64,000 bases of DNA, taken from assembly GCA_002168225.1 (NCBI GenBank), contig NHBH01000001.1, positions 1,126,370-1,190,369 on the forward strand, read 5' to 3'. Shown one piece after another: positions 1-64,000 of this stretch. The translations under genes were made by a program, and so were the position numbers. The notes below the pieces were generated by a model. That model ran no database searches and had not been told where the DNA came from. It saw only the letters and a list, made by a program, of their open reading frames with translations. The stretch comes from Micavibrio sp. TMED2 (GTDB lineage: Bacteria; Pseudomonadota; Alphaproteobacteria; TMED2). Positions within the stretch are counted from its first letter, which is position 1. Every line of letters begins with the position of its first letter.

Positions 1-127
1 CGGGCGGTTCGAGGGGGATGCCAACTGGAACTCCGATGACGTGATCAGGCTGATCGGTGCCTATGTGCGGGCGGCACGGCGGCAGGACAGCTGATTTTTA
101 AATCTGTTTTAAGGCGTTACGCAGGCA

Positions 128-727
128 ATGCGGCTCTCCATTCCCTTTGATTACGAATTCAGATGGGCGCATCTCGGTATTGCTGCCGGTGCGGTTATTG
201 CCGTTGTTCTGGCGATCTTTTTTCTGGCGCCGACAGCAACCGATAATTTTGAGTATTTCATCGATGATGGTCTCGACCGTTTCTCCGTCGAGTTCCGAGG
301 GCTGCCACCACCCATGGCACCGATTGAGGCCTCGGACGGGACTCGGGGCGATCTTTCAGCCTTCAAGGGCCAGGTTGTACTGGTGAATATCTGGGCCACA
401 TGGTGTCCGCCCTGTATTGTTGAGTTGCCGAGCCTGACCCGTTTGAATCAGAAGTTTGCCGGAGAAGAGTTTCAGGTCATTGCCCTGTCGGTGGACCATC
501 AGGGCTGGCCCGCGATCCAGAGCTTTCACGAGCGTCACAACCTGCAATTACCTGTTTTTCTTGATGCTTCAGGAGCTGCGCTGAGCCAGTTCGAATATTT
601 CAGCCTGCCGACCACCATCCTGCTCGATCGGGAAGGCAAGGAGCTCGGCCGGGTGGTCGGTCCAGCCCTGTGGGATGGTGAGCGCGGTACATATCTGATT
701 AAGCAGGCACTTGAAGGCTCGCTCTAG
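128..727 (+). CDS. TlpA-like thiol:disulfide oxidoreductase (thioredoxin fold, periplasmic)
   Basis: WCPPC active-site motif (VVLVNIWATWCPPCIVELPSL); N-terminal hydrophobic anchor; redoxin-like length. Confidence 0.7.
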   Translation: MRLSIPFDYEFRWAHLGIAAGAVIAVVLAIFFLAPTATDNFEYFIDDGLDRFSVEFRGLPPPMAPIEASDGTRGDLSAFKGQVVLVNIWATWCPPCIVELPSLTRLNQKFAGEEFQVIALSVDHQGWPAIQSFHERHNLQLPVFLDASGAALSQFEYFSLPTTILLDREGKELGRVVGPALWDGERGTYLIKQALEGSL

Positions 728-804
728 CCTTGCTATTTGGGCATCAACTATAACAAACAGTGCATGCTGGTTCTTCAACCGGCGATATACTGTTATATTG
801 ATTT

Positions 805-1470
805 TTGAATTTTATGAGGGCAGGGGCATTGCGCGGGCGCGACCAATTATCAGATTTTCAGCCAAAAGAAGATCGCAGTTTACTTACAGAACTTAAACAG
901 AACTGGCTGTTCTTGCTGATTCTGATCGGCATCGGTGTCGGGGCGTATTTGTATTTCAAGCCTGCACCGCCACCGCCACCACCGCCATATATCTCCAACC
1001 AGTGGCGTGTGCCACAGGCGGCCGAGCAGTTGCGCGACTTCCAGATGTTTACCCAAACCGGTAATGGAACCCGCCTGTCGAATTATTATGGCCGTCCCAA
1101 AATCATTATCGGTTATCCGCTTGAATGCGAGGCGTGTATGCACAGCCTGCAGACGCTGGACACGGTTGCCGAAGACTTGAAAGGCCGGGTTGATATTTTC
1201 CCCGTGGCAATTTCCAGACGGATCGGTGACCTGTCCGAGTTAATTCTGAAGAGCTATGAGAAGTACGGCATTACCAATCTGCGCGCCTACACCATTACCG
1301 AAGACGACTCCTTCGGTATCTTCAACCAGACCGCTGCGCTGCCCCATGCCTATATCCTGATGAAGGATAATGTCATTGCCCGCACGGCTCACGGTCCGGT
1401 TGACTGGACCGATCCCAAGGTGATGCAACTGATCCAGCAGATGGAAGACATGCCCGCTCCGGCCAACTGA
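805..1470 (+). CDS. membrane-anchored hypothetical protein, possible thioredoxin-fold (CEAC motif), poly-Pro linker
   Basis: Single TM helix then PPPPPPPP, then CxxC (LECEACMHS); tandem to the TlpA-like gene; start uncertain. Confidence 0.4.
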   Translation: MNFMRAGALRGRDQLSDFQPKEDRSLLTELKQNWLFLLILIGIGVGAYLYFKPAPPPPPPPYISNQWRVPQAAEQLRDFQMFTQTGNGTRLSNYYGRPKIIIGYPLECEACMHSLQTLDTVAEDLKGRVDIFPVAISRRIGDLSELILKSYEKYGITNLRAYTITEDDSFGIFNQTAALPHAYILMKDNVIARTAHGPVDWTDPKVMQLIQQMEDMPAPAN

Positions 1471-1490
1471 CCGGGTAAACCGATTGCCAG

Positions 1491-2373
1491 TCATCGGGTC
1501 GGTTGTGGCGGGTCCTGACTGTAATCATAGAAGCCCTTGCCGGTCTTGCGACCGAGCCAGCCCGCCTCGACATATTTGACGAGCAGCGGGCAGGGGCGAT
1601 ACTTGCTGTCGGCGAGGCCTTCATAGAGCACATGCATCAGTGACAGGCAGGTATCGAGACCGATGAAATCAGCCAGCTCCAGCGGCCCCATCGGGTGATT
1701 GGCACCGAGCTTCATGGCTTCATCAATGGCAGTAACAGAGCCGACGCCCTCATAAAGCGTATAGACCGCTTCATTGAGCATGGGCAGCAGCACACGGTTG
1801 ACGATGAAGGCCGGGAAATCCTCGGCAATGATCGGTTTCTTGCCCAGCTTGTCAGCCAGTGCCTTCGCCAGTTCGAAGGTGGCATCATCGGTGGCGATCC
1901 CGCGGATGATCTCGACCACCTGCATGGCCGGTACCGGGTTCATGAAGTGCATGCCGATAAAGCGGTGTGGCCGGTCGCTGCTGGCACCCAGCCGGGTGAT
2001 GGAGATTGATGAGGTAGCGGTCGCCAGCATGGCATCGGGACGCAGATCGGCGGCGATGGCCTTATAGATGCTGCGTTTCGCATCCTCGATCTCGGAGACC
2101 GCCTCGATCACTACATTGGCCGTTCTGACCTGAGACAGGTCAATGCCGCTCTGCAGATTGGCGAGATAGCCGTCATGGCTGGCCTGGTCGATCTGACCCC
2201 TCTCCAGCTTTCGGGCGAAGGTATCCTTCAGATTTTCCGCTGCTATCTTCAGCTGTTCTTCTGACTGGTCGATCAGGATGACCTTGAAACCGGTGGTCAG
2301 TGCTGTCTGGGCGATGCCGGTGCCGATCTGACCTGCGCCGATGATGGCGAGCGTTTCCAGCGTAGTGGTACTC
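1491..2373 (-). CDS. hbd: 3-hydroxybutyryl-CoA / 3-hydroxyacyl-CoA dehydrogenase
   Basis: Rossmann motif IGAGQIG at N-terminus, strong family resemblance; ORF trimmed to internal Met MSTTTLETLAIIGAG. Confidence 0.85.
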
Positions 2374-2465
2374 ATTGGTATATCTTTCACAATAATGCTG
2401 CGACGCAATAAACAGGGTTTTTGCATTCTTGTCGAGCAATGCCGCTCAGCACCGAGCAAACGCCC

Positions 2466-2927
2466 TTACGGTTCGCGGGTATAAACCGTGCCTATGGTCA
2501 GGTTCTTGCGCGGTCCCCTGATGGTCCAGTCAAGCTGCCACTGGTTGTCCGAGAGAACAGTGATGGTGCCGATATAACGGTCCGGTGGGCATGAATGGTC
2601 AATATCCGCCCGCCCGAGACTATTCGGCAGGTCAAAGAACGGGCACCCATCGTCGAATGTGATGCGGGTCATACCGTCATCGGCCTGAATCACCCGGTAA
2701 TCGCGCCATGCCTCGCCTTCATAGGTGCCGATGCTGAGCGTGCCGTGCTCGTGCCAATGCATGTTTGCCGGGGCATTCTCTGTGAAGCTGGCCGTGCCGG
2801 TGAGGGTGCCCTGCTGGCCGGTCAGGTGGTCATGGATTTGTCTGGCCAGATGCCACTGGCCAGACAAATAACCGATCCATGCCTGATCCCGGCAAGTTGG
2901 GTCAGAGTGCTTTGGCAAGCTCTGCAT
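2466..2927 (-). CDS. hypothetical protein between etfA and hbd
   Basis: ORF in same orientation within etfBA-hbd operon; start ambiguous (long ORF overlaps etfA 3' end); no recognised motif. Confidence 0.3.
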   Translation of the reverse strand: MQSLPKHSDPTCRDQAWIGYLSGQWHLARQIHDHLTGQQGTLTGTASFTENAPANMHWHEHGTLSIGTYEGEAWRDYRVIQADDGMTRITFDDGCPFFDLPNSLGRADIDHSCPPDRYIGTITVLSDNQWQLDWTIRGPRKNLTIGTVYTREP

Positions 2928-3843
2928 CAAGCTGCGGCAGGGCTTCAAACAGGTCGGCGACCAGACCGTAATCGGCAATCTGGAAAATCGGCGCTTCCTC
3001 ATCCTTGTTGATGGCGACGATGACCTTGCTGTCCTTCATGCCTGCTAAGTGCTGAATGGCACCGGAAATACCGACGGCGATATACAGGTTCGGCGCCACG
3101 ACCTTGCCGGTCTGGCCAACCTGATAGTCGTTGGGCACATAGCCCGCATCAACCGCAGCCCGTGAGGCACCGATGGCGGCATTGAGCTTGTCGGCAATCG
3201 GCTCAAGCAGGCCGAAGTTTTCAGCCGAACCAAGCCCGCGACCACCGGAGATAACCACATCGGCGGAGGTCAGCTCGGGGCGGTCGCTCTCGGACAGCTC
3301 CTGACTGACGAAGGAAGACAGGCCGCTGTCGCCCTTGGCGCTGACCGCCTCGATGCTGGCACTGCCGCCCTCGGCTGCCGCCGGATCGAAGCCGGTGGCG
3401 CGGACGGTAATAACCTTGATCGCATCGCTGGATTGCACGGTGGCAATGGCATTGCCGGCATAGATCGGGCGCTTGAAGGTATCGGCGCTCTCGACCGCGG
3501 AAATGTCGCTGATCTGCTGGCTGTCGAGCAGGGCGGCGACCCGTGGCATCAGGTTTTTGCCGGTGGTGGTCGAGGTCATGAGGATATGGCTGTAGCCACT
3601 GGCGATATCCGCCACGATCGGTGCCACGTTCTCGGCCAGCATCTTGTCCAGTTCCGGCGCATCGGCGTGGAGTACCTTGCTGACGCCGCTTATTTTGGCG
3701 GCGGCATCGGCGATGGCCTGCTTGCCGGACCCGGCGACCAGAACATGAATGTCACCACCGATTTCGCTGGCGGCGGTAACGGCATTGAGGGTGGCTGACT
3801 TGAGTTCGCCGTCCTGATGCTCTGCAATGACGAGTATGCTCAT
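2902..3843 (-). CDS. etfA: electron transfer flavoprotein alpha subunit
   Basis: Full-length EtfA-like sequence (MSILVIAEH..., FAD-binding C-terminal half); adjacent to etfB. Confidence 0.9.
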
Positions 3844-4595
3844 TATCCGATCACCTTTGCTTCGTTTTTCAGTTTCTCAACCAGTTCCTCAACGCTGGCG
3901 ACCTTGCCACCGCCCTGACGTTTGGCGGGTTCTTCAACCTTGAGGGTTTTCAGACGCGGTGCCGTGTCGATGCCGAGATCGGCCGGTGTCATGGTCTCAA
4001 GCGGCTTTTTCTTCGCCTTCATGATATTCGGCAGTGATGCATAGCGTGGTTCGTTCAGGCGCAGATCGGTAGTGATGATCGCTGGTAATTTGACCTCAAC
4101 GGTCTGCAAACCACCATCGATTTCGCGGGTGACCTTGGCAGTGCCATCGCCGAGCTCAACCTTGGAGGCAAAGGTGGCCTGACCCCAGCCGAGCAGGGCT
4201 GCCAGCATCTGACCGGTCTGGTTGCTGTCGTCATCAATCGCCTGTTTGCCGAGGATCACGAGGTTTGGCTGTTCCTTGTCGACCAGTGCCTTCAGCCCCT
4301 TGGCGACGGCGAGTGGCTCGAGCACATCATCGGTCTGGACCAGAATGCCGCGATCGGCACCCATGGCAAGGGCGGTGCGAATGGTTTCCTGAGATTGCTG
4401 GACGCCGAGGCTGACCGCGACGACTTCCTCGACTTTGCCGGCTTCTTTCAGGCGGACGGCCTCTTCGACGGCGATTTCGTCAAAGGGATTCATCGACATT
4501 TTGACATTGGCGGTTTCAACACCGCTGCCATCGGCTTTCACGCGAATTTTGACATTGTAGTCAACGACCCGCTTGACGGGGACGAGCACCTTCAT
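3843..4595 (-). CDS. etfB: electron transfer flavoprotein beta subunit
   Basis: [20 protein letters not shown]-terminus typical of EtfB; 1-nt junction with etfA. Confidence 0.9.
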
Positions 4596-4838
4596 CGGCG
4601 ACCTCTCACTCTTGTTGTGCCGGGGTCAAGAGGCGGACCTCCCGATCGATCCGGCGTTTCCTTGGTTTTGCCGGGATCGTGCCTCGCGCGATGCGGGCGA
4701 CGTGTTTCCGGCTCTATATCAATAATTTACATGCAAACAGGTAGGGCAAGTTGCCTTGTTGGGCAACCTCGCTCGCATGGGATTGACGATTTCACAGTGG
4801 ACGATAGGTGGAACCGGCTTTGCCTGTCAATCGCTTGC

Positions 4839-4854
4839 CTTACGTATACGTAAG
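4839..4854. promoter_or_regulatory. perfect 16-bp palindrome CTTACGTATACGTAAG (candidate operator)
   Basis: Read directly; self-complementary; located in etfB upstream region near the small TM-protein stop. Confidence 0.3.
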
Positions 4855-4871
4855 ATTTGCGGCGGAACCTA

Positions 4872-5063
4872 TCACTCGACAGCAAAGGTAAGGGCGAAGA
4901 GGGCAAGTGCCAGCCCCTGAAAGAAGATACGCAGGCGCATCAGGGTATTACCATGCTTGCGACCGAACTCACCGCCCTGCGCCATGCCGAACAGGCCGAT
5001 GGCCAGCGTCACAAGTGCACCGAGCATGGCAATAATCATCATGACAAAGAGGGTGGTTTTCAT
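4872..5063 (-). CDS. twin transmembrane helix small protein (DUF2909/HIG1-like)
   Basis: 63-aa product with two hydrophobic helices (MKTTLFVMMIIAMLGALVTLAIGLF...GLALALFALTFAV); ORF trimmed to internal Met. Confidence 0.5.
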   Translation of the reverse strand: MKTTLFVMMIIAMLGALVTLAIGLFGMAQGGEFGRKHGNTLMRLRIFFQGLALALFALTFAVE

Positions 5064-5323
5064 CGGTTCGTCTCTCGGCTCGTCTCTCGGTTTCTGCCAC
5101 GCGGGTCGCGTGGTTAGCTGCCATGCGGTCAGGCAATATACCTTGACCGCCACAAGGGCAATGTCTTAGCACTTGATATATGAGCAAACAGCTTTTCGCC
5201 AACCGCTTCATTATTCGAATTACGAACCCGATCCTCTGATCCGAGGGTCGGGCACCAGTGCCCGTGTGCAGATACCGGGCCCAAGCACCGTCATCAAAAA
5301 TTCGATTTTGAACAGGTTTTGCA

Positions 5324-5695
5324 ATGGTTTCGCTCAATTCTGCGCGCACGGTAGAGGCGCACTTATCCAATACATCACAGACTGCTGCCCCGGTTTCCGC
5401 ATCGACCTCCCCGTCGACGGGACGCGACGATCTGCCCACCTTCTGCTACGGGGTTCACGGGCATGTTGACCCCGGACTGATCCCGCGTGTGCTCGAAATG
5501 GTGGCCAAGCGGGGGCTGGTGCCGACAGCCTTTCACGCTGTCCAGAGCCATAATGCACAACAGGTTCCGGAACTGACCATCGACATGCAGGTTGATGGTC
5601 TGAACCCGATGACTGCCGAGGTGATGGCCGAGGCCATGCGCCAGATCCCTTGCGTATCCGACGTGTACTTCTCGGCCCGCCGAAGATCACAATAG
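5324..5695 (+). CDS. hypothetical protein (possible ACT-like small regulatory domain)
   Basis: ORF only; no motif recognised; overlaps antisense ORF. Confidence 0.3.
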   Translation: MVSLNSARTVEAHLSNTSQTAAPVSASTSPSTGRDDLPTFCYGVHGHVDPGLIPRVLEMVAKRGLVPTAFHAVQSHNAQQVPELTIDMQVDGLNPMTAEVMAEAMRQIPCVSDVYFSARRRSQ

Positions 5696-5712
5696 CCGAT
5701 GGAAAATGCCTG

Positions 5713-6555
5713 ATGCCGTTATCACAGCCAATGCCTGACGGTTTTGCCGCCAAGATCGCAGCACTCAACAACTTCGAGCCTGCCACAGCCGGTTTCTCGC
5801 CATTCATCATCGCGGGGGAGCCGCTTGGCTGGCTCGGCAGTGAAACCGCGGACTTGCTGCAGGCGCAGGGGTTCATTCAACCCCATGATGCAGGCTATGC
5901 GCTGGTGCCTGGCTTTGACACTGATGCGGCGCGCCGGTCAGAGGGGTTGCGACTGGCAGCCGAGGCGATGCAGGCGGATGGCCGCATGGGTGGCTTCCGG
6001 GACGAGCCTTACCGGGTCTGCGCCGGGTGGGACCAGCCGGATATAGCCGTGCTCGACCGCCGTGCCATCCCGCATTTCGGTATCCGGTCATTCGGCATTC
6101 ACCTCAATGGCGTGGTGGAAACGGCGACGGGGCTGGAGATGTGGATCGCCAGACGCGCCCTTGACCGTGAGGTTGAGCCGGGCAAGCGCGACAATATGGT
6201 GGCCGGTGGCCAGCCTGCGGACCTGTCGCTGATGGATAATCTGATCAAGGAAGCTGCCGAGGAAGCCGCTGTGCCCGAAGCCTTGGCCAGACAGGCAAAG
6301 CAAGGCGGTATTATCACCTACCAGCAGGTGGAGCCGGTAGAGCGGCTGAAGCATGACACGATCTTCACCTACGACCTGTTTCTGTCAGAGGATTTCGTGC
6401 CCGAGAATACCGATGGCGAGGTCGGCCAGTTCGAGCGCTTGCCAATTGCCGAGGTGGCGGCGATTGTCCGCGATACCGACGAGTTTAAACCCAACTGCAA
6501 TCTGGTGATTATCGAGTTTCTGGCGCGACACGGCCTGCTTGAAGTCGTTGCCTGA
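5713..6555 (+). CDS. NUDIX-family hydrolase-like protein with DUF4743-like N-terminal domain
   Basis: Degenerate Nudix box GGQPADLSLMDNLIKEAAEEAAV (KEAAEEAAV ~ REUxEExGU); start chosen at MPLSQPMPDGF. Confidence 0.5.
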   Translation: MPLSQPMPDGFAAKIAALNNFEPATAGFSPFIIAGEPLGWLGSETADLLQAQGFIQPHDAGYALVPGFDTDAARRSEGLRLAAEAMQADGRMGGFRDEPYRVCAGWDQPDIAVLDRRAIPHFGIRSFGIHLNGVVETATGLEMWIARRALDREVEPGKRDNMVAGGQPADLSLMDNLIKEAAEEAAVPEALARQAKQGGIITYQQVEPVERLKHDTIFTYDLFLSEDFVPENTDGEVGQFERLPIAEVAAIVRDTDEFKPNCNLVIIEFLARHGLLEVVA

Positions 6556-7393
6556 TCTCGTCCGCCGTTACCCCGGCCTCACGCATGGCCTCAAGGGTAC
6601 GGGCGTTGTCACGGGTGGCGAGCCTGACACCCTGTTCATCGGTTATCAGATCATGATGGTGATAGACCGGTCGCGGCAGGTCGAGCAGCGCCTGCAGCAG
6701 CACATGCAGGTGGGTGGCGTGGAACAGATCCTTGCCACGGGTCACATGGGTAATGCTCTGTAGGGCATCATCATGCACCACGGCGAGGTGATAGCTGGTG
6801 GCGATATCCTTGCGCGCCAGTACCGCATCGCCGAGCTGTTCCGGTTCTCCCGTCACATCACCGCAGCCGAGGTCATGCCAGAGCAGGCGTTTTCGGTCAC
6901 CGATCCGGGCCAGTGCCGCGCCCAGATCGAGCCGCCAGGCGGGGTGTCGACCGGCGGCGATGTGTTCGGCAATTTCCGCCTTGCCCAATCCCCGACAGGT
7001 GCCGGGATAAAGCGCGCCTTCGGGGCCGTGCGGGGCATTGGCGCTGCGCTCGATCTCCGCGCGGATTTCCGCTCGCGTGCAAAAGCAGGGATAGACCACA
7101 CCCATGGCCTTCAACCGCTCCAGCATCGCGGCGTACTCGCTCAGGTGCTCGGACTGAATGCGTACCGGCTCCGGCCATGTGAGGCCAAGCCATGCGAGGT
7201 CTTGCCTGATCCCGTCCACATGCTCCGGGCGACAGCGGGTATGGTCGATATCCTCGATCCGCAACAGAACCTCGCCGCCCAGCCGCGCCGCCTCGCCCCA
7301 GGTGAACAGGGCGGAATAGGCATGGCCCATATGCAGCCGCCCGCTCGGGCTGGGGGCAAAGCGCAGTCTCGGCTGGTCAGCGGTAACAGGCAT
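6509..7393 (-). CDS. gluQ: glutamyl-Q tRNA(Asp) synthetase
   Basis: Class I aaRS HIGH motif (SPSGRLHMGHAYSAL), about 290 aa truncated GluRS-like protein. Confidence 0.8.
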   Translation of the reverse strand: MPVTADQPRLRFAPSPSGRLHMGHAYSALFTWGEAARLGGEVLLRIEDIDHTRCRPEHVDGIRQDLAWLGLTWPEPVRIQSEHLSEYAAMLERLKAMGVVYPCFCTRAEIRAEIERSANAPHGPEGALYPGTCRGLGKAEIAEHIAAGRHPAWRLDLGAALARIGDRKRLLWHDLGCGDVTGEPEQLGDAVLARKDIATSYHLAVVHDDALQSITHVTRGKDLFHATHLHVLLQALLDLPRPVYHHHDLITDEQGVRLATRDNARTLEAMREAGVTADEIRQRLQAGRVAPETR

Positions 7394-7399
7394 GATGGA

Positions 7400-7771
7400 T
7401 CAGGCGGACCAGATGGCCAGTTCGTAACCATCCGGGTCGGTGAAGTGAAAGCGGCGACCGCCGGGAAACTCGAATATCTCTCTGGCGATCCTGCCACCGG
7501 CATCAGTAATTGCCTGCTGCAGCGCGGGCAGGTCGTCGCCATACAGTACAACCAGTGCGCCACCGATTGGCGCGGGGGTACCAGTGGCGAATCCGCCCTT
7601 CATCTGGCCGTCTGAAAACTCGCAATAGTCGGGGCCGTAGTCGGTAAAGCCCCAGCCGAAAACATCACCGTAAAATTGTTTGCTGCGGGCAATATCGCCG
7701 ACAACAAACTCCACATAGTTGATACAGCGGTCACGCGGCGGCAATTCGGCTGGCGGGTTCTGTTGGCTCAT
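7400..7771 (-). CDS. VOC family protein (glyoxalase/bleomycin-resistance fold)
   Basis: About 120 aa, INYVEFVVGDIARSKQFYGDVFGW pattern typical of glyoxalase-like domain. Confidence 0.6.
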   Translation of the reverse strand: MSQQNPPAELPPRDRCINYVEFVVGDIARSKQFYGDVFGWGFTDYGPDYCEFSDGQMKGGFATGTPAPIGGALVVLYGDDLPALQQAITDAGGRIAREIFEFPGGRRFHFTDPDGYELAIWSA

Positions 7772-7867
7772 GGTTTTCGGCATTCCGATTGCTTGTATCG
7801 CAGGCACGGGTCACCTATACACCATGACACCGAGAAAAATGTTTACTTATTCGAAAGTGCGAGCGCT

Positions 7868-8632
7868 ATGACCGATCAGGACCTCCCCATCGAAAACGAC
7901 GAGTACGACGATGATGATCTCTATGATGATGATTATGAGGGCGAGGAAGCTGGCAGTGGTATCGAGTTGACCCACCTGAACGGTCCGGCGATGCTACCGG
8001 CATCCGGTGGCCGGGCCAAGCAGCTGGTTGTGCTCCTGCACGGCCTCGGTGCTGACGGTAACGACCTGATCAGCCTTGCGCCACAGATTGCCAAGGTGCT
8101 GCCCGATGCCGCGTTCATTTCACCGAATGCGCCGGAACCATGCGATATGGCCCCCATGGGCTATCAGTGGTTCAGCCTGCAGGATCGCAGCCATGATGCC
8201 ATGCTCGCCGGGGTTGAGGCATCCGCGCCCAAGCTGCAGGGCTTCCTCGATGAGGTCATGGAATATCTCAACCTGACCGAGGAAGACGTCTTTCTCGTCG
8301 GTTTCTCACAGGGCACCATGATGGCGCTGCATGTGGGCATGCGCCGCGAACGTCCGCTCGGCGGCATTGTCGGTTTCTCCGGCGCTCTGGTCGGTGGCGA
8401 CCGCCTGCCTGATGAAATCGTCTCCAAGCCGCCGGTTGTCCTGATCCACGGCGATGCCGATGAGGTGGTGCCGTTTCAAGCCATGCAGATGGCAGCGGAT
8501 TCATTGAAAACCGCTGGCGTAGAGGTCGAGGCGATCCGCCGTCCGGGCCTCGCCCACGGCATTGATCCGCAAGGCATGCTGGTGGCGCTGCGCTTCATCA
8601 ACGATCACAAGCGCTTCATCGACGACGATTGA
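7868..8632 (+). CDS. phospholipase/carboxylesterase family alpha/beta hydrolase
   Basis: GFSQG nucleophile elbow, LLHGLGADGNDL, HGDADEVVP pattern; acidic N-terminal tail; start at MTDQDL. Confidence 0.7.
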   Translation: MTDQDLPIENDEYDDDDLYDDDYEGEEAGSGIELTHLNGPAMLPASGGRAKQLVVLLHGLGADGNDLISLAPQIAKVLPDAAFISPNAPEPCDMAPMGYQWFSLQDRSHDAMLAGVEASAPKLQGFLDEVMEYLNLTEEDVFLVGFSQGTMMALHVGMRRERPLGGIVGFSGALVGGDRLPDEIVSKPPVVLIHGDADEVVPFQAMQMAADSLKTAGVEVEAIRRPGLAHGIDPQGMLVALRFINDHKRFIDDD

Positions 8633-8716
8633 TCTGTCGGTAAGTTGACTTCCGCACAAAAGAACCCGCTGCACGGATATCATGCGGCGGGTTCTTTTTT
8701 TGACTGGTGTCTATTT

Positions 8717-9955
8717 TTACTGTGCGGCGAGGGCGGTGTGCATCTCGTGATAGACCGGGCAGCGATCCCAGAGGGCCACGAGGCTGTCGCGCAGATATTC
8801 CATCATCTCAACCGTATGCAGCGGGGTCGGCGTAATGCGGATACGCTCGGTACCGCGTGGCACGGTCGGATAGTTGATCGGCTGCACATAGATGTTGAAG
8901 CGGTCCATCAACTCATCGGTCACGCGCTTGCACAGCTTCGGATCGCCAACCATGAGCGGGACGATATGGGTTTCGGAGCAGCTCATCACCGGCAGATCGG
9001 CGTCGATCAGCATTTTCTTCAGCGTCGCCGCCTGTTTCTGATGCCGCGCACGCTCAAGCTGCGAGGTCTTCAGGTGACGGATCGAGGCCAGCGCACCTGC
9101 AGCAAGAGCCGGGGGCAGGGCGGTGGTGAAGATAAAGCTGGAGGCATGGCTGCGAATGAAGTCACAGAGCGCGGCAGAGGCGGCGATATAGCCACCCATG
9201 ACGCCGAATGCCTTGCCCAGCGTACCCTCAATGACGGTCAGGCGATCCATCAGGCCTTCACGCTCGGCGATACCGCCACCGCGCGGACCATACATGCCAA
9301 CCGCATGAACCTCGTCCAGATAGGTCATGGCATTGTACTTGTCGGCCAGATCACAAATCTCGGCGATTGGCGCAATGTCGCCATCCATTGAATAGACGCT
9401 CTCAAAAGCGATGATTTTCGGACGGTTTGGATCGGCAGCTTTCAGGAGTTGCTCCAGATGTGCCAGATCGTTGTGACGGAAGATGTGTTTCTCGGCACCG
9501 GAACCGCGGATGCCCTGGATCATCGAGGCATGGTTGTTGGCGTCGGAGAAGATGATGCAGTTCGGCAGATTGCGACCGAGGGTCGACAGGGTTGCCTCGT
9601 TGGAAATATAGCCGGAGGTAAAGATCAGGGCATCTTCCTTGCCATGGAGGTCGGCAAGCTCGCTTTCCAGCATGTTGTGATAGCGGGTGGTGCCGCTGAT
9701 GTTGCGGGTACCACCGGCACCGGCGCCAGCCTCATCAATGGCCTGTTTCATGGCGTTCAGGACGGTCGGGTGCTGGCCCATACCGAGATAGTCATTCGAG
9801 CACCAGATCGTGACTTCGCGCTCGGCACCTGCTTCATCACGGTATGTCGCTTTCGGGAAATGCCCGGCGTGACGGCGCAGATCGGCGAATACGCGATATC
9901 GGCCTTCGTCTTTAAGCGCGCCGATGTCGTCGCGGAAAAACTGCTCGTAATTCAT
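8717..9955 (-). CDS. hemA: 5-aminolevulinate synthase
   Basis: MNYEQFF...[10 protein letters not shown]-terminus and PLP-dependent alpha-oxoamine synthase body. Confidence 0.9.
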
Positions 9956-10109
9956 AACCGGATTGATCCCAAAAACTGTCATCGTGGCGAGGGGCACCCT
10001 CGATGGATGACCATAACTAGCACATCAAATCTAAATTAGAATATCTCTAAAGATCATTCGGCAGATTGACGCGGATCAATTTTTTGCCAGTTAGGTATTT
10101 CGGCAGGGT

Positions 10110-11654
10110 TTAATTCGCCCAGATGCGATAATTGCGCTGGCTGAGGCGGTATTCCAGAACCCGGTGATTATTGGTATCGACCACCAGTATCCGATCCTCG
10201 CCATCGGCCCAGATACCCGCCGGTTCATTGAGCGGGCTGCAAGTGCCATCGGTGCAGTCGAAGGCACCATGCGGGTGATCGGGATCGTCGAAATCGGCAA
10301 CCTCTCCCGCCATCACATCCACAATACGGATCGTGTCATTATAGCTGTCGGCGACATAGAGACAGCGTTCGCCGCCATCGGTGACAGCCAGAGGATGCTG
10401 GAATCGGGCCTGCGCAAACTTGCCGTTCTCGTGGCCGAATTCAAACAGACCGGCACCGACCAGCGTGCCCACCTGTTCGTTATGGGCGAGTTCGATCGTG
10501 CGAATGGCTGAGGTCTCGGCATCGACAAAGATCAGCATCTCCTCGTCTTCGGTCAGGGCAAGGCTGCTCGGTTGTGCCAGCTGTGCCTCATCCGGTTTGC
10601 CATCACGCAGTCCCTCGGTGCCGCTACCGGCGACCCGGCGCACGGTGCCGTCGGAGAGGTCAAAGACGCCGATCTGGTGTGTGCCGGCATTGGCGAAATA
10701 AAGCTGATCCTCGGCCAGCGCCAGATCCCAAGGGGAGGCAAGGTCGGTTTCCCGGCCCATGGTCTCACCGGCCTGCAGGGGCAGGCCACGCTCGCCGGTA
10801 CCGGCGATGGTGCGGACCGTGTCGGTGTTCAGGTCGATCACCCGGATCGCATGGTTGCCGGTATCGGCGACATAGATCGTGCCGTCACCGCAGATCAGCC
10901 CCTGCGGGCGGCGGAAACGGGCACGTTCTGCCGGGCCGTCAACAAATCCACGCCGACCGTTGCCATAGCGCTCGACCTCCTCGCCATGATCGTTCAGCAG
11001 GACAATCTGGCTGTGACCGCTATCGGCCAGCGCCCAGTAGCGCTCGCCATCAAGGGTCAGCGGCTTGATTTTGGACGGGTGGCTCAGCCGGTTATGTGGT
11101 GCCCGCTCGCGTTCGGTATCGAGCTCCACCGGTTCGATCAGGCCCTCGACCTTGAACTTGTCGAGCACGTCATTGATCGCACGCAGCATCTCGTTCAGGT
11201 CCGGCTCACCGGAATGCATGCCGATAACCGTGCCCTGCGGTGACAGGAAAACCAGCGTTGGCCATGCCTTGATCGCATACTGCTCCCACAGCTCACGGTC
11301 CGGGTCATGAACCACCGGATGCTTGATGCCATAGCGCAGGATCGCCTGTCGCAGTTTCTGTGGGTCTTTTTCCGCGTCGAATTTGGGCGAATGGACGCCG
11401 ACGATGACGACTTCTTCCGGGAACGCCTTTTCCAGCTTACGCAGGGTTTCGGCCACATGAATGCAGTTGATGCAGCAGAAGGTCCAGAAATCGAGAATGA
11501 CCAGTCGGCCCTCGAGATGCTGCAAACTCAGTGGTTCAGTGACATTGAACCAGGTTTGGCCCTCACGGAAAATTTCCGGTGCCCGCACCACGCCGAGCAT
11601 GTTCTCGGCCCCGAAGGCAGCCTCGCGATACGGATCGAATTCGTTGTCAGACAT
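10110..11654 (-). CDS. thioredoxin-like domain plus NHL-repeat protein (NHLRC2-like)
   Basis: N-terminal thioredoxin-like region (ILDFWTFCCINCIH), C-terminal repeated NHL-type blades (YVADTGNHAIRVID, LYFANAGTHQIGVFD, LYVADSYNDTIRIVD, LVVDTNNHRVLEY). Confidence 0.75.
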   Translation of the reverse strand: MSDNEFDPYREAAFGAENMLGVVRAPEIFREGQTWFNVTEPLSLQHLEGRLVILDFWTFCCINCIHVAETLRKLEKAFPEEVVIVGVHSPKFDAEKDPQKLRQAILRYGIKHPVVHDPDRELWEQYAIKAWPTLVFLSPQGTVIGMHSGEPDLNEMLRAINDVLDKFKVEGLIEPVELDTERERAPHNRLSHPSKIKPLTLDGERYWALADSGHSQIVLLNDHGEEVERYGNGRRGFVDGPAERARFRRPQGLICGDGTIYVADTGNHAIRVIDLNTDTVRTIAGTGERGLPLQAGETMGRETDLASPWDLALAEDQLYFANAGTHQIGVFDLSDGTVRRVAGSGTEGLRDGKPDEAQLAQPSSLALTEDEEMLIFVDAETSAIRTIELAHNEQVGTLVGAGLFEFGHENGKFAQARFQHPLAVTDGGERCLYVADSYNDTIRIVDVMAGEVADFDDPDHPHGAFDCTDGTCSPLNEPAGIWADGEDRILVVDTNNHRVLEYRLSQRNYRIWAN

Positions 11655-11829
11655 GGCAATTCATCATCGGGTCACAGGGGGCGATACAGTTAGATGATCG
11701 ACTTTGTGGCTCTGAACGCAAGGGAAACTTTGTCTGCCTGTGGTCAATTACTTGATTGCAGGGCCAACTCTCGGCTAACAGAACAGGGTTGTATCCCAGT
11801 TCTGCTTCACCCCAACAATCAGAGGCGTC

Positions 11830-13035
11830 ATGCAAACGCTCTACAGCGGTGGCCTGTTATTTGATGGCGATGGCCGCCTTCTCGAGAATTATGGTGTTCT
11901 GGTCGAAAACGACCGGATTGTGAAAATTGCGCCGCGCCCGGAGTTCACCGGTTTTGCCGGCTATGTCGTCGATACCTCCGGTGGCACCCTGTTGCCATCC
12001 CTGATTGATACGGCAGTGCATGTCACCCATGGCGGCGAGGCAAATCCGTTTATACCGGCAGCGGCCCGTTCCGATGCGGCAGCTACGCTCGTCGCGCTCG
12101 AGAATGTGCAGGCGAGCCTGATCGGCGGTGTCGGTGTGGTCCGTGATCTCGGTGGTCGTGCCGATGTGGGCCGTGCGGTCTCTGCCGCACTCGATGATGG
12201 CCGTTTCATGGGCGCATCCCTGATGACGGCGGGACAGACCATCACGGCAACCGGTGGCCATGGCCATGATACCGGTGCTGTTGCCGATGGCGCGCCAGCA
12301 GTGGTGCAGGCGGTTCGCAAACTGGTTTCCGGCGGTGCCAGCACGATTGTTCTGGCGGCGAGCGGTGGTGTCACCACCGGCGGTACCGATCCGTCGATGA
12401 CCTATTATACCGCTGACGAGGTAGCAGCCGGGGTTGAGGAAGCCCACCGCCTGAATTGCCCGAGCGCGGTCATGGCCCATAACCCGGAAGCGGCCCGCTA
12501 TGCGGTACAGTCGCGTGCCGGTACGGTTCTGTATGGTGTCGGTCTTGATGATGATGTGATTGCCGCCATGGTCTCGGCCCAGATGTATCTGGTTCCGGCA
12601 CTGGGTGCCATGCGTGCGCTGGCCGATGCTGCCGATGATCTGGTCGGAGAGGCCGGTATCTCGGTCGAAACGGTTGGCAAGGCACAGGCATTGGCCGACA
12701 GCCATGCTGGATCGCTCAAGCGTTTCTACGATGCCGGTGGCAAGGTGGCGTTCGGCAGTGACTGCGGTATGCCGCTCCTGTCCCATGGCGATAATGCCCG
12801 TGAACTGAGCCATATGGTCGCCAGCGGCATGACCCCGATTGACGCGCTGATTGCGGCTACCGGCTATGCTGCCGATATGCTGTCGCTGACCGGTCGCGGT
12901 CGTATTGCCGAGGGCGCGGTTGCCGATCTGCTCGTGGTTGATGGCAATCCGGCAGACAACATTGATGCGGTTGCCGATCGTGGCAATCACCGCCTCGTTG
13001 TCTGTGGTGGTGCCGTTGCCGCACGGCGCAGCTGA
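11830..13035 (+). CDS. amidohydrolase family metal-dependent hydrolase
   Basis: LLFDGDG...ENDRIVKI N-terminus, HVTHGG and later His/Asp pattern typical of amidohydrolase superfamily. Confidence 0.7.
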   Translation: MQTLYSGGLLFDGDGRLLENYGVLVENDRIVKIAPRPEFTGFAGYVVDTSGGTLLPSLIDTAVHVTHGGEANPFIPAAARSDAAATLVALENVQASLIGGVGVVRDLGGRADVGRAVSAALDDGRFMGASLMTAGQTITATGGHGHDTGAVADGAPAVVQAVRKLVSGGASTIVLAASGGVTTGGTDPSMTYYTADEVAAGVEEAHRLNCPSAVMAHNPEAARYAVQSRAGTVLYGVGLDDDVIAAMVSAQMYLVPALGAMRALADAADDLVGEAGISVETVGKAQALADSHAGSLKRFYDAGGKVAFGSDCGMPLLSHGDNARELSHMVASGMTPIDALIAATGYAADMLSLTGRGRIAEGAVADLLVVDGNPADNIDAVADRGNHRLVVCGGAVAARRS

Positions 13036-13049
13036 TCTATCTCTGACTC

Positions 13050-13517
13050 ATGATGAGTTTTCAGCCCTACAAGCCCCGCCGCGTTGAGCCGCTCGACCTG
13101 TGGCGACCGGACGGGCTGGCGATCAAGCCCTATACGATTGCCCGTGATGGTGCGGATGCACCGTCACTGGCGCTGATTGGCACTGCCCGCCGGATTGCCG
13201 AAACCGAAATCCCGAAGGCTGCGGCCTATGACACCGGGCATCACGGCCTCGGCTTTGCCATCCTGCATGAGGGGGAGGAAGCGATCTGGCTGTTGCTGCA
13301 CTGGTGGGCCCATGGTGATATCTGCTGCCGCGCCCTGTTCCGGGCCGACTCCGGCACGCTGGAGTTTGAGGATGTGAGCAAACGCTCCCTCATGGCCTGT
13401 GTCTGGGAGTTGCGGGTGATCGATCACGAGCGGCAGGCATGGGTGAATGCCATGCTTACCCACACGCCGGATGCGGAAACCTATCTGAAAGACAAATTGC
13501 CTGCTGGCCTCTATTGA
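13050..13517 (+). CDS. hypothetical protein
   Basis: ORF with protein-like composition in operon context; no motif recognised. Confidence 0.4.
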   Translation: MMSFQPYKPRRVEPLDLWRPDGLAIKPYTIARDGADAPSLALIGTARRIAETEIPKAAAYDTGHHGLGFAILHEGEEAIWLLLHWWAHGDICCRALFRADSGTLEFEDVSKRSLMACVWELRVIDHERQAWVNAMLTHTPDAETYLKDKLPAGLY

Positions 13518-13577
13518 TCGGCGCGCTTAAGTTACCTGCTGTCGATGATCCCCCGCCATGGCACAGGAACCGCACAT

Positions 13578-14765
13578 ATGCCCGTTGTGAACCGTATCGC
13601 AGACATGCTGCCCGAAATGACCGGATGGCGTCGCCACCTCCACGCCAACCCGGAACTGGCCTTCGAGGAACATGCGACCAGCCGGTTTGTAGTTGAACGT
13701 CTGCGCGAGATCGGGGTCGATGACATTCATCAGGGTATGGCCGGTACCGGGGTTGTCGCCCTGATCCATGGCAATGGCGGCCCGGCCGAGGGCGCGGATA
13801 AGCGCATTGCCCTGCGTGCCGATATGGACGCCCTGCCAATGGATGAAAAGACGGGTCTCGATTACGCCTCTGCCCGCGGTGGTGCCATGCACGCCTGCGG
13901 TCATGACGGCCATACGACCATTCTGCTCGGTACCGCGAAATATCTCGCCGAAACCCGCAACTTCACCGGTACCGCGGTACTGATCTTCCAGCCCGCCGAG
14001 GAGTTTGGCGGCGGGGCGCAGGTGATGATCGAGCAGGGCTTGTTCAAGAAATATCCGGTACGCTCGGTCTGGGGCTTACACAACTCGCCATCACTGCCTG
14101 CCGGTACCATTGGCACCCGTGTCGGGCCATCCATGGCGGCGGTCGATGATTTCCGGATCGAGATCAAGGGACGTGGCGGTCATGCCGCCCGCCCGCAGGA
14201 CAGCATCGACCCGATCTTCATCGGCAATCAGATATATAACGCCCTGCAGGGCATCATCAGCCGCAATAGCGACCCGATCAAATCGGCGGTGCTGAGCGTC
14301 ACCCAGTTCCATGCCGGTTCGGCCTTCAACGTCATTCCCGACGATGCCTTCCTGAACGGTACCGTGCGTACCTTCGATGCCGATCTGCGCACATATATCG
14401 AGCAACGCATGCGCGATATTTGCGAAGGTGCGGAAAAACAGTATGGCACCGAGATTACCCTGACCTATGACCTCGGCTACCCGCCGCTGGTCAACAGCGC
14501 GGATGAGACCGGGATCGCCGGTGAGGTTGCCGCCGATATTGTCGGTGAGGAACAGGTGATGCGCGAGATCGCCCCGATCATGGGCGGTGAGGATTTCGCC
14601 TATATGCTTGAGAACGCGCCCGGCTCCTATGTCTGGATCGGTCAGGCCGATGACGAGCATCAGGCACCGGTGCACAATCCGCTCTATGATTTCAACGATG
14701 CCATTCTGCCGGTCGCGACCAGTTATATGGCCCGGCTGGTTGAACGGCAGCTGCCCCGCGACTAG
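13578..14765 (+). CDS. M20 family amidohydrolase (hippurate hydrolase/aminoacylase-like), copy 1
   Basis: HANPELAFEE, ALRADMDALP, HACGHDGH metal-binding signatures. Confidence 0.8.
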   Translation: MPVVNRIADMLPEMTGWRRHLHANPELAFEEHATSRFVVERLREIGVDDIHQGMAGTGVVALIHGNGGPAEGADKRIALRADMDALPMDEKTGLDYASARGGAMHACGHDGHTTILLGTAKYLAETRNFTGTAVLIFQPAEEFGGGAQVMIEQGLFKKYPVRSVWGLHNSPSLPAGTIGTRVGPSMAAVDDFRIEIKGRGGHAARPQDSIDPIFIGNQIYNALQGIISRNSDPIKSAVLSVTQFHAGSAFNVIPDDAFLNGTVRTFDADLRTYIEQRMRDICEGAEKQYGTEITLTYDLGYPPLVNSADETGIAGEVAADIVGEEQVMREIAPIMGGEDFAYMLENAPGSYVWIGQADDEHQAPVHNPLYDFNDAILPVATSYMARLVERQLPRD

Positions 14766-14849
14766 GTTCAATAAGAACAGGTTTCGGGTCCGCTGAACAT
14801 GCATGGCCCGAACCGGAATGACCCGGAACAGAACAACCAAGGCCCGACC

Positions 14850-16034
14850 ATGCCCGTCAATAACCGCATTGCCGACTTCCACGATGAAATGACCGAATGG
14901 CGTCGTGACATCCATGCCCATCCCGAACTGGGGTTCGAGGAGGTCCGCACCGCGAAGATCGTGGCGGACAAGCTGGCCGAATGGGGCATTGAGGTCCATA
15001 CCGGTGTCGCCAAAACCGGCGTTGTCGGTGTGCTGCACGGCAATGGCGACAAGCGCGGGCAGGACCATGCCATCGCACTGCGCGCCGATATGGACGCGCT
15101 GCCGATGACCGAGGAAACCGGTGCTGCCCATGCCTCGACCACACCGGGCAAGTTCCATGGTTGTGGCCATGACGGGCACACCACCATGCTGCTGGGGGCC
15201 GCGAAATATCTCGCCGAAACCCGTAATTTCGACGGTACGGTCTATTTCATCTTCCAGCCCGCTGAGGAAGGCCATGGGGGCGGTCGACTGATGGTTCAGG
15301 AAAAACTGTTCGACAAGTTCCCGGCCAAGTCGGTCTGGGGGATGCACAACTGGCCGGAAGTGCCGTTGGGTCAGGCGGCGATCATGGCCGGGCCGATGAT
15401 GGCCGCTGCCGACCGCTTCGACATCGAGATCGAGGGCAAGGGCACCCATGCGGCCATGCCCCATTTCGGCATCGACCCGGTGCTGATCGGCGCGCAGATC
15501 GTGACCATGCTGCAATCACTGGTCAGCCGCCGCACCGATCCGCTGAAACAGGCGGTTATCTCCACCACGATGTTCCATTCCGGCGAGGCGTTCAACGTCA
15601 TCCCGCGTATGGCCAAACTCGGCGGTACCGTGCGTACCTTCGATCCGGAAATCCGCGACATGATCGAGGCCGAGATGACCACAATCGCCGAGAGTGTCGG
15701 CAAGGCCATGGGAGCCGAGGTGCGGGTCAGGTACGGTCGCGGCTATCCGCCGACCATCAATAGCGTGGATGAAGCAGAATTTGCGGCTCAGGTCGCCGGT
15801 AATCTGCTCGGGTCGGAGAATGTCCTGCGCGACATGGACCCTTGTATGGGTGCGGAGGATTTCTCCTATATGCTGCAGGAGCGTCCGGGCTGTTATATCT
15901 GGATGGGGCAGGGTGATGATGAGCATCAGGCGATGGTTCACAATACCCAGTACGACTTCAACGACCGCATCCTGCCGATCGGTGCATCATACTGGGCGCA
16001 GCTGGTCGAAACCGCTCTGCCGCGTGCAGGCTGA
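14850..16034 (+). CDS. M20 family amidohydrolase, copy 2 (tandem paralog)
   Basis: Same signatures (HAHPELGFEE, ALRADMDALP, HGCGHDGH); clearly paralogous to the upstream gene. Confidence 0.8.
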   Translation: MPVNNRIADFHDEMTEWRRDIHAHPELGFEEVRTAKIVADKLAEWGIEVHTGVAKTGVVGVLHGNGDKRGQDHAIALRADMDALPMTEETGAAHASTTPGKFHGCGHDGHTTMLLGAAKYLAETRNFDGTVYFIFQPAEEGHGGGRLMVQEKLFDKFPAKSVWGMHNWPEVPLGQAAIMAGPMMAAADRFDIEIEGKGTHAAMPHFGIDPVLIGAQIVTMLQSLVSRRTDPLKQAVISTTMFHSGEAFNVIPRMAKLGGTVRTFDPEIRDMIEAEMTTIAESVGKAMGAEVRVRYGRGYPPTINSVDEAEFAAQVAGNLLGSENVLRDMDPCMGAEDFSYMLQERPGCYIWMGQGDDEHQAMVHNTQYDFNDRILPIGASYWAQLVETALPRAG

Positions 16035-16056
16035 CAACCGGACGGAAGACACAGGC

Positions 16057-16650
16057 ATGTCGGATCGGGAAGAAGACGCACAAGATCGCTGGAACGCGGC
16101 CATGAATGCGGCTGTCGCGGCAAAGAGCGGTGAGGTCTTCAATGACGTGGTGTTCAATTTCGGTGTCGAGATCATCAACTTCCCGGAATTCCCGCAGGCC
16201 GATTTCGAGGTGCTGCTCGGCCTGATACAGGATCACCGGCTGCATGGCATGAACGGGTCATGGAACCTGATCGCCGTGTTCAATTACGAATTCGACCGGC
16301 TGAATACCGAACAGGAAGAACAGCTGCTGAAGGTGCTGCACCGGGTCCATGCCAGTTTCAGCGACTGGCACACGCCATTCTATATCGCCGAGATGATCGG
16401 CCAGCGTTATCCCGACGGTCGCGGGCTGGACGCCTTTCAGCGCATGGCCAAGACCCGCAACCAGATTTCCCGTGCCTTCATTCCCAACGGTCTGGAGATT
16501 CTCGCCCGCACGGCGAAAGACCCACTGATCAAGAACCGCGCCATGGACCAGATATTATCCATGCGCGGCGATGTCAGCGATCAGGTCAAGAAAGAGGTCG
16601 ACATGGCCATCGAACGCCTCGTCGACCGCGGCGCCATGGGGCGGGCGTAG
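16057..16650 (+). CDS. hypothetical protein
   Basis: ORF following the M20 pair; ORF-track extension upstream overlaps the M20 gene and is rejected. Confidence 0.45.
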   Translation: MSDREEDAQDRWNAAMNAAVAAKSGEVFNDVVFNFGVEIINFPEFPQADFEVLLGLIQDHRLHGMNGSWNLIAVFNYEFDRLNTEQEEQLLKVLHRVHASFSDWHTPFYIAEMIGQRYPDGRGLDAFQRMAKTRNQISRAFIPNGLEILARTAKDPLIKNRAMDQILSMRGDVSDQVKKEVDMAIERLVDRGAMGRA

Positions 16651-16657
16651 ACGACGT

Positions 16658-17107
16658 TTAATAATTGCCCATCTCACGTTGGCGCATGGGCATGGTGTCG
16701 ATCAGCGAGAATATCTCACCCATATTGACCGGCTCATCCCAGCGGCCCTTCTCACCACCATCCTTGCCGACAAGCACGACAAGAAACTGATCGTCATTTA
16801 CGCCATATTTCCGGCGCAGGTCGGTTGCATCGAAGGATAGTTGTGGGGCTGTGTCTGACAAATCTGCAGCATCCAGATCGACCGTCTCACCGGCGACGCT
16901 GATATGCATAATATCCCGCTCATATGCGCTGCCGATCTGTTGTCTGATGGCTCTCATCTGGTCTGTGAAATTCTGATCCTGCTGTGATTGTGCAAAGACC
17001 AGTACCGGTCGGTAAGACCATCTGTATTCAGCAAGCGGATTGGCCTTGGCGGTCATGGTGAGGACGCTGGTTATTGTCAGTATCAGGGCTGCCAGTATGA
17101 AACGCAT
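16658..17107 (-). CDS. DUF4174-like secreted protein
   Basis: Signal peptide, then YRPVLVFAQSQQDQNF...ERDIMHIS pattern resembling DUF4174. Confidence 0.5.
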   Translation of the reverse strand: MRFILAALILTITSVLTMTAKANPLAEYRWSYRPVLVFAQSQQDQNFTDQMRAIRQQIGSAYERDIMHISVAGETVDLDAADLSDTAPQLSFDATDLRRKYGVNDDQFLVVLVGKDGGEKGRWDEPVNMGEIFSLIDTMPMRQREMGNY

Positions 17108-17108
17108 A

Positions 17109-18071
17109 TCATGTCCTGCGGTTCGCTGATTTCGGGTTCAGTGCCTGTTGCAGCCCGTCGCCGAGCAGGTTGAAGGCAATGACTGTAATGAAGATGGCCA
17201 GTCCCGGATAAATGGCAAGCCAGGGGGCGTTCCAGATCAGCGCCTGGGCATTGGTCAGCATATTGCCCCAGCTCGGTACCGGTGGCTGGATGCCGAGGCC
17301 GAGGAAGCTGAGCACGCTTTCGAGCAGGATCACCGTGCCGATCGACAGGGTGGTCGAGATAATCACCGGCGAGACCACATTGGGCAGGATATGACGGCGC
17401 AGGATGGCTGCATCCCTGACCCCGAGGGCGGTGGCCGCCGTGACATAGGGGCGGGTGCGTACGGTCAGGGTGCTGGCCCGGACCAGACGCGCAACGGTGG
17501 TCCAGCCGACCAGCGCGATAATCACCACGATCCGATATAGCGCCGTGGTTTCGGCATAGGCGGCATCGGTGCTCAACCCCAGCTTGGTCAGGTCAACCGC
17601 TGCCAGCACGATCAGCAGTGGCAGCAGCGGCAGCGCGATGACGATGTCGGTCAGGCGCATCAGCAGGCTGTCGACAATCCCACGATAGAACCCGGCAATC
17701 AGGCCGATAAAGGTACCGATTACGGCGGCAAACCCGGCAGTGGTCAGGCCGACGATGAGCGATACCTGCCCGCCATAGAGCAGGCGCAGAAACACATCGC
17801 GGCCCAAACTGTCGGTGCCGAGCCAATGTGCCGCCGAGGGTGGCTGAAACCGACCGAACAGGTTCTGTGCTTCTGCCGTGGTGCCGAGCCAGTGCTCGAA
17901 CCACGGGGCGGCAAAGCAGGTGGCGGTGATCAGGATTAGCACGATCAGGCTGATCATGGCCGGTACCTGACGCACCAGCCGGGCAATGATCTGGCGGCGC
18001 GGCGTCAGCCGGTCTGCATGACCGGCGCTTGCCTGTTCGGCGGCGAGGGTGATGGTGTCGGTGCCGCTCAT
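17109..18071 (-). CDS. ABC transporter permease (OppC/DppC-like)
   Basis: Multi-TM permease with binding-protein-dependent transport motif region; 4-nt overlap with upstream permease. Confidence 0.8.
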   Translation of the reverse strand: MSGTDTITLAAEQASAGHADRLTPRRQIIARLVRQVPAMISLIVLILITATCFAAPWFEHWLGTTAEAQNLFGRFQPPSAAHWLGTDSLGRDVFLRLLYGGQVSLIVGLTTAGFAAVIGTFIGLIAGFYRGIVDSLLMRLTDIVIALPLLPLLIVLAAVDLTKLGLSTDAAYAETTALYRIVVIIALVGWTTVARLVRASTLTVRTRPYVTAATALGVRDAAILRRHILPNVVSPVIISTTLSIGTVILLESVLSFLGLGIQPPVPSWGNMLTNAQALIWNAPWLAIYPGLAIFITVIAFNLLGDGLQQALNPKSANRRT

Positions 18072-19039
18072 GTGCCGTCCTGATAGGAAATGCGGGGATC
18101 GACAGCGGCATAGAGCAGGTCGGCGATCAGATTGGCGATCAGGATCATGGCGGTGGCCAGCAGCAAGCCGACCAGCGCCAGATTGTAGTCATTGCCCTCA
18201 ATCGCGCCATAGATGGTCTGGCCGAGGCCGGGATAGGCAAACATCGCCTCGGTAATCAGCGCGCCGGAAAACAGCCCGCCGAAATTGAGTGCCACAATGG
18301 TGATGATGGTTGGTGCGGCATTGGGCAGGGCGTGCCGCCAGATCACCCGGCTTTCGCGCAAACCCTTGGCGCGGGCGACCCGGAGATGATCCTCATCAAG
18401 CACATCGAGCATCGCCCCGCGAATAAACCGGATATAGCCACCAAGGCTGAGCAGGGTCAGGCAGATGGTCGGCAGGATCAGGTGTTTCAGCCGGTCAAAC
18501 CAGCCGGGCAGATCGGTGGCACCGAGGCTTTCTATCCCCCCGGCAGGCAGCAGTTGCCAGTTCACGGAGACGATCAGGATCATCATCAGCGCCAGCCAGA
18601 AGGGCGGCACCGAGATACCGGCGAAGCTGATGAGGCTGATGCTGTAATCGGTGAAGCGGTTGGCCCTGACCGCTGCCAGTATGCCGAGCGGCAGGGCAAT
18701 TATGATGGCGAGCAGGAAGGCGGGCATCAGCAGGTAGAAGGAATTGGCAATCGCACCGCCGATAATCTCCAACACCGGGCGGCCATAGAGGCGGCTGTAC
18801 CCGAACTCTCCCTGTATCGCGGCGCTGAGCCAGTTGCCGTAGCGTATATATAGCGGCTGATCGAGACCGTATCGTTCACGCAGGCGATCCACCTCTGCCG
18901 AGGAAACGCTCGGGTCCATGCTGACCAGCATATCCACCGGATCGCCCGGCATCAGCCCGATCAGGCCGAAGACGATGACCGACATAAGCAAGAGGACGAT
19001 AAGCGCGCCGATCAGGCGGCGGGTGAGGAAGGTCAGCAT
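18068..19039 (-). CDS. ABC transporter permease (OppB/DppB-like)
   Basis: MLTFLTRRLIGALIVLLLMSVIVF N-terminus typical of DppB/OppB. Confidence 0.85.
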   Translation of the reverse strand: MLTFLTRRLIGALIVLLLMSVIVFGLIGLMPGDPVDMLVSMDPSVSSAEVDRLRERYGLDQPLYIRYGNWLSAAIQGEFGYSRLYGRPVLEIIGGAIANSFYLLMPAFLLAIIIALPLGILAAVRANRFTDYSISLISFAGISVPPFWLALMMILIVSVNWQLLPAGGIESLGATDLPGWFDRLKHLILPTICLTLLSLGGYIRFIRGAMLDVLDEDHLRVARAKGLRESRVIWRHALPNAAPTIITIVALNFGGLFSGALITEAMFAYPGLGQTIYGAIEGNDYNLALVGLLLATAMILIANLIADLLYAAVDPRISYQDGT

Positions 19040-19058
19040 TCAGCAGATGTCCCGATGC

Positions 19059-20732
19059 CTATTCCGCCTGCCATTCCTCAACCCAATAGGTCGATGGGAA
19101 CTGGTGACCGGTGGGGCGCAGGCCCGTGAGCCATTTCGGCAGGATATAGGCATTGGCGCGGAAATAGAGCGGCAGGGCGGGCAGATCCTCGGCATAGATT
19201 TCCTGCACCTGATTCCACAGCGCCTGATTGGCCGCCGGTTCGCAGGTGTCCTCCATCTCCTCCAGAAGCTCATCCATCTTGGCATTCCGGTAGCCGGTGC
19301 TGTTCTGCCCGGCCCAGTTGTTCTCCGGGCTGGGGATCATCTCCGAATGCAGGGTGGTACGCGGGATGCTGCGTGGTGAGGAAATCCACGCGAACATTGC
19401 GAGCGCCGGGAACTGCCGCTTGCGCACGGTTTCGCCGAAGAATACGCGGGCGGGCTGGTTATCGATCACCACATTGATGCCGAGCGCCTTCCACTGCTGC
19501 TGGATTACCTGCTGGACCAGCTCACGGGTGGTATTGCCCGCCGTGGTCTGCAACGTGACGCGCAGGGCCTCGCCATCCTGATTGCGGCGGATGCCGTCGC
19601 CTGCTGCCGGGAACCAGCCTGCTTCCTCGAGCAACTGTGCTGCCTGTTCCGGGTCGAAGGGATAGTCCCTCACCCCGTCATAATAGACGCTGTCGAGCGG
19701 ATTGACGTTGGATTTGGCGACCGGCTGGCGACCGTCGAACAGGCGCTGGTTGATCTGTTCCCGGTCAAGGCCATAGAGCAGCGCCTGACGCACCCGCTTG
19801 TCGGCCAGCATCGGGTTGTCGAGATTGACGTCGATATGTTCGTAGATCAGCCCGGGGCGATAGACGAAGTTGAACCGGTTGCCGGCCCGTGCCTCAAAGG
19901 CCAGCGCCTCATCTAGGGCGAGGCCAAGTTCACCGGCAATCATGTCCATGCCGCCGGAGAGCAGGTTGGCCGAGAGGGCGGCGGTATTGGTGACCGTGCG
20001 GACAATGATCCGCTCAAAGGCCGGTTTTTTGCCCCACCAGTATTCGTTTGGCTCGAGCACGACCGAACTGCCCTGATCCACGCGGGTAATCCGGTACGGG
20101 CCGTAATACAGGCCGGGATTGGTGGTGTCGGTATCGTAGAGGGTGCGTTCCTGATAGGCGGAGGGATCACCCTCGAAGGTGCCGCGCTCCAGATGGGCGG
20201 GCAGGATGGTAAAGCCGCTGATCGAGGCAAATTCGCAGGTCACCTTGTCCATATGCAGGGTGAAGGTGTGGTCATCGACCACGGTGATGTCGAGAATGTC
20301 GTTCTGGAAGAACTCGAAATTGGTCACGCCGCTGTCGGGATGGCGACCCACTTCCCAGGTGAAGACAACATCCTCGGTGGTCATCCGCGTGCCATCGCCC
20401 CATTTTGCCTCTTCCGGCAGGGTGTAGGTGATGGCCATACCCATCTCGCCGTTCTCACGCTCTTCCAGTACCGCGCGGCCATTCTCGATGGTCGGCAGTT
20501 CGGTACAGAGCAGGCAGGTCAGTTCCCAGTCGGCATCATAGACCGTGATCGGCCGCTGTCCGAAACCGAGCACATAGGTCCGGGCCAGAGTGCTGTCGAT
20601 CATCGGGTGAAAATTGGACGGAAACTGGCTGATGCCGATGGTCAGTTGTCGGGCATTGGCGTGCTGGCCGGTAAGGGCGGCGAACAGCATGACCAGCAGG
20701 GCGATGACCGGAAAACGGTGGCGAAAAAGCAT
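19059..20732 (-). CDS. ABC transporter substrate-binding protein, family 5 (peptide/nickel type)
   Basis: Signal peptide plus about 530-aa SBP_bac_5-like body. Confidence 0.85.
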   Translation of the reverse strand: MLFRHRFPVIALLVMLFAALTGQHANARQLTIGISQFPSNFHPMIDSTLARTYVLGFGQRPITVYDADWELTCLLCTELPTIENGRAVLEERENGEMGMAITYTLPEEAKWGDGTRMTTEDVVFTWEVGRHPDSGVTNFEFFQNDILDITVVDDHTFTLHMDKVTCEFASISGFTILPAHLERGTFEGDPSAYQERTLYDTDTTNPGLYYGPYRITRVDQGSSVVLEPNEYWWGKKPAFERIIVRTVTNTAALSANLLSGGMDMIAGELGLALDEALAFEARAGNRFNFVYRPGLIYEHIDVNLDNPMLADKRVRQALLYGLDREQINQRLFDGRQPVAKSNVNPLDSVYYDGVRDYPFDPEQAAQLLEEAGWFPAAGDGIRRNQDGEALRVTLQTTAGNTTRELVQQVIQQQWKALGINVVIDNQPARVFFGETVRKRQFPALAMFAWISSPRSIPRTTLHSEMIPSPENNWAGQNSTGYRNAKMDELLEEMEDTCEPAANQALWNQVQEIYAEDLPALPLYFRANAYILPKWLTGLRPTGHQFPSTYWVEEWQAE

Positions 20733-20855
20733 GGTGTCTGGCGGGTGTGGTGGTGACAGAACTCACGAACCCCATGCTATCCCGGCCAAATTCGGAATGA
20801 CAGGTTTTAATGTCTACCGATTTGACGATCCGGCAACGACCGGCGCCGCGCGGCC

Positions 20856-22652
20856 TCAGAAGGCCGCTTCGGCGAAGCTGTTGATGGCGCGGTGGCCGTC
20901 GCGGATGCTGGTGACGAGGCCGCCGGTCTGGCTCAACACGTTCTGTGCGAAGTACACTGCCGTGACCAGCTTGGCATCGAAGAAGTCGGCGCGGCCATTG
21001 GCACCACCCGGCTGGCTCATGGCGTCGAGGCCGAACAGGGCGGAACGGGCGAGCACATAGCCACCGGTAACGAGGCCGAACAGCTTGCAATAGGCGACGG
21101 CACCGGCGGCGATTGCCTCCGGCTCCTTGCCGTTCTCCAGTATCCAGCCGGTTGCGGTTTCCAGATGGTCGAGGCCGGCCTTGAGGTTGTCGGCAATGGC
21201 CGTGGCATCATCACCGGGTTTCGCTGCCAGCGCATCGGCGGTATCGCGCATTTCGGCGATGAAGCCGGTCATGGTCTTGCCGCCATCACGCAGAACCTTG
21301 CGGAAGACGAGGTCATTGGACTGGATGCCGTTGGTGCCCTCGTAAATGGTCAGGATACGTGCGTCGCGGTAATGTTGGGCGATACCGGTTTCCTCACAGA
21401 AACCCATGCCGCCATGGACCTGAACACAAGTGCCGGTGACGTCCTGTGCCATATCCGTACACCATGCCTTGACCACCGGGGTCAGCAGTTCCGCCATGGC
21501 GTTTGATGCGGCCTTCAGCGCGCCATCCTGGCTGGCATTGGCCTCATCCATATAGGTGGCGGCAAGGTAGCTTAAGCCACGTCCGGCCTCGATCTTGGCG
21601 CGGGCGTCGAGCAGCATCCGGCGTACATCGGCATGGTTGATGATGGTAACCGGGCCGTCACTGCCGGTCAGCGCCTTCGACTGCACCCGCTCACGGGCAT
21701 AGGATACCGCCTGCTGATAGGCGCGCTCGGCAATCGACACGCCCTGCAAGCCGACCGACATGCGGGCGTTGTTCATCATGGTGAACATATAGCTGAGGCC
21801 CTTGTTCGGTTCCCCGACGAGGTAGCCGATCGCGCCCTCATTATCGCCATAGGTCATGTAGCAGGTGGGCGAGGCATGGATGCCGAGCTTATGCTCCAGT
21901 GCGGTACAGCGCAGATCATTGCGCTCACCGAGGCTGCCATCCGCATTGACCAGAAACTTCGGCACGATGAACAGGGAGATGCCTTTCGATCCCGCCGGTG
22001 CATCGGGCAGGCGGGCGAGAACCAGATGGATGATGTTGTCGGTCCAGTCATGCTCACCATAGGTGATCCAGATCTTGTTGCCCTTGATCAGGTAGTGGTC
22101 ACCGTTCGGCGTTGCCTTGGTGCGTACCGCGCCCACATCGGAACCGGCCTGAGGTTCGGTCAGATTCATGGAGCCGGTCCACTCGCCGGTAATCATCTTC
22201 TCCAGATAGAGGTCTTTCTGTTCCGTCGAGCCGTGCTCGGTAATCAGATCGACCGCGCCCTGATTGAGCAGCGGGCAGAGGCCGAAGGACATGTTTGCCG
22301 ACTGCCACATCTCCTGTACCGGGAAGGCGAGCGCCCAGGGCATGCCCTGACCGCCGTAATCCGGGGTGAAGGGCAGGGAATTCCAGCCGCCCTCGACATA
22401 ATGGTCATAGGCTTGCTTGAACCCCTTGGGGGTGCGGACCACACCGTTTTCCAGCACGCTGCCCTCATGATCGCCGACCGTATTGAGCGGGGCCAGTATG
22501 TCGGTTGCCAGCTTGCCGGCCTGATCCAGAACCGCATCGACCAGATCATCGTCCACCATGTCAAAACCCGGCAGGGATGACAGGCGCTCAAGGCCGATAA
22601 TGTCCTTGAGGATATGGGTCATGTCGTTGATCGGGGCATGATAGGGGATCAT
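20856..22652 (-). CDS. acyl-CoA dehydrogenase (long, about 600 aa form)
   Basis: Full-length similarity to large acyl-CoA dehydrogenases (N-terminal, middle beta and C-terminal helical domains). Confidence 0.85.
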   Translation of the reverse strand: MIPYHAPINDMTHILKDIIGLERLSSLPGFDMVDDDLVDAVLDQAGKLATDILAPLNTVGDHEGSVLENGVVRTPKGFKQAYDHYVEGGWNSLPFTPDYGGQGMPWALAFPVQEMWQSANMSFGLCPLLNQGAVDLITEHGSTEQKDLYLEKMITGEWTGSMNLTEPQAGSDVGAVRTKATPNGDHYLIKGNKIWITYGEHDWTDNIIHLVLARLPDAPAGSKGISLFIVPKFLVNADGSLGERNDLRCTALEHKLGIHASPTCYMTYGDNEGAIGYLVGEPNKGLSYMFTMMNNARMSVGLQGVSIAERAYQQAVSYARERVQSKALTGSDGPVTIINHADVRRMLLDARAKIEAGRGLSYLAATYMDEANASQDGALKAASNAMAELLTPVVKAWCTDMAQDVTGTCVQVHGGMGFCEETGIAQHYRDARILTIYEGTNGIQSNDLVFRKVLRDGGKTMTGFIAEMRDTADALAAKPGDDATAIADNLKAGLDHLETATGWILENGKEPEAIAAGAVAYCKLFGLVTGGYVLARSALFGLDAMSQPGGANGRADFFDAKLVTAVYFAQNVLSQTGGLVTSIRDGHRAINSFAEAAF

Positions 22653-22877
22653 GGTCGGGTTTCCTCGGTTTTGCAGGTCGCTCTGTCGTTCTTATGAGCC
22701 GGGCATTGCGCCGTCAGCTTACCTTTTCGTCAATTTATAGTCGGATGATGCCTGCCTGTCATGACATCAATTGTAATGGGATCAATCGTCACGGGGGCAA
22801 TCAACAGACGTGAGGGGTGTCGGCCCGAAACTGGCATATGGGTTGCATTGATTGGGATGTAGATTTCCGGCCCAGAG

Positions 22878-23837
22878 GTGAAGAGAGACTTCGTGCCCCA
22901 ACCACTTGTGCAAAATCCCGCGTTAATTCAAGGGTTTGAGAATGCGCCGCGCGATGTGCGAAATGCCGTCGCGAATGCCAGCGCACGCACGGGGGTCGAT
23001 TTTTCCTACCTGATGCACAAGGCCTCCGCCGAGAGCAGCTACAACACCAATGCCTCGGCCGGCACGTCCTCGGCCAAGGGGCTGTACCAGTTCATCGACC
23101 AGACATGGCTCGCCATGGTCGACCGCCACGGTGCCAAACACGGTCTCGGCCCCTATGCCGATGCGATCGAGCAGGGCAGTGACGGTCGGTACCGCATTAC
23201 CGATGCGGCGGTGCAGGGCGAGATCATGGATCTGCGTTTCGACCCGCAGGCAGCGGCCAATATGGCTGCGGAGTTCGCGGCGGAAAACCAGAACTACCTT
23301 GAGGGCAAGCTCGGTCGTGATGTTGGCTCAACCGATCTGTATCTGGCGCATTTCCTCGGTGCCGGTGGTGCTGGCAAGTTCCTGAAGCAGATGGGTATCG
23401 ACCCGTCAACCGAAGCGGCCAGCGTCATGCCCAAGGCGGCCGCCGCCAATCACAATGTTTTCTATGATCGCGCGACCGGCAAGGCCCGTTCACTGGCCGA
23501 GGTCTATGATTTCTTCGCGGCCAAGTTCGACGAGAGTACCGGTACGACACAGGTTGCCACCGCGCCGGCACCGGCACAGTCAACTGCGGGTAAATCATAT
23601 AGTGGTGGCAGTGGCGGTGGTATAAGTGGCTTCAACTGGACGCCATCAACCCCGCGCCATACCGCCGGTCTCGGCAGCATGGCCGGTGATGATGCCATCA
23701 TGCGCCAGCTGATACAGGCCCTGTCCAACGATCAGGGCGGATTCCGCTCCGTTGCAACCGCACTCGGTGCCGAAACCACCATCGGTCGCGGTCTGTTTGC
23801 CAACGACCTGCTGCTGCTGGCCCAACAGGCGCTTTAA
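22878..23837 (+). CDS. lytic transglycosylase (SLT) domain-containing protein
   Basis: AESSYNTNASAGTSSAKGLYQFIDQTW matches ES...GLMQ SLT catalytic motif; GTG start. Confidence 0.55.
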   Translation: MKRDFVPQPLVQNPALIQGFENAPRDVRNAVANASARTGVDFSYLMHKASAESSYNTNASAGTSSAKGLYQFIDQTWLAMVDRHGAKHGLGPYADAIEQGSDGRYRITDAAVQGEIMDLRFDPQAAANMAAEFAAENQNYLEGKLGRDVGSTDLYLAHFLGAGGAGKFLKQMGIDPSTEAASVMPKAAAANHNVFYDRATGKARSLAEVYDFFAAKFDESTGTTQVATAPAPAQSTAGKSYSGGSGGGISGFNWTPSTPRHTAGLGSMAGDDAIMRQLIQALSNDQGGFRSVATALGAETTIGRGLFANDLLLLAQQAL

Positions 23838-23841
23838 GCCC

Positions 23842-24285
23842 TCAGGCTCGCTGATACCGGATAAATGATGTGCGTTTTGCGACCTGATCATACAGGGAGC
23901 GGGCGGGGGCGTTGAATTCCTGTGTGGTCCAGTAGACGCGGGCCACGTCGCCGCGCCGGTCGGCGTGGTCGTAGATTGCCTCGATCAGCGCCCGGGCGGC
24001 ACCGGTGCCACGGGCCGCGGGCGAGACGTACAGATCTTCCAGATAGCAATAGACGCCATCGGTCCATGTGGAGGGGTGGTGAATGATATGGGCGATGCCG
24101 ACCAGCTGGCCGCTGTCATCAACCGCGACCAGCCCCATCATGCCGTCGCGTTCGGCCACCATGCGGCCAAAGCTGTTGCGCGCCACATCATCCGGCACAT
24201 CGGCGCGGTAGAAATGGTTATAGCCGCGCCAGAGCACATGCCACTGGTCATAATCATTGGCAGCGAGCTTGCGGATAGAGGTCAT
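23842..24285 (-). CDS. GNAT family N-acetyltransferase
   Basis: About 147 aa; acetyl-CoA binding-like RGTGAARALIE segment. Confidence 0.7.
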   Translation of the reverse strand: MTSIRKLAANDYDQWHVLWRGYNHFYRADVPDDVARNSFGRMVAERDGMMGLVAVDDSGQLVGIAHIIHHPSTWTDGVYCYLEDLYVSPAARGTGAARALIEAIYDHADRRGDVARVYWTTQEFNAPARSLYDQVAKRTSFIRYQRA

Positions 24286-25583
24286 TCTTTTGGCTCCACC
24301 AGAATGGCGCGGAAGTCGTTGACATTGGTCAGCGTCGGCCCGGTCATGACGAGGTCGCCTGTCTGCTCAAACAGGCTGTAGCTGTCATTGCCGCGCAGCA
24401 TGGCATCGGCGTCAATCCCGGCTTCGCTGGCACGGGTCAGGGTCTCAGGGTCGATGATCGCCCCGGCATTGTCCTCGGACCCGTCAATCCCGTCGGTATC
24501 GCAGGCAATGGCGGTGATGCCCGCCGCCCCGGCGAGGTCGATGGCCAGTGCCAGGCTGAACTCGGCATTGCGCCCGCCGCGGCCCTTGCCACGCACGGTG
24601 ACCGTGGTTTCGCCGCCGCTCAGGATCAGCGCGGGTGCAGTGACCGGCTGGCCGTGTTTCTGAACCTGTCGGGCGATGGCGGCATGGACCTTGGCCACCT
24701 CGCGTGCCTCGCCCTCGATGGCATCGCTGAGGATAATCGGCGTCAGGCCGTGTTCCTCTGCCGCCTTGGCAGCGGCCTCGAGCGCCATCTGCGGCGTGGC
24801 CAGCATGATGGTCTGGGTCTTGTCAAAGATGCTGTCGCCGGGTTTCGGCGTTTCCGGTTCGGCCTGATCGAGCCAGTCGGCCACCGGGCCGGGCAGGTCG
24901 ATTTCATAATCGCCGAGGATTTGTTTCGCCCGCCCGAAGGTCGAGGGATCGGGTACGGTCGGGCCGGAGGCGATGGTTTCCGGGTCATCGCCCGGCACAT
25001 CGGAGATCAGGAACGACACCACCCGCGCCGGATGGGCGGCGGCGGCAAGCTGCCCGCCCTTGATCGCCGAGAGGTGTTTGCGCACCGCATTCATCTCGCC
25101 GATATTGGCCCCGGAGCGTAACAGGGCGTTGGTCACGGCCTGTTTGTGCTCCAGCGTCAGGCCGGGTGCGGGCAGGGCGAGCAGGGCCGAGCCACCACCG
25201 GAGATCAGGCACAGCATAACATCGTCAGCGGTCAGTTCCTCAGCCAGTGCCTTGATCCGTCCGGCGGCATCCATCCCGGCCTGATCCGGCACTGGATGCG
25301 CGGCCTCAACGATCTCGATCCGCTCGCAATCAACGGCATGGCCATACCGGGTGACGATCAACCCCTCGATCCGGTCGAACAGGCCCTTGTCCTTCGCCCA
25401 TGCCTCAACCGCGGCACCCATGGCGGCGGAGGCCTTGCCAGCACCGGTGATCACGATCCGGCCCTTGACCCGGTCGAGGTCGAGGCGGTCGAGCGCCGGG
25501 CCGACAATCTTGTCAGGCAGGCATACGGCAAGGGCTGCCTGAAACACTGAGTTCAGGACATCGCGCGGATTTCTGTCGGTCAT
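24282..25583 (-). CDS. glycerate 2-kinase (MOFRL family)
   Basis: Full-length resemblance to MOFRL/TtuD glycerate kinases (ITGAGKAS, CLISGGGSALL). Confidence 0.75.
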   Translation of the reverse strand: MTDRNPRDVLNSVFQAALAVCLPDKIVGPALDRLDLDRVKGRIVITGAGKASAAMGAAVEAWAKDKGLFDRIEGLIVTRYGHAVDCERIEIVEAAHPVPDQAGMDAAGRIKALAEELTADDVMLCLISGGGSALLALPAPGLTLEHKQAVTNALLRSGANIGEMNAVRKHLSAIKGGQLAAAAHPARVVSFLISDVPGDDPETIASGPTVPDPSTFGRAKQILGDYEIDLPGPVADWLDQAEPETPKPGDSIFDKTQTIMLATPQMALEAAAKAAEEHGLTPIILSDAIEGEAREVAKVHAAIARQVQKHGQPVTAPALILSGGETTVTVRGKGRGGRNAEFSLALAIDLAGAAGITAIACDTDGIDGSEDNAGAIIDPETLTRASEAGIDADAMLRGNDSYSLFEQTGDLVMTGPTLTNVNDFRAILVEPKE

Positions 25584-25682
25584 GGAAGCTAAGGCCGTCT
25601 GGTGGCTGTGCCGGTATCAGGCGGGTTGCCTGCTTAAGGCGCGGTTGAGGCGGATCAGTTAAGGCAGGTCAGTTGTAGCAGG

Positions 25683-26198
25683 TCAGCGGTTCTTGCGGAA
25701 ATTGTCGAGCGAGACAACCTCGCCGGTCTTCTCTTCACCCTCGACCTTGTCGCCATCATCGCCGTCGGTGTCGTCACCGTCGATTTCGCTGATGCTGCCG
25801 GCTTCCGGTGTTTCTCCATCATCATCCTCGTCATCATCCTGATCCAGCCCCTGGAACTGCAGGGCGAAATTCACGGATGGATCGGCAAAGACGGTGATCG
25901 AGGCAAACGGGATAACCAGCCGCTCGGGCACATTGTTGAAAGTCAGGGTGACGGTGAAGTACTCATCGGTGATTTCCAGACCATAGAACTGGTACTGGAG
26001 CACGATGGTCATTTCGGCGGGGTAGCGTTTGCGCAGGTATTCCGGCACTTCAACGCCGCTGTCGGCGGTGCGGAAGGTGATATAGAAGTGTTGCTCACCG
26101 TTGAGGCCCTGCTCGGCCACGGTTTGCAGAACCTTGCTGACAACGCCGCGCAGGGCGTCCTCAACCAGTACGTCATAGCGCATGTCGGTATCCGACAT
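25683..26198 (-). CDS. sspB: ClpXP adaptor SspB (alphaproteobacterial type)
   Basis: YDVLVEDALRGVV...HFYITF...MTIVLQYQF core, acidic linker, C-terminal VVSLDNFRKNR resembling the ClpX-binding tail of alpha-type SspB. Confidence 0.55.
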   Translation of the reverse strand: MSDTDMRYDVLVEDALRGVVSKVLQTVAEQGLNGEQHFYITFRTADSGVEVPEYLRKRYPAEMTIVLQYQFYGLEITDEYFTVTLTFNNVPERLVIPFASITVFADPSVNFALQFQGLDQDDDEDDDGETPEAGSISEIDGDDTDGDDGDKVEGEEKTGEVVSLDNFRKNR

Positions 26199-26355
26199 AT
26201 ATTCTACCCATTGTCAGAACTGGCGGCCGTTTAACGGGCCACTCTTGATATTATCAGGTCAGATTAACGATTGCGCGGGCGAAAACAACAACGCTTTGCG
26301 TTTTCCCATCGCTTGCTGTCGCTTTTTTCACGTCATCTCCGGTGTCATCTTCAAC

Positions 26356-26422
26356 GTCATTCCAGCGAAAGCTGGAATCTCGATGACAGCAGCGCTTGGA
26401 TTCCAGCTTTCGCTGGAATGAC
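26356..26422. repeat. nested palindrome: two 23-nt inverted arms (GTCATTCCAGCGAAAGCTGGAAT / ATTCCAGCTTTCGCTGGAATGAC), each arm itself a hairpin
   Basis: Read directly from sequence; 21-nt spacer; lies between ssrA 3' region and sspB start. Confidence 0.7.
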
Positions 26423-26454
26423 AGGCGGTTGGTTGAGCGACCGTAAAAGCTGGC

Positions 26455-26875
26455 GTGAAAGAGAAGTGGAGGCCTTCTGTTGCTAGGCGGCCTCCGGTCC
26501 CCACCCTAGACGGCAAAGCCTAGGGAATTAAATTTCAGTATTACGCGCTGCCTTAGGCTGCGAGTGCTACTGGAGCTGCGTTATTATCGTTTGCAACTAT
26601 AATATAGCCCGATAACGGCGGTACCATACCGGGAACAAACGTTATCTTTACTGCGCGTGTCGATCCTGTTTCGCCCCCATCCCGGACCGCCCGACGATGA
26701 CGGGTTTTGCAACCCATCGATCCGGCGGATTTCCCGGATCACTCAAGGTCTGTATCAAGCCAAGCCCCAAGTGATCCCGGAAATGGTGGAGGCGCCGGGT
26801 ACTGCCCCCGGGTCCACAACGCCTATTCCATAACGCGTTTAGCGCCATAGCCGGTAAACCGGCATGGATAGATAT
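26455..26875 (-). ncRNA. ssrA: tmRNA (ssrA), circularly permuted two-piece type: acceptor piece ending CCA at 26784, coding piece starting GGGGGCGAAACAGGAUCGACACGCG at 26678
   Basis: Minus-strand tag ORF at 26594..26553: GCA AAC GAT AAT AAC GCA GCT CCA GTA GCA CTC GCA GCC TAA, giving ANDNNAAPVALAA-stop. 5' GGGGGCG pairs with 3' CGCCUCC-A-CCA. Permuted gene order (CCA piece upstream of GGGG piece) and pseudoknot-like helices downstream. Outer boundaries approximate. Confidence 0.75.
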
Positions 26876-27127
26876 AGGTCATTCGGCCCGGTTGTTAAAG
26901 GGCAGGGACAATTTCTCGGAATCGGACTTGGAAAATGACATTTATACACAAATGAATCACAACCATGGCGATTCGAATTTTGTTTTAAAAACAAGGGGTT
27001 TTGATTCTTATCAAGAGGGCGTGAATGAAATGAATATCTTAGCTGTTGACGGTTGAAAACAGCGGTTTTGTGAACGTACGCGCATCTCTAAGTTGCTCCT
27101 CTCTGCACAAAATTGAGGATATAGACC

Positions 27128-28135
27128 GTGAACCACGAAGTTTCGCTTGAAATGCAAAAAGATTCAGACCGTTCAAATTCTGAAGTCGGTAAAAAGCGAG
27201 ACCGGATCAGCCCGGAGCAGCGCGCGGAAATCGACGAACAGAAGGCCCAGCGCTACGACACCCGCCGCGCCACCGTCCCGGCGCTTGAGGAAATCCTCTA
27301 TGAGCCGATCCCGCTGCTCGATCACGGCTTTGTCCGGGTTATCGACTATATGGGCGATGACAGCGCGATCGTACAGGCCGCGCGCGTTTCCTACGGCAAG
27401 GGCACCAAGAAGGTCTCCACCGATGCCGGTCTGATCAAGTACCTGCTGCGTCACTGGCACTCGACCCCGTTCGAGATGTGCGAGATCAAGTTCCACATCA
27501 AGCTGCCGATCTTCATCGCGCGCCAGTGGATCCGCCACCGCACCGCCAATGTGAACGAGTATTCCGCCCGCTACTCCGTCCTCGACCGTGAGTTCTATAT
27601 CCCGGCCCCGGACCAGCTCGCCGCCCAGTCACTGACCAACCGTCAGGGCCGCGATGACGAAGCCGTGCTGCAGGGTGAACAGGCCCAGCGCGTGCTCGAT
27701 ATCCTGCGTGATGACGCCTACCGCACCTATGCCCATTATGAGGAGCTGCTGAACGAGGATTCGGAAGGCAATGTGATCGACGAGAGCCGCACCGGTCTCG
27801 CCCGTGAACTGGCGCGCATGAACTTGACGCTGAATACCTATACCCAGTGGTACTGGAAAACCGACCTGCACAACCTGATGCACTTCCTGCGTCTGCGGGC
27901 CGACAGCCACGCCCAGTACGAAATCCGCGTCTATGCCGAGGCGATGACCGATGTGCTGCAGAAATGGGTGCCGCTCACCCATGCCGCCTATGAGGAATAC
28001 CGCGAAGGCGCGGTCAACCTCTCCAAAACCGGCCTGTCCGTGGTCAAACGCCTGATCGCCGGCGAAACCGTCACCCAGGAAACCAGCGGCCTCTCCCCAC
28101 GCGAATGGCGCGAACTGATGGAGCAGGTGGGGTGA
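27128..28135 (+). CDS. thyX: FAD-dependent thymidylate synthase
   Basis: ThyX motif [15 protein letters not shown]; GTG start (ATG alternative at 27146). Confidence 0.9.
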
Positions 28136-29025
28136 AAATAGGCTCGCAGAGTCGCGTAGTAGAAAAGATAATTGAGCCTTTTGCTGCGTTTGTGCAGCAA
28201 AAGAACCGTGAGGTGCCTAATCCTCCAGAAATATTGTGGCACTACACTACATACGATGCATTTATCTCTATTATTAAGGATCAAAGTTTAAGGTTATCAG
28301 AGTTAGGCTACCAGAATGATTCTGGGGAGTACTGGTTCTTTAATGAAATTGTGCAAGGTTCCTTACGGAGTATGCAAGAAAATAACGACGAAGTAATTAA
28401 ATCTGCTAATTATTTAAGGCAATTTTTCTATCAGGCGGGTTTTCGAGGATTTTCAAATGTTTTCTCTTTTAGTTTGACCGAAAAGGCCGATAGCCTGAGT
28501 CAATGGCGAGCATATGCTAATCATGGAGAGGGAGTAGCGTTAGGGTTCTCTGTGGGAGATGTTCCCGATGGTGTTTATTTGGGTCGTTGTTATTATTCAG
28601 AAGTTGGTGACAAAGAGTTTGATGATGTTTTTAGGAGCGTTGTCATTAATCTATCTAATAGTTTTAAGCATAATGATGGCAATCATAATTTAAGTATGGC
28701 GGGTCTGGTCGCCAGCGCATTAATTAAAATTATTTCTGAGGCTTCACCATACGTTAAACATAAGGGTTTCGCAGAGGAGTGTGAGTGGAGAGTTACATCT
28801 TATGGCGGTGAAGATAAGGCTGAGTACGATTTTTTTGCTAAAAATTATGGAATGGTAATGGCTAAAAAAATAAAATTTTCTGCTGGATTGTCTTTGAAGA
28901 AGGTTATGATAGGCCCATCTCCTTTTATGCTTAGAAATAAATTTACTGTTAGTGCTTTCTTGAAACAAAAAAACTTGAATGTAGAGGTTTTATCTTCAGA
29001 AATATCATATAGAAAGCAAGCATAA
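28105..29025 (+). CDS. DUF2971-like protein encoded in an AT-rich insertion
   Basis: [24 protein letters not shown]...NDSGEYWFF resembles the DUF2971 N-terminal HYT...NDPxE signature. The coding region is strongly AT-rich relative to flanks. ORF opens at ATG 28105 inside thyX; alternative GTG at 28132 overlaps the thyX stop. Confidence 0.5.
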
Positions 29026-37423: not shown

Positions 37424-38999
37424 GCTGCTCGACAAACTGGGACGCGGTACCGCCCCGGCCTATAAACGCCGGTTGCCGGGGCTATTCTGGTGCAGCCTTG
37501 CCTATCTGATTGTCGAACTGGCGTTCTCGGCGCAACTGCTTGAACTGGCCGGGTCCAGTATCGAGGCTGACCGGCTGAACAGTATCGAATATGTTGGCCG
37601 GACACTGAGCGGGATTGCGGTCTCCCTGTTCCTGATCAGCTATATCATCAAACGCTACCGTCCCGGTATCGGTCGCTATCTGCGGGTGCTGATTGTAACC
37701 ATGATCACTATTGCCTGCGTCTGGGGCATACAGGAAATGGTGATTGACGGTGTTGTCGACGGTATGGCCAGCGGCGGGGGGAAGCTCGAGGCATCGCTGG
37801 TGCTGACCACGACCACCGATCTCTTGCGTAACGGGCATATAACCATACCGTCTCTGGATTTGACCGATGAGGTTCTGGCAAGCCCGGACGGGCTGTCCTT
37901 TATGGCGATGTTCCCCGCGCTCGCCTTGAGCCATTCGACTATTGTTGCCGATCTGAAGCCATTGCTGCCCAATGCGCTGAAGCGTTCCCTGATCCTGTCC
38001 TGTGATGTGGCCTTGCCCTGTCTGGGAACGCCGGAGCAGTTCCTGAATCAGCGCTGGCCAGATATGCGGGAGCAGCTCGATACGCTGTATAATGAATACG
38101 AGAAGGCCCGACAGCCGCTGACTGACCCACCGGCTCAGATGCTGCGGCAGCATGCCGGTGAGGCATGGATCAACTACAATATCTCGCTCGGTAGTCGCGG
38201 TTTCAAATATGACACCGCGCCCAAGGACATGGTTCGTCAGGGACTGCGCCGAAAGGGGTTGAGGGTGCCTGACAACTGGCAACTCGACGACTATGAGGGC
38301 TTTGAGCAGGCGGTACGGGGGAAGATCATGCGTGATGCCCAACCCGTGTTCAGAAACTTCTCCCGCCAGTTGTTTGGCCATCCCGACTTGCCGGCCGATC
38401 TCGACAGGTACGGGTTTTTTCAGCGGGCGGATGTGCAGAAACTGGTCTGGCAGCGGCGCGGGTTACTGGCGGATGAGACAGACAGCCTGACACTGCCGGT
38501 GTTGAATGCGGCGGCGACAGATGACGAGGTCGTCTCCCGTATCTATGTGGATTTACTCGAATTTCAGTCGGTGTATATCGCTAACAATCTTAGCCGGGAA
38601 ACGACCAGCAAGCCCTATGGGGAATGGTATGCGATCAGCAGGCAGGCTGCCGAGAGCGTCGTGGTGCCACCGATTGCACTGGGTTTTTCAATCCTCGGTG
38701 CGCTCGCTCATATCGCCAAGATCATGGGCTATCTTCTGGGACGCCGCATGGCGCGTAAACCGGCAGTGCTGATCGCTAGCACAGTAGTACTGATTTTCGG
38801 ACTGCTCATCTTCTTCATTCCGAGCAATATCACCGGCACGGAACCATACCGTGTCTTCGAGACCCAGACCGCAGAACAGCTCGGCAGCGGTACTGCCTGG
38901 GGCTTGCGCTTTATCATTCAGGCCGAGGCGCTGCTCTATCCGGTCAACAATCTGATCCATTGGCTGGTCCTGCGCGATTTTGACTTCGGGCAGTTCTGA
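37413..38999 (+). CDS. hypothetical integral membrane protein (528 aa)
   Basis: Several hydrophobic segments at N- and C-termini; 11-nt overlap with upstream gene. Confidence 0.5.
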   Translation: MLTRLLDKLGRGTAPAYKRRLPGLFWCSLAYLIVELAFSAQLLELAGSSIEADRLNSIEYVGRTLSGIAVSLFLISYIIKRYRPGIGRYLRVLIVTMITIACVWGIQEMVIDGVVDGMASGGGKLEASLVLTTTTDLLRNGHITIPSLDLTDEVLASPDGLSFMAMFPALALSHSTIVADLKPLLPNALKRSLILSCDVALPCLGTPEQFLNQRWPDMREQLDTLYNEYEKARQPLTDPPAQMLRQHAGEAWINYNISLGSRGFKYDTAPKDMVRQGLRRKGLRVPDNWQLDDYEGFEQAVRGKIMRDAQPVFRNFSRQLFGHPDLPADLDRYGFFQRADVQKLVWQRRGLLADETDSLTLPVLNAAATDDEVVSRIYVDLLEFQSVYIANNLSRETTSKPYGEWYAISRQAAESVVVPPIALGFSILGALAHIAKIMGYLLGRRMARKPAVLIASTVVLIFGLLIFFIPSNITGTEPYRVFETQTAEQLGSGTAWGLRFIIQAEALLYPVNNLIHWLVLRDFDFGQF

Positions 39000-39163
39000 G
39001 TCCGGTTGCCATTACCGGGGAATTACGGGGGGCATTACCCTGATACCGTCGCGGATATGTCATGGATGATTTTTAGTGAGTGCCACTCACGGCAAAGCCG
39101 CCACCCGGTTCGGAAATCGGTTTATCCTGCAAATATGCCAATGAATACAAAGGGGGCGGGATT

Positions 39164-40108
39164 ATGAGGCTGTTGCTGGCACTGATATTCATTCTGATCG
39201 GCTTTGGCTGGTTCTATTACGCCAATAATCCGATGGGCAGTGCCAATGTGAATGGCGAGGCGCTGGAACGGCTGGCCACCACGCCGCTGGTCGGGGCGCT
39301 GAGCGATGATCATGCCGCTGCGGGTGACTGGGGGGATATCCGGCTCAATCAGACCCAGTTTGCCCGTTTCATCGAGGATTACGGCTATGAGTCTACCATC
39401 ATCGGTATGGGCGAGCTGACAGTAGGTTTGCATAACAAACAGGTTGAACTGACCTTCGTTGCGGTTGGCGGCTGTCAGCGCCAGATGCAGTTCATGTCCA
39501 TGCGCAACATCTTTGCCTCGCTGATGCAGGACAAGGGGCAGACATTTTTCGGCAATGCCCCAGCCTGTCGTGAGGAAATGCCCTTACGGGAGATTACCAT
39601 CCGCTCGGAATCGCTGTTGAGCAGCCGGTTTCTGAAAGCGCCAGTCTATATTCCACAAGTCTCGGTGGACAAGGCAATCGAGCCCGAAGACAAGGTCTTT
39701 GATGTGGTGCGGAAATTCGGTCTGCCACCATCGGCGGGCACAGGTGACGTGCCTAATTCCATTGGTGGCTTCACCGAGTTTTCAACTCTGAATTATCCGG
39801 GTGTCACGGTCTATTATCAGGGCGATTTCGAGTTTGTTCAGCAATGGTATCGCTATGCCGGTGCTCTGACCACGGCCAGCGATCTGGTTAATGGCGCATC
39901 ACAGCCGGTCGATGCCAATGGCGAACCTGCCGATATCAGTCGGTTGAAAGGGGCGGTGCTGGAGCTGCTCCGCGACCCCGATCTGCAGGCCGGTGCAAAG
40001 GCGATCAGCGATCTTGAAGATACCTTGTCGCCGTCGATTGCCATGATTCGGCTGCAGGGCAAGCCCAGCCCGGCGATGCTCGCCGCCTATCGCAATTCGC
40101 CATACTGA
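39164..40108 (+). CDS. hypothetical membrane-anchored protein
   Basis: RBS AAGGGGGCGG before ATG 39164; N-terminal TM helix MRLLLALIFILIGFGWFYY. Confidence 0.45.
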   Translation: MRLLLALIFILIGFGWFYYANNPMGSANVNGEALERLATTPLVGALSDDHAAAGDWGDIRLNQTQFARFIEDYGYESTIIGMGELTVGLHNKQVELTFVAVGGCQRQMQFMSMRNIFASLMQDKGQTFFGNAPACREEMPLREITIRSESLLSSRFLKAPVYIPQVSVDKAIEPEDKVFDVVRKFGLPPSAGTGDVPNSIGGFTEFSTLNYPGVTVYYQGDFEFVQQWYRYAGALTTASDLVNGASQPVDANGEPADISRLKGAVLELLRDPDLQAGAKAISDLEDTLSPSIAMIRLQGKPSPAMLAAYRNSPY

Positions 40109-40111
40109 TGA

Positions 40112-41332
40112 TTACAGCCAGGTGATCGTTGGCGCTTTGGGCACATTGGTTCCGTGCTCCGTCAGGCTGTCGCGAATACCGACGGCAATATCCAGAAATG
40201 CCTTCGCCGCCGGATCAGCATTGTTCTGTCCCACGAGCGGCTGACCCGCATCGGCCTGTTCGCGCAGGCTCATGGTCAGCGGTATCTGGCCGAGCAGGGG
40301 GATGCCGCGCTGTTTCGCCTCTTCGACTGCCCCGCCATGGCCAAAGATATGGCTGTCCTCGCCGCAATGGGGACAGGTGAAGACGCTCATGTTCTCGATG
40401 ATGCCGAGCACGGGCACGGCGACCCGCTCGAACATGGCAATGCCGCGTCGGGCATCGATCAGGGCGAGGTCCTGCGGGGTCGAGACGACGATGGCACCGG
40501 TCAGTTTCAGTTTCTGGGCCAGCGTCAGCTGGGCGTCGCCGGTGCCGGGCGGCATGTCGATGACGAGCACATCCAGCTCGCCCCAATCCACATCGCGCAG
40601 CATCTGCATTAGCGCACCCTGAACCATCGGGCCGCGCCAGACGAGAGCCTTCTCCGGCTCGGTCAGGTAGCCGATCGACATGGTCTTCAGGCCATTGGCC
40701 ATGACCGGGCGGATGCGTTTGTCGCTGGTCAGTTCAGGCTTGCCGTGCTGGCCCATCATGGTGGGCACCGAGGGACCGTAAATATCGGCATCCATCAGGC
40801 CGACCGACCAGCCGAGCTCGGCCCAACTCGCAGCCAGATTGGCGGCAACGGTCGATTTGCCGACCCCGCCCTTGCCACTGGCGACTGCGATGATGTGCTT
40901 GACGCCGGGCAGGGTGATGATCTCGCCACCCGGATTGGCCGGGCGCTGCCCGACAGGCGGCTGCTGTGGCTGGGCTGATTTCTTCGGTGCGGTTAGGATC
41001 GCGGTTGCTTTCGAGACGCCGGGCAGGGCGGCGACCGACTGCTCGGCCAGTTGCCGGATGCTTTCCAGCCGTGGCCCCAGCGCCGGATCGACGATCATGG
41101 AGAATTGCACTTGCTGGCGCTCGCCACTGTCATTGCCCGCAGCATCAGGGGTTATGGCAATCCCGTCCAGTTCAGCAAACGCCGTGATCGGCTGATCGCT
41201 GTCCGGTGCCATGATGGTGGCCAGATGGGCTTTCACGGTTTCGGCGGTCAGGGACATGGTGGCGGCCATCTTTCGGAAAAACAGGTCTGGATCGGGAAAA
41301 CTACCCGAAATATTGCGTAAATCATCGCTCAT
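40112..41332 (-). CDS. apbC: Mrp/ApbC family Fe-S cluster carrier ATPase with N-terminal DUF59 domain
   Basis: Deviant Walker A VASGKGGVGKSTVAANLA, CxxC (FTCPHCGE) motif. Confidence 0.85.
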   Translation of the reverse strand: MSDDLRNISGSFPDPDLFFRKMAATMSLTAETVKAHLATIMAPDSDQPITAFAELDGIAITPDAAGNDSGERQQVQFSMIVDPALGPRLESIRQLAEQSVAALPGVSKATAILTAPKKSAQPQQPPVGQRPANPGGEIITLPGVKHIIAVASGKGGVGKSTVAANLAASWAELGWSVGLMDADIYGPSVPTMMGQHGKPELTSDKRIRPVMANGLKTMSIGYLTEPEKALVWRGPMVQGALMQMLRDVDWGELDVLVIDMPPGTGDAQLTLAQKLKLTGAIVVSTPQDLALIDARRGIAMFERVAVPVLGIIENMSVFTCPHCGEDSHIFGHGGAVEEAKQRGIPLLGQIPLTMSLREQADAGQPLVGQNNADPAAKAFLDIAVGIRDSLTEHGTNVPKAPTITWL

Positions 41333-41540
41333 GCAATTGATTATGGCGCTGTGGTTCCATATAGGTGCTGGTGGCTATTTATAAATCACCAGCAACCATC
41401 CGGTTGCATGCCCTGTCGCCGAGCGTTGAGATCAGGCTGGTCCGTGTGAAACGGTCCGGGTGACGGATATACGATGACGGCGGGGGCATCAAGGCAGCGC
41501 AACCTTGCGCAACGGTCAAGAGTAAGAGGATCAACCAGTT

Positions 41541-42773
41541 ATGCCATGGAATAATCAAGGCGGCGGTTCTGATGGCGGCTCCGGCGGTCCCTGGGGCAAC
41601 CCACCCAGCGGCGGTGGCGGCGGCAATAAAGGCGGCGGTAACGGCAACAGCCCGTGGGGCCGTCCATCCGGCAGTGGTGGCGGTGGCCGACCTCCCGGCG
41701 GTCCCGGTACCCCACCCGATCTGGAAGATATTTTCCGTAAAGGACAGGATCGTTTCAAACAGGCCATGCCCGGCGGCTTCGGCGGCGGACGCGGTGCCTT
41801 TGTCATTGTGATCATACTGCTCTGTCTTTGGGCGCTGACCGGCTTCTTCCGGGTTCAGACCGATGAGCAGGGCGTGGTTATGCGCTTCGGTGAGCAGGTT
41901 CGGGTAACCCCACCCGGTCTGCACTATCACCTGCCAGCCCCGATCGAGACCGTTGAGCGCCCGAAGGTTACCCGGGTCAACACGCTGGAGATCGGCTATC
42001 GCTCTACCGGTTCTGCGCCGCGTACCTTCGCCAGTACCCGGACCCAGCGCGCCGGTACCTATACCGATGTGCCGGAAGAGAGCCTGATGCTCACCGGTGA
42101 CGAGAACATCATCGATATCGATTTCGCCGTGCAGTGGCGTATCGCCGATCCGGTGAAGTTCCTGTTCAATATTCGTCGTCCGGCGGAAACCGTGCAGCGG
42201 GTGGCCGAAAGCGCCATGCGTGAAGTGATCGGTCGTACCGATCTGCAGCCGGCCCTGACCGAAGCGCGGACCGAGATCGAGGTGGAAACCCGTGAGATCA
42301 TCCAGAGCTTGCTGGAAGAGTATGAGGCTGGTGTTGAGATCACTACGGTTCAGTTGCAGGATGTGAAAGCACCGGCTGCCGTCATCGATGCCTTCGATGA
42401 TGTCCAACGCGCCCGTGCCGATCGTGAGCGCAAGCGCAACGTGGCCGAGGCCTACGCCAATGACATTATCCCACGCGCCCGTGGTAATGCCGAGCGCGTG
42501 CTGCAGGAGGCACAGGCCTACCGCGAACAGGCGGTTGCCCGTGCCAATGGTGATGCCCAGCGATTCAGCCAGATATATTCCGCCTATCGTGAGGCCAAGG
42601 ATGTGACCCTGCGTCGGCTTTATCTGGAAACCCTCGAAGAGGTTCTGGGCAATGCCAACAAAATTATCATCGAAAACGGTGCCGGTGGTGCAGCCGGTGG
42701 CAGCGGCGTGGTTCCGTACCTGCCACTCGATCAGCTGACCCGCGGCAGCAACCAGTCCCGCAACGGTAATTAA
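41541..42773 (+). CDS. hflK: FtsH protease modulator HflK
   Basis: Gly-rich N-terminal tail, TM helix, SPFH/band-7 domain; followed by hflC. Confidence 0.85.
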   Translation: MPWNNQGGGSDGGSGGPWGNPPSGGGGGNKGGGNGNSPWGRPSGSGGGGRPPGGPGTPPDLEDIFRKGQDRFKQAMPGGFGGGRGAFVIVIILLCLWALTGFFRVQTDEQGVVMRFGEQVRVTPPGLHYHLPAPIETVERPKVTRVNTLEIGYRSTGSAPRTFASTRTQRAGTYTDVPEESLMLTGDENIIDIDFAVQWRIADPVKFLFNIRRPAETVQRVAESAMREVIGRTDLQPALTEARTEIEVETREIIQSLLEEYEAGVEITTVQLQDVKAPAAVIDAFDDVQRARADRERKRNVAEAYANDIIPRARGNAERVLQEAQAYREQAVARANGDAQRFSQIYSAYREAKDVTLRRLYLETLEEVLGNANKIIIENGAGGAAGGSGVVPYLPLDQLTRGSNQSRNGN

Positions 42774-42785
42774 GGAACCAGAACC

Positions 42786-43682
42786 ATGAACAGCAAACTT
42801 GCCGGTGGTTTCGGCGTCCTCCTTATCATTCTGGCAGCGGTCGGTTATCTGTCCGCTTTCACCGTCAGCGAACGTGAACAGGCACTGGTCCTGCAGTTCG
42901 GTGAGTTCAAGCGTCAGGTGAAAGACCCCGGTCTGCACTTTAAGATCCCGTTTGTGCAGAACGTGGTCTATTACGAAGACCGTATCCTTGATCTCGATCC
43001 GCCGGTTGAGCCGGTCCTGCTGGCTGATCAGAAGCGTCTGCTGATCGATACCTTTGCGCGCTACCGGATCGAAGACCCGCTGACCTTCTTCCAGGCGGTT
43101 ACCTTTGAAACCCAGGCGCAGCAACGCCTGAACAACTTCGTCAACGCCGCGCTGCGGAGCACGCTCGGTAACACGACGCTGGTTGATCTGTTGTCAGACA
43201 AGCGTGTGGATCTGATGCAGACCATCCGCTCGAAAGTGCAGGAAGAGGCAACCGATCTCGGCATCCAGATTATCGATGTCCGCATTCGTCGTGCCGACCT
43301 GCCGGATGAGACCAGCGATTCCATCTATCAGCGCATGCAGTCCGAGCGGGAACGTGAAGCCGCCGAATTCCGTGCGCAGGGTGATGAACAGGCCCAGCAG
43401 ATCCGTTCCCGTGCCGATCGTGAGGTGACGGTCATCGCGGCGGAAGCCCAGCGTGACGCCGAGATCATTCGCGGTGAGGGCGATCAGACGGCAATTAAAA
43501 TCTATGCTGATGCCTTCAATCAGGATGCCGATTTCTATGCCTTCTATCGCAGCCTCGAGGCTTATCGTCGGGCACTGGCTGATGACAACACCACGCTGCT
43601 GCTGTCTCCCGACAGCGACTTCTTCAAGTTCTTTGGCAGCATTGATGGTGGTCTGCCCGGCCTGCCGAAGGCGGATCAGTAA
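42786..43682 (+). CDS. hflC: FtsH protease modulator HflC
   Basis: SPFH domain protein with N-terminal TM helix immediately after hflK. Confidence 0.85.
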   Translation: MNSKLAGGFGVLLIILAAVGYLSAFTVSEREQALVLQFGEFKRQVKDPGLHFKIPFVQNVVYYEDRILDLDPPVEPVLLADQKRLLIDTFARYRIEDPLTFFQAVTFETQAQQRLNNFVNAALRSTLGNTTLVDLLSDKRVDLMQTIRSKVQEEATDLGIQIIDVRIRRADLPDETSDSIYQRMQSEREREAAEFRAQGDEQAQQIRSRADREVTVIAAEAQRDAEIIRGEGDQTAIKIYADAFNQDADFYAFYRSLEAYRRALADDNTTLLLSPDSDFFKFFGSIDGGLPGLPKADQ

Positions 43683-43694
43683 GAAGGAACCTCC

Positions 43695-43892
43695 ATGGGC
43701 GCTGACACATTGATCATCGCCCTTGGGCTGGTTCTGGTGCTGGAAGGCTTGGCCTATGCCCTGTTCCCGCAAGGCATGAAGGAAACCATGCGCCAGATTC
43801 AGGGCTTGCCGCCGGAAGCGCTCCGGCTCATGGGGCTGATTGCGGTGACGCTCGGGGCCGCAGTGGTCTGGTTTGCCAGTCTTGGCGGCTAG
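43695..43892 (+). CDS. DUF2065 small membrane protein
   Basis: 65-aa two-helix protein (LVLVLEGLAYALFP) in the conserved position after hflC. Confidence 0.6.
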   Translation: MGADTLIIALGLVLVLEGLAYALFPQGMKETMRQIQGLPPEALRLMGLIAVTLGAAVVWFASLGG

Positions 43893-44163
43893 GTTTTGTG
43901 CTGCCAAAAACGGGCTGCGCCAGTTTGACACCCCTGCACATTGCCCGGAATGACCGGGTTTGCCGGTTCGGCCATCAAATCGGCGGATCGCTGCCCTAAA
44001 ATTGCCCCGATATTCCCCGGACAATAATCGCGACGATCACCGCTCGCGAAAAGCTGATCGTCAATTTAGACGTATCTCCGTGGTTTTCCCCATGATAGCG
44101 TCTATATCTACTAACGATGATCTCACCCCGTGATGATCCGACAGTAAAATTCGAGGAACCATA

Positions 44164-45732
44164 ATGACATTTGGATTTCTGTGTCGTTGCCCCAAGACCG
44201 GTTTGACCGAAACAGGTTCTAAGAGGACACGTTCAACCCTTGCCTTCGTAATAGCCTCAGCCATGGTGATCGGCTTCATCGGTACCGCGCCCGATTTCAC
44301 CCGACCGGCGGCGGCCCGTGCAGCCCCGGAGAGCTTCGCCGATCTGGCTGAAAGACTGCTCCCGTCCGTGGTCAATATTTCCACGACCCAGACCGTGAAC
44401 GGTGTCGAGCGCCCGGCGCTGCCGAACATGCCCGACATGCCGCCCGGTTCGCCGTTCGAGGAGTTCTTCCGCGACTTCTTTGATCGCCAGCAGGGGCAGC
44501 GCGGTCCGCGCTCACGGCAGGCCACTTCACTTGGCTCCGGTTTCGTGATTGATGCCGAGGAAGGCTATGTGGTCACCAACAACCACGTTATTGCTGATGC
44601 CGAAGAAATCCATGTGATCTTCGCTGACGATACCCGGATTGATGCAGAGCTGGTTGGCCGAGACCCCAAAACCGACCTCGCGGTTCTTAAGATCGACCCG
44701 GATAAGCATGATCTCGTCGCCGTTGATTTCGGCGATAGCGATGTCATGCGGGTCGGGGACTGGGTTCTGGCCATCGGTAACCCGTTTGGCCTCGGTGGTA
44801 CGGTGACGGCGGGGATCATCTCTGCCCGGGCCCGTGACATCAATGCCGGCCCCTATGACGATTTCCTGCAGACCGATGCCTCGATCAACCGGGGTAACTC
44901 CGGTGGCCCGATGTTCAACATTGACGGCGATGTAATTGGTATCAATACGGCGATCTTCTCGCCCTCCGGTGGCTCGGTCGGTATCGGCTTTGCTATCCCG
45001 GCCAATCTCGCTGCACCGGTGGTTGAGCAACTGATCGAGTACGGTCGTACCCGTCGTGGCTGGCTAGGTGTACGCATCCAGCAGGTGACAGAGGATATTG
45101 CCGAGAGCCTCGGCCTCGATCAGGCCCGTGGTGCCCTTGTGGCCCAGGTAACTCCTGACGGTCCGGCAGAAGATGCCAAGATTGAACAGGGCGATATCAT
45201 CCTCGAATTCGATGGCAAGGACGTTGAGGATATGCGTCGCCTGCCACGGATCGTTGCCGAGACGCGCATCAACAAGCAGGTGCCTGTGGTTGTTTGGCGC
45301 GATGGCAAGGAAGTGAAGCTGTCTGCCGAACTCGGTGAGCTTGAAGCGGCTGAGGAAGCCGGTCTGCTCGATGTCAGCACCGGCAGCAGTGATACCAATG
45401 AGAATGGCGCAACAACCGGTGAGGCAGATGAACTGAACAGCCTCGGCCTGACATTGAGCGCGATTTCACCACGCTTGCGTGACCGCTTCGATATTGCCGA
45501 GGAAACCGAAGGTGTCGTTATCACCGCGATTGACGATAACGGTCCGGCGGCAGATAAGGACCTGCGCAATGGCGATGTGGTGGTTGAGGTCAACCAGCAG
45601 CCGGTTTCCACACCGGAAGACGTTGCCGACATGGTCCGTGAGGCCAAGGACAAGGGCCGCGGCAAAGTGCTGATGCTGGTCGAGCGCGAAGGCGATCTCC
45701 GTTTCATCGCGGTCGATATAGATAAAAGCTGA
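44164..45732 (+). CDS. degP: DegP/HtrA family periplasmic serine endoprotease with two PDZ domains
   Basis: Catalytic triad context (TNNHV, D, GNSGGP), C-terminal PDZ repeats, signal peptide. Confidence 0.85.
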   Translation: MTFGFLCRCPKTGLTETGSKRTRSTLAFVIASAMVIGFIGTAPDFTRPAAARAAPESFADLAERLLPSVVNISTTQTVNGVERPALPNMPDMPPGSPFEEFFRDFFDRQQGQRGPRSRQATSLGSGFVIDAEEGYVVTNNHVIADAEEIHVIFADDTRIDAELVGRDPKTDLAVLKIDPDKHDLVAVDFGDSDVMRVGDWVLAIGNPFGLGGTVTAGIISARARDINAGPYDDFLQTDASINRGNSGGPMFNIDGDVIGINTAIFSPSGGSVGIGFAIPANLAAPVVEQLIEYGRTRRGWLGVRIQQVTEDIAESLGLDQARGALVAQVTPDGPAEDAKIEQGDIILEFDGKDVEDMRRLPRIVAETRINKQVPVVVWRDGKEVKLSAELGELEAAEEAGLLDVSTGSSDTNENGATTGEADELNSLGLTLSAISPRLRDRFDIAEETEGVVITAIDDNGPAADKDLRNGDVVVEVNQQPVSTPEDVADMVREAKDKGRGKVLMLVEREGDLRFIAVDIDKS

Positions 45733-45752
45733 TTACCAGCCCGATCAAATGC

Positions 45753-45786
45753 AAAAACGGCCCGGAAATTTCCGGGCCGTTTTTCT
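45753..45786. terminator. bidirectional rho-independent terminator between degP and serB
   Basis: AAAAACGGCCCGGAAATTTCCGGGCCGTTTTTCTG hairpin with flanking A/T runs. Confidence 0.7.
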
Positions 45787-45787
45787 G

Positions 45788-46687
45788 TTAGCCAGCCCTG
45801 AACTCGGTTTGCTTGTAGCCCTGAAGATAGAGCAGGGCACTCAGGTCGCTGTGCTGGATGCGGAACCGGGCCGACTCCCGTGCGATCGGTTTGCCGTAAT
45901 AGGCGACGCCGGAACCGGCGGCCAAGAGCATGGGCACGTCATTGGCGCCGTCACCGACAGTCATGGTCTGCTCCAGTGACAGTTTCAGGGAACGGGCCGT
46001 CTCGTTCAGGGTCTTCAGCTTGGCATGCTGGTCGCGGATCGGACCGTCAATGCGGCCGGTCATCTTGTCATCGGCAATTTCCAGCCGGTTGCCCTGATGG
46101 CCGTTGAAGCCGAGCTTGACCGATACCGCGCCGGTGAAGTGTTCGAACCCGCCGGAGACGAGCATACAGGTCGCGCCATTAGCCCGCATGGTGGCAACCA
46201 GCTCTGCAGCACCCGGATTGATGGTCATGGCGGCGACCGCTTCCTCGATGGCGCTGACTGGCAGGTCTTTCAGCAGCCCGACTCGTTCGGTAATCGCGGC
46301 CTCGAAATCCAGTTCACCAGCCATGGCGCGGGCGGTGATCGCCGCGATCTTATCCTTGATCCCGACATAGCCTGCCAGTTCATCGAGGCTTTCCTCGGCA
46401 ATGATCGTGCTGTCCATATCGGCCAGCAGCAGTTGCTTGCGCCGCCCGGCAACCGGCTGCACGAAGCTGTCGATGGCATGATCGGCAAGTGCCGAGGTTA
46501 CTACCGCATCAATCTGTTCCTCATCGCAATCGCCGATCATCAGGTCACAGGCAAGATCATCAGCGAGCCAGACGAGATCACCGGTTGCAACGCCGTGCGC
46601 CGCGACGGCATTCCGTGCCTTGGCAATCTGGTCATCGGTAAGCGGGCCGTTTGCGGCACCGGCAACAAGGGTCAGCACATGGGTCAT
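45788..46687 (-). CDS. serB: phosphoserine phosphatase
   Basis: HAD motif I DMDSTII, full SerB-like catalytic domain with N-terminal ACT-like region; start at MTHVLTL. Confidence 0.8.
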   Translation of the reverse strand: MTHVLTLVAGAANGPLTDDQIAKARNAVAAHGVATGDLVWLADDLACDLMIGDCDEEQIDAVVTSALADHAIDSFVQPVAGRRKQLLLADMDSTIIAEESLDELAGYVGIKDKIAAITARAMAGELDFEAAITERVGLLKDLPVSAIEEAVAAMTINPGAAELVATMRANGATCMLVSGGFEHFTGAVSVKLGFNGHQGNRLEIADDKMTGRIDGPIRDQHAKLKTLNETARSLKLSLEQTMTVGDGANDVPMLLAAGSGVAYYGKPIARESARFRIQHSDLSALLYLQGYKQTEFRAG

Positions 46688-47128
46688 GATCGGGCGGGCA
46701 GTGTTGGAGGAGGGACAAGCTGTTCTGTTACGGCTCATATACCAGCGTGAGCGGTTTTGCACACCCTCATGTCGCGCCAATGCTTGCCGCTTTCATGCTG
46801 CAGGTGCTCAATCGCCTCAGTCAGCAATCATGACCTATCAGGATGCCCGAGCCGATGACTGCGGAGCCCAAAGCCATAAAATTGCCGAGCGGCCCGGAAG
46901 GCAAGCGCAGCCTCGGTGAGCGGGCAACCCATGTTGCAGCTGTCGGCTATGCCTTCTACCTGCGCTATATGGGCCTTGGGGCCGATGACGAGACCAATGT
47001 CTTCATCGCTAAGGAATTGCTGAACCAGACCGGCAACAAAATCCGTACGGCAGGTAGAAAACTGGGGCTATAGGGTCGCGGCAGGCGACTGTCCGGTTGC
47101 GTGTGGACGCATCAGGAACTAAAGCCTT

Positions 47129-48145
47129 GTGTCTATGAAACCGCGTCAGACCTCATCACTTCGCGAAACCACCAGCACCAAATCGGTTGCGATCATCGCT
47201 GGCCCGACCGCCAGCGGTAAATCCGGCCTTGCCCTTGAACTGGGCGAGGCGCTTGGCGGTGCTGACCGTGCCGTCATTATCAATGCCGACAGTATGCAGC
47301 TCTATCGGGAACTGCCGCTGATGACCGCCTGTCCCGATGCGCGGGATATGGCGCGGCTGCCGCATCGGCTCTACGGCGTGTTGTCAGCTACGGACCGCAA
47401 TTCGGCTGCCGATTGGCGGCGCATGGCACTGGCCGAGATCAGTGCCGCTCATGAGGCGGGGCAGGTGCCGATACTGGTTGGAGGCACCGGCTTCTATATC
47501 AAGGCGCTGGTTGAGGGCTTGTCGCCGATCCCGGCGATCCCGGAACAGATCACCGATGACATTCGCCAGCGGATCGAGGCTGAGGGGGCAGAGGCGCTCC
47601 ATGCCGAGTTGAAGGCACGTGATCCGAAGATGGCGGCCAAACTGCGCTCCACCGATGCCCAACGCATTGCCCGTGCCCTGTCGGTGCTCAAGGCGACAGG
47701 TATCTCGCTGGCCGAATGGCAGGCCGTGGCACCGGAGCCGCCGCCGGATGATCTGCGCTTTCATGTACAGGTGGTGATGCCGGACCGGGCATGGCTGTAC
47801 CGGCAATGCGATGCCCGCTTTGCCCTCATTGCGGCCAAGGGCGGGGTTGATGAGGTCCGTGCCTTGCTGGCCATGGACCTTCCGCCCTATGTCAGCCTGC
47901 TGCGCGCCGTCGGGGTGCCGGAGATCGCGGCCTATTGCCGGGGCGAGATGGGGCTGGAGGAAGCGATTGCCGCAGGGCAGCAATCGACGCGGCATTATGC
48001 CAAGCGCCAATACACCTGGTTCCGCAATCAGCTACCGCCGGATAAACCGATGGAATCACGTGGAAAACCGCCACATGACCGAAAATTGCAAGTCAGCCAT
48101 GTTCAAACTGCGCAACTTTCGGAAAGTTTTCTGGCTGGTTTTTGA
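47129..48145 (+). CDS. miaA: tRNA dimethylallyltransferase
   Basis: P-loop GPTASGKS, overall MiaA-like. Confidence 0.8.
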   Translation: MSMKPRQTSSLRETTSTKSVAIIAGPTASGKSGLALELGEALGGADRAVIINADSMQLYRELPLMTACPDARDMARLPHRLYGVLSATDRNSAADWRRMALAEISAAHEAGQVPILVGGTGFYIKALVEGLSPIPAIPEQITDDIRQRIEAEGAEALHAELKARDPKMAAKLRSTDAQRIARALSVLKATGISLAEWQAVAPEPPPDDLRFHVQVVMPDRAWLYRQCDARFALIAAKGGVDEVRALLAMDLPPYVSLLRAVGVPEIAAYCRGEMGLEEAIAAGQQSTRHYAKRQYTWFRNQLPPDKPMESRGKPPHDRKLQVSHVQTAQLSESFLAGF

Positions 48146-48375
48146 AAAAAATGATCAATCTGTGGTTGACCCTACATTGCACCGCAGTATAGTCCAGATA
48201 GGTCGTCAATATCGCCTAAATGTCAGAAATGCTGACCTTTTAAGCGGTGGCGGCTTTTGAGAACAGTCGTAACGACACCAAAACAACCGGCATGCCCCAT
48301 GCCCCGCAAAGCACGTGCAGCCGGTTATGGGAAAACACGTCCCCCGAGAGGGACAATTTGAGGAGCAGAGAAGCA

Positions 48376-50259
48376 ATGTCTGAGGCGATGATGTCCAAAC
48401 GGACCACCGCCGGTGCGATGACCACGGCTCAGGTGAAGCCGGGCAAGCCCGCGAACACGGATCCAAAACACGGCAACAAGAAGCGGGCAAAGGATGCGCC
48501 TGCTGAAGTCATGAGCGGTGCGGAACTGGTCCTTCGGGCTTTGGTCGATCAGGGCGTTGATACAATTTTCGGGTACCCGGGCGGGGCGGTACTACCGATC
48601 TATGATGCACTCTTCAAACAGAACCACATCCGGCACATCCTTGTGCGCCATGAGCAGGCGGCGGTCCATGCGGCCGAGGGCTATGCCCGGTCCACCGGCA
48701 AGGTCGGCTGCGTTCTGGTTACCTCCGGTCCCGGTGCCACCAATGCGGTGACCGGTCTGACCGATGCCATGATGGACAGCATTCCGCTAGTCTGCCTGAC
48801 CGGTCAGGTGCCAACCCATCTGATCGGCAATGACGCGTTCCAGGAGTGCGATACCACCGGCATTACCCGCCCCTGTACCAAGCATAATTATCTGGTCAAG
48901 GACCCAAATGATCTTGCCCGGACCATGCATGAGGCGTTCTACGTTGCCCGCACCGGTCGTCCCGGCCCGGTCGTGGTTGATCTGCCGAAGGATGTGCAGT
49001 TCGCCGATGGCGAGTATGTCTCCCCGGAAGAGATCGTCCACCGTACCTACCAGCCGAGCTATGAGCCGGAAGACAAGCGGATCGAAAAAGCCGTTGAGAT
49101 GATCGCCAAGGCCAAGCGCCCGATCTTCTATACCGGTGGTGGTGTCATCAATTCCGGTCCGCGGGCTTCGGCGCTGCTGACTGAATTCGTCAAGATGACC
49201 GGCTATCCCTGCACCTCGACCCTGATGGGACTGGGCGGGTATCCAATGACCGATCGCCAGCATCTGGGCATGCTCGGCATGCACGGTACCTACGAGGCGA
49301 ACCTCGCGATGTATCATTGCGATGTCATGGTCAATATCGGTGCCCGTTTCGATGACCGCGTGACTGGCAAGACCTCCGAGTTCTCACCCGGTTCAAAGAA
49401 AATCCATGTGGACATCGATCCGAGCTCGATCAACAAGACGATCAATGTCGATCTGCCGATCATCGGCGACTGCGAGCGCGTGCTGGAGGCGATGATCCGT
49501 GTCTGGCGCAAGCGCGGCTACAAGGCCGATCCGGACCGGACCGCCAAATGGTGGAAACAGATCCAGAAATGGCGTGAGGTCGATTGCCTGAAATACAAGC
49601 AAGAAGGCGAGATCATCAAACCGCAATATGCGATTCAGCGACTGGTCGAGAAGACCAATCACCACGGTCATCGCATTGTTTCCACCGAGGTTGGCCAGCA
49701 TCAGATGTGGGCCGCCCAGTTCATCCCGTTTGACAAACCGAACCGCTGGCTGACATCCGGTGGCCTCGGTACCATGGGCTATGGCCTGCCGGCCGCCATG
49801 GGTGCCCAGATTGCCCATCCTGATGCGCTCTGCATTGATGTTGCCGGTGAGGCCTCGATCCTGATGAATATTCAGGAACTGGGCACGCTGGCGCAGTACA
49901 AGCTGCCGGTGAAAGTGTTCATCCTGAACAACGAATATATGGGCATGGTGCGCCAGTGGCAGGAGCTGCTCCACGGTTCCCGCTATTCCAGCAGCTATTC
50001 CGAGGCGCTGCCTGACTTCGTCAAGCTGGCCGAGAGCTTCCACTGTGTCGGCCTACGGGCGACCAAGGCGGATGAGCTTGATGGCGTCATTGACGAGATG
50101 CTGGCTGTTGACCGTCCGGTCATTGCCGATATCTGCGTCGACAAGGCGGAGAACTGCTTCCCGATGATCCCGGGCGGTGCCGCGCATAACGAGATTCTGC
50201 TCGGACCGAATGATCGCCAGACGCCGGAGAAATTCGAGGAAGGCATGGTGCTGGTCTAA
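48376..50259 (+). CDS. ilvI: acetolactate synthase large subunit
   Basis: TPP enzyme (GGAVLPIYDAL..., GLGTMGYGLPAAMGAQ); start at ATG 48376 with GAGGAG upstream; ATG 48511 is an alternative. Confidence 0.85.
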   Translation: MSEAMMSKRTTAGAMTTAQVKPGKPANTDPKHGNKKRAKDAPAEVMSGAELVLRALVDQGVDTIFGYPGGAVLPIYDALFKQNHIRHILVRHEQAAVHAAEGYARSTGKVGCVLVTSGPGATNAVTGLTDAMMDSIPLVCLTGQVPTHLIGNDAFQECDTTGITRPCTKHNYLVKDPNDLARTMHEAFYVARTGRPGPVVVDLPKDVQFADGEYVSPEEIVHRTYQPSYEPEDKRIEKAVEMIAKAKRPIFYTGGGVINSGPRASALLTEFVKMTGYPCTSTLMGLGGYPMTDRQHLGMLGMHGTYEANLAMYHCDVMVNIGARFDDRVTGKTSEFSPGSKKIHVDIDPSSINKTINVDLPIIGDCERVLEAMIRVWRKRGYKADPDRTAKWWKQIQKWREVDCLKYKQEGEIIKPQYAIQRLVEKTNHHGHRIVSTEVGQHQMWAAQFIPFDKPNRWLTSGGLGTMGYGLPAAMGAQIAHPDALCIDVAGEASILMNIQELGTLAQYKLPVKVFILNNEYMGMVRQWQELLHGSRYSSSYSEALPDFVKLAESFHCVGLRATKADELDGVIDEMLAVDRPVIADICVDKAENCFPMIPGGAAHNEILLGPNDRQTPEKFEEGMVLV

Positions 50260-50442
50260 AACCGGCGCTTTGCCTGCCTGAAACAGTTGCGGCGGGGGTG
50301 TGTTTCCGCGTAAACCCCTGTCGCAACCTTCGTTCTTTTCCAAACGGGTAATTGCCAGTTTTCTCTTGGACCACATCGCGCAGCAACCCCGCGCTTTGAC
50401 CCGGTCAGGTGACTATCCCGTCTTCCCCGAAGTGAAAATGCC

Positions 50443-50958
50443 ATGAGTAAAGAAGATCCAGCGCTCGAGCGCCATACGCTTGCGGTTGTCGTCGATAACG
50501 AACCCGGTGTTCTGGCGCGTGTCATCGGCCTGTTCTCCGGGCGCGGCTACAACATCGAAAGCCTGACCGTTGCCGAGGTCGACCACAAGAAGGCGCTCAG
50601 CCGTATTACTGTGGTTACCATCGGTACCCCCATGGTGATCGAGCAGATCAAGGCACAGCTTGAGCGTCTGGTGCCGGTGCACCGGGTCTCTGACCTGACC
50701 GAGGAAGGCAATTTCGTCGAGCGTGAGCTTTGCCTGATCAAGGTTGCCGGCAAGGGCAATGACCGGATCGAGGCACTTCGTATCGCCGACATCTTCCGGG
50801 CCAATGTGGTTGACAGCACCCATGAGAGCTTCGCTTTCGAGATCACCGGCAAGGCGGACAAGATCGATGCCTTTCTGGAACTCATGCGTCCGCTCGGCAT
50901 GGTCGATGTCTCCCGCACCGGGTCGGTTGCCATGTCTCGCGGCAAGCACGGCTTCTAG
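50443..50958 (+). CDS. ilvH: acetolactate synthase small (regulatory) subunit
   Basis: ACT domain HTLAVVVDNEPGVLARVIGLFSGRGYNIESL. Confidence 0.85.
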   Translation: MSKEDPALERHTLAVVVDNEPGVLARVIGLFSGRGYNIESLTVAEVDHKKALSRITVVTIGTPMVIEQIKAQLERLVPVHRVSDLTEEGNFVERELCLIKVAGKGNDRIEALRIADIFRANVVDSTHESFAFEITGKADKIDAFLELMRPLGMVDVSRTGSVAMSRGKHGF

Positions 50959-50990
50959 GTCGCCACCAGTTTTCTCTCCAATTCAGTTAA

Positions 50991-52043
<1,053 letters not shown>

Positions 52044-52063
52044 GTAATACTATAATTATAGCA

Positions 52064-52100
52064 AAAAGCACTGGTGCCTAACGGCCCAGTGCTTTTTTTT
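52064..52100 (+). terminator. rho-independent terminator of ilv operon
   Basis: AAAAAGCACTGG...CCAGTGCTTTTTTTT stem-loop with 8-T tail. Confidence 0.75.
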
Positions 52101-52119
52101 AACGGGTGTTCTTTAGGCT

Positions 52120-52749
52120 ATGAATGATCGCGACTATCAACAAGATTCTGATGCAACATTAGATGTTGCGAAAAAAGCTCTTGAGGCTCTGGAGCGACAA
52201 CAGTCAGGCGATACAGATAAGCCAGGAAGGGCGGCTCTTTATAAAATTTTTATCGGAAAAGATTTTGAAAAATATAAAAATACGTATTTGAGTTTTTATA
52301 AGAAAAAAAAGAAAATAGTGCTTAGCTTTTGTTTTCTTCCTCTTTTATCTCCATTCGTTTGGTTTGTGTATAGAAAGCTTTATCTATATTCAGCGTTATA
52401 TGGATCAATAACGATGTTTATTGTATTTGGATCAATAATGCTCAAAATCAGAGGGTTATGGGATATTTTGCCTTTGTGGTTTCTTTTGCGGTTTTTTTTC
52501 TGTGGCTTTGGCAGGTTCTTTGTTCTCTTAAGATTCAAGGGCCTGTATGAAAATTTTGTCAATGAGCGGATCGATGCCAAAAAATACTTTAAAGATATTG
52601 GCGGAGTGAACATTTGGGGCGCCAGATTGGCTGCTATTATTGTTATTGCAATCTTGGGTGTTTTATCGGTTCCATTCGTTTATTTATACTTTCATTTCTG
52701 CACTATTCCTGGAGTTCAGTGCGGCATAAGTCTGAAGCTCAGTTTTTAG
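52120..52749 (+). CDS. DUF2628-like membrane protein in AT-rich insertion
   Basis: YKKKKKIVLSF...FVWFVYRKLYLY resembles DUF2628 core; region markedly AT-rich compared with flanks. Confidence 0.45.
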   Translation: MNDRDYQQDSDATLDVAKKALEALERQQSGDTDKPGRAALYKIFIGKDFEKYKNTYLSFYKKKKKIVLSFCFLPLLSPFVWFVYRKLYLYSALYGSITMFIVFGSIMLKIRGLWDILPLWFLLRFFFCGFGRFFVLLRFKGLYENFVNERIDAKKYFKDIGGVNIWGARLAAIIVIAILGVLSVPFVYLYFHFCTIPGVQCGISLKLSF

Positions 52750-52751
52750 GC

Positions 52752-53720
52752 TTATTGCGTGCCGACCGGGCCGTAGAGCGGGGTCGGGGCCTGGCTTGCG
52801 CGGGCGGCCTGTGCTGCCGGGGTATGGTTGAGTTCGCCATATTTGGCGACGCTGGCGCGGCTGGTTGATGGCGGTGCACTTTCCAGCGGTACCGCATGGA
52901 CATCGGCCCGGCCCGGTGGAATGGCGACGCGCATCCCATCCTGTGTCGAAACGAAGTGGCCGCGATCGGTCGGGATGCGATTGCCTGGTGCGTTGCGTAC
53001 CGGGCCGACGGATCCGGGTGCACCGACTGCCGGACGGGATGGTGGCAGGGATGAGACCTGTGCCGCATCAAGTGCCTTCTGGATCGGACCGGCACTAGCG
53101 GGCGCTTGCCCTTGTTGTGGAGCGGCGGCCATTTCATTCATTCTGACACCGCCCGGTGCCTTCATGCGCTGTGCGCCCGGGGCTGCGGAGGCAGCTGCCG
53201 GTGCGGCAGAGACCTGCGGCTGCATCTGATGGGCTTGCGCGGTGGCGGCCGGTGCCGGGCTGACCGGCATCGGGTTCATGGAAACCGGATTGGCGGGCTG
53301 GATGCCATCGGCCACCGGCTCACCGAAATTCGGCATCTCGCAGGGGAAGGCCCGTTGCAGCGCCAGCGACAGGAAGACCGGTGCCGGTTCATCCAGTGCT
53401 GCCGGTTCACGGAAGGCGAGGCGGGTCAGGGCGGAGGCGGCGGTCTGGGCAGAAACCCGTGCCCGTGGCGGACAGAATTCCGGCTCGCGGCCATTCACCT
53501 GATCCTGCAATACCCGGTCGAGGAAGCCACGGAGATAGGCAGAGCACTGTGCCAGATCCAGCTCCGGTTGTTCGGCGCGCGCCTGACACAGCAGCAGCAG
53601 CTCGCGCGCTCCCGTCGCCTGCGTCTGGGCGGCGGCATCGGTGCTTGGGGCGACAACAGTGAGCGCGGCGGCAGTAGCGGCAGCGATCATCACGGGGCGA
53701 AATATATATGTCATGCTCAT
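52752..53720 (-). CDS. secreted Ala/Pro-rich hypothetical protein
   Basis: Signal peptide MSMTYIFRPVMIAAATAAALTVVAPS, low-complexity Ala/Pro/Gln-rich C-terminal half. Confidence 0.4.
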   Translation of the reverse strand: MSMTYIFRPVMIAAATAAALTVVAPSTDAAAQTQATGARELLLLCQARAEQPELDLAQCSAYLRGFLDRVLQDQVNGREPEFCPPRARVSAQTAASALTRLAFREPAALDEPAPVFLSLALQRAFPCEMPNFGEPVADGIQPANPVSMNPMPVSPAPAATAQAHQMQPQVSAAPAAASAAPGAQRMKAPGGVRMNEMAAAPQQGQAPASAGPIQKALDAAQVSSLPPSRPAVGAPGSVGPVRNAPGNRIPTDRGHFVSTQDGMRVAIPPGRADVHAVPLESAPPSTSRASVAKYGELNHTPAAQAARASQAPTPLYGPVGTQ

Positions 53721-53841
53721 CATGCCAACAGCATGCCAGAGGGGATAAAGGCAGGCAGCAAGATTATCGTGCACGAAAGCGTGAAGGGCGGTCGCTATGT
53801 GGACGACTCGCAAACGACTCGGATCAGGTCGAGAAATGACC

Positions 53842-55527
53842 TTATTGCTGCTCGCGCAACTCGTGCAGGAAGGCTTCGGTTTCGGCTTTCAGGCCTTCTG
53901 CGTCGATCGCGAGTCGGCTTGCCGCACTGTTCAGATCATTGGCAGATTGCGAAGTCTCGTTGATCCCCTGGATCACGCCATCAACGTGGTTGGTGACATC
54001 GGTGGTGCTTGATGACGCCTCATGGGCGGAACGGGCAATCTCGACCGTGGAGGCACCCTGTTCCTCAACCGCGGCGGCAATACCGGTCGCGATATCATCG
54101 ATCTGGGTGATGATCTGGGCGATCTTCTCGTTCGCCTTGACCGCATTCAGGGTCGCTTCCTGAATCGCGGTTATCTGGGTGGTGATCTCTTCCGTTGCCT
54201 GTGCGGTCTGACCGGCGAGTGATTTCACCTCGGAGGCAACAACGGCGAAGCCTTTGCCTGCCTCACCGGCGCGTGCGGCCTCAATGGTGGCATTGAGGGC
54301 GAGCAGGTTGGTCTGTTCGGCAATGGCGCTGATCAGGGCAGCAACTTCACCGATCTTGGTAACGGCGGTGCGCAGGCTCTCAATGGTGACGCTGTTGGCC
54401 TCGGATTCGGCAACTGCCTGTTTGGTGATCGTGGTCGCTTGACTGACCTGACGGGTGATCTCGCTGATCGAGCTGGACAGCTCTTCCGCCGCAGCGGCAA
54501 CCGTCTGTACGTTGGAGGCTGCGGCATTGGCAGATTCAGCCACGGAGTTGATTTGTTCATGGCTGCGTGAGGCAGATTGCGCCATGGTGTCGGCGGTGGC
54601 CTGCAATTCGGTACTGGCATCGGAGACACCGAGCAGGACATGGCGGGCTCGGCCATCAAACTCATCCGCCAGCGCAATGATTTGATCTGAACGTTGTCTG
54701 ACTTCCTGTTGGTCCTGTTCGCGCTGTTGCTGCAGCAACTCGCGTCCGCGCTGGGCTTCATGGAACCCGGCAAGGGTTCGAGCCATCGCACCGATCTCGT
54801 CCTGCAGTTCCATATGAGGTATATTCTCGGTGATCTGGCCGAATGCCAACTGGTCCATGACCTGCCGCAGATCGGCCAGCGGATCGAGCAGGCGCTTGAT
54901 GATGTAGGACGCCAGAAAGGCAATCAGGACCGTCACCAGAATGCCGATAACGATAATATTCTTGATGATCTGGTCGCCATCCTCGCCATAGGCGGAATAG
55001 GGCGTGCTGATCATGATGGCGCCGACTGGAATGCCGGTGGCATTTCTGATTGGCTCAATGCCAATGAATTGCCGTTCACCGAAGGCAATGGCCTGGGTGT
55101 AGATCGGCTTGCCACCACCTACCGCCGGGTCGAGAACGGTCTGCCCATATTCACCGACCAGCCGCGGATAGAAACGGTCGTTCAGGCCGGTAGGTATATC
55201 GACGGTGGTGAGATAGATTTCCGAGCCCTGATAAACCGTGATCTCGACTTCATTGACCAGCGAACTGATCTGTTCGAGCATATCGGTGTCGACGGCAAAC
55301 GATCCGCGCCGCAGCACGCCATTGTCCAGCTCAAACGGTTCCGCACTGATGCTGTTGAAATAGTTGAAAATGATGGCCATGTAACTGGCCTGCCGACCGA
55401 CCGCGTTATTCTCGAGAATAAACCGTACCTGCAGCGCAGCAGGTGCAATCAATGCCGCCGCCAAAGCGATCAGGCAGACCATCGTGAACAGAGTAATGCG
55501 GGCGGAGAGGCTGAGTGATTTAATCAT
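53842..55527 (-). CDS. methyl-accepting chemotaxis protein
   Basis: N-terminal TM/sensor region, HAMP, highly conserved MCP signalling domain ([35 protein letters not shown]). Confidence 0.8.
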
Positions 55528-55882
55528 TATGGCCGCGATACGGCTAAAGGTGCGAGACTATGGACAAGGCTGGAAAGAGCGCCCAGCAACTGATGAAACA
55601 ACATGTTTTAATTCCTGCCCATTCTTAGCACGCATGCTTCCGATTTACAGTACTAAGATTTAAGCTTTTTACAGCCTGAGTAACAGGGATAGCAAATATG
55701 CGGCCCATTGTATGTGTGCAAATGTGACGCTGATGGCACGCGGTCTTCGCGGCAATCGGGTAATTTTTCATATTTCGGTCATTGCACTTGGCTATAAATC
55801 GCCATAGTCTTCTCCCTGTAGGCCGTTATTTGAGCGGCTACATCAGACCTACTGATCACAGTTGAATCAGAGTTGAGCTGAA

Positions 55883-55999
55883 ATGAGCATGAAGCGCATT
55901 ACCATCGCAGGAATTGGACCGGCCAATCAGGCCACTGGTCTATCCTCGCTTCTGCTCGACCTTCTTCGACTTAACGGCCCCTGGGCTCGTTTCGGCTGA
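55883..55999 (+). promoter_or_regulatory. candidate leuA leader peptide ORF (Leu-codon run), possible attenuator
   Basis: 38-codon ORF MSMKRITIAGIGPANQATGLSSLLLDLLRLNGPWARFG with 6 Leu in 8 codons, about 185 nt upstream of leuA. Confidence 0.4.
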
Positions 56000-56183
56000 A
56001 TGCATCTGACGAATTTGCAATAATACAGCCAGCGCTCAGGGGATAATTCAAGCGGTGGCGGATCGTGCATCGTCTGTTTACGCTTTTTCCCAGAATTTAA
56101 TGCTATTCCTGCTGGAGGGCAGGCACCGGCTTGGGCTATTACCCGTGACCAGAGCTTGAGCGGTGGAACCGGAGCAACAGAAT

Positions 56184-57752
56184 ATGAGTACGACCAATAA
56201 AGTTGAGCAGTCTGATCGTGAGCAGGTGATCATTTTCGATACCACCCTGCGTGATGGTGAACAGTCACCCGGCTGCTCCATGAACCTCGCTGAAAAACTG
56301 CGGGTTGCCGCCCAACTCGAAGCCATGGGCGTCGATGTGATCGAGGCCGGGTTTCCGGCTGCATCGAATGGTGATTTCGAAGCCGTCCAGCGCATTGCCG
56401 AGCAGGCGAAGAAGGCCCGTATCACCGGGCTGTCGCGGGCGAGTGAGAAAGACATCACCCGTGCCGCCGAGGCGGTAAAACCGGCCCCGCTCAACCGCAT
56501 TCACACCTTTATCTCCACCTCGCCGCTGCATATGGAGCACAAGCTGCGCATGACGCCGGAGCAGGTGCTGGAGCGGGTCGAGAACAGCGTTAGCCTGGCA
56601 CGCAATCTGGTCGAGGATGTGGAGTGGTCCGCCGAGGACGGCACCCGTACTGATCATGATTTCCTGTGCCGCTGTGTCGAGACGGCGATCAAATGTGGTG
56701 CCCGTACGATCAATATCCCGGATACCGTCGGCTATACCGTGCCGGAGGAATATTACGCTCTGATCAAGATGCTGTTTGACCGGGTGCCGAATATCGACAA
56801 GGCGGTGCTGTCTGTTCACTGTCATAATGATCTGGGGCTGGCCGTTGCCAATACCCTGTCCGGTCTGCAGGCCGGTGCCCGTCAGGTCGAGTGCACGATC
56901 AATGGTATCGGCGAACGTGCCGGTAATGCGGCGCTCGAAGAGGTGGTGATGGCGCTCCGCACCCGTGCCGAGCTGTTCAATCTCGACACCAATATCGATT
57001 CTACTCAGATCACCAAGGCATCGCGCCTGATCTCAACCATCACCGGTTTCTCGGTCCAGCCGAACAAGGCAATCGTCGGGGCCAATGCCTTTGCCCATGA
57101 GAGCGGCATCCATCAGGACGGCATGCTCAAACATGCCGGTACCTATGAAATCATGACCCCGGCTTCCGTTGGTCTGACCGAGAGCAATCTGGTGCTCGGC
57201 AAGCATTCCGGTCGCCATGCGTTCCGCGAGAAGCTGGCCGAGCTCGGCTATGAGCTGGGTGACAATGCCCTCAATGATGCTTTCCAGCGGTTCAAGGATC
57301 TGGCCGACCGCAAGAAGGATGTCTATGACGAGGATCTGATTGCGCTGGTCGATGATGAGATGGGCCACGACAACGACTTCCTGCGCTTCAAATCCGTACG
57401 CATTCAGGCCGGCAGCGAAGGCCCGCAGGTCGCCAAGCTGGAACTATTCATTGACGGCGAGGTCAAGGCGGTTGAAACCGAAGGGCAGGGGCCGGTCGAT
57501 GCCTGTTTCCGGGCCATGCGGGCGCTGTTCCCCCATGATGCCGTGCTTGAGCGGTATGAGGTGAAGGCGGTTACCGGCGGCACGGATGCCCAGGCAGAGG
57601 TTGTGGTCAAGCTCACCGAAAACGGCAAATCCGTGCTCGGCTCCGGTGCCGATATTGATACGCTGGTGGCCAGTTGCCGCGCCTATGTCCATGCGCTGAA
57701 CAAGCTGATCGTCAAGCGTCAGCGCAAGGCGCCGGACGCGCTCACCGCCTGA
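56184..57752 (+). CDS. leuA: 2-isopropylmalate synthase
   Basis: IIFDTTLRDGEQSPG, HCHNDLGLAVAN signatures; ATG 56184 with GGAG 9 nt upstream. Confidence 0.85.
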   Translation: MSTTNKVEQSDREQVIIFDTTLRDGEQSPGCSMNLAEKLRVAAQLEAMGVDVIEAGFPAASNGDFEAVQRIAEQAKKARITGLSRASEKDITRAAEAVKPAPLNRIHTFISTSPLHMEHKLRMTPEQVLERVENSVSLARNLVEDVEWSAEDGTRTDHDFLCRCVETAIKCGARTINIPDTVGYTVPEEYYALIKMLFDRVPNIDKAVLSVHCHNDLGLAVANTLSGLQAGARQVECTINGIGERAGNAALEEVVMALRTRAELFNLDTNIDSTQITKASRLISTITGFSVQPNKAIVGANAFAHESGIHQDGMLKHAGTYEIMTPASVGLTESNLVLGKHSGRHAFREKLAELGYELGDNALNDAFQRFKDLADRKKDVYDEDLIALVDDEMGHDNDFLRFKSVRIQAGSEGPQVAKLELFIDGEVKAVETEGQGPVDACFRAMRALFPHDAVLERYEVKAVTGGTDAQAEVVVKLTENGKSVLGSGADIDTLVASCRAYVHALNKLIVKRQRKAPDALTA

Positions 57753-57919
57753 CCGATTCTTGCCAGAAATACCGGCTGATAAACAGTTGACCTGATAATC
57801 AGCCGGTATTCTGCAGACCCATCTGTTCAAGAATTGTGGTTAATCAACAGCTTCTGTGGGTGCCTTTACTTTAACACTGGCAGTCCGGTCCGCTCTGCGC
57901 TGTATTGTGGCTATCGTGA

Positions 57920-59011
<1,092 letters not shown>

Positions 59012-59175
59012 TCACCTCAGGCCCCCGGACAGAGTCTTTCGAGTCACACTGAGACCTTCTGTCCTGGCACCTGATTCATCCGGGGCTGCACTTCCCGGCC
59101 AAGCTGAGGTACACTTCAAGTGTATCGAGCTACTGATTCGTTCTTGAATGACAGAGATAACGGTCACTTAACGAC

Positions 59176-60108
59176 GTGAACAACAAAGCGCCCCGTCCAG
59201 CAACCAGTGTCGTCGCCATAGCGCGCCCGTCCGCCAGCCTGAAATGGGTTGCGCCCTGTTTGCTGTTCTTCGGTCTGGGGCTGATTGTTACCGATCAGAT
59301 CAAGCCGCAACTGACCGATCCCGTCAAAATGGCTGTCGTTGATGCAACGACACCGGTTCTGTCCGCCATTGCCCATCCCGTTGCGAGTGTTGAGAACGCT
59401 GTTTCCGCCGGCAAGGAGTTGCTGTTCCTGCATGAGGAAAATGAGCGTCTGCGTCTGGAAAATGAACGCCTGCGCGCCTGGTATGTGGCAGCACAGCGTT
59501 TGAGCGCTGAGAACCGTGATCTGCGCGAGCTGGTGGATTATGAGGCGGTCTGGCTCAATCCGGAACTCTCCGCACGGGTGGTTGCCGATACCGGCGGTGC
59601 CTTTGCCCGCAGCGTCCTGATCGATCACGGCAGGGACCGTGAGGTTGCCAAGGGCATGCCTGCGGTTACCTCATCCGGCGTTGTCGGTCGGGTGCAGGAT
59701 GTCGGGCATCATTCCGCGCGTATCCTGCTGATGACCGATCTCAACAGCCGCATCCCGGCGATGCTCGAGAAGAATGGCGAGCGTCTGGTGGTGGCTGGTG
59801 ACAACAGTGCCCAGCCACGGGTGCATTATGTGCGTACCGATGTGCCACTCGCGATTGGCGATCAGATCGTCACCAGCGGTGTTGGTGGTATCTTCCCGGC
59901 AGGGTTGCCGCTTGGCACTGTCACCTCGTTGACCCCGGTCACCGGTCGCTCCGAGCTTGAGGCCCGTATCCAGCCGAGCGTCAATCTGTCGAAACTGGCG
60001 ATAGTCAGCCTGCTGCCGACCGCGATTGCCGATGATCCGCTGGCAGAAGAAGCAGTGCCTGATCAGATCGAAGCGGCACCTGCGAGCGAACAGGCAACGG
60101 ATGGGTAA
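59176..60108 (+). CDS. mreC: rod shape-determining protein MreC
   Basis: Position after mreB, N-terminal TM plus coiled-coil (ENERLRLENERLRAW) plus beta domain. Confidence 0.8.
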   Translation: MNNKAPRPATSVVAIARPSASLKWVAPCLLFFGLGLIVTDQIKPQLTDPVKMAVVDATTPVLSAIAHPVASVENAVSAGKELLFLHEENERLRLENERLRAWYVAAQRLSAENRDLRELVDYEAVWLNPELSARVVADTGGAFARSVLIDHGRDREVAKGMPAVTSSGVVGRVQDVGHHSARILLMTDLNSRIPAMLEKNGERLVVAGDNSAQPRVHYVRTDVPLAIGDQIVTSGVGGIFPAGLPLGTVTSLTPVTGRSELEARIQPSVNLSKLAIVSLLPTAIADDPLAEEAVPDQIEAAPASEQATDG

Positions 60109-60634
60109 GTCACTCGCCGCGCATGGATCGGTACAGTTCCTGACGCGACTTGTACCGGCGCTGACCCTGTTTATTGCCATCATTTTCAGCATAAGTCGTA
60201 TTTCCCTGCCGCTGCTGGGCGATACCATGCCGCCCTATATGCTGGCGGTGGTGTTTGTCTGGGCGATTTACCGCCCGGACTGGCTGCCGGTCTGGGGTGT
60301 GTTTGCCGCCGGGCTGGTATTTGATGCGCTGGCCGGTCTGCCGCTCGGGCTGACAGCGGTCCTGCTGGTGGCAGTTTACTGGCCGATCACGATGCAGCGG
60401 CAGATATTCCTGCGCGAACCGTTCCCGTTCCTCTGGCTCAGCTTTGCAGTTGTATTGGTCGTGGTGGAAATGTTGCGCTGGTTGCTGGTGTCGCTGCTCA
60501 CACTTGATGTCGCAGGTTTTGGATTGGTGCTGGCCAATATCGGGCTGGGCTGTGGTATATTTCCGGTGATTGGCTGGATGTTGATCCGGTGCAATCACGT
60601 ACTGACTGGCGCTGAATTGGCGGGCCAGTCCTGA
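60101..60634 (+). CDS. mreD: rod shape-determining protein MreD
   Basis: Polytopic small membrane protein after mreC; start set at ATG 60101 overlapping mreC stop. Confidence 0.65.
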   Translation: MGKSLAAHGSVQFLTRLVPALTLFIAIIFSISRISLPLLGDTMPPYMLAVVFVWAIYRPDWLPVWGVFAAGLVFDALAGLPLGLTAVLLVAVYWPITMQRQIFLREPFPFLWLSFAVVLVVVEMLRWLLVSLLTLDVAGFGLVLANIGLGCGIFPVIGWMLIRCNHVLTGAELAGQS

Positions 60635-60675
60635 CCTGATTAACTGATGAAGTCTGGTGCGAAACCAGGTCCCGG

Positions 60676-62538
60676 ATGGCCAGAGACATTGATCGTGAAA
60701 AAGTAATCGGCCGCCGCGCTCTGATACTGGGAGCGGGCCAGTTGGCGCTGTTTACCGGGCTTGGTGCACGGCTTTACCAGTTGCAGGTACTTGAGGGCGA
60801 TCGATACACCATGCTGGCCGAGGACAACCGGATCAACCTCCGGCTCCTGGCCCCGCTGCGTGGTATCATCACCGACCGTCATGGCGAGCCGCTGGCATCG
60901 AATCGTCAGGCATTCCGGCTCGTGGTTGTCTCCGAACAGACGCCGAGCGTGGAGAAGACGCTCAATGATCTGAAAAGCCTCGTGCCGATCAATGACGATG
61001 AGATTGCCGATATCATCAAGGAAATCCACCGCAAGCGTGCCTTCACCCCGGTAACGGTGAAGGAGAACCTGAGCTGGGATCAGGTCTCGACGGTTGAGGT
61101 CAACCTGCCCGATCTGCCGGGTATCCAGACCGAGGTTGCCTCGGTCCGCTACTATCCGGACGGTCCGGCCTTTGCCCATATGATCGGCTATGTCGGTGCG
61201 GTATCGCCTGCGGACCAGAAGGCGGGGGAGCCGGTACTCAACCTGCCGTCATTCAAGATCGGCAAGAACGGGCTTGAGCGGAAATATGAAACCGAGCTGC
61301 GTGGCATTGCCGGAACCAGTCAGGTCGAGGTCAATGCGCTGGGTCGGGTGATCCGGGAACTGTCCCGCGATGAGGGCCATCCCGGTGATGAAATGGCGCT
61401 GACCATCGATGCCGAGTTGCAGCGCTTTACCCATGAGCGGCTGTCGCGTGAACGCAGTGCCTCGGCAGCCGTCATGGATGTGCACAGTGGCGATGTCTAT
61501 GCGCTAGCCTCCCATCCGGGCTTCGATCCCAATGATTTTGTCTATGGCATTTCGGCGACCAAATGGCAGGGGCTGCTCAATGACCCGGCGGCACCCCTGA
61601 CCCATAAGGCAATCGGCGGGCAATATCCGCCCGGCTCCACCTTCAAGATGCTGACCGCACTGGCAGCACTGGAGGCCGGTGTCGTCTCGCCCGAGGAGAC
61701 GGTGTTCTGTCGTGGCCATATGCAGCTTGGCAACCACCGGTTCCACTGCTGGAAACGCGGTGGCCATGGTCATATGAATCTGGCCGACAGCCTCGCCCAG
61801 AGCTGTGACGTCTATTACTACGAAATGGCCATGCGGCTCGGTATCGACAAGATCGCCGAAATGGCGCGGCGGTTCGGTATAGGCCAACTGACCGGTATTG
61901 ATCTGCCGGGTGAGCGCCCTGGCCTCATGCCGGACCAGAACTGGAAGCTGGGGGCGATCGGGGAACGCTGGCAGCGCGGTGAAAGCCTCGTGGCCTCGAT
62001 CGGGCAGGGCTATGTCCTGACAACGCCGCTGCAACTGGCCCTGATGACGGCACGGCTGGCCAATGGTGGGCTGGCGGTGGAGCCACGGATCATTCGCAGC
62101 CTTGGCAGCGATGGAGAGCCTGTCCGTGAGGCAGAGTCTCTTAATGTCTCAAAAGAGCATTTGCGCCTCGTACTCAATGGCATGAACCGGGTGACCAATC
62201 ATGCGCGCGGTACAGCCTATCGCTCGCGGATCACCGAGGCGGGTATGGAAATGGCGGGCAAGACCGGTACGGCACAGGTAAAGCGGATCAGTCTTGCCGA
62301 CCGCCGGGCCGGGGTGAAGAACGAGGATCTGGAATGGAAGTATCGCCACCACGCCCTGTTTGTCGGTTTCGCGCCGTTTGACCGGCCGCGCTATGCCTGT
62401 GCGGTCGTGGTCGATCATGGCGGTGGTGGATCAAGCACGGCGGCACCGATTGCCCGCGACATCCTGAAGGCGGTACAGGAACGCCGCCCGGCGGACCCGT
62501 CGCCGGGTGCGATAACACCACTGGATCAACCGATATGA
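60676..62538 (+). CDS. mrdA: penicillin-binding protein 2 (peptidoglycan D,D-transpeptidase)
   Basis: PBP dimerisation plus transpeptidase domains (STFK, KTGTA motifs). Confidence 0.85.
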   Translation: MARDIDREKVIGRRALILGAGQLALFTGLGARLYQLQVLEGDRYTMLAEDNRINLRLLAPLRGIITDRHGEPLASNRQAFRLVVVSEQTPSVEKTLNDLKSLVPINDDEIADIIKEIHRKRAFTPVTVKENLSWDQVSTVEVNLPDLPGIQTEVASVRYYPDGPAFAHMIGYVGAVSPADQKAGEPVLNLPSFKIGKNGLERKYETELRGIAGTSQVEVNALGRVIRELSRDEGHPGDEMALTIDAELQRFTHERLSRERSASAAVMDVHSGDVYALASHPGFDPNDFVYGISATKWQGLLNDPAAPLTHKAIGGQYPPGSTFKMLTALAALEAGVVSPEETVFCRGHMQLGNHRFHCWKRGGHGHMNLADSLAQSCDVYYYEMAMRLGIDKIAEMARRFGIGQLTGIDLPGERPGLMPDQNWKLGAIGERWQRGESLVASIGQGYVLTTPLQLALMTARLANGGLAVEPRIIRSLGSDGEPVREAESLNVSKEHLRLVLNGMNRVTNHARGTAYRSRITEAGMEMAGKTGTAQVKRISLADRRAGVKNEDLEWKYRHHALFVGFAPFDRPRYACAVVVDHGGGGSSTAAPIARDILKAVQERRPADPSPGAITPLDQPI

Positions 62539-62557
62539 TCACCGGGAGTGCAGCCAT

Positions 62558-63718
62558 ATGAGCCTCGTTGGACTGGGCGGCCCGGATCGCGACTGGCATC
62601 CACTGCGCCGTCTGACCGGAATTTCAATTATCCTGCTGATCCTGATCCTGAGCATTGGCGGTGTCGGTGTGACCGCGCTCTATTCGGCTGCCGGTGGCAG
62701 CATGGACCCCTGGGCAAACCGACACGCCATTCGGCTTGGCATTGGCATTGTCGCCATGATGATGCTGGCGATGATCGATCTGCGTTACTGGTTCCGGCTT
62801 GCCTATCCGATTTATGCAATCGGCATTCTCAGCCTGATCGGGGTTGCGATCATCGGCGAGATCGGCGGCGGCGCCCAGCGCTGGCTGCAGATCGGTCCCT
62901 TGCAGATCCAGCCATCGGAGTTCATGAAAATTGCCGTGGTGCTGGCGCTGGCTCGCTACTACCACACTCAGACACTCCAGGAAGTGACCCGCTGGCGTAA
63001 TCTGGTTGTGCCCGCGGTACTGATCGGCCTGCCGGTGGCGCTGGTGCTGAAACAGCCGGACCTCGGCACCTCGATCATGATCGCTGCTGCCGGTGGTGCC
63101 ATGGTGTTCCTGTCCGGGGTACAGCTCTGGAAATTCGGATTGGCGGCAGGACTTGGTGCGGCGGCGGTGCCGGTGGTCTGGTCCCAACTGCATGATTATC
63201 AGAAGAAGCGGGTAATGACCTTTATCAATCCCGAAGCGGACCCGCTCGGTGCCGGGTATCACATTACCCAGTCCAAGATTGCCCTTGGTTCCGGCGGCGT
63301 GTCGGGTAAGGGGTTCCTGCAGGGAACCCAGAGCCACCTGAATTTTCTGCCTGAGAAGCAGACCGATTTCATCTTCACCCTCTGGGCCGAGGAATGGGGG
63401 CTTATGGGCGGCGTATTGGTGATTGTGCTCTTCGCCCTGATCCTGCTCTACGGCATCCTGCTTGCCCACCGCTGTCGCAACCATTTCGGCCGGTTGCTGG
63501 CGCTCGGCCTATCGGTCAACCTGTTCCTGTATCTGGCCGTCAATATCTCCATGGTCACCGGGCTGATCCCGGTTGTCGGCGCACCACTGCCGCTCATCTC
63601 CTATGGTGGGACGGCCATGCTCGCGGTGATGATCGGGTTCGGGCTGATGATGGCTGTCTCGATCAACCGGGATACCGAAATCCCGCGTCATCCGGGGCGG
63701 TTGCCCGGCTTTGACTGA
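62558..63718 (+). CDS. rodA: peptidoglycan glycosyltransferase RodA (SEDS family)
   Basis: FtsW/RodA/SpoVE-like polytopic protein following mrdA. Confidence 0.85.
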   Translation: MSLVGLGGPDRDWHPLRRLTGISIILLILILSIGGVGVTALYSAAGGSMDPWANRHAIRLGIGIVAMMMLAMIDLRYWFRLAYPIYAIGILSLIGVAIIGEIGGGAQRWLQIGPLQIQPSEFMKIAVVLALARYYHTQTLQEVTRWRNLVVPAVLIGLPVALVLKQPDLGTSIMIAAAGGAMVFLSGVQLWKFGLAAGLGAAAVPVVWSQLHDYQKKRVMTFINPEADPLGAGYHITQSKIALGSGGVSGKGFLQGTQSHLNFLPEKQTDFIFTLWAEEWGLMGGVLVIVLFALILLYGILLAHRCRNHFGRLLALGLSVNLFLYLAVNISMVTGLIPVVGAPLPLISYGGTAMLAVMIGFGLMMAVSINRDTEIPRHPGRLPGFD

Positions 63719-63729
63719 TCAGATGTGGA

Positions 63730-63996
63730 TCAGCGGGTCGCTGTTTTGATCATATCTGGTGCCGGTGCCGTGGCTATTTCCAGCAGCAGCTTTTCCAGAA
63801 TGATGTCGTGAAATTCAGCCGGTTCCTCGACGGTTTTGACGAAAGCGCCATTGCCACCGATGATGTCCCGCTCGTAATGCAGCACAAGCGGTATGCCGCC
63901 CGGCCCGGTCATGCCGCCACCGCGATAGTTGAGCGCCAGCCCGTTGATCGTAATCCCGTCACCCAATGCCTGTTGCCGGGCGATGGGCAGGGGCAT
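63730..63996 (-). CDS. C-terminal fragment of a hypothetical protein (gene continues beyond window end)
   Basis: ORF reaching window edge; TINGLAL segment; incomplete. Confidence 0.3.
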   Translation of the reverse strand: MPLPIARQQALGDGITINGLALNYRGGGMTGPGGIPLVLHYERDIIGGNGAFVKTVEEPAEFHDIILEKLLLEIATAPAPDMIKTATR

Positions 63997-64000
63997 CCCG

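Follow-up and report, generated by a model that had tools for sequence, protein, structure and literature searches.

A 64-kb stretch of DNA, analyzed as a whole and referred to here as the window, carries on its minus strand a locus that a preliminary description, made from the letters alone, had read as a circularly permuted, two-piece tmRNA gene (ssrA) of alphaproteobacterial type. The same description had called the T-loop of this gene, GGCAGUA, unusual beside the canonical UUCGAnU. The locus thus raises the question of whether it holds an ordinary ssrA gene or one whose T-loop points to an anomaly, an error or decay.

ARAGORN was run on the whole 64-kb window and returned one gene, a tmRNA of the permuted type (tmRNA*) at 26462..26876 on the minus strand with the tag peptide ANDNNAAPVALAA. 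Among the Rfam covariance models, RF01849 (alpha_tmRNA) matched at 26903..26465 on the minus strand with 279 bits (E 3.4e-80) over model positions 1-355 of 355; the match is untruncated, and the gathering score of the model is 50 bits. The model of permuted tmRNAs in general, RF04321 (tmRNA_permuted), matched the same locus at 143.5 bits. In the RF01849 structure line the acceptor stem, the T-arm and the long-range P2 helices are paired, with two non-standard pairs. The preliminary description had proposed a check by ARAGORN and a covariance model, and the permuted call and the strong RF01849 match bear out its reading of a permuted two-piece alphaproteobacterial ssrA. As ARAGORN and the RF01849 and RF04321 matches agree independently, the core reading as a tmRNA is taken to be correct, and we are nearly certain that the locus is the ssrA of a marine alphaproteobacterium encoding a standard two-piece tmRNA. 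This kind of gene is already known: the family was described in 2000, and the present member is intact and ordinary. Direct reading of the minus strand gave the order acceptor (3') piece, spacer and coding (5') piece. The CCCGGGGGCAGUACCCGGCGCCUCCACCA stretch of the acceptor piece ends at 26784 and the coding piece starts with GGGGGCGAAACAGGAUCGAC at 26678; both of these positions, together with those of the resume codon (26594) and the stop codon (26555..26553), had been given correctly before. The parts of the gene are as follows.

26872..26900, minus strand: probable promoter, CTTTAA (26900..26895), a 17-nt spacer and CTATAT (26877..26872), inferred from conservation
26784..26866, minus strand: acceptor piece, with an encoded CCA end at 26786..26784 and an approximate 5' end, from the RF01849 alignment and the ARAGORN start at 26876
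26795..26811, minus strand: T-arm, with the 5-bp stem CCGGG/CCCGG and the 7-nt loop GGCAGUA (26806..26800), from the RF01849 structure line
26787..26794, minus strand: acceptor 3' strand CGCCUCC (26794..26788) and discriminator A (26787), which pairs with 26678..26672
26679..26783, minus strand: spacer of 105 nt separating the CCA from the mature 5' end, presumed excised, with two hairpins
26465..26678, minus strand: coding piece, from its GGGGGCG start (26678..26672) to the terminal hairpin GGAGGCC-N14-GGCCUCC (26495..26468), from RF01849 positions 148-355 and the ARAGORN end at 26462
26553..26594, minus strand: tag frame, with the resume codon GCA at 26594..26592, the peptide ANDNNAAPVALAA and TAA at 26555..26553, from ARAGORN and translation

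In the acceptor piece, a hairpin, GCCGG-UUUA-CCGGC (26863..26850), accompanies the P2 3' strands, the acceptor 3' strand and the T-arm. The acceptor stem is formed by GGGGGCG and CGCCUCC and is followed by the discriminator A and CCA; as had been proposed, it comprises seven pairs with a single G·U, which lies at position 3. This G3·U70 pair is the alanine identity pair. The tag ANDNNAAPVALAA is a lineage variant, and the tags of all 25 listed relatives have ANDN at the start and AA at the end. Upstream of 26594, the pairings CCCGG/UCGGG and UAUGGUA/UAUUAUA were picked out by eye as candidates for PK1, the pseudoknot expected just before the resume codon; Rfam models encode no pseudoknots.

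The proposed promoter falls in RF01849 positions 1-33, and its CTT and TATAT are invariant in an alignment of seven sequences. Its layout, CTTTAA-N17-CTATAT, resembles the rhizobial sigma-70 consensus, CTTGAC-N17-CTATAT. A scan with E. coli-type promoter and terminator models found no ssrA promoter and no terminator at the ssrA 3' end. On the basis of conservation and of the likeness to this consensus, CTTTAA-N17-CTATAT is probably the promoter of the gene. A 66-amino-acid open reading frame at 26648..26848 on the minus strand was also considered as a real protein; it was rejected, lying wholly within the 279-bit RNA-gene match and crossing the unconserved spacer.

The T-loop of the window departs from UUCGAnU at four of seven positions, and the general model RF04321 carries a canonical T-loop, GGGUUCGAUUCCC, at the same place. 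Such a divergence is what a decaying or non-functional copy of ssrA, or a sequencing or assembly error, might produce. However, the RF01849 consensus reads GGCgGUA at the T-loop, within CCCGGGGGCgGUACCCGG, the match to this model is full-length at 279 bits, and the tag frame is intact. To survey the T-loop across the class, species-representative genomes were scanned with the motif of the coding-piece 5' end, GGGGGCGAAANAGGATCGAC, and the T-arm was left unconstrained; because the selecting motif sits outside the T-arm, the survey is not circular. The scan yielded at least 120 alphaproteobacterial loci (L013-L132), and the T-arm sample comprised 114 genes, namely 107 from the motif scan, six SspB-anchored relatives and the gene of the window. 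Among the matches listed, the T-loop was GGCGGUA in 84 of the 114 genes, GGCAGUA, as in the window, in 24, GGCAGUG in 4 and GGCAGCA in 2, so that every loop read GGCRGUR or GGCAGCA; the canonical UUCGAAU was found in none of these 114 alphaproteobacterial tmRNAs. For four genes beyond the 114, no T-arm was found by the extraction script. Within the SspB-anchored alignment of seven sequences, the T-arm is invariant save for A or G at loop position 4. Elsewhere in the 64-kb window, a scan for GGTTCGAATCC with up to one mismatch allowed detected no canonical T-arm motif, and ARAGORN detected no tRNA gene.

The same gene was, in addition, recovered in independent assemblies from different samples (L001 and L002). 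In L002 (1839-2253), which is of the same species but from another sample, the tag is ANDNNAAAVALAA instead of ANDNNAAPVALAA through one C-to-G change; alignment showed no other difference from the gene of the window, in the spacer or elsewhere. Because separate assemblies give the same gene, one tag codon apart, sequencing error is excluded, and we regard the whole alternative of error or decay as having practically no chance of being right. Published work agrees with the survey: the Caulobacter tmRNA has G at the equivalent of E. coli U342, and G replaces both uridines of the T-loop in the mitochondrial tmRNA of Reclinomonas (PMC1168896). The RF01849 consensus, the 114 genes and this earlier work together overturn the suggestion that the T-loop is unusual. 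GGCAGUA is a normal alphaproteobacterial T-loop variant and a trait of the family, not an anomaly or a sign of error or decay. At positions 54 and 55, where canonical T-loops carry modified uridines, the loop has G in both cases. Since both uridines are replaced, m5U and pseudouridine, both of which the T-loop of E. coli tmRNA carries (PMC3968760), would be unable to form in it.

The same sample bears on the acceptor end. Among the matches listed, the acceptor 3' strand CGCCUCC was present in 114/114 genes and CCA was encoded in 96 of them. The acceptor ends of the other 18 alphaproteobacterial ssrA genes among the matches listed are ACCC, ACCT or ACCG. These 18 genes are normal tmRNAs by ARAGORN; their final A is not encoded and must be added post-transcriptionally.

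In the window, ssrA is flanked by two protein genes, with sspB directly downstream on the same strand.

25683..26198, minus strand: sspB, whose product is the ClpXP adaptor for ssrA-tagged proteins (PF04386, E 4.1e-44)
27128..28135, plus strand: thyX (TIGR02170, E 1.9e-62)

The Pfam match of SspB covers residues 11-163 and profile positions 2-156 of 156. A search of the SspB protein against NCBIfam gave no match, and in the public record of the marine MAG GCA_002697805.1 the protein is labelled hypothetical. The order thyX-ssrA-sspB is kept in close relatives, whose SspB proteins are 63-74% identical. Of the motif-selected alphaproteobacterial loci, 94 have enough downstream sequence to be judged, and among the matches listed 75 of these (~80%) carry a same-strand sspB that follows ssrA at a distance of at most 1.5 kb; thyX lies upstream in only 4 of 83 motif-selected loci. 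From the 75/94 adjacency it follows that the tag-writing RNA and the tag-reading protein are usually neighbors in Alphaproteobacteria; the sspB of Caulobacter, too, is presumably near ssrA. By analogy with the Caulobacter SspB-alpha, for which binding of the ANDN part and delivery to ClpXP come from the work of Lessner et al. (2007), as cited in PMC3985003, the SspB of the window would bind the ANDN part of the tag and deliver substrates to ClpXP.

Two further observations concern the surroundings of the gene. The gap between ssrA and sspB contains a perfect 24-bp inverted repeat, GTCATTCCAGCGAAAGCTGGAATC, at 26356..26422, with 19 nt between its arms, each of which is itself a small palindrome. 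The repeat is present only in assemblies of the same species (L001-L006), and at the equivalent place L010 has a different REP-like palindrome, of the GGGAGAGGGTTAGGGTGAGGG type. The 24-bp repeat may serve as a terminator or represent a small repeat element. On the other side of ssrA, a DUF2971 gene at 28105..29025 on the plus strand (PF11185, E 5.7e-9) overlaps the end of thyX with its start; its GC content is 0.37-0.38 against about 0.6 around it, and it looks horizontally acquired. Past it, the open reading frames at 29185..30045 (plus strand) and 30053..30715 (minus strand) gave no Pfam match. Integration of an island at ssrA was considered and rejected: no integrase, ssrA-end direct repeat or tRNA-like fragment was seen next to ssrA, and the low-GC gene is separated from it by thyX.

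The sole mildly unusual feature of the locus is the spacer, whose expansion is limited to a small marine subclade. The minimum free energy of the segment is -56.1 kcal/mol (z = -5.71), whereas all of 200 shuffled sequences folded less stably; relative to RF01849 it represents an insertion of about 78 nt. A perfect 14-bp hairpin had been described in this excised segment. The hairpin is indeed there, but it is not perfect: its arms, UUUCCGGGAUCACU and AGUGAUCCGGGAAA, form 13 of 14 pairs around a central G·G mismatch at position 6. They make up the base of a longer stem and are 93% complementary over 15 nt, and the terminal A of the CCA can join the pairing. Across the 114 genes, among the matches listed, the median spacer is 34.5 nt long, with an interquartile range of 29-43 and a minimum of 3, and the 105 nt of the window is the maximum, about three times the median. 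The shortest spacers, of 3-6 nt, were found in L034, L035 and L011.

Long spacers were found in the nearest relatives of the window, whose SspB proteins are at least 69% identical: 98 nt in L008, 104 nt in L009, 95 nt in L010 and 92 nt in L134. In the next relatives, with SspB 63-65% identical, the spacers are 6, 19 and 33 nt (L011, L135 and L136, respectively). The contigs L007, L135 and L136 end inside or next to ssrA; the latter two gave spacer lengths and L007 gave none. An independent spacer of 95 nt is present in an unrelated Aestuariivirga genome (L050). A metagenome scan with the tag-coding motif of the clade found no members of the subclade beyond the GOS contig L008. Past sspB, the next gene is pyruvate kinase in L011, L135 and L136 and a glycerate-kinase-like gene (DUF4147/MOFRL) in the subclade of the window, and this break in synteny coincides with the boundary between long and short spacers.

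The excess length and the confinement of long spacers to one small subclade might suggest that the segment is a REP- or MITE-like palindromic mobile or repeat element, without a role of its own and tolerated because it is excised. The poor conservation of the spacer sequence among subclade members is in keeping with such an origin, as are the species-specific 24-bp palindrome in the nearby ssrA-sspB gap and the different REP-like palindrome that L010 has in its own. However, apart from its own partner, the hairpin arm has no further copy in the 64-kb window, and all five spacers of the subclade (92-105 nt) form two hairpins despite their divergence in sequence. The consensus fold computed by RNAalifold for these five has an energy of -16.6 kcal/mol with compensatory changes in 7 of 17 pairs, although the first hairpin of the window aligned poorly; we consider this structural conservation suggestive only. 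Moreover, alphaproteobacterial spacers are commonly hairpins anyway, with a median z of -2.05 against shuffled sequences and 52% of the values below -2, among the matches listed. Because spacers across the class tend to fold, the hairpin of the window could be an elaborated form of the usual spacer stem. A mobile element is on balance an unlikely source, which we would give about one chance in a handful.

The stability of the fold and the two-hairpin layout in five diverged relatives also invite the proposal that the excised spacer persists as a stable, functional small RNA, acting as a sponge or regulator, or that it is a structured signal setting the rate of tmRNA maturation. Some tRNA spacer fragments are sponges or regulators. 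Against this, the spacer sequence is not conserved beyond the subclade, spacers of 3-10 nt suffice in other Alphaproteobacteria, and the covariation is weak at n = 5, and we judge the proposal highly improbable. Scarcely better are the prospects of a broader version, in which the 92-105-nt spacer is a functional small RNA or a maturation checkpoint and, relatedly, ssrA and sspB form one co-regulated transcription unit. A function of its own for the spacer is possible but unsupported. Our reading is that the spacer is discarded processing waste that was enlarged in one lineage, for which an origin by palindromic insertion is reasonable.

A pathway of maturation and action can be proposed for the gene as a whole by inference from the family, chiefly from Caulobacter. 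Transcription would start a few bases past CTATAT (26877..26872) and would give a single minus-strand precursor in which the acceptor piece comes first, then the 105-nt spacer and then the coding piece. The tRNA-like halves would then pair through GGGGGCG and CGCCUCC and through the P2 helices. RNase P would cut 5' of G26678, and endo- and exonucleases would trim the other piece until it ends with its encoded CCA (26784); the spacer would be discarded. An endonucleolytic cut seems necessary because the CCA is followed without a gap by a stable hairpin, which would block 3' exonucleolytic trimming. For the two-piece permuted tmRNA of Alphaproteobacteria, reviews name RNase P and tRNase Z as the probable processing enzymes (PMC3985003, PMC3968760). 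The resulting two-chain RNA would be charged with alanine by AlaRS through G3·U70 and the discriminator A. Together with SmpB, the charged tmRNA would enter stalled ribosomes and add A-ANDNNAAPVALAA, and the tagged protein would be degraded by SspB and ClpXP.

The prototype of alphaproteobacterial two-piece tmRNAs is the ssrA of Caulobacter crescentus (Keiler, Shapiro & Williams, 2000, cited in both PMC3985003 and PMC3968760). The gene of the window shares with this alpha_tmRNA type the permuted order, the 7-bp acceptor stem with G3·U70, the discriminator A, the encoded CCA, a GGCRGUA T-loop, the GCA resume codon, a tag of the form ANDN...AA and the terminal hairpin of the coding piece. It differs only in its spacer, whose 105 nt form two hairpins and exceed the median of 34.5 nt, its tag being a variant of the lineage. 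Two-piece lineages of cyanobacteria and betaproteobacteria have also been described (Gaudin, 2002; Sharkady & Williams, 2004; both as cited in PMC3968760). The permuted tmRNAs covered by RF04321 have circular permutation and a two-chain mature RNA in common with the window; however, their consensus T-loop is canonical, and the window scores far higher on RF01849. E. coli SsrA likewise has a tRNA-Ala-like domain, a resume codon and an LAA-ending tag recognized by ClpXP and SspB, but it is an unpermuted, one-piece RNA with four pseudoknots and the T-loop UUCGAAU. The jakobid mitochondrial tmRNA of Reclinomonas americana resembles the gene of the window in being two-piece and permuted, in its alphaproteobacterial descent and in the replacement of UU by GG in the T-loop (PMC1168896, PMC3590771). 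Jakobid mitochondrial tmRNAs are without the mRNA-like tag domain, whereas the gene of the window has a complete tag frame.

Beyond correct annotation the importance of the locus is small, as standard tools (ARAGORN and Rfam) detect the gene with very high scores. Two curiosities remain, namely the oversized spacer with its structure and the pairing of ssrA with sspB. As by-products of the survey, the variability of the excised spacer was quantified, ranging from 3 to 105 nt and usually a hairpin among the matches listed, and sspB was found to follow ssrA in ~80% of the sampled alphaproteobacterial genomes, again among the matches listed. The useful outcome is a negative one: the T-loop that looks non-canonical is a fixed trait of the family.

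Follow-up and report, generated by a model that had tools for sequence, protein, structure and literature searches.

Leader-peptide attenuation is a textbook form of gene control known chiefly from enterobacterial operons, with few analysed cases in Alphaproteobacteria. The leuA locus of Micavibrio sp. TMED2 raises the question of whether such a leader senses leucine here, and through which output it would reach the gene. The locus lies in a 64,000-nt stretch of contig NHBH01000001.1, which is called the window throughout and is numbered from its first letter. An original prediction, made from the letters alone, had proposed that a small leucine-rich open reading frame (ORF) upstream of leuA governs the gene by transcription attenuation. 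Comparative and folding analyses indicate that the element is probably a ribosome-mediated, leucine-sensing leader controlling leuA and part of a conserved alphaproteobacterial leader family. The regulatory principle is ordinary; the interest lies in a widespread, uncurated and mostly terminator-less family and in the unusual topology predicted for the lineage of the window.

The leuA locus and its leader ORF

The leuA gene (56184..57752, + strand) encodes 2-isopropylmalate synthase, and its homologues carry the Pfam domains HMGL-like, HCS_D2 and LeuA_dimer. A mechanical ORF list puts its start at a GTG at 56163; the ATG is at 56184. The gene is flanked by a methyl-accepting chemotaxis-like gene on the opposite strand (53842-55527) and, downstream, by mreB (from 57971), and is therefore monocistronic here. 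The 38-codon ORF that had been placed about 185 nt upstream of leuA is real: it occupies 55883..55999 (+), encodes MSMKRITIAGIGPANQATGLSSLLLDLLRLNGPWARFG, ends in TGA at 55997-55999, has an alternative in-frame ATG at 55889, and is separated from the leuA ATG by a spacer of 184 nt. Codons 23-30 (55949-55972) read CTT CTG CTC GAC CTT CTT CGA CTT, so the claim of six Leu codons in eight is exact, and with the CTA at 55940 the ORF has seven Leu codons in eleven. The full Leu-codon run (L20, L23, L24, L25, L27, L28 and L30; 55940..55972, +) forms the core of a strand that we call B (55919-55975), and its 3' end, CUU-CGA-CUU-A (55964-55973), coincides with the family-invariant columns of our alignment A1. 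Such density is rare and goes beyond chance, as at least six Leu in eight codons occur at just 3 loci among the 127,954 stop-free eight-codon stretches of the 64 kb, all six reading frames included.

The 38-residue leader peptide has no match in Pfam or NCBIfam. Its Shine-Dalgarno (SD) sequence is weak, and the copy of the ORF in the closest relative is left uncalled by gene callers. The locus represents an annotation gap, in which both a small ORF and an RNA element have been overlooked by gene callers and Rfam.

Closer relatives, obtained by protein search, are the loci L161 (98% LeuA identity), L166 (86%, partial sequence), L162 (84%) and L163 (77%). Between the Leu run and the leuA ATG, the window and L161 are identical at 236 of 238 nt (99%), compared with 82% identity at third codon positions of leuA and 55 of 63 positions in the 5' part of the leader. 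Only two differences in 238 nt, set against 82% at third positions, indicate that the whole downstream leader is under strong constraint. Within the leader ORF, a GGCC/GGCC stem at 55921-55933 is GGUC/GACC in L161; this compensatory pair suggests a genuine apical stem in the leader hairpin.

Further upstream, the block CATTGCACTTGGCTATAAATCGCCATAGTC (55778-55818) is kept in L161 and holds TTGCAC and TATAAA/CATAGT hexamers at a non-canonical spacing; a promoter scan found nothing. The same intergenic region contains, on the opposite strand and 5' of the chemotaxis-receptor-like gene, a second Leu-dense small ORF (55669-55755, -; ending AAYLLSLLLRL*), which makes up one of the three Leu-dense stretches of the window. 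L161 does not keep its Leu codons: two codons differ there non-synonymously (L to F and R to W), and the ORF is probably a product of chance. The third stretch (52625-52654, +) encodes DWLLLLLLQS.

A leuA leader family and its hairpin P1

To place the leader in a wider context, 160 alphaproteobacterial leuA loci were sampled, 80 from species-representative genomes and 80 from metagenomes, none exceeding 72% LeuA identity. In most of them, leuA is preceded by a small ORF that ends in a Leu run and a stereotyped tail such as LLLRLTRP*, LLLLLSRP* or LRLSGP*, and several retain just an L-R-L core. At the nucleotide level, the shared core consists of Leu codons, C(G/U)(A/C)-CUU-A, 3-6 variable nt, CCCCUGA, a variable inner hairpin and YUCAGGGG. 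In its general form the end of the in-frame Leu-rich run is CUN-CNN-CUU with an A after it, to which CUU-CGA-CUU-A of the window conforms. A covariance model of this core, R1, was built from 50 family sequences with the window excluded. In the window it matches 55947..56047 (+) with 39.9 bits (E 8e-9), 137 nt before the leuA ATG, and this is the sole significant match in 64 kb. Matches were found in 62/80 genome loci and about 63/80 metagenome loci (about 125/160 together), and every plus-strand match in the 160 loci lies immediately 5' of leuA. Rfam gave no match at E up to 10 for the window (55400-56400) and none relevant at E up to 0.1 for nine typical members; neither the curated Leu_leader model (RF00512) nor the Leu-Phe leader model (RF01743) is matched by the window or by those nine. 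A leuA control element that is present throughout the class, at about 125 of 160 loci, is therefore without an Rfam model.

The conservation in relatives on which the original prediction depended is found across Alphaproteobacteria, and it is conservation in frame. Among 115 members, the last 12 codons hold on average 5.2 in-frame Leu codons, compared with 1.7 and 0.2 for the remaining two frames; 106/115 have an upstream ATG, the stop codon lies exactly 12 nt after the last CUU codon in 104/115, and the median leader ORF has a length of 44 aa. Codon choice is also biased, with CUU making up 40% of the Leu codons in family leaders and 4.8% in leuA, an 8-fold difference. In one sampled locus, L139, a sub-threshold match to BjrC68, a Bradyrhizobiaceae sRNA, was seen about the leuA 3' end (2806-2878, +; 24.7 bits against a gathering threshold of 39, E 0.027).

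Beyond the ORF, the family core includes a conserved hairpin, P1, with the general form CCCCUGR.../...YUCAGGGG starting 4-6 nt after CUUA. The window conforms, with P1 at 55978..56042 (+) and a base helix of CCCCUGGGC (55978-86) with GCUCAGGGG (56034-42); inner stems are formed by 55989-91/56031-33, 55994-98/56026-30 and 56001-04/56016-19 (all +), and the whole hairpin is computed at -27 kcal/mol. Across the family, 93% of alignment cells are paired and 6 of 10 base pairs vary on both sides, which 0 of 500 shuffles match. Members with a UAG stop have the compensating 3' arm YUAGGGG, and the P1 arms of L162 are likewise compensated (GCCUCCGGGC/GCCCGGAGGC). The A after CUU is invariant although it is the first letter of a variable codon. 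The interior of P1 varies in sequence and length and lacks the conserved unpaired nucleotides expected of a ligand pocket. With its near-invariant sequence, P1 may serve as a pause hairpin or a factor site.

In 99/115 members (for example L020, L065 and L077) the leader ends in Pro-UGA (C-CCC-UGA) inside this conserved helix; the window equivalent is 55979-55984. Termination is slow at a UGA that follows a C-terminal proline, and in E. coli the sequence CCC_UGA is prone to frameshifting.

The window departs from the family at precisely this point. The family UGA is UGG there (55982-84), which still pairs in P1 as G.U, and the ORF therefore extends five codons further, so that its stop lies 27 nt after the CUU codon rather than 12 nt after it and within the P1 5' arm. 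UGG or UGU at the same position also occurs in L161, L166, L040, L055, L002 and L071, with the helix kept. In addition, the spacer from P1 to leuA is 141 nt in the window against a family median of 61 nt, and the Leu strand lacks the pairing that marks short-spacer members. Judged by its sequence, the window is a diverged family member.

Predicted ribosome-dependent folding in the window

The spacer dyads and T run had been proposed to act as a terminator and antiterminator. The terminator half of this proposal stands as a candidate: the quoted T run is 56084-56088 (CGCTTTTTCC) and directly follows a hairpin, T, so that T (56050-56085) with U5 (56084-56088) forms a putative intrinsic terminator (56050..56088, +) at the core of a strand C (56042-56088). 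T is a weak, imperfect 13-bp hairpin of -13.8 kcal/mol, rich in G.U pairs; its internal loops are the reason why a consensus terminator scan is silent on it. The L161 copy is identical. The antiterminator half has to be relocated, as the predicted competitor of T is not a second spacer dyad but the 5' half of the leader itself. This strand A (55870..55916, +) comprises the leader ribosome-binding site (RBS), the start codon and the first 11 codons, and can pair with strand B or with region C. The A:B duplex is computed at -35.7 kcal/mol, a value equalled by 6/1000 shuffles, and the A:C duplex at -34.0 kcal/mol, equalled by 0/1000 shuffles and by 2.9% of genome windows. A:C pairing engages both arms of T through about 35 bp in five blocks. 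A further hairpin, X (56028..56059, +; 56028-36 with 56051-59; -13.8 kcal/mol), is mutually exclusive with both P1 and T.

The effect of a translating ribosome on these alternatives was modelled by folding nascent RNA ending at 56085 under a ribosome-sized mask, with seven assumed 5' ends and three footprints; the resulting probabilities describe equilibrium thermodynamics, not kinetics. In the ribosome-free RNA, T forms with a probability of about 0.95. With the A site on L23, L24, L25 or L27, and mostly also on L28, this probability falls to 0.00-0.12; with the ribosome past the Leu run (N31 or P33) it is again about 0.9, and with the ribosome at the stop codon it is 0.7-0.96 for most 5' ends. 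The mutually exclusive structures that the original prediction had anticipated are thus present in the folding model, in which T forms unless a ribosome covers codons 23-27 and mostly 28, and the same pattern is obtained for L161. On a Leu-codon stall T would be lost because the 5' half of the leader is then no longer paired with the Leu run and pairs with T. In silico, this is the logic of a classical attenuator.

Some positions behave less uniformly. At L20, L30 and the stop codon, the predicted outcome depends on which transcription start is assumed. With the A site on L30, P1 is melted and X can replace T for some 5' ends; with the 5' end at 55865 the probability of X is 0.98, and X is absent with longer 5' ends. 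The A:C helix must close around the stalled ribosome, and a queued second ribosome over strand A weakens the predicted effect.

These results can be assembled into the mechanism that we favour for the window. In ribosome-free RNA, strand A would pair with the Leu-codon strand B, P1 would form, and C would fold as T followed by U5, ending transcription ahead of leuA. Under a shortage of charged tRNA-Leu, a ribosome would pause on Leu codons 23-28 and cover B; the freed strand A would then pair with both arms of T, T would not form, and RNA polymerase would proceed into leuA. An undelayed ribosome would reach the stop codon and leave, whereupon A:B would re-form and T would terminate transcription.

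A second layer of control is predicted at leuA itself, where the RBS and the 3' half of T are complementary. The leuA translation-initiation region (56166..56195, +; SD GGAG at 56171-56174, ATG at 56184) pairs with an anti-RBS strand (56060..56089, +) that overlaps the 3' half of T. In the minimum free energy (MFE) structure this helix has 25 bp, and the probability that the SD is unpaired is 0.04; the duplex is computed at -24.8 kcal/mol, a value equalled by 19/1000 dinucleotide shuffles and 0.4% of genome windows. It encloses two spacer hairpins (+), one formed by 56108-13/56118-23 and the other, P4, by 56124-37/56153-65. L162 has a homologue of P4, flanked by UUC...GAA, inside an analogous anti-RBS helix of different sequence, so RBS occlusion may be an older feature of the clade to which the window belongs. 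Opening the leuA RBS in the window is predicted to cost 6.5 kcal/mol without a ribosome and 8.3-9.2 kcal/mol in stalled states. Because this cost is high throughout, translation of even read-through RNA is predicted to be poor, and because it stays within 6.5-9.2 kcal/mol wherever the ribosome stands, T is the sole ribosome-position-dependent output predicted in the window. The anti-RBS helix therefore appears to be a constitutive layer in the folding model. Two other schemes were set aside for the window. A chain of P1, X, T and the anti-RBS strand acting as a translational switch is ruled out by an RBS opening cost that is independent of ribosome position, and the pairing statistics do not support a helix formed directly between the Leu run and the leuA RBS (z +0.6; own-versus-swapped rank 0.81).

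Regulatory output in the family and competing readings

A hairpin with a U-rich tail between leader and leuA is found in 5/115 members, the window and L161 included, and a terminator-like hairpin with a U tract is lacking in L162, L163 and L166, the next relatives. Intrinsic termination is thus not the conserved output of the family and is at best lineage-specific. Of the original proposal of a Leu leader with transcription attenuation, the ORF and the Leu run hold, the mutually exclusive folds are supported in the folding model of the window, and the candidate terminator does not extend to the family. In short-spacer members a long helix joins the Leu-codon strand to the spacer and reaches or includes the leuA SD, with P1 at its apex (for example L020, L091, L035, L098, L105, L018 and L003). 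Leaders pair better with their own spacers than with swapped ones (-19.6 versus -15.7 kcal/mol; permutation z -11.7), and predicted RBS accessibility rises modestly from 0.45 to 0.50 with an early stall that masks the Leu strand and reaches 0.55 if the leader strand is left out. The leuA RBS seems to be the target of the family as a whole: in most members the output would likely be the unmasking of an RBS region that is paired with the Leu-codon strand, and translational attenuation is what we infer for this majority, with moderate support from these pairing and accessibility models.

Could the window itself work in this way? In a purely translational scheme, a stalled ribosome would unmask the leuA RBS on full-length mRNA, the mode of ermC or cat leaders and one also proposed for the actinobacterial LEU element, and the U run would be an anti-Shine-Dalgarno strand, not a terminator tail. 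The family patterns just described favour this scheme, as do the 110/115 members that lack a terminator, the use of the U run by the 25-bp anti-RBS helix of the window, and the analogous helix of L162 with its different sequence. However, RBS sequestration by default is predicted for the window but its release on stalling is not, as the opening cost drops in no stalled state, and the Leu strand shows no complementarity to the region where leuA translation starts. The accessibility effects across the family are also small, and RNAalifold applied to 35 short-spacer members recovers P1 alone as a consensus helix, the long leader-spacer helix having no common register. We consider a purely translational output rather unlikely for the window. 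A more distant proposal is that the CCCCUGA/UCAGGGG hairpin is a site for a protein or small ligand, or controls Rho access or RNA decay, and that the Leu codons occur there mainly because CUC/CUU strings resemble an anti-Shine-Dalgarno sequence, with leucine stalling not being the signal. It would account for a P1 conserved in sequence beyond pairing, for the invariant A after CUU and for the members that retain the L-R-L core alone, and the authors of a comparable actinobacterial element preferred a protein and cited mutational data contrary to classical attenuation (PMC1262725). It sits poorly with a reading frame that is kept together with its ATG, with Leu enrichment confined to one frame, and with a stop codon that stays in place even in UAG variants, which need two compensating changes in the 3' arm; the variable interior of P1, without conserved unpaired ligand-pocket nucleotides, also speaks against it. 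This proposal is improbable.

The simplest reading, in which the ORF is a chance feature of a structured 5' UTR without any part in regulation, could appeal to the weak leader SD and to the absence of a gene call in L161. It is effectively refuted by the comparative data: the significance of the R1 match, the recurrence of the element at most sampled loci, the frame-specific codon statistics, and 99% identity to L161 over 238 nt, a length for which the expected neutral divergence is about 18%.

We return to the leucine-sensing leader, with T as its predicted output in the window. A more specific and only tentative version of this reading is that the window holds a divergent representative of a widespread, uncurated class of leuA leaders, with a Pro-UGA stop in a near-invariant helix and mostly terminator-independent, and that in the lineage of the window the element was rewired into a transcription attenuator that uses the leader's own initiation region as an antiterminator closing round the stalled ribosome. 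If this were true, one ancestral sensor would have been coupled to different outputs by lineage, and the invariant helix that contains the stop would have a function beyond present models of attenuation, for instance in pausing, in controlling termination or recycling, or in binding a factor. Given the terminator-less majority, a single leucine sensor does seem to be wired to different outputs, and comparison between lineages could show how attenuators evolve.

Among described systems, the enterobacterial leu leader (leuL; Rfam Leu_leader, RF00512) offers the closest functional parallel. It too has a short ORF with a Leu run directly 5' of leuA, and there, as predicted for the window, ribosome pausing on Leu codons selects between alternative hairpins and a terminator. 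However, there is no sequence or structure match to the Rfam model. The Leu codons of the window are CUU/CUC, whereas leuL has a CUA run; the predicted antiterminator strand of the window lies 5' of the regulatory codons and takes in the region where the leader itself starts; and the family has an additional conserved hairpin, P1, which carries the stop codon in most members, and mostly lacks a terminator. The element of the window is in its predicted function a Leu leader of the leuL kind but not a member of Rfam Leu_leader. In ermC/cat translational attenuation, a stalled leader ribosome opens a sequestered RBS, which is the likely mode in the terminator-less family majority. Unlike the stalling considered here, that of ermC/cat depends on drug and peptide, not on hungry codons, and in the window no stall-dependent opening of the RBS is predicted.

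Our literature search found no description of an alphaproteobacterial leuA leader and only one comparable leuA element, from Actinobacteria; an earlier prediction is possible. Vitreschak et al. reportedly predicted attenuators for branched-chain amino acid genes in alpha-proteobacteria in 2004. The actinobacterial LEU element (Seliverstov et al. 2005, PMC1262725) has an upstream ORF with a Leu-codon run before leuA and no obvious terminator. Its base stem is formed between that run and the Shine-Dalgarno box of leuA and encloses an internal structured domain, which is described as a pseudoknot; the authors were sceptical of attenuation by a ribosome and put forward a protein (PMC1262725). This architecture resembles the long base helix and P1 of the short-spacer members. 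The LEU element belongs to a different phylum, however, and the window has no direct pairing of the Leu run with the Shine-Dalgarno sequence. Within the same class, the trpE(G) attenuator of Sinorhizobium meliloti (trpL/rnTrpL) has a leader peptide and depends on the ribosome to attenuate transcription, and it shows that classical attenuation operates in Alphaproteobacteria (PMC6614838). It differs in its amino acid and RNA, and its terminator is clear and conserved, whereas the leuA family mostly has none.

Two further features of the spacer and the leuA start were followed up. In the window, a 34-codon ORF (56055-56159, +) begins with a GTG 13 nt after an SD-like AGGGGA in the P1 3' arm, spans the anti-RBS strand and P4, is fairly Leu-rich (LMLFLL and LGLL), and stops 24 nt before the leuA ATG. 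A relay in which the AGGGGA of the P1 3' arm serves as SD for this ORF was rejected as a family feature: a start codon 4-13 nt after GGGG occurs in 13/115 members, with a flat distribution, and in none of L162, L163 and L166; these three and most of the family also lack an ORF comparable to that of the window. The leuA start itself often lies within CCCAUGA(G/C)C (e.g., L023, L035, L065, L099 and L160), which resembles the P1 5' arm CCCCUGA(G)C. Pairing of a freed P1 3' arm with CCCAUGA at the leuA start was also set aside, as its signal is weak (mean z -0.38) and the motif is absent from the window. A leuA start of the CCCAUGA(G/C)C type is found in 20% of family members versus 4% of non-members.
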